Shown: positions 1 through 26,157, counted from the stretch's first letter. The stretch: DNA of 26,157 bases from Anthoceros angustus (GCA_010909165.1 VJWM01000382.1:1-26157); one strand, 5' to 3'. The notes: generated by a model from the letters alone, not told the origin. Numbers and translations: made by a program.

Positions 1-64
1 GCATCTGATGCCAATAGGATATCTTAGGAATATGCGATGCAGTCTATATATAGACCCTTCCATT

Positions 65-94
65 GAGGACAAGCTCGGATCATAGCTTGTCCTC
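65..94. repeat. Perfect 11-8-11 inverted repeat
   Basis: GAGGACAAGCT-cggatcat-AGCTTGTCCTC. A 14-bp perfect palindrome GTCTATATATAGAC lies at 42-55. Confidence 0.95.
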
Positions 95-347
95 TAGATA
101 TGCAATGCAGGCGTTGTGAGGCCAAAGCTATGACTCGAGGCGTGTGAGGAATTTGCGTGTTGTTCTCGTGGGAGAGTGTGTTTGTGCCACGTCGAGCTAC
201 TCCTCCTTGTTATTGGTTTGCACCTATATACTGCGTATTAGATTTGTTTGCTTGGTTGTTGGTGGGAAGTGCTTATATAAATTCAAGTGCTTACCTCATG
301 CGACGTAGGATGGTTTCTGGTGGCGATTTTCCATACTGTTTTGGTTC

Positions 348-360
348 TGACCACAGGTCA
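348..360. repeat. Palindromic site TGACC-ACA-GGTCA (5' side of YR gene)
   Basis: Direct sequence reading; matches 3550-3562 at 12 of 13 nt. Confidence 0.9.
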
Positions 361-428
361 TCCACGATCAAGAAGTCCTTGATATGTTTGAGAGGCTAAA
401 GTGTCTTTGGTCCGAAGATGACTTTGCT

Positions 429-3113
429 ATGGGTATGGAGGAAATTGATGATGAAGCAATTTTAGGGGGCGGGGTTTGATCCGTTGTCCCGGAGGGCTGT
501 GAATGATGCTTTGAGTGGTGGGAGGATAGGTCAAAAATAAAATAAGCGGTGTCGAAGTCTGGGGCCTTTATGAAAGTGAGTGGGGTGAGGGGATGGGATG
601 CTGTTGAGGATATTCCTCACAAGGATCTAAATCTTATTCGATATCCTTTTTCCATCAAGTTCGAATTTGAAGGACAACGATTTTCTCGAAGCGTAAATGA
701 TGATTCTTACTTGTTGATTTTGATATTCGACTTTCACATGGTGATTCTGATCTTCACTTGCGGTGATGTCTTTCTTCGTGGGTTTTTAGAATTTTAACAA
801 GGAAGTGCATCTGAACCAAAAGCGGCTTGTTACGATGTTCGATGATCAACATGTTTCATGGAATTTTCCATGGGTCCCGGTATTGGTTGCGTCCATGAAA
901 ATCAGCAAGGACCTTGGGATTGTGTCATGTCGAAAAGAGGTGAAGTTGATTTCGATGATGATGGCGTGATTCTTTCACGGAGATCATCAATGCTCATTTT
1001 AGGGGCTCAAAAAGGTAATTATTGTTGGTTTTGGGGTGTACATTGATTGTTCATTTATGGTCTTAAACACGGAGCCTTATGCCTATATTGTTTGCGGTGT
1101 GCATATTTTTGCATGACGAGGTTTGGAGTTCGAGGTGGTGAAGAGTTACATAACGCTCATTAGGGACTTCTCATTTGATTCAGGCGGACCTTTTGTTTTG
1201 GTTGATTTGTTTATTGTTTTTGTTTCGTCTTGATGTTTGATGTTTGTTTTATTGTCTTTGTTTTGAGCTCGTCTTCATTTGCGGTATGAAGATTCAAAAA
1301 TTACAAAGTGGACATGAAGAATTACCGTGAGCATTTCGTCAAAGGTCAAGATCTACGAAAGGATGTGATTGAAACTTTTAAAATTATTGATCACTCTCCC
1401 AAGTAGCGACAATCATCAATTCGGGGTTTCTCTTCAACCATTGATAACCCAAGATCAAATGTAAGTTTGTGGTTGATTGGGCTTGAGTTTTGTGGTTTGA
1501 ATTTTCTAGCTGTATGTTTTTGGCTAGGCTTGGTATGCAAAACTTCGTGTATCGAAAGGAATGCTCTCAAGGTTTATGAAGACTATGGCTGAAGCAGCTG
1601 GGCTTGTTGGCTATTACACCAATAAGAGCAGCCGTGTAACGATGATTAACGTTTGTGATGGCTCGGTGCCTTGATCTTTGGGAGAAGTGTGTGGCCATAA
1701 AGCGGATCTTTGGATTTTCAAGGTAAATTGTGGTGAAAGCTTGTGACATTTGAATCCTTTGTATGCTCCTTCGGTTCGATGTTTTGCGAGATATGAATGG
1801 GTCAAGCAAAAGTGCATGCAAGAGTTCTTGTTCACAGTGAGCAGCGATCCTATCGAGCTTTTGAGCGAAGAACTTAATCGGATGCGGGATGATTTAAGGG
1901 TGTTCTTCCATCAGCGATTGAATGTGACTCTGAAATAGTATTTTAGTCGACTGAAGATCGCCCTTGCAAGTGCAACATATTAACAATGTAAGTGTTTGAG
2001 ATTTGTTGCAAGTATAGGGACTTTGTTGCAAATCTGTCGACTTGTTTTTTATTTGGGTCTTACTCCTGGCCACTCTGTTATTCATCATGAAGACCACGAA
2101 CAAATGACCGAGTTTTACGCACCATGTGGTCCCTTTGTGTCAAGTTCGAGTTGGTATTGTCAAGTTCCTTTGTTGTAGGGCCATGTTGGATGATCTGTTT
2201 TAATCATCTTGGTTTTGTTGTTCGGTGGGAGGCTGGTGTTTTGGTTGCAAACATACCTCCACGATGGCCAAGGCATCCAGATGGATAACCGCAGGCCAAC
2301 AACACGGTGTTTTAGTGAAATTCCATATGTTGACAAGGTTGAGTCTTTGGCTGTTTGTTTGTGTTTTCATTTGTTTTGGAGTTTCCTAATTGTGTGCTTC
2401 TTGGCAGATTTCGAATCCATCGACTAGTGTAAGCAGCCTTACAGTCCCTCACTTCAACATTGATACAGCTCGATGGAAGTCGATGCAGTGGCCCCTCTGT
2501 TGGAGGGCATTGTGCAGAGTGAGTGTGATCAGTCATCTGAAGTTAACCAGGACAGAAATGTGGCTGTAGTAGCACCTCTGGATATCGTATTGCGACATGG
2601 GGGAAGCGCTTTGGCTTGAGATCTCGAGAGCAGGTGGAGTATGATTGAAGCGAAATGGAGTTTCAACGGCAAAAGGATTTGGAGGCACTTATAGAGAAGT
2701 GCGGTTGAATTACGAGTCTCTAAGCAAGAAAGCCCTTGAGATTTGAGGCGGAGAAATGGAGAGGAGACAAGAGCACATTAAGCATCGAGAAACTCAAGCG
2801 GCAAAGAGCGCAAGAGGTTGAAGATTGCGGTGGGAAAGACAACATGAGGCGAGAAGAATGTGCCTCGAGATATTTCCTTCTCTGCGAAAATCCGTCGAGA
2901 TTGGTAAGTTTGTTATGCTCTTTTTTAGTAGATTGAAAATTAATGGTTGTGTTTTATTAGGTTGTGACCTTGCGGAAGGGGACAATTTGGTCCAAGTCCT
3001 CAACTTCATCAATTGGTTGCCAATTATGATAATGTACAAGTGCCAATCAAGCCAAGTGGTCGTGAAAATTACATTTTCAATTGTATAATTATCGATTAAT
3101 TTCCCAAAATAAG
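429..3113 (+). pseudogene. DUF3504/Crypton-type tyrosine recombinase, multi-exon, frameshifted
   Basis: Collinear motifs: MKISKDLGIVSCRKEVKLIS (~894-953); AYFCMTRFGVRGGEELHN (1101-1154, cf. FGLRGGEEHRNL); RYED/SKNYK (~1282-1310); WYAKLRVSKGMLSRFMKTMAEAAGLVGYYTNKSSRVT (1531-1641, cf. WY..PVGKNTLSKMMK.MCE.AG...TNHSLRAT); CGHK (~1682-1693); possible catalytic Tyr in FARYE (1792); C-terminal NYIFN..N.xNF tail (~3066-3105). Multiple stops and frameshifts. Confidence 0.8.
1461..1527 (+). other. Spliceosomal intron in the YR gene
   Basis: GTAAGT...GGCTAG, 67 nt, T-rich; removal joins the LQPL.. segment to the WY motif. Further candidate introns at 2904-2960 and 3114-3206. Confidence 0.65.
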
Positions 3114-3549
3114 GTGAGTATCATTGCTTAAGTATTTGTTATGATCATTAGTGTTTTCTAGTATCGCCTAATTCTTGTTTGGGTGCTAATTTTGTTTTGT
3201 TTGTAGGTTTCATTGTTGTTGAAGCGAGTTCAATCTATCGGTATTTACTCTTCATTAGTTGAATTTGTATTTCATGCCATTACGGATATGAAACTCTGCA
3301 AAGAAAAGGTTTCTTTGTTGGTTTTGTATATCCACGGATCCGCATGAATATTATTTAATGAAAATGTTTTGTCAGTTAAGCGATTTTGGTGGGATTTCTA
3401 GAATGAGCTTCTACTAGATGCACTGGTATTCACTTGGTCGTCATTTTTCTACTCTAGTGCTCTATTTTCTACCTTGATGGTAGATCATTTTCACCCACTT
3501 GGCATGTTTTCTACTATATTGTAATGAATTTTACTATATTGGGTAAAAA

Positions 3550-3562
3550 TGACCAAAGGTCA
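3550..3562. repeat. Palindromic site TGACC-AAA-GGTCA (3' side of YR gene)
   Basis: Direct sequence reading; the homologous position in the second copy is TGACC-AATT-GGTCA (15969-15982). Confidence 0.9.
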
Positions 3563-3631
3563 ATTCTCTCTAAAATTCACCTCCTACCCGAAAAAATCAT
3601 GGGCGTCGAGGCCCCAGGACGAGGCGACTTT

Positions 3632-4167
3632 CACGTGCGTTAACGTTGGTGAGCGATCATCATGATGAAATGAGAATGAAACACTTTTTTTCATGATAAA
3701 GGCATTCACTCCATGCTCCTCAAATTCCAAACATCGATCGTCTGCGACGATGCGGAATCACGTGGTATATACACCATGTCTTTCGAAACCAACTTGCAAA
3801 TCATCATCTTGATGGCGATCGGCGAGCAAACAACTGCAAGATGAGTTCCGAGCCCACTTTTTCCGATCGTGAGTGCAAGGGCTTTGAAATATGCAGGCAG
3901 GCTGGTAGATTCTATTGTCGTTCGAAGCGGTGGAAGGATGAAGTGCATCGGTCAATGTGAGCATACTCGAGCTCGGGCCCGTGCGGCAATGGTGGTGTGC
4001 GAGGATCAAAACATGGTTCTAGTGTTGCAGGCGGGGTGAATCACGAGATTCGGGAGGAAGGGCAAGCTCATAGGCCAGGAGGCCAATGCAGCGGAGGATA
4101 CGGTGAGACCAACAAAGCGAAATCTTACGAATCCCGAGAGGATAAATTCGAGGCGACGACAAGACAT
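3632..4167 (-). repeat. Left arm of ~530-bp inverted duplication
   Basis: Reverse complement of ~5360-5884 with long exact blocks such as TCAAATTCCAAACATCGATCGTC and GATGAGTTCCGAGCCCACTTTTTCCGATCGTGAGTGCAAGGG. Confidence 0.95.
3775..3865 (-). pseudogene. F-box motif coding fragment (left arm, frameshifted)
   Basis: EKVGSELILQLFAR-(frameshift)-IKMMICKLVSK on the minus strand. Confidence 0.6.
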
Positions 4168-4719
4168 GTATATATATGTGGAGGAGATGGACAAGCCTCG
4201 AGGCGTACCATAGCATCGATATCCTTCATTGGATGTGAATGCAAACGCACATGGGAGAAAAATAATTGGTTTTATTAAAGAAAGAGAATAGATTGGGTCA
4301 GCCATCTATGAAAGGACATCAAAGGAAGATCGCAAGGATTGCTATAGATAGGAGCAATCCACAAGCATCAAGTGGGATGAAGAGGTGGCTTGCATGCATT
4401 GCCCTATGCTTAGTGACCTTGAAAGCCATCCGTTAGCTGCTAACCATGTTTCATTAACACTAATCAATACTTAATTAATGTAAGCGCTTTAGATTAATTA
4501 ATACTAATTAAAGACAAGTCATTAGATTAATTAATGCTAATCAAACACTAAACCCAAGTGCGAGAGTAGTGTCACGGTATGACATCCCTTAAGTTCCCCA
4601 TATTTGCGGGCTTTGATTTTTGAACGATGTTCCATCTGGTCATAAATCTTACTACTACCACTCTCAATCGGCTCTATTTTTTTTGGCTCAATCGGGCGTC
4701 CAGATTATGTCCTCCTTTG

Positions 4720-5355
4720 CAACTTATGCCAATGCAACAAAGCTTGCCTTGCCGCTCCAACCCTTGCACCATCCCTTTCACTTGACTTCATAACGGATTG
4801 CCTCGCAGCACTCACGGCTTTGATGTTCTTTGGTCTTCACGAATAAGCTTACTCATCAAGTGCTCCTTGCCCTCCTCGAGACATGCTCTCTTGAACAAGC
4901 TGGCGACTTATTACGGAAAGTGGTTTATCGTGCCCATGGCCTCCCTCGCTCTCTTGTGGCGATCATGATTCAGTTTACGTCCGCTTCGGCAAGCGGTTCA
5001 CGTCTTGGCACCAAGCTCGTATGTCTCGCCTTTTATCCTCGACGGATGGTGCTACGGGCGAGCTAATCAAGTTTTAGAGGATATACTCCGTGCTTATGCG
5101 GTGTGCACCAAACTTCGGTGGCTGGACTTTCTCCACCTCGTTGAGTTTGCCTACGCCCGCCTCAACGAGTTACTCCATTCTTGTTCAACAAAGGTTTTCA
5201 CCCCACGTTGCTTTCGCTTCCTTGCCTTGCTTGTGTCCCTGCCGCTTGTCGATTTTCTCAGCGTGTCCAAATTGCGATGGGCTCGTCGGTTTGCCCATGG
5301 AACCCAAAACCGCCCAATCGCCAATCATCGTCGTCGTCCTCAAGAATTTGCGGTT
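4720..5355 (+). mobile_element. Degenerate Ty3/gypsy integrase fragment (rve core to start of GPY/F region)
   Basis: Across frames: LCQCNK, SLDFITD, VFTNKLT, YRAHGLPRSLV, TDG..GRANQVLEDILRAY, WLDFLHLVEFAY, ANHRRRPQEF. Confidence 0.85.
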
Positions 5356-5359
5356 ACCT

Positions 5360-5884
5360 ATGTCTTCTTTATCCTTTATCCCTTCACAGGATTCGTAAGA
5401 TTTCCCTCGTTTTGTTGGTCCTTCGTATCCTCCGTTGCATTGGCCTGTGGCCTATGAGCTTGCCCTTCCTCCGAATCTCGCATTCACCACCTTCGAACAC
5501 GAACCATGTTTTGATCATGTTTCTTGCAGTAGCTCGAGCTCGAGTATACTCACATTGACGATGCACTTCATCCTTCCGCTTCGAGCGACAATAGAATCTA
5601 CCGGCTGCCGGGCATATTTCAAAGCCCCTTGCACTCACGATCGGAAAAAGTGGGCTCGGAACTCATCTTGCGGTTGCTCTGCTCGATCGCCATATCGAAG
5701 ATGATGATTTGCAAGTTGGTTTCAAAGACATGGCGACATGGTACCACGTGATTCCGGCGGTCGATTATGACGATCGATGTTTGGAATTTGAGGAGCATGG
5801 GTGAATGCCTTTTATCATGTAAAAAATGTTTCGTTCTCATTTCTCTCTGCGATGATCGGCTCACCAGCGTTAGCGTTAACGTGA
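5360..5884 (+). repeat. Right arm of ~530-bp inverted duplication
   Basis: See left arm; the arms differ by scattered substitutions and indels. Confidence 0.95.
5641..5739 (+). pseudogene. F-box motif coding fragment (right arm)
   Basis: SEKVGSELILRLLCSIAISKMMICKLVSKTWRH aligns gap-free to the F-box consensus E-L-L-x-x-I-L-x-R-L-P-x-x-x-L-x-x-x-K-x-V-S/C-K-x-W. Confidence 0.65.
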
Positions 5885-6473
5885 GCGTTCGTTGGTGTGA
5901 TGTTCTTTCAAATCGGAAGGAAAGAAATGATGTTATTTGCGGCTACTCTTTGGTAAGCTTAATTTAATATTTAATTGTAGCTAGCGGCGCTACACAAGGC
6001 GGTTCTGCGACGGTTTGAAGCATAGACCAATGTTGCGGAGACGGAAGGATGCAAGCAGTTTGAGAGGAGTCTCTCAAAGCGAAAACAAGCTATGACTAGG
6101 CATGTTCGTTGTTCTAATTATTTATCCTTGCTTCCGGTGGCGAAATCGACCAAGGATCCGAGCGAGGCTCTTGGTGCTCACAAAGCTGTACGGGTAGGAG
6201 GAAGCCACCTCAAACCGCAGGCGTTTGTATATATCGACACCACCACCTTGCCCTCGTTATCGGGCATGAGATATACTTCGTCCGGCCCGCCCGACTCTCA
6301 TATGAAAAGACATATGGTCGTCCGAGCGGCTGGCGGCGGTCGGTGAAGATGGAAGCGGGCATGGTGGCCATCACCGTCAGGACATGCTCGCAAAATCTAG
6401 CTCCCACACACACTTCAAACATGGGGCGGGCGGGAATCGCCACCCTATGGCCCACGCCGCGTGCGGTCTCGCA

Positions 6474-7670
6474 TGTTGAAGTGTCCCTTGCATTAAGAAC
6501 TTGGAATCTGCACTAGGCTTGCGATCATATAGCTCCAAGCCCGCTTGAAGATGCGCCCGGTGATTGCGACTGCGACATCCTCATGAGGCACGTGAAACGC
6601 AGCCCCTGACACTCCGTACCCCATATCGAAGCAGGCGTCGAACAAGCACGTCCATGGCTGGTTGTCTCACTCCACCTCCAGTCGAGGCGAAGGTCGACAG
6701 GTTGTCCATGTTCTCCGCTACCCACCGACTCCCACATTCCGCCACCAGCTTGAGGGCGCTGGCGTCCACCCACACGCCACATGATGGAGCAGTCACCGGG
6801 AGGCGCACGGGTCGAGGCGCACCAAGTGCGATGATCGGTGGCCACCCCATGCGGAGAGCGCATGCTGCGGCCAGCGACCTTGGGGACCCCAAATCACGTA
6901 TATGGGCAATCCTCCCACCAGCGCTTCCTACACTCCTAAGACCCTTCTCGTGACAAATTTGGGGCCGCCCCTCAAGCTCTTGTCCGGTCTTGAAATTTCA
7001 CCTTCCCCTCTCTTTTCTAGGTTTCTTCCTCCTCTCTTCTCTTTTTGTCTTTTTCTCTTTTCTCTCTTGCTCCTTCCTTCTCCTCTCTTGCTCCCTATCC
7101 TCTCTAGCTCCTCTCTCGTCCTCTCTCGCTCTCTCTCTCTCTCGCTCTCTCTCTTTTCTCTTCTCTTTTCTCTCTCTTCTCTCTCTTCTCCTCTCTTCTC
7201 TAATCTACCTCTTCCACTCTTCCTAGCTAACTATTACAGGCGCCCTCACAGCCTCCCGGCAGCGCCTCGGATCATAGGGCATTGCCCTCACGGACCTAGG
7301 CGGACATTTGGGCTGCAGTGGCGTCCGTCTTTGGATTTTGCTAGGGGTCTTCCTTCCGATCAGCCGCACCGTCACCACACAATGCGCTCCCTCACGGAGG
7401 CTACCGGTGCTACCTCCGGAAAGAAAGGTTTGGGCCCGCCCTCACCACAGTCACCGCACCTCAAGACCCTACGACACCATGCACCCTCACACGGTGGCAC
7501 GCGCTTGTGTAAGACAAGCACCTGGTCGGAGAGCAAGGCATGACATTTTATTATGGGGCTCCTCCCCTCTTATATAGGAGCTCGCATTAATTAAGTGCGG
7601 TGGGGTAGGTGGGGTTGCTTACGGTTTTAAGTAGGTGGCCTCTTAAAGGTTCTTAACCTACCTCCTAACA
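6474..7670 (-). mobile_element. Probable 3' LTR of a Ty3-type retrotransposon
   Basis: Minus strand: purine-rich AGGGGTTAGTGGGAT followed by TGTTAGGAGG at 7670; TATA context CCTATATAAGAGGGG (7571-7576); downstream GA-rich tract. The left end (TGTTG at 6474) is a guess and no partner LTR was found. Confidence 0.5.
7001..7223 (+). repeat. ~220-bp CT-rich polypyrimidine tract
   Basis: Almost exclusively C/T (CTCT, CTTCT, CTTTT units). Confidence 0.95.
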
Positions 7671-7685
7671 ATCCCACTAACCCCT
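7671..7685 (-). other. Candidate polypurine tract
   Basis: Purine-rich 15-mer directly before the TG LTR start on the minus strand. Confidence 0.4.
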
Positions 7686-7989
7686 AGGGGTCTTAATGAC
7701 CATTCACTCCCCTACCAACTATCGCCTACTTACTTCTTGGCATGGCGGGCGCGCCACCGTCTTCCTCCTCTTGGCTTGGGGGTCCCCCGTCCGGATCTCT
7801 CTTCACGTCGGACGGGAACCTCCACACTGTCTCGGCGATCTTGCGATGATGGCTGGGCCGCCCCTCTTGCAGGCGCTCTTGTAGAGGCAGCCTCTCTATA
7901 TCATCTGCCGCGCAATTACCTCAGGCGGTTGGGTGTTGGTGCTCACATCTGCCAGACACCCCACCAACTCTACCGGCTGCTGGAAATCT

Positions 7990-10153
7990 CTTCCTCTTCC
8001 ATTGGCTCCTCCCATTGAGCCTTACGCATCCATTTCACTCTCCAAGTCCGAATCTCCCAGGCGTGCAATTCTTCAAAATCTCCACATCGTCATCGTGGGG
8101 ACCCAACAACTTCCTTGTCAACAAGGGCATCTCCTTGGACTTGTTGACCCTAGCATGTAAGTGGACTGCATCTCGGCCCTTCAAACAAATCTCATCAAAT
8201 TCCTCGGGCCACTCTCACAGGCTATCTTACCATAGCATCCCTCTCAAGCGTCACCTCACTCAAGCAGGCTGTAAGTGACATTTTCGTGCATCTCTCTTCC
8301 ATGCCTCCGGTATCCCTTGCTTGCGCCTAATCGGCTGGGCGTTGCTTCTGCGGCGACCGACATCACGATGCATCATTTTCCTCGGTGGGCTACCTCTTCC
8401 TTCCACCGTTGGTGACCTCCGTTGCTTGCTTTGGAGCTCCTCACGCTCCTTGCTCCATGTGGCTGTCCTTCCTCCGGCTCCTTGAGCTTGGCCTCGATTC
8501 TTCATTCTTGGCTTGGCGCCTCGGCCTCAGGGCAGTCTTTCATCCCCTATTCCTTCTCGGCTGAAGAAATGAGAGTTCTTCTTGCCACTCCTTCCCACAT
8601 CGGTCTCCTCAATCTTACGGTTGAGGTAGCCACTTCCTTCATTCGCTCCCTACTTTCTTGTCTCGCTCTTTGTTCTTCAATCTTGAGCCCCAACCTTCTC
8701 TCCGGGTCAACTAGGCGCCTTTGCGCCATCTCCTTGATAGCCTTGCTATCCTTCTCCCCCACGTAGCAATGGCCCGCTGGTATCACGGCGGCTCTCACCT
8801 CCAACTCCTCTACTTCACCTGGGCTTGCTTCACTAATGGAGTATCAATTAGCTGACAGATGGTCAGCAGATCCTTCAAAGCCTTTGTCTTCTCATTCCCC
8901 TCCTGGGGTCGACTCTGACTGCCTTTCTCTTGGTGAGCAGTCTCTCCACTCCTGACTGTCGATGTTGGGTGGAACTCCTGTGACTCGGTCATCTCCTGGG
9001 GTGGGTTAGTTCCACCACCCTGCTCCATGGGGGTTGCCTCCTGTACACATGGTGGCACTGCCACCTCTTCCTCTTGTGCCACTGTCTCCCCCTGGACGAC
9101 AGGCACCTCTTCTTCCTTGGCGTCAGACGCCGGGGTGGTCTCATCATCCAAGATCACCACCTGTGGTGAAGCACTCCCTTGCTCCACCTTGGGTTCCTCC
9201 TCTGCCTTCTTCACCTTCTTTGGGAGAGGGACCCCTGTACCGTCCCTCGGAGGGACCACTTCAAACGGCTGGTAAGACTCCTCCGCTCTTCTTGGTCGAT
9301 AACCCATGTACCCCCACAATTGCACAAGGTAAGTACTCAAATGGATGCCTCGCCCCTCATTGTCCACAATGTTTGGCCTCGGACTTGTCTCGGTGATGCT
9401 CATAGGCCGACATGGTTGTCCCCGGTCGGTGAGCTCCTTGCTTGACTTCCACATGAAATGAAAGAATGCCTGCTTGAGTAGGTGGTTCGGTGGTCGACCC
9501 CAAAACTATCCTTGTAAAAGCTTCCACTTGAGGTCGCAATCTTATCCTCCGCCATTCGCGTCTTGGCGTCTATCCCTCCGATGAGCATCTTTGAGAGCTT
9601 CCTCGGGAAGGTCGACCACTCTTTCCATCTTCATTCCTCTCGTGAGCCACCATCACTCTCGGTTTCGGCCTCCCATACACCTTACGAATGTCTTTGGGCG
9701 GTCCATCCCGGATCATCCGCGTTCCTCCGTCGTCCTCTGTTTCTCCCTCCCGTCGGTTCATTGCATAGCAAGACTCAACCAATTCCACATTAGAATAGGC
9801 CCAATGCCTATCGTAAACTTTGGAGCTGCACATTTTTGACAGCCCAGCCGAAAATCCCATAAGTCTGGAGGAGACTTGCAGCTGGCTACAAAATCCGGCC
9901 CCTCCTTCTCGGCACATCCTTCTCGGGCTTCTCCTTCACACTTTTCTTTCTTCTTCTCCTTGGTGAGGCTCGCTCCCTCCTTCTTGCTGGCGCCTTGCGC
10001 ACTCCTCCGGGACTGCGTCTTCATCCACTTCCTCTCCGCTAATGATCTTCTCCAAAAATCCTTCCTGCTCTGATCCATTTTCTCCAAAATTCTTCTAAGT
10101 GTTCTCCTTGGTCTCCTCCGGTGCCTCCGTCCTCGTCCTTGATCCTCGACCAA
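7990..10153 (-). CDS. Large frameshifted accessory ORF of the LTR element, function unknown
   Basis: Chain of same-strand ORFs (9758-10153, 9570-9917, 8810-9454, 8547-8804 and downstream). Includes a globular-looking HLSTYLVQLWGYMGY segment, an acidic Pro/Glu/Val-rich linker and a charged coiled-coil-like part. No RT, RNase H or integrase motifs seen. Confidence 0.5.
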
Positions 10154-10207
10154 CTCAATGAGCTAAACACTCGCCTTACATATATAGGGTGAGGATTTTC
10201 CACCCCA

Positions 10208-10335
10208 AAGGCCAAGGACAAAATTTCCCTGTCCAAGGCCAAGGACCTTTTCCCCTTGATAGCGTTAGAAATTCCTCAACCACGAAGGCCAAGGAAAAAT
10301 TTCTCCGGCTATTCACCAATTGCAAAGGCCAAGGA
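10208..10335. promoter_or_regulatory. Four perfect copies of AAGGCCAAGGA between two TATATA boxes
   Basis: Copies start at 10208, 10235, 10285, 10325; TATATA at 10181-10186 and 10478-10483. The repeat is certain, the regulatory role is inferred. Confidence 0.55.
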
Positions 10336-11130
10336 AGAAAAATCAGCGGAGACATGCAAAAATTCGACCCGCCGCACGTCATGACTAACCCCCTTGCTTG
10401 ATCGTCTTCCGCTTTGCGGGATCGTCAAGAAGGCCGAGGAGGCACTGATTTCCTCCTCGAACGCCCGAGGATTTCTCTATATATGCGCATCGCTCCTCCC
10501 TTTGTTATTGCTCTCTTCCTCGCCGCGCTTACAGTCACGTCGCTCGCGCACACGCCAACCCGCTCATGCGGAATTTGCGCTGACACGCAACGAGGCCTCT
10601 CTCGCGCGTCTTCCGGTGGTAAGTGCCTTACTCCCGTGCATGTTGGCAGGCGGGGGTGACGGCGCCGCCACTAGGCCAGGCACCAACCCTCCTTCTGGTT
10701 GTTCGGCCCATAAACCTTCCTCTCGTAGCGTAAATTTTCCGGACCTCTGTCCGGACCTCGAATCCTTTCGCTTGGACCCATTTTTAGGTCCGTTTTCCTC
10801 CTTCATCCCAGTCCGGTCGAGGGGACTGCCGATCCTATCCGCCGCTTCTCAGCTCACACAACTTCTTGTTGCTTCGTCGACAAACCTTTGGTAAGAAAAA
10901 GAAAAAAGAAAAAGAAACCGCCCTAACTATTCAATGGAGGTATTAGGAGGCATCCGCTCGCCGTTCTAAACGATGGACCTGTACCCGTGTTCCACAATTG
11001 TGCCTTTGCTCAACTCTCTGCACACCGTGCGCCAATGGCAAGAAAAGCTCGGCTAATCGGCACGGCGCTTTGCGGATCGTCATCACAATGTCACAGGCGT
11101 GGTCACTCCATTCATCTCCACCCTCCCTCG

Positions 11131-11192
11131 GCATCCATCCTTGTCTTACACCTTCCACCTCGCATCCATCCTTGTCTCACACCTTCCACCTC
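11131..11192 (+). repeat. 31-bp tandem duplication
   Basis: GCATCCATCCTTGTCT(T/C)ACACCTTCCACCTC x2, one mismatch. Confidence 0.95.
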
Positions 11193-12249
11193 CGCAGATC
11201 CATCCCACACCGCACATGGTGCTACAGCCTGACGAGGTTTGATGATGATGTCAAGACCTACTCAGAGTAGCTACCCACTCCGCCAACTGGCTGTGGATAT
11301 AGAGGCTCTAAGGCCTTGAAAAGCTAGCTCGAGGCGTAAGCCTCAGGGAAGAAGCAAGTGCAGGAAAACCCCGGGGCTCTCGGGAGATCTCCTCCCACTC
11401 TAGCCCGGCCACGCCATCCCATCCGGCCGCTTCGCACGTTGGGTTTGCATTCCATGAGACTTGTGTGAAAGTTCGAGGCCTCGTGATAACACGATGATCG
11501 CTACCTCAAGTAGACACAGCTTCTCGACCAGCCTTTCTAAGCGAGCAAGGCGCCTCTACTCACCCTCTTCTTGCTGCCACTGCTGGGCCTACTTGCCTAA
11601 TCGCTCCTAAAACTACCAACTCCCGACCCTACAACGACTACAATTAACACCTGTGTGTCCCGCTTAGCAACAGGGAGGCTCATCACGGGCGCCCCTGGAC
11701 CCCCGATCCACACTGCACCTTCATTCCTACTTAAGACCACTCTCTCCACCTGAGCGCCTTTTACAGTTGTGACGGATTCGTCCTTAGGCTCGGCTCGCGG
11801 CCTTCACACGCCTGGGTTCTATCGGCATAACCGCACTGGGTCGGCCTCCACCAGCAAGTTCTTCCTTGGGCTGATTGCCATGAGTTTGACAACAAACAAT
11901 AGAACCTCCAGAGTGCTTTCCCCTAGTCTACCCTCAAGCCGAAAGTCTCTGGCATTACACATAACCTAAAGCAAAGCACTTACAAAGGAACCATCTGCCA
12001 GTGGGCAGCAACTCGTTTAGAGGCACCTGCAACAGCAAGTCCTCCACCAAGACCACTCAGGCCACGCGACTCTCCCACTCGATCTACCGAGCGTTGGCTC
12101 ATAGTCGCACGAAATTCCTTTACATACAAAGGACTGCAGAGGCGGGAAGTCGCTAAAGACGCGATATCACTTTTACTCTGTGAAACTCTCCCCTCTTATA
12201 GGAGGCCTCCCACATACATCCTCCCTTAGGTGGACCGTAATCTGCAGTG

Positions 12250-13900
12250 CACCTTTTCCAATTCTCTATTATTTTTTCCCATCGCCAAAGATTAATGGCT
12301 GGCACCTAAGCCCACGTCCCATCCTTTGATCAGCAAGTAAGTCTCTATTCATTAACTCACCTAAGATCATCCTTAAAGGGATGTACCACACCACCTTATT
12401 CTTCCCATTCCCCAAAGCTCATTTATGGTCATTGGACCACCTCAATCCTTATCTCACTGGGTGGCGCGACGTGTCCCTTATGCGGGATTGGCTCCCCTAC
12501 GCCCTCCTCCTTGTTCCCTCCTTTGCCCCTTCCCCGTGATCACAGCTGCTGCCTGGCTGTAAAAGTGCCAATCCTGCCCCTTCCTTCAATTTTACAAAGG
12601 CGCGCCCAATTCACATCACTCTCCGGCAAGGTCGCGCATACCCTTCCGGCGCACCTAGGGCGCCTTTTCTCCAAATTTCTCCTCCGCCGCTTCATCGTTC
12701 ATCGGCACCTAACCTACCCGGCGGTAGTCGGCGGAACTATCTGAGTAGGTCGGTGACTTCTACCACCATGGTGATGTCTGATGCCTTCATTTTTCTTCTC
12801 CTCCCCATACTGTGCCTCTTGGGTTGGAATCTTCCGTTATCCTCCTCCTCCTGTTTGGTTGTCCATACCTATCATGGAGCATTCTCAAAGATTCTTCCTC
12901 CCTCACCCTGTCGACCGGTTTCCACTAATCCCTCCTCGGGCCCTTTGCCATGAGCCTCTTCTCCTGGGCGCTGGCCCTTCCTACTGCACTGTAAATGGGG
13001 TGAGGAACCTTCTCACCCTCCTTCTTTCTTAACGAGTCCGGATCCCGTCACATGTTCTCCTCCGGTGGGACCTGTTTCCCCACCTCCTCTTCTATTCCTG
13101 CGGGGGGTATTGTGTCACTAGGCCCCTGGCTCCTTCCACTCACATGACCCTGGGCCTCCACGGCTCGACTCTAACAAGCCCTCAAGGCCCAGCTCAAGCG
13201 CACTCCCTGTAGTCTCAGCCAGTGCCGGCGGACTACGGGCGTTGATTTGTCTACCACGGTGAGTCAGCGGACTACCAGGTGATCACCCAGTGGTGGTGAC
13301 CTTATTGAGGCGGGCTGGTCCTCCACTCTCCTTTTCCTCCTTCCGCGGCCATCTTCGATGCTCCTTGCCAAGGGCTCTCAGCCTCTTGATTCTCACTCGG
13401 GATTCCATGAAACCATGTCACTCATGACCTCATCAAAGTCGAGGGCCTCCAGTTGCACTTGTTAAACTCCTTCACAATCATCATCAGCAGGGGATTTCGT
13501 GTCCTCCTCTTGGCCAGCTTACATTAACACCTCATTGTTGTGGCCTTCAAAATCTATTATGGAGGTGAGCCCTAAGCTATGATATTGCATGCGGGATCAT
13601 CAACAACTCTCGTGGGCCACTCTCCATCCTCACACCCTACCTTGTAGGCATCCTTTGCTGATGGTTAATTCTCCCACCTTGACATGGAGTGGAGGTCACA
13701 TTCTCCTCCTTGCTCCCTTGAAATTTGGTTGGCCATCTTTGTTTGAAAAGGGCATAATCGCCCTTAAAATCTCTCCCTTCCTCACCACCAAGACATCCAT
13801 GTACCACTTTCTTGTGGTACTCCTCTTGAACCTCCTTTGTTCCAGGCTTTCAATTCCACTTGCTTGGCAAGTCTCTCCTTCTCCACTTGCCACTCACTTC
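12250..13900 (-). mobile_element. Highly degenerate gag/protease-like remnant
   Basis: Weak motifs only: PNFKG..ENVT (~13690-13735) and KIEGRAGLALLQPGSS (cf. ALLDSGSS, ~12545-12595). No long ORF. Confidence 0.35.
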
Positions 13901-15294
13901 TCGCGCTCTAGCTCTTGCACTGCTTGATCCTTGAGCCTTGACCCAGCAGCGCTTCTCTTCAAATTAGACGGGTCCTTAGCGTAATTCCTCTTCCATGTCT
14001 CCGGATTTTGATGGCTTAGGTAGCCATCACTGTTCACTCTGTCTCGTGCGGCCCATTTGTTGGATGTACCTTCTCTCCCCTTCCTAAGATTCTATTTTGC
14101 CCTTTCTCTCCCGCTCTAAAGTTTGGGCAAAATGCTCTTCATCCGCCTTCCTCCCGCCAGTCTGGGTGGGTTGTTGCCCCGAATGAGCTCTCTATCGGGT
14201 TTGTGACAACTTCCCCTCCAGGGACGCTACTCCTTGGCGCTGATCCACAAGGTCCACGAGGTCATGGCGGAGTTTCTCCTGACCTTAGGCCTTGGTCAGA
14301 ACACCTTCTCATGTCGGACTCCATGGCCTCCAATTGCCATTTGGTCTACTCAAGGCTCTCACTGCTTCCGGATCATTTCTTGGGCCTTATTTGCCCAGGA
14401 CTTCCTCTTAACGCCCACAGCAGGGTCAAGCACTTCAGTCCCCCCTAGCCCCTTCAAATCTACAATGAGTGCTTACAAGCACTTTTCGTTGTAGGTCAGG
14501 AGCGGAGTCGGCGGAGGCTGAGGTATCGTGCTGCGGTGTGGAGTTTTGTGGGCGCGGGGTTGTAGTTGGAGGCGCCCCAGGCTGGGAGTTTGGAGGCACT
14601 TAGACTAGAGGCGAGGTAACCTATGCTGCGCCGCCAGTGCGACCCTCACGGTGGTAGGATGCGCCTCGTGCGTTGGGATAGAGTGTCTCCTCCCACGTAG
14701 GAATGAGGGTGTCTTCAGCCCACCACAGTAATCGGATGCTACAACTCTCTACAAGTGGTAGGAGGTAGGCCCTACAATTGTTTGTTGTTGGTTGTAGGTC
14801 CCGAGGCGTGATTCGACGAGCGAGGAGCGGGCCGCTGAGTTGGTAGATGAGGATGTGCCAATTGTGGGAAGGCAATGGGAAGGAATAGTGGACGATCACG
14901 GGGTGGTGAAGTCGCGTTGCAACGTAGGGGGTCCCCAGGGCTCATGACTCATCACGTGGGTGTGGACCTATAGTTGTAGGGTGTCGTTGTAGGTGGAATT
15001 GGACGGAGGCGGCATGGTGAGGGCTGGCGTCTGTGGAGTGAGTTGAAGTTGCTCCACTGTGTGAGGGAGCTTGGGGGGTGTGAGGTGTGGTTTGTGCCTT
15101 GGATCTGGTGACCGACAAACAAGAGTCTCATGGGACAAAACCTAATGTACTTAGCGATGAGTGGGATAAGTGTGGCTGGCCACTGAGGTGAATCTCGGAA
15201 AGCCTTGGGATGCCTCCCACACAGTAAAGATTGCAGTGGAAAGGCAACGAGCAAAAGATTGATAATGGGCCTGGTGGGTCCATTGCCTCCCACG

Positions 15295-16058
15295 AAACCC
15301 GTGAGATCGAAAGTGATCTTATCTTCCCTTTATTACATTTGGCAGTGAAAACTAATGTTTGTGTTTTATTAGGTTGTGACTTTACAGAAGATGAACAATT
15401 TCTTTGAAGCCCTCGCTTCATCAACTCTCGCTAATCATGATAATTGGACAAGTTGTGCCAATCAAACCAAGTGGTCGTGAAAATTACATTTTCAATTTGT
15501 ACAATTGTACAGTCAATTTTCCAAACTTAGGTGAGTATCTTTGCTTAAGTATTTGTGGTTTATTACCGAATCTTTTCAGTGTGCCCCTAGTTATATGCCT
15601 AATTTACGTTTTTTATGTAGGTTTCAGTGTTCCAGAACCGGGGATCATTCTATTTTGGTATTTACTCTACATTATTTTAATTTGTATTTCATGCCATTCT
15701 GGATATACAGGAAACTCCACAAAGAAAAATTTCTTTGTTGATTTTTTGTATATCCTGGATCCGCATGAATATTACTTATCAAAATATGTTTTTGCCAGAT
15801 TAGCGATTTTGGTGGGATTTCTAGAATGAGCTCGCTTAGATGTACGATATTCACGTGATGGTCCATTTTTCTACATTCATGCTTTCAACATTGATAGTGA
15901 GGTATTTTCATCTACATAGCATGTTTTCTACTCTATTGTAATAAATTTTACCCTATTCAACAAAACAATGACCAATTGGTCAATTCTCTCTAGAATCTAC
16001 CCCTAGTCCCCAAAAAAATCAGCGAGGCCCGAGGCCCCTGATTTGAGGCTGCGACTTT
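15295..16058 (+). mobile_element. 3' fragment of a second Crypton-like element
   Basis: Collinear with ~2885-3631: same acceptor GTGTTTTATTAG (15372), exon VPIKPSGRENYIFNLYNCTVNFP, intron 15531-15620, TGACC..GGTCA site and GCGACTTT end. Confidence 0.8.
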
Positions 16059-16069
16059 ATGTATGTACA

Positions 16070-17272
16070 TGAGCTTCCACCCGCCTCTCGGTCAATAGTG
16101 CCCTCAAGACTCGAGACTCACCCCATGCAACCTTCGCAACATGTGGTCAATCCGTCACTTGGGATCCTCGGATCCGCCACTCAGTAATCCCGAGTCTTGT
16201 GGATCTCCTTATGCTACATTGAGAGTCTGTTCAACATTCAAGCATTCATTTGCATAATGTCCCGACTCTCCACATGAGTAGCAGACTCCTTTTCGAGAAC
16301 CCATTATGACTGTTCTCTGAGCTCCGCAGCCTCTTCGTGCTCCTCGATTTCTTCCATGGAAATTTCCTTTTGAATTGCCTCTTGCAATTCCATTTCCGCT
16401 AGTGTCCTTGGCAGCTCCTCTGCCGGCACTACTAAAGCTTCCTCTAGTCTGTGCACATACCACAGTATTGCCTCAAATCGTGTGGTGGAGTTGGGTGTAC
16501 TAAAATGAAAAGTATACGAATGGCATCCTGGCTCCGCCAATGTAGTTGGACTAAACAACTCAATTACATTAGTAGTCCAATCTTTCAAACCAGCCATGAA
16601 GCGATGCAACATCATCCTCACTCATGGTAGTGCGGTGCGAAACAGCCTGTCATAATCTCACGCGATATTGTCAATCGCTTGACGTGGGCGGCCCTGCGGT
16701 TGAACTGCGCCTGAGGGCTTCTTTGAAAGATGCCTCTAGATGGTATGTGCCAGTTGCCACAGGCGACATTAGCACCATAACTCCGCCACCGGACAAAGTA
16801 TAACCCTTAAGGAAGTTACTAATAACACCCAAGTAGTACTCCGACTCAAGACCGGATGAGGTGAGATAAGTCATGTAATAGATCCAAGAATCAATAACTT
16901 GCATCTCTTTCTCCTCATACTTATCGGTAGAGCTAACTTCATGTAGACTTTGGAGCCACTTTGAAGATGCTTGTCGAATTTGCGAAAGATTTCTTCTTGT
17001 TGATCTTCCATCTTCACCTTGTTGTTTGAGCACCGGATTCTTCTTTGTGCCTTCCTTGAAGTCATCACATCGTCCAAGACACCGGAAGAACTTGATAAAG
17101 TACTTCCATCATCCTGCTTCTTCCATCCTCGACTTCTCTCCATGGGCTTGCTATGTTCGAGGTGGCTCACTTCCTCTTCTTCTGACGATGATGAATCTTC
17201 AGGCGGTTGAGGCGGATGATCGACAAGAGACTGCTGCTTCTTCATCCTCTCCTTACGCTTCTGATTGACCAT
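16070..17272 (-). mobile_element. gag: Ty3/gypsy (chromovirus-like) gag, frameshifted, truncated after gag
   Basis: Zinc knuckle CYSCGESGHYANEC; RFMAGLK..IELFSPTTLAE; SWIYYMTYL..NFLKG..SFKEALRR. Confidence 0.85.
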
Positions 17273-17310
17273 CTTGTGTATTCTCTAGTCACTCGAAGGA
17301 ATGGACCACA

Positions 17311-17321
17311 CTCTGATACCA
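17311..17321 (-). other. Primer-binding site complementary to tRNA-iMet
   Basis: Minus strand TGGTATCAGAG, preceded by LTR-end-like GGGGTGTTAC and ~40 nt upstream of the gag ATG at 17272. Confidence 0.85.
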
Positions 17322-17690
17322 CTAAGTAACACCCCTCACTGATGCTCAATTAGAGTTGGAGACAATGACTCTGGTCAGGAGGTTCAATGGACATCAAATC
17401 TCGATTCAGTCGATATTGGAGGTATTTTAACAAATAATCTGCTGCCATTTATAGTTGCAGTACATTATAAATACAATAATACTTATTAATCTTTTGTTTA
17501 CAAAGTCTGGAAACAAAAGCGCTAAGGAAATCAAGGAAAAATAGAAGCAATGGACGATAAAATCGACAAAGACCATCTCTCATCGGGTTGGTTAAAGTCA
17601 TAATTTGGCTATTTGCATGTTTGATTTTAGCAACTTAAACTAATTGCTGTATTTCCAAAGCGGAAAAGAGAAAAATACAGTCCGAAGATA

Positions 17691-18178
17691 ATGCACCACG
17701 TATGCAGTCGAGGAATTTGCGATTATGGAAAATGGATGAATAACTTCCAATATCCACAAGTATTCCAAGATTTCAAAAACAACTATGTTCCCATTTGGGA
17801 ACATAGTCTTAAAGATCAGTATGACCAATCCTCAATGAAGATGGGTCTACACCAACACTACAACAGCACATGGAGATACAAAGAAGTAAGATTCTTGGAT
17901 TAATTGGTTTGTGTGAAGTAATACTATTAATACCTTGTATTTTGGTAATGTAGAGATATCGGAAGCCATTGAAAATAAGGAGCTGAAAACTACAGACTTG
18001 TTGTCCCTCATGGAAGATCCAGAAATAACGAGAAACATTCAAAAGGTCTATTTATATTAAGATTTCCTATATATAAAAATATGGAAATTCTAACGTTGGT
18101 GTCTCTTTCCAGAACGTACAATCACATTTCCGCAGTGTGGGAAATCTTCACAGCCATTGCTTAACATTAGTCATAAAG
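17691..18178 (+). CDS. Unidentified spliced AT-rich gene fragment
   Basis: Introns 17886-17953 and 18046-18112 (GT..AG, 68 and 67 nt) join in frame: ILNEDGSTPTLQQHMEIQR|KISEAIENKELKTTDLLSLMEDPEITRNIQK|NVQSHFRSVGNLHSHCLTLVIK; next donor at 18179. Confidence 0.55.
17782..17807. repeat. Perfect 12-2-12 inverted repeat
   Basis: ACTATGTTCCCA-tt-TGGGAACATAGT. Confidence 0.95.
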
Positions 18179-18649
18179 GTATTTACCGAGCAGGATCTAC
18201 TTCGACTTGAAATGGAGGTAAAATATTAACCTATTTTTACCTTTGTTTGTAGCTATCGAAGAATCAAAAGGAGTTGTTTTGCTGTTTGAGGTTAGTATAT
18301 GAGATTTTGAATAGTTATATTCAATTTGCACAATTTCTTACATTGTCATTACTGTAAAAATATTCGCGTTTGACGAGATACCAAAATGATAAACTTTCTA
18401 TCCGGACCGTAATGAGCGAGAGGAAGAATATTACTACGGTGCACATCCAAAATCACCGGTGTACACTCCTTCAACCCCAGTAGAATATACCTAGGAAGTA
18501 TGCGACATGTCCGTAAAACTATAAAAGTACTCTGGTAAAACGGTGGAAAATAGCTCGAACACTTTAATGTGCGAAAGTCAAAAACTAATAGTTGTTGTTT
18601 TACTTGAAAGAGAGAGAAAAGAGAGTTGTAAGTCGGGTGCATAGGGCAA

Positions 18650-19348
18650 CAGCTCTTAAAGTGCTCACAGACCTCGGCTATTGCCTCGGTCGGTCAGTGG
18701 GCGCGTCTCGGCTCCACTGGCTCCACGCCTTACGCCAGAAAGCGGACGCCTGGGCGCACGGCCTAGAACGGTCTCGGCCGGACGCCTTCGCGGCGTCCGT
18801 TCTCTCAATGCCGTCAAGACGCGTCATATTCTCGATGGCCAAAGAGAAACAGTTTCTTCCCTTTCAAGGAGTGGCAGTATACTCTGCTCAATGAGGTCTC
18901 TATCAGAGATGACCTTTTCTTAACGCGGGCGGACGAGGTCTCGGTTGCGGACGTGGTTGTCACTCACCCAACCAGAGATTCTATTAGCGACCATATCATC
19001 ATCAACCCTCTAGGTTGGGCGGCGGAAGGGAGCGTAACTAAGAAAATTTACAAGTAAAGGCCCATGCAGCAAGGTCACATTTTCATCCCCCTTGCCATTG
19101 AAACCCATGGGGCCTTGGGTAAGGTTTTTCGTTTATCAAGGAGTGCGCAAGGGCCTACCACAGCAGTGGGTTGGCCTCCCCTTTCCAGTGTCCCGGCATA
19201 TTTTAGGCAATGGGTTTCCATCGCTCACGCAAGGCGTTGGCGGCCATCTTTAGGACGATCACGAGTGCAGGTGACCGAGGCATCAATGGTAAGTAGGCCG
19301 TTCCTATCTCGGACGGCGACATCTTGGTTGGGGCTCTGGGTAGATTAG
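18650..19348 (+). mobile_element. 3' end of a CRE-like non-LTR retrotransposon (restriction-like endonuclease region)
   Basis: AHGLER..DAFAAS, EKQFLP, VADVVVTHPT, GHIFIPLAIETHGALG, PPLSSVPAYFRQWVSIA; order matches the RLE C-terminus of CRE-clade elements. Confidence 0.75.
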
Positions 19349-19457
19349 TGGAGGGGCACGCCCCGGCACGATCCTCGTCATGGGTTGTCCCTTCGCCGGG
19401 TAGCGAGGCGTAGATGGGATTTCCATCTCGCTCTTTTACAAAGTCTCCACATTCCCA

Positions 19458-19632
19458 GTATCACACCCCACAACGACCGCAACAATCTAATTTAAAGGCG
19501 AACTAATAAGGCAGATTAGTTAGGCAGTGAGCCCAATATATAGTCGTCCAATAAGCCCCTCATCACTATCTATGTTCTAGGTATCACGCCCCGCAACGGC
19601 ACACGAATGTAAGTTAAAGGCGAACTAGGCAG
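19458..19632 (+). repeat. Imperfect ~55-bp direct repeat pair
   Basis: 19458-19514 and 19581-19632 share GTATCAC.CCC.CAACG and TTAAAGGCGAACTA..GGCAG. Confidence 0.85.
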
Positions 19633-20129
19633 TCCCACTCGTCTTGAGCGACCGTGTTTGTTTCAATTGCTTGCTTGTTTATAGCTGAGGGGTGACAATC
19701 GGAGGCACATGCAAGGGATCAATCTTTAGAGCTATGAGACGGGCCCCGGTTCACTGCTGGAGGGGCGAGAGAGGACCACGGGATCAATCTCGTCAGCACA
19801 TTGGACTGGACGAGATCTCGCAAGGGCACACACACAAGCAGGCTACATGCTGCCATCACTCGGTAGCACAGAAGCAGTAACGTTGGCGCTCTTCGACATA
19901 ACTCAACCTAAACAGAACGCAGACAGCTAGGATCAGGAATCAGACACTCATTGACGTCGTATCTACAGCTGTCAGAATGTCCCTCCTCCTTCAAAGCCCT
20001 CTGATACAGATTGTCTGACAAAACCAAACATCACAAATGGGAAGCTTCCTTCCTTTATTGTTGAAGCAGAGCTATGAGCTCGGCCTTCTTCAGCCTTGAG
20101 TAGCCCTTGAGACCTCGGGCCTTGGCAAT

Positions 20130-22200
20130 CCCTCTCAGTTGCACGAGCGTGCAGGCAGCAAGATCGGCAGGAAGCTGGTCCTCTGGCTTCTCTGCCTGAG
20201 GATCTGTACCTCCTGTGATCCAGTTTCAGGATCCTGATCCACAGGTGCCTTGCCATCTTCCACGGCTGCTTTTGGCACTGCATTTCTTGCTGATTCCTTT
20301 GCAGATTTCTTTGGTGATCTCGAGCACGAGCAGGGGCAGGAGGACGTTGTTGGAGTGGTTCTACCTTGACCTCCTGCACAGGCTGCTTGGCTGGAAGATG
20401 ACGTGGAATCGGGGATCTCCGGAAGAAGTTGGATTTAGGCCGAACAGGAGGCAGAGGAGGCAGCTCCACAACACTGGTACTGCTGCTGCTTTCCTTGGTA
20501 CTGCTACTGCTCCCCTTGCTACTACCGCTGCTGTCTTCGCTACTACCGCTGCCTCCCTTGGCGCTACTGCTACATCCATTGCTACTGCTACTTCCTGACT
20601 ACTGTCCTCCTCGACAAGCCCTTGGACAGGGGCCCCTGCACCATTGATCTCCAACGTCCTCTGCTCCTGCTCCTCCACCGTGCCCTCTACAACCGTGCCC
20701 TCCACCACCGTGCTCTCAACAACCGCGCTCTCCACCACCTCGCTCTCAACAACAGTGCTGTCCACCACCTTGCTCTCTACCACATTGCTCTCCACCACCT
20801 TGCTCTCTACCACATTGCTCTCCACCACCTTGCTCTCTAGCACATTCCTCTCCATCACGGTAGTCTCCACCAAGCTCCTTGCTTCAACAACCGGCTCCTG
20901 CAATGACTTCTTCCGGGCTTGGGAGGGAATCGGAGACTGGCGGACAAACTTGGAAGCAGCTCTTGACGGGGAGGGAGCGGCAGCAGCAGCATCTGGAGCA
21001 GCAACAGCAGCATCTGGAGCTGGAGGATGATCAGCAGCCGGAAGCTGGACAGCCATGACTGGAGATTCAGCTGTGGCAGCTACAGATTCTCCCATGCCAG
21101 ACTTGGACGCCGCCTCTGCCTTGTTGGAGCCGCCGCTCCTGGAAACCTCAGCAGCCTTAGGAACTCTGTTGTCGGAATGCTGCTCTCTTGCGACACCATT
21201 CACTACCAGCAAAGGAGGAGGAGGAGAAGGAGGAGGAGGAGAAGAAGGAGAAACAGGAGGTGGAGGGGGAAGAACGGGCAGAGATTCGTCAGGCTGCTCT
21301 TCCACAGCATCGTCTACGACGACAGGGGCAGGAAGAGAGACAGGGCACCGTGGCCTGGAGGTGAGATTGGGAATAGGAGACCGCTTCACGAAGGAGGACT
21401 TAGGCCGAACAGGCACACCCGGGTCCTTCCGCCATGCTACCCTTCTCACCTCCTGTTTCTGCACCTGCTCTTGCTGCTGAACCTGCACCTGCACCTGCTC
21501 CTGCTCCTTTCTCCTTCCCTCCCCTTTGTCCTGCCAGCCCGCACGGGAATCGGGAATGCTTCCTGAACCGAGACGGCGGTCTGCGGCAGATGCAATGGCG
21601 CAGGAGTGAGCACATGCTGAGCCCTGGATGAAGCCAGGTCGTCCCCTCTTGCTGGGCTGCGGAGGCGGCGGTGATGCTCCTGCTCCGAACGCGTAGTGGA
21701 AGCTCCCATCTGCAAGCTCTGCCAGGCCCACCAGCTGCATCAAAAGATGGTACCTCAGTGACAAGCACTCTCTCCGCCTCTCTTGCCATTGCCATTGCCA
21801 TTGCCATTTTCATGCAGTTGCCATTGCCATCGCACTCGCCATTGTCACACATTTCTCACACACAATGCAGGGAGGAGCAATCGAGGTGATAGTATACCTC
21901 TCACAGAAGTGATGACGACATCATCGTCGCTCACGGCCAGCAAGGGGCCGCCTTCCGCTGGGCCCTGACGCTGGGGCAGGCGGCCCCCGCCATGTCGTCT
22001 GCCCAGGCTCAAGCCTGCTTGCTGATTCTGCTGCTGCTGCTGCTGCTGATGCTGCTGCTGATGCTGATGCTGCTGCTGTTGGCAGCAGCTGGAACTCGAG
22101 CTCGAGCTCGTCGGCAACCTCGCCAGCTGCAGCTTGCCGGCCAGCAGCGCCATGCCACCGCCCAGCCCCATCGAGGGCTACAGCATCGATCACGGAGCCG
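20130..22200 (-). CDS. Low-complexity Pro/Ser/Ala/Val-rich protein with three F-x-[KR]-[RQ]-SPIP motifs
   Basis: 467-aa ORF 20361-21764 continues by apparent 1-nt shifts into 19972-20469 and upstream ORFs. Start, end and exon structure are uncertain. Confidence 0.65.
20672..20870 (-). repeat. Coding 15-nt tandem array (VVES-x pentapeptide, ~12 units)
   Basis: VLESKVVESNVVESKVVESNVVESKVVDSTVVESEVVESAVVESTVVEGTVVEGTVEE. Confidence 0.95.
22028..22078 (+). repeat. Interrupted (CTG)n tract
   Basis: CTG run interrupted by ATG units. Confidence 0.9.
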
Positions 22201-22429
22201 GAGCCGGAGCCGCCTCACCTCCTGCTTCTGTGTGACTGCGAGAGCGCCAACTATCCACAATTCGCTTCGCGCCGGCGCTACCCGGAACTCGCGCTCCACT
22301 GCTGATCAGGTGGCTTAACCGGCACCCGATGAGATTCGAGGACGGGACGTGCCAACAGCGTGCCGTTTCCGTGCAGGCCTGTGCGCCCCTGAGAAACATG
22401 TTGCCAGGACGAACACCGTCCCTTCACTG

Positions 22430-22501
22430 TATTTCACAGATATTTCCGTGAGGTGAACTCTTAAACATATTTCAGAGATATTTCTGTGTAAGGTGGACCT
22501 C
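22430..22501 (+). repeat. Imperfect ~38-bp tandem duplication
   Basis: TATTTCACAGATATTTCCGTGAGGTGAACTC vs TATTTCAGAGATATTTCTGTGTAAGGTGGACCTC. Confidence 0.8.
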
Positions 22502-22632
22502 GTGAGATCCACATCCAGGAGTACCCTTCATCGCTCGCGGTGCTTACGACTGCTTTCTTCCTAGGTAACAAGCTCTCAACAATACACTTAGGCATGGCAT
22601 TGAGAACGGTTGCATCTTGCAAGCCTAACATG

Positions 22633-22659
22633 GCAGCAGCAGCAGCAGCAGCAGCAGCA
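22633..22659 (+). repeat. (GCA)9 microsatellite
   Basis: Nine perfect units. Confidence 0.95.
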
Positions 22660-22766
22660 ATTCAGAAGGTAGCTAGCGTGCACATCTTGAAGACCTTCTG
22701 ACCTGGGTTGAGCTGAGCTCAACTGGACTGATGAAACATGTGTGGGTGCAGTGTGGCCCTGGAGGG

Positions 22767-24981
22767 TCATCTCTGGTGGAGCCTCCTTCTGGTGTAGACT
22801 CTTCCATCTTGCTGCTTCACCTCCAAGTGGTCATCCGTGACAAGGACATGGAAGAAAGAATCCACACCAGCAGCCTCCCTGTCCTTCTGGAGCCTCAACA
22901 CGGCATCGCCATCACCGCTCTCCACATACGCAGGTAAAAGGATGTCGTAGGTGATTTCACTGGGCTCAAGCCTCTCCATCATTTCAGTATACAGCTGCCC
23001 CGCCTCGTCCAGCCGGCCCACCTTGCAAGACAGTGTACGAGGTGTGTTGTACGTGGCAACGTCAGGCTGGACGCGCAGGTTCTGCATTATCCTCAGCAGT
23101 TCCAGAGCTGTGTCCAGCCTGCCGGTCTTCCCGAACCCATCAATCAGGACTGTGTAAGTGTGAGTATCCAGGCTGATCTTACTTGCCTTCATCAGCTCTA
23201 TCAGTGCAAAGGCGGAGTCGAAGTCGCCCACTCTTCCACATCCATCAAGCAACCTGTTGTACGTCAGTGCAGTTGGCAGGTAGCCGTTGTCCTGCATCTC
23301 TCTCTCTGAAAGGCGCATGCAGTGTCCATGTCCCCTTCCTTGGCATGAATGTCGATAAGTATGTTGAAAGTCCAGGCATCCAGCTTCACACCCCGCTTCT
23401 TCATCTCACCCACCAGGCTGCCCACCTGTGCCAGATCCCCAGGCCCCCCTCTCCTCGCAAGGCAGTGCATGACACTGTTGTAGGTGACCACGGAAGGCCG
23501 ATGTCCCTCCTCCTTCATCTTTCCAAAGAAGGAGGAAGCTTCATGTGCTCTGCCTGCCTTGCCAAACCCGTCGATCAAGATGTTGAACGTCCAGACGTCC
23601 GCCCGGATCCCCTGGACTTCCATCTCCCGAAACACCTGCTCGGCCCGATCCACAGCTCCTGCCTTGCACAAGTGGGTCAAGAGGCTGTTACACAGAGTGC
23701 TGTCCCTGCTCACACACTGACTGTTTGCCTCGGTATAATACTCCACTGCCTCATCCAGCCTCCCAGCCTTCCCCAGCGTTGATCACAAGAGTGTAAGAAA
23801 TATGGTCCTGGGGACAGGAATCAACACTCTCCATCTTCCTGAAGAACTCACAAGCTTCATCCACCCTCCCAGCCGTGCCGAGAGCGTTGAGCAGACCGTG
23901 GTAAGTGGTTGCATTCCGTTTGTGCCCTTGCACAGCCATCTCCTGAACAGCTTCAAGGCAGTATCTACATCGCCAGCCCTGCCAAAAGAGTTGATCAGCA
24001 TGTTGTATGTGACATCCAGCAGCTTGCATCCGGAGGCCCAGAATTCCTCAAGTAATCCCTGCTCTCCTCAAGCCTACCTGCGCCGGCCAAGGTGAGGAGC
24101 AGAAACCCATAAGTCTGAGCCTCAGGCACCAGCCCCAGCTCCTTCAGCTCCTGGAATAGCTCCACCGCCAGTTCCGCATTGCGAGCTCGGCAGAAGGCTC
24201 GTAGCAGGCAGTTGTAGGAAAACAGGTCCAACCGAGGGATGTCATGGCGCATCCTCTCCACCACCCTGCCCAGATCATCGAACCGGTCGTGCTTGGCCAG
24301 CAAGTCCACCAAGCAGGTGTAGGTGACGAGGGACGGAGGGCAGCCGGCCCTGCCCATTTCCTCGAACGTTCTCATCATCTCCGCAACCTTGCCAGCCCGG
24401 CCATAGCTCTTCAACAGGTTGGTGTACACATAGACGGTGACCTGAGCTCCGTCCTCCCGCATCCGCTTCAGGGCCTTCTCCACCTCGTCGAAGGCCCCCG
24501 CCCCCAGCACGTCGATCAAGACCGCGTAGCACAGGGAGTTGGGCACGAATCCGCCGTGCCTCCTGGCCCATTGGAAGAATCCAGATACCACGCTCGCATC
24601 TCTCTCTTTGCACAGCCTTCAACACCTCCGCCACATGGTAGGCTTGAGCCTCAGCCGGCCCAGCCTCCCCAGCGATTCCTGCATTCCCCTCCCCCATCTT
24701 CCCGACCTCAGAATCCTGATCAGGTGCCCTATCACCTCGCTGTCCAGCCTCCGTTGCGGCAGAGAGGCCCATTTCACCAGCTTTTCCTCCTGCTCCTGTC
24801 CCTGTCCCTGCTCCTTCTCTTCCTTCTGCTCTTCAGATTCCAGCTGCTCGGCTATCTTGTACTGTGCTATCACCTGCCCATCGCCCGCCCTCTCCACAGC
24901 TGCGCTGCACAAGGACGACACACGAAAATTGCTGAAGGCTGAAGGGATAGACCTGGAAACCAGCCATCGCCGGTGGGTCAT
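22767..24981 (-). CDS. P-class pentatricopeptide repeat protein (~16 repeats), probably organelle-targeted
   Basis: Consecutive ~35-aa repeats, e.g. TFNILIDGFGKAGRAHEASSFFGKMKEEGHRPSVV, over seven ORF pieces. Arg/Ser-rich N-terminus MTHRRWLVSRSIPSAFSNFRVSSLCS resembles a mitochondrial presequence. No E/DYW domain seen. Confidence 0.95.
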
Positions 24982-25283
24982 CGGAGCTCAAAAAGGAGAC
25001 GACAGTCCTGGAGTGACATCTGCTCGTGGCACGTTGCCAATGTATTGACCGAGAACTAGAAAATGACAAGGCGGCCATGGTGCGAGCAGGATCGAGCTCC
25101 ACCGGTGACCAACTGCACTTCATGAGGGTGGAGAAGGAGAGGCAAGCCTGCTGTGTGTCAGCCCCTGAATAAATCAGGCATACCAGGCATACAGTTTCAG
25201 TAGGTGATGAAGGAAAGAAAACTGCAAAGACCGTTCTTGGCATCCAGGTAATAGTATCTCGATCTTGTTTATCAACCGTCATC

Positions 25284-25479
25284 CTAGAACATTGCCTTCT
25301 GGATCGTCCAGATATGAAACCCATATAGAAGTCTAATTAACAGCAACTCAAACAGCATGTGGATTATGCTCCATACTTTCACCTTCGAGCCTGGAATTTC
25401 GGTCCAGTTCACGGCAACCTCTTTCATGGGAATGTGTAACTGTTTGCAGAGATATACGATTTCCACATCAAAACACCAC
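25284..25479 (-). CDS. ALG5: Last exon of dolichyl-phosphate beta-glucosyltransferase
   Basis: RWCFDVEIVYLCKQLHIPMKEVAVNWTEIPGSKVKVWSIIHMLFELLLIRLLYGFHIWTI matches the plant ALG5 C-terminus; preceded by acceptor-like CAG (25480-25482). Confidence 0.9.
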
Positions 25480-25482
25480 CTG

Positions 25483-26157
25483 CCCGCCCGATTCGACCTT
25501 CCACGAGGATATGCGTCGCTGGAGGAGGTTCTCGCGGACGGCACGGTCGATTCCGTCCACCTGACGACGCCGAATCGGTTTCACTTCGAGCAGGCCGCCG
25601 CGTCGCTGCGCGCGGGCAATGTGCTGTGAGAAGCCGCTCGCGATGAATTCCGCGAGACGGCGGAACTGGTCGGGATCGCTGAGTCCGGTTGCGCTGCGGG
25701 CGTCTGCCAACGTCCGTTACTATCCCTCTGCCTGGAAGCCGCCGATCGCGTTCGTCGCGGCGAAGTCGGCGATCTGTTTCACGTCGCCGGAAGCTACGCC
25801 CAGGACTGGCTCTTTCATGAGACCGACTTCAACTGGCGAGTGCTCGCGGAAGACGGCGGCGAACTACGCGCCGTCGCCGACATCAGGACGCACTGGCTGG
25901 ATTTGATTCAGTTCGTGACCGGCCGGGAAATCGAATCCGTCTGCGCCGATCTGCAGACTGTGCACCCCGTGCGGCGTCGTCCGAAAGGAGGCGTCGAGAC
26001 CTTCAGCGGCAAGCTGTCGACTTCGGTCGAGACCGAGCCGGTGCACGTCGCCACCGACGACTACGGCTGTCTGATGCTGCGATTCCAGGGGCGGACGCGG
26101 CGTCGTCTGGGTCTCGCAGACGGTCGCCGGAAGAAAGAACTGCCTGCGTTTCGAGTT
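25483..26157 (+). CDS. Bacterial Gfo/Idh/MocA-family oxidoreductase, partial at both ends, frameshifted
   Basis: YASLEEVLAD..VDSVHLTTPNRFH, VL(C)[52 protein letters not shown]; high GC, no introns. Confidence 0.9.

Follow-up and report, generated by a model that had tools for sequence, protein, structure and literature searches.

Two independent palindromes with identical arms around a decayed, putatively Crypton-like recombinase gene

In the window, by which we mean the whole 26,157-base stretch of DNA that was analysed, a short palindrome with the arms TGACC and GGTCA stands on each side of a decayed recombinase-like gene and is found again in a second, partial copy of the DNA at the 3′ end of this gene. 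The observation as a whole is real, yet the original prediction overstated it. It is partly confirmed, with two independent sites and no similarity between their flanks. We put at about even odds (roughly 50%) that the identity of the arms at 348 and 3550 is a coincidence between short palindromes that happen to lie in non-coding DNA on either side of a dead gene. A role of the palindromes as subterminal binding sites is a candidate only. Nothing in the tests points to function, and such a role is neither supported nor excluded by the sequence comparisons reported here.

Results

The pattern TGACC-N(2-6)-GGTCA has three matches in the 26,157 bases of the window, while 0.09 matches are expected from dinucleotide shuffles; none of the 100 shuffles reached three. 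The 5′ palindrome, TGACC-ACA-GGTCA (TGACCACAGGTCA), was located by pattern search at 348–360. The 3′ palindrome, TGACC-AAA-GGTCA (TGACCAAAGGTCA), lies at 3550–3562 according to the pattern search and the alignment of the copies. The palindrome of copy 2, found by pattern search at 15969–15982, is a perfect 14-bp TGACCAA-TTGGTCA (TGACCAATTGGTCA). No strand is assigned to any of the three. Their arms are identical, and the spacers are ACA, AAA and AATT (3–4 bp). Thus, the three positions given in the original prediction are correct, these are the only such matches in the window, and the statement that the arms are invariant and the spacer is variable holds for all three sites. The remaining 22 kb of the window contains no match to TGACC-N(2-6)-GGTCA, and the half-site TGACC is not enriched in the window (54 found, 55.7 expected).

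Read from the sequence, the dyads at 348 and 3550 stop at 5+5. The copy 2 site has 7+7 arms with zero spacer and lies within a 24-nt imperfect dyad that is 75% complementary. Formation of a stable hairpin at the palindromes was rejected, as single-strand folding gave just −2.9 kcal/mol (z −0.67) at the 5′ palindrome and −3.3 kcal/mol at the 3′ palindrome.

Both palindromes of copy 1 are located in non-coding DNA, one on each side of the recombinase-like gene. The 5′ palindrome lies about 67 nt downstream of the TATA-like TATATAAA (274–281). A distance of about 70 nt from this palindrome to the ATG had been proposed; it fits the ATGs at 430 and 436, but the first ATG (384) is only 24 nt away. 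At the other side of the gene, the hexamer AATGAA occurs at 3523–3528, and the 3′ palindrome of copy 1 starts 22 nt after it. The copy 2 palindrome starts 24 nt after AATAAA at 15940–15945. The distance of about 70 nt claimed between the 3′ palindrome and the 3′ end agrees with the alignment, being 69 bp in copy 1 and 76 bp in copy 2.

On the plus strand at 384–1935, reading frames and motifs recognized by eye outline a decayed, interrupted gene resembling Crypton/DUF3504-like tyrosine recombinases. The motifs, all seen by eye on the plus strand, are FGVRGGEE with the box I arginine (1047–1160), WY...AGL.GYYTNKSSRVT with a lysine at the position expected for the HxxR histidine (1528–1671), GHK (about 1690–1730) and RYE (1747–1935). 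These boxes follow one another in the expected order and with the expected spacing; stops and frame changes occur between the pieces. Using embeddings, we found DUF3504 and DUF3435 clusters among the nearest Atlas look-alikes of two separate gene pieces, with scores of 0.88–0.91, and DUF3435 is a tyrosine recombinase cluster. A Pfam search carried out exon by exon gave no recombinase match even at E up to 10, with a few unrelated sub-threshold matches. No match was obtained with the exon-piece queries in PHROGs, NCBIfam or the PDB sequences. The exhaustive representative search with the 83-aa piece 546–794, which is a non-catalytic query, returned 0 matches, and the word search with the 48-aa piece 1528–1671 returned no candidates. 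Scanning of metagenomes gave 0 matches for a 24-mer from the best-conserved 3′ block and 279 pattern matches for the 48-aa piece, 0 of which were confirmed. Exact look-up of 10 ORFs of the window in a protein collection found none of them. With by-eye motifs and embedding look-alikes as its basis, and with negative profile and sequence searches, the identity of the gene as a Crypton-like tyrosine recombinase is a lead.

The DNA at the 3′ side of this gene is present twice in the window. In a blastn self-comparison, 2934–3599 and 15346–16021 are 77.7% identical over 698 columns, and the alignment carries the similarity of copy 1 and copy 2 to a common end at 3631 and 16058. The 3′ terminal block of copy 1 that is common to copy 2 therefore occupies 2934–3631 on the plus strand and ends ...GGCGACTTT (self-comparison, alignment). 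Copy 2, at 15346–16058 on the plus strand, ends ...TGCGACTTT and is a 5′-truncated 3′ fragment without the recombinase coding part (self-comparison, tblastn, alignment). Of the diverged second copy described in the original prediction, the homology to 2934–3631 is real, but the copy is restricted to the 3′ fragment and has no recombinase coding DNA. Pieces translated from 1–2940 have no significant tblastn match elsewhere in the window, and in sensitive alignments the DNA upstream of 15346 scored at chance level against 1–1000 and against 1900–2940. We rejected the idea that copy 2 is an internally deleted derivative, since the sequence upstream of it does not match 1–1000. That copy 2 reaches further upstream than about 15290 was likewise rejected on the alignment.

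Within the 3′ block, GT...AG intron-like borders are conserved, namely AAG/GTGAGT at about 3115 and TTTGTAG/G at about 3207. Such borders argue against a retro-copy and for a gene with introns that was copied as DNA.

In this block of about 78% identity, the palindrome at 3550 and that at 15969 share the same alignment columns. They are one ancestral site present in two copies, and the number of independent occurrences is therefore two (348 and 3550) and not three. The palindrome said to recur in the second copy is indeed present there, but it is homologous to that at 3550 and does not count as an independent occurrence.

We also compared the conservation of the 3′ palindrome with that of its surroundings. 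In the alignment of copy 1 and copy 2, 37% of the 25-column windows equal or exceed the conservation of the window centred on the palindrome. The right arm of the palindrome is covered by an identical run of 15 nt, GGTCAATTCTCTCTA, which is exceeded by six identical runs of 16–31 nt. The spacer is 3 in copy 1 and 4 in copy 2, so that the half-sites would be shifted for a dimer. Judged by this comparison, which concerns the 3′ site in two copies, conservation of the 3′ palindrome is not above that of the surrounding DNA.

The 3′ end of the repeat is well fixed at 3631 / 16058, where both copies end GCGACTTT and then diverge. An unrelated 2.25-kb inverted-repeat element was found by self-comparison at 3631–5886 (no strand assigned), with arms of about 500 bp that are 83–85% identical. 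Its start is no more than about 3 bp away from the end of the repeat in copy 1 and marks where copy 1 stops. Insertion of this element into the recombinase element was rejected, because 5887–6600 has no homology to the DNA downstream of copy 2. At the ends of the block 2934–3631 / 15346–16058, neither a terminal inverted repeat nor a target duplication can be seen. No tRNA or Rfam features were found in the window. A PPR gene is located at 22770–24591, which fits plant DNA.

At the 5′ side, there is no composition break at 283–348, and the G+T-rich composition of 1–3400 is already present at position 1. Since there is no 5′ second copy and no composition break, the start of the element may precede the window. 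The sequence GGCGAYTTTC occurs exactly twice, at 322–331 and across the 3′ end at 3623–3632. This pair resembles a Crypton-type terminal direct repeat and is a lead, the local match being at chance level (no better than shuffled flanks, 139/500). A perfect 11-8-11 palindrome at 65–94 was considered as a partner of the 3′ end and rejected, its arm being absent near 3500–3640.

To judge how readily such palindromes arise by chance, we used counts and shuffles. Palindromes of the 5-N3-5 type are common, with 6 in 1–3631 and 36 in the whole window. Three other arm sequences occur twice at spacer 3 in the whole window, and four arm sequences occur three times at spacers 2–6. In shuffles of 1–3631, some 5+5 arm recurred at spacer 3 in 2.3% of cases and, when spacers 3 and 4 were pooled following the grouping of the original prediction itself, in 11%. 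At spacers 2–6, recurrence was seen in 44% of the shuffles of 1–3700. When, in addition, one site had to fall within the first 500 bp of 1–3631 and its partner within the final 150 bp, 1 of 1500 shuffles (0.07%) reproduced the arrangement. This condition was set after the data had been seen, and its first 500 bp are measured from where the window begins and not from an established end of the element. The rarity of this edge placement is moderately suggestive and falls short of proof. The motif frequency expected earlier is about right for a pre-specified pattern; the motif, however, was picked post hoc.

The flanks of the palindromes do not resemble each other. A weak inverted similarity had been noticed by eye between about 283–347 and 3563–3631. 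It turned out to be at chance level, with a score of 13 against a shuffle mean of 12.9, and 236 of 500 shuffles were equal or better. In a shuffle test, the wider outer flanks and the inner flanks of the palindromes showed no similarity, either direct or inverted. No terminal inverted repeats were found between 230–480 and 3430–3680 apart from the palindrome itself.

Discussion

Crypton DNA transposons are reportedly, after Goodwin in 2003, tyrosine-recombinase elements. Crypton transposons as tyrosine-recombinase DNA elements were also treated by Kojima and Jurka (2011, PMC3212892). Both of their termini carry direct repeats of 4–6 bp, and terminal inverted repeats are lacking (PMC3212892, PMC13465315), and many DUF3504 loci contain introns (PMC13465315). 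The element described here is similar to Cryptons in the DUF3504/Crypton look of its gene, as judged from by-eye motifs and Atlas look-alikes, in the absence of terminal inverted repeats and in the sharp 3′ end common to two copies. Its gene also resembles those of Cryptons and DUF3504 loci in apparently having introns. There are differences as well. The gene has a lysine in place of the HxxR histidine (YTNKSSR), and the host looks like a land plant, whereas Chlamydomonas is named as the only green-lineage Crypton host (PMC3212892). The palindromes are located inside the element, while none are mentioned in the descriptions of Cryptons (PMC3212892, PMC13465315).

The reading that we prefer is the following. 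The segment 1–3631 would be one worn-out Crypton-like copy, and its core would be a tyrosine-recombinase gene that is divided by introns and has been disrupted by stops and frame changes. The segment 15346–16058 would be a 5′-truncated fragment of the 3′ end of the same element. The 3′ palindrome would lie in the non-coding tail, just past a hexamer similar to a poly(A) signal, and both copies would have inherited it. The identical arms at 348–360 would then most likely be a coincidence. Several observations stand against coincidence. Edge placement was reproduced in just one of the 1500 shuffles, under a post hoc condition, and the remaining 22 kb of the window lacks the motif. The motif arms are perfect in all three instances despite a divergence of about 22–28% between the copies. 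The sites are non-coding and flank the gene, which is the place where cis elements of a mobile element are expected.

It is possible, if on balance unlikely, that the palindromes are accessory (arm-type) sites for a dimeric protein of the element, either the N-terminal domain of the recombinase or another product. In the excised circle, the palindromes would flank the joined ends and would aid the assembly of the recombination complex, while the crossover would occur at the true termini. In copy 1, the same 5-bp arms and the same spacer length are indeed found on both sides of the gene, the arrangement of one site per edge is rare in shuffles (0.07%), and the 3′ palindrome is subterminal in both copies. 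With GGCGAYTTTC at 322–331, a candidate left end would be separated from the 5′ palindrome by 17 bp. For a dimer site, ten specified bases are a normal information content, and the palindromes suit this. On the other hand, the 5′ end of the element is undefined, without a composition break at 283–348, and the GGCGAYTTTC match is no better than in shuffled flanks. Conservation of the 3′ palindrome is at background, and its spacer length varies between the copies. The arm-type sites of phage lambda attP and the subterminal motifs of Ac/Ds and En/Spm occur several times at each end and are conserved from copy to copy. The palindromes are like them as short motifs that lie inside both ends, away from the cleavage points, but they differ in that there is one putative site per end, not the usual array, and in that conservation is at background level. 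The Crypton literature describes no subterminal palindromes (PMC3212892, PMC13465315).

A more specific form of the arm-type proposal may be outlined for a land-plant Crypton. Following excision, the right end, with a palindrome 69 bp inside, would join a left end at about 322–331, with a palindrome about 17 bp inside, and a dimeric protein of the element bound to the two palindromes would enclose the junction and build up the integration complex. We regard this architecture as distinctly doubtful.

It is improbable that the palindromes are gene signals, that is, a promoter-proximal or 5′-UTR element and a poly(A) or termination element recognized by a factor of the host that may belong to the WRKY/W-box type. 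The TATA-like TATATAAA upstream of the 5′ site is in line with such signals, and so are AATGAA and AATAAA, which precede the 3′ site of the two copies by 22–24 nt. At the 3′ site, both copies contain GGTCAAT, the reverse complement of which contains TTGACC. However, GGTCAAT is not enriched (7 found against 3.95 expected, with 11 of 100 shuffles reaching 7), and TTGACC is present in one of the four half-sites of copy 1. Paired W-boxes (TTGACY, bound by WRKY) are similar to the palindromes in the TGAC core, and on the minus strand TTGACC can be read at the 3′ site of either copy. Unlike paired W-boxes, the 5′ site lacks TTGACC, and there is no enrichment of the half-site. The palindromes do not qualify as paired W-boxes: TTGAC(C/T) is not found in both half-sites, which read CTGACC and ATGACC at the 5′ palindrome and ATGACC and TTGACC at the 3′ palindrome.

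There is a slim chance that the block of about 700 bp, 2934–3631 / 15346–16058, is a short repeat of its own; the 3′ palindrome would then lie outside the recombinase element. Strong homology between the copies begins abruptly at 2934 / 15346, within an apparent intron of copy 1, and nothing upstream of copy 2 is like 1–2933. Against a separate repeat, conservation inside the block includes an exon-like stretch as well as the intron-like GT...AG borders, weak similarity reaches about 50 bp further upstream (alignment columns 1–55), and the ends of the block show neither a terminal inverted repeat nor a target duplication.

That the palindromes serve the tyrosine recombinase as core crossover sites, as originally predicted, has a chance close to negligible, even though they have dyad symmetry, like the core sites of loxP, FRT, dif and att, and there is a site on each side of the gene: the homology between the copies continues 69–76 bp past the 3′ palindrome to the common end, so that the element boundary is not in the palindrome; the arms are 5 bp and the spacer 3–4 bp, unlike the 11–13-bp arms and 6–8-bp spacer of tyrosine-recombinase core sites (PMC3212892); the spacers ACA and AAA differ within copy 1, and that of copy 2 differs in length, whereas the overlap should match between partners; and Cryptons are described with 4–6-bp terminal direct repeats. 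Taken together, the position of the boundary about 70 bp beyond the palindrome, the geometry of arms and spacer, and the unequal spacers led us to reject the crossover site.

What has been gained is that the number of independent occurrences is corrected from three to two, the crossover reading is removed, and the 3′ end is set at 3631 / 16058. At present, the support for a conserved motif consists of two 13-bp sequences that match each other within a dead copy. To our knowledge, no cis-acting sites of Cryptons have been experimentally defined. Their ends are characterized only by the direct repeats of 4–6 bp (PMC3212892, PMC13465315). If the arm-type sites proposed here are true, they would represent the first description of a cis-acting architecture in a Crypton. 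A conserved palindrome inside both ends of a plant Crypton family, if true, would be a handle for binding and excision assays, and a conserved subterminal palindrome would help to annotate Crypton elements, which are hard to delimit.

Candidate termini of the recombinase element, and a palindrome near the window start

The sequence GGCGAYTTTC has exactly two matches in the whole window. One of them (322-331) lies 17 bp from the 5' TGACC palindrome, on the upstream side of it; that palindrome precedes the decayed Crypton-like recombinase gene. The other match (3623-3632) spans the 3' end of the repeat, the block common to the recombinase element and the fragment of its second copy. It is possible that this pair represents a Crypton-type terminal direct repeat. 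Statistically, the match was no better than that obtained with shuffled flanks.

A perfect 11-8-11 palindrome, GAGGACAAGCT-CGGATCAT-AGCTTGTCCTC, occupies positions 65-94, and the 5' TGACC palindrome follows 254 bp downstream. This 11-8-11 palindrome has the same geometry as the classical core site of tyrosine recombinases. When its arm was searched for near the 3' end with up to 2 mismatches allowed, no recurrence was found.

Other features of the window

An inverted-repeat element of 2.25 kb (3631-5886) starts about 3 bp or less from the 3' end of the recombinase element. It has two arms in inverted orientation, each about 500 bp long (3638-4146 and 5375-5875), which are 83-85% identical, and the 1.2-kb centre between them gave no Pfam match. 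No target duplication is visible at this element. Another perfect palindrome, of the 12-2-12 type (ACTATGTTCCCA-NN-TGGGAACATAGT), is located at 17782-17807 in AT-rich DNA.

Strand asymmetry is strong in two regions. The plus strand of 1-3400 is rich in G+T (GC skew about +0.25, AT skew about -0.15). In 7000-14000 it is C+T that is in excess: GC skew is near -0.25 and AT skew reaches -0.33, with a GC content of 52-55%.

Short repeats are present at 20641-20895, 20981-21038 and 22021-22078. A 15-nt tandem repeat, comprising 12 overlapping 90-nt copies in register, is enclosed in a minus-strand ORF of 467 aa, for which the Pfam search returned no match. CAG/CTG-type repeats occur near it. Also on the minus strand, a PPR-repeat gene (22770-25324) is read in several different frames, with ORFs at 22767-23318, 23264-23746, 23995-24591 and 24833-25324. 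Either the gene is broken, or indels in the assembly have affected it.
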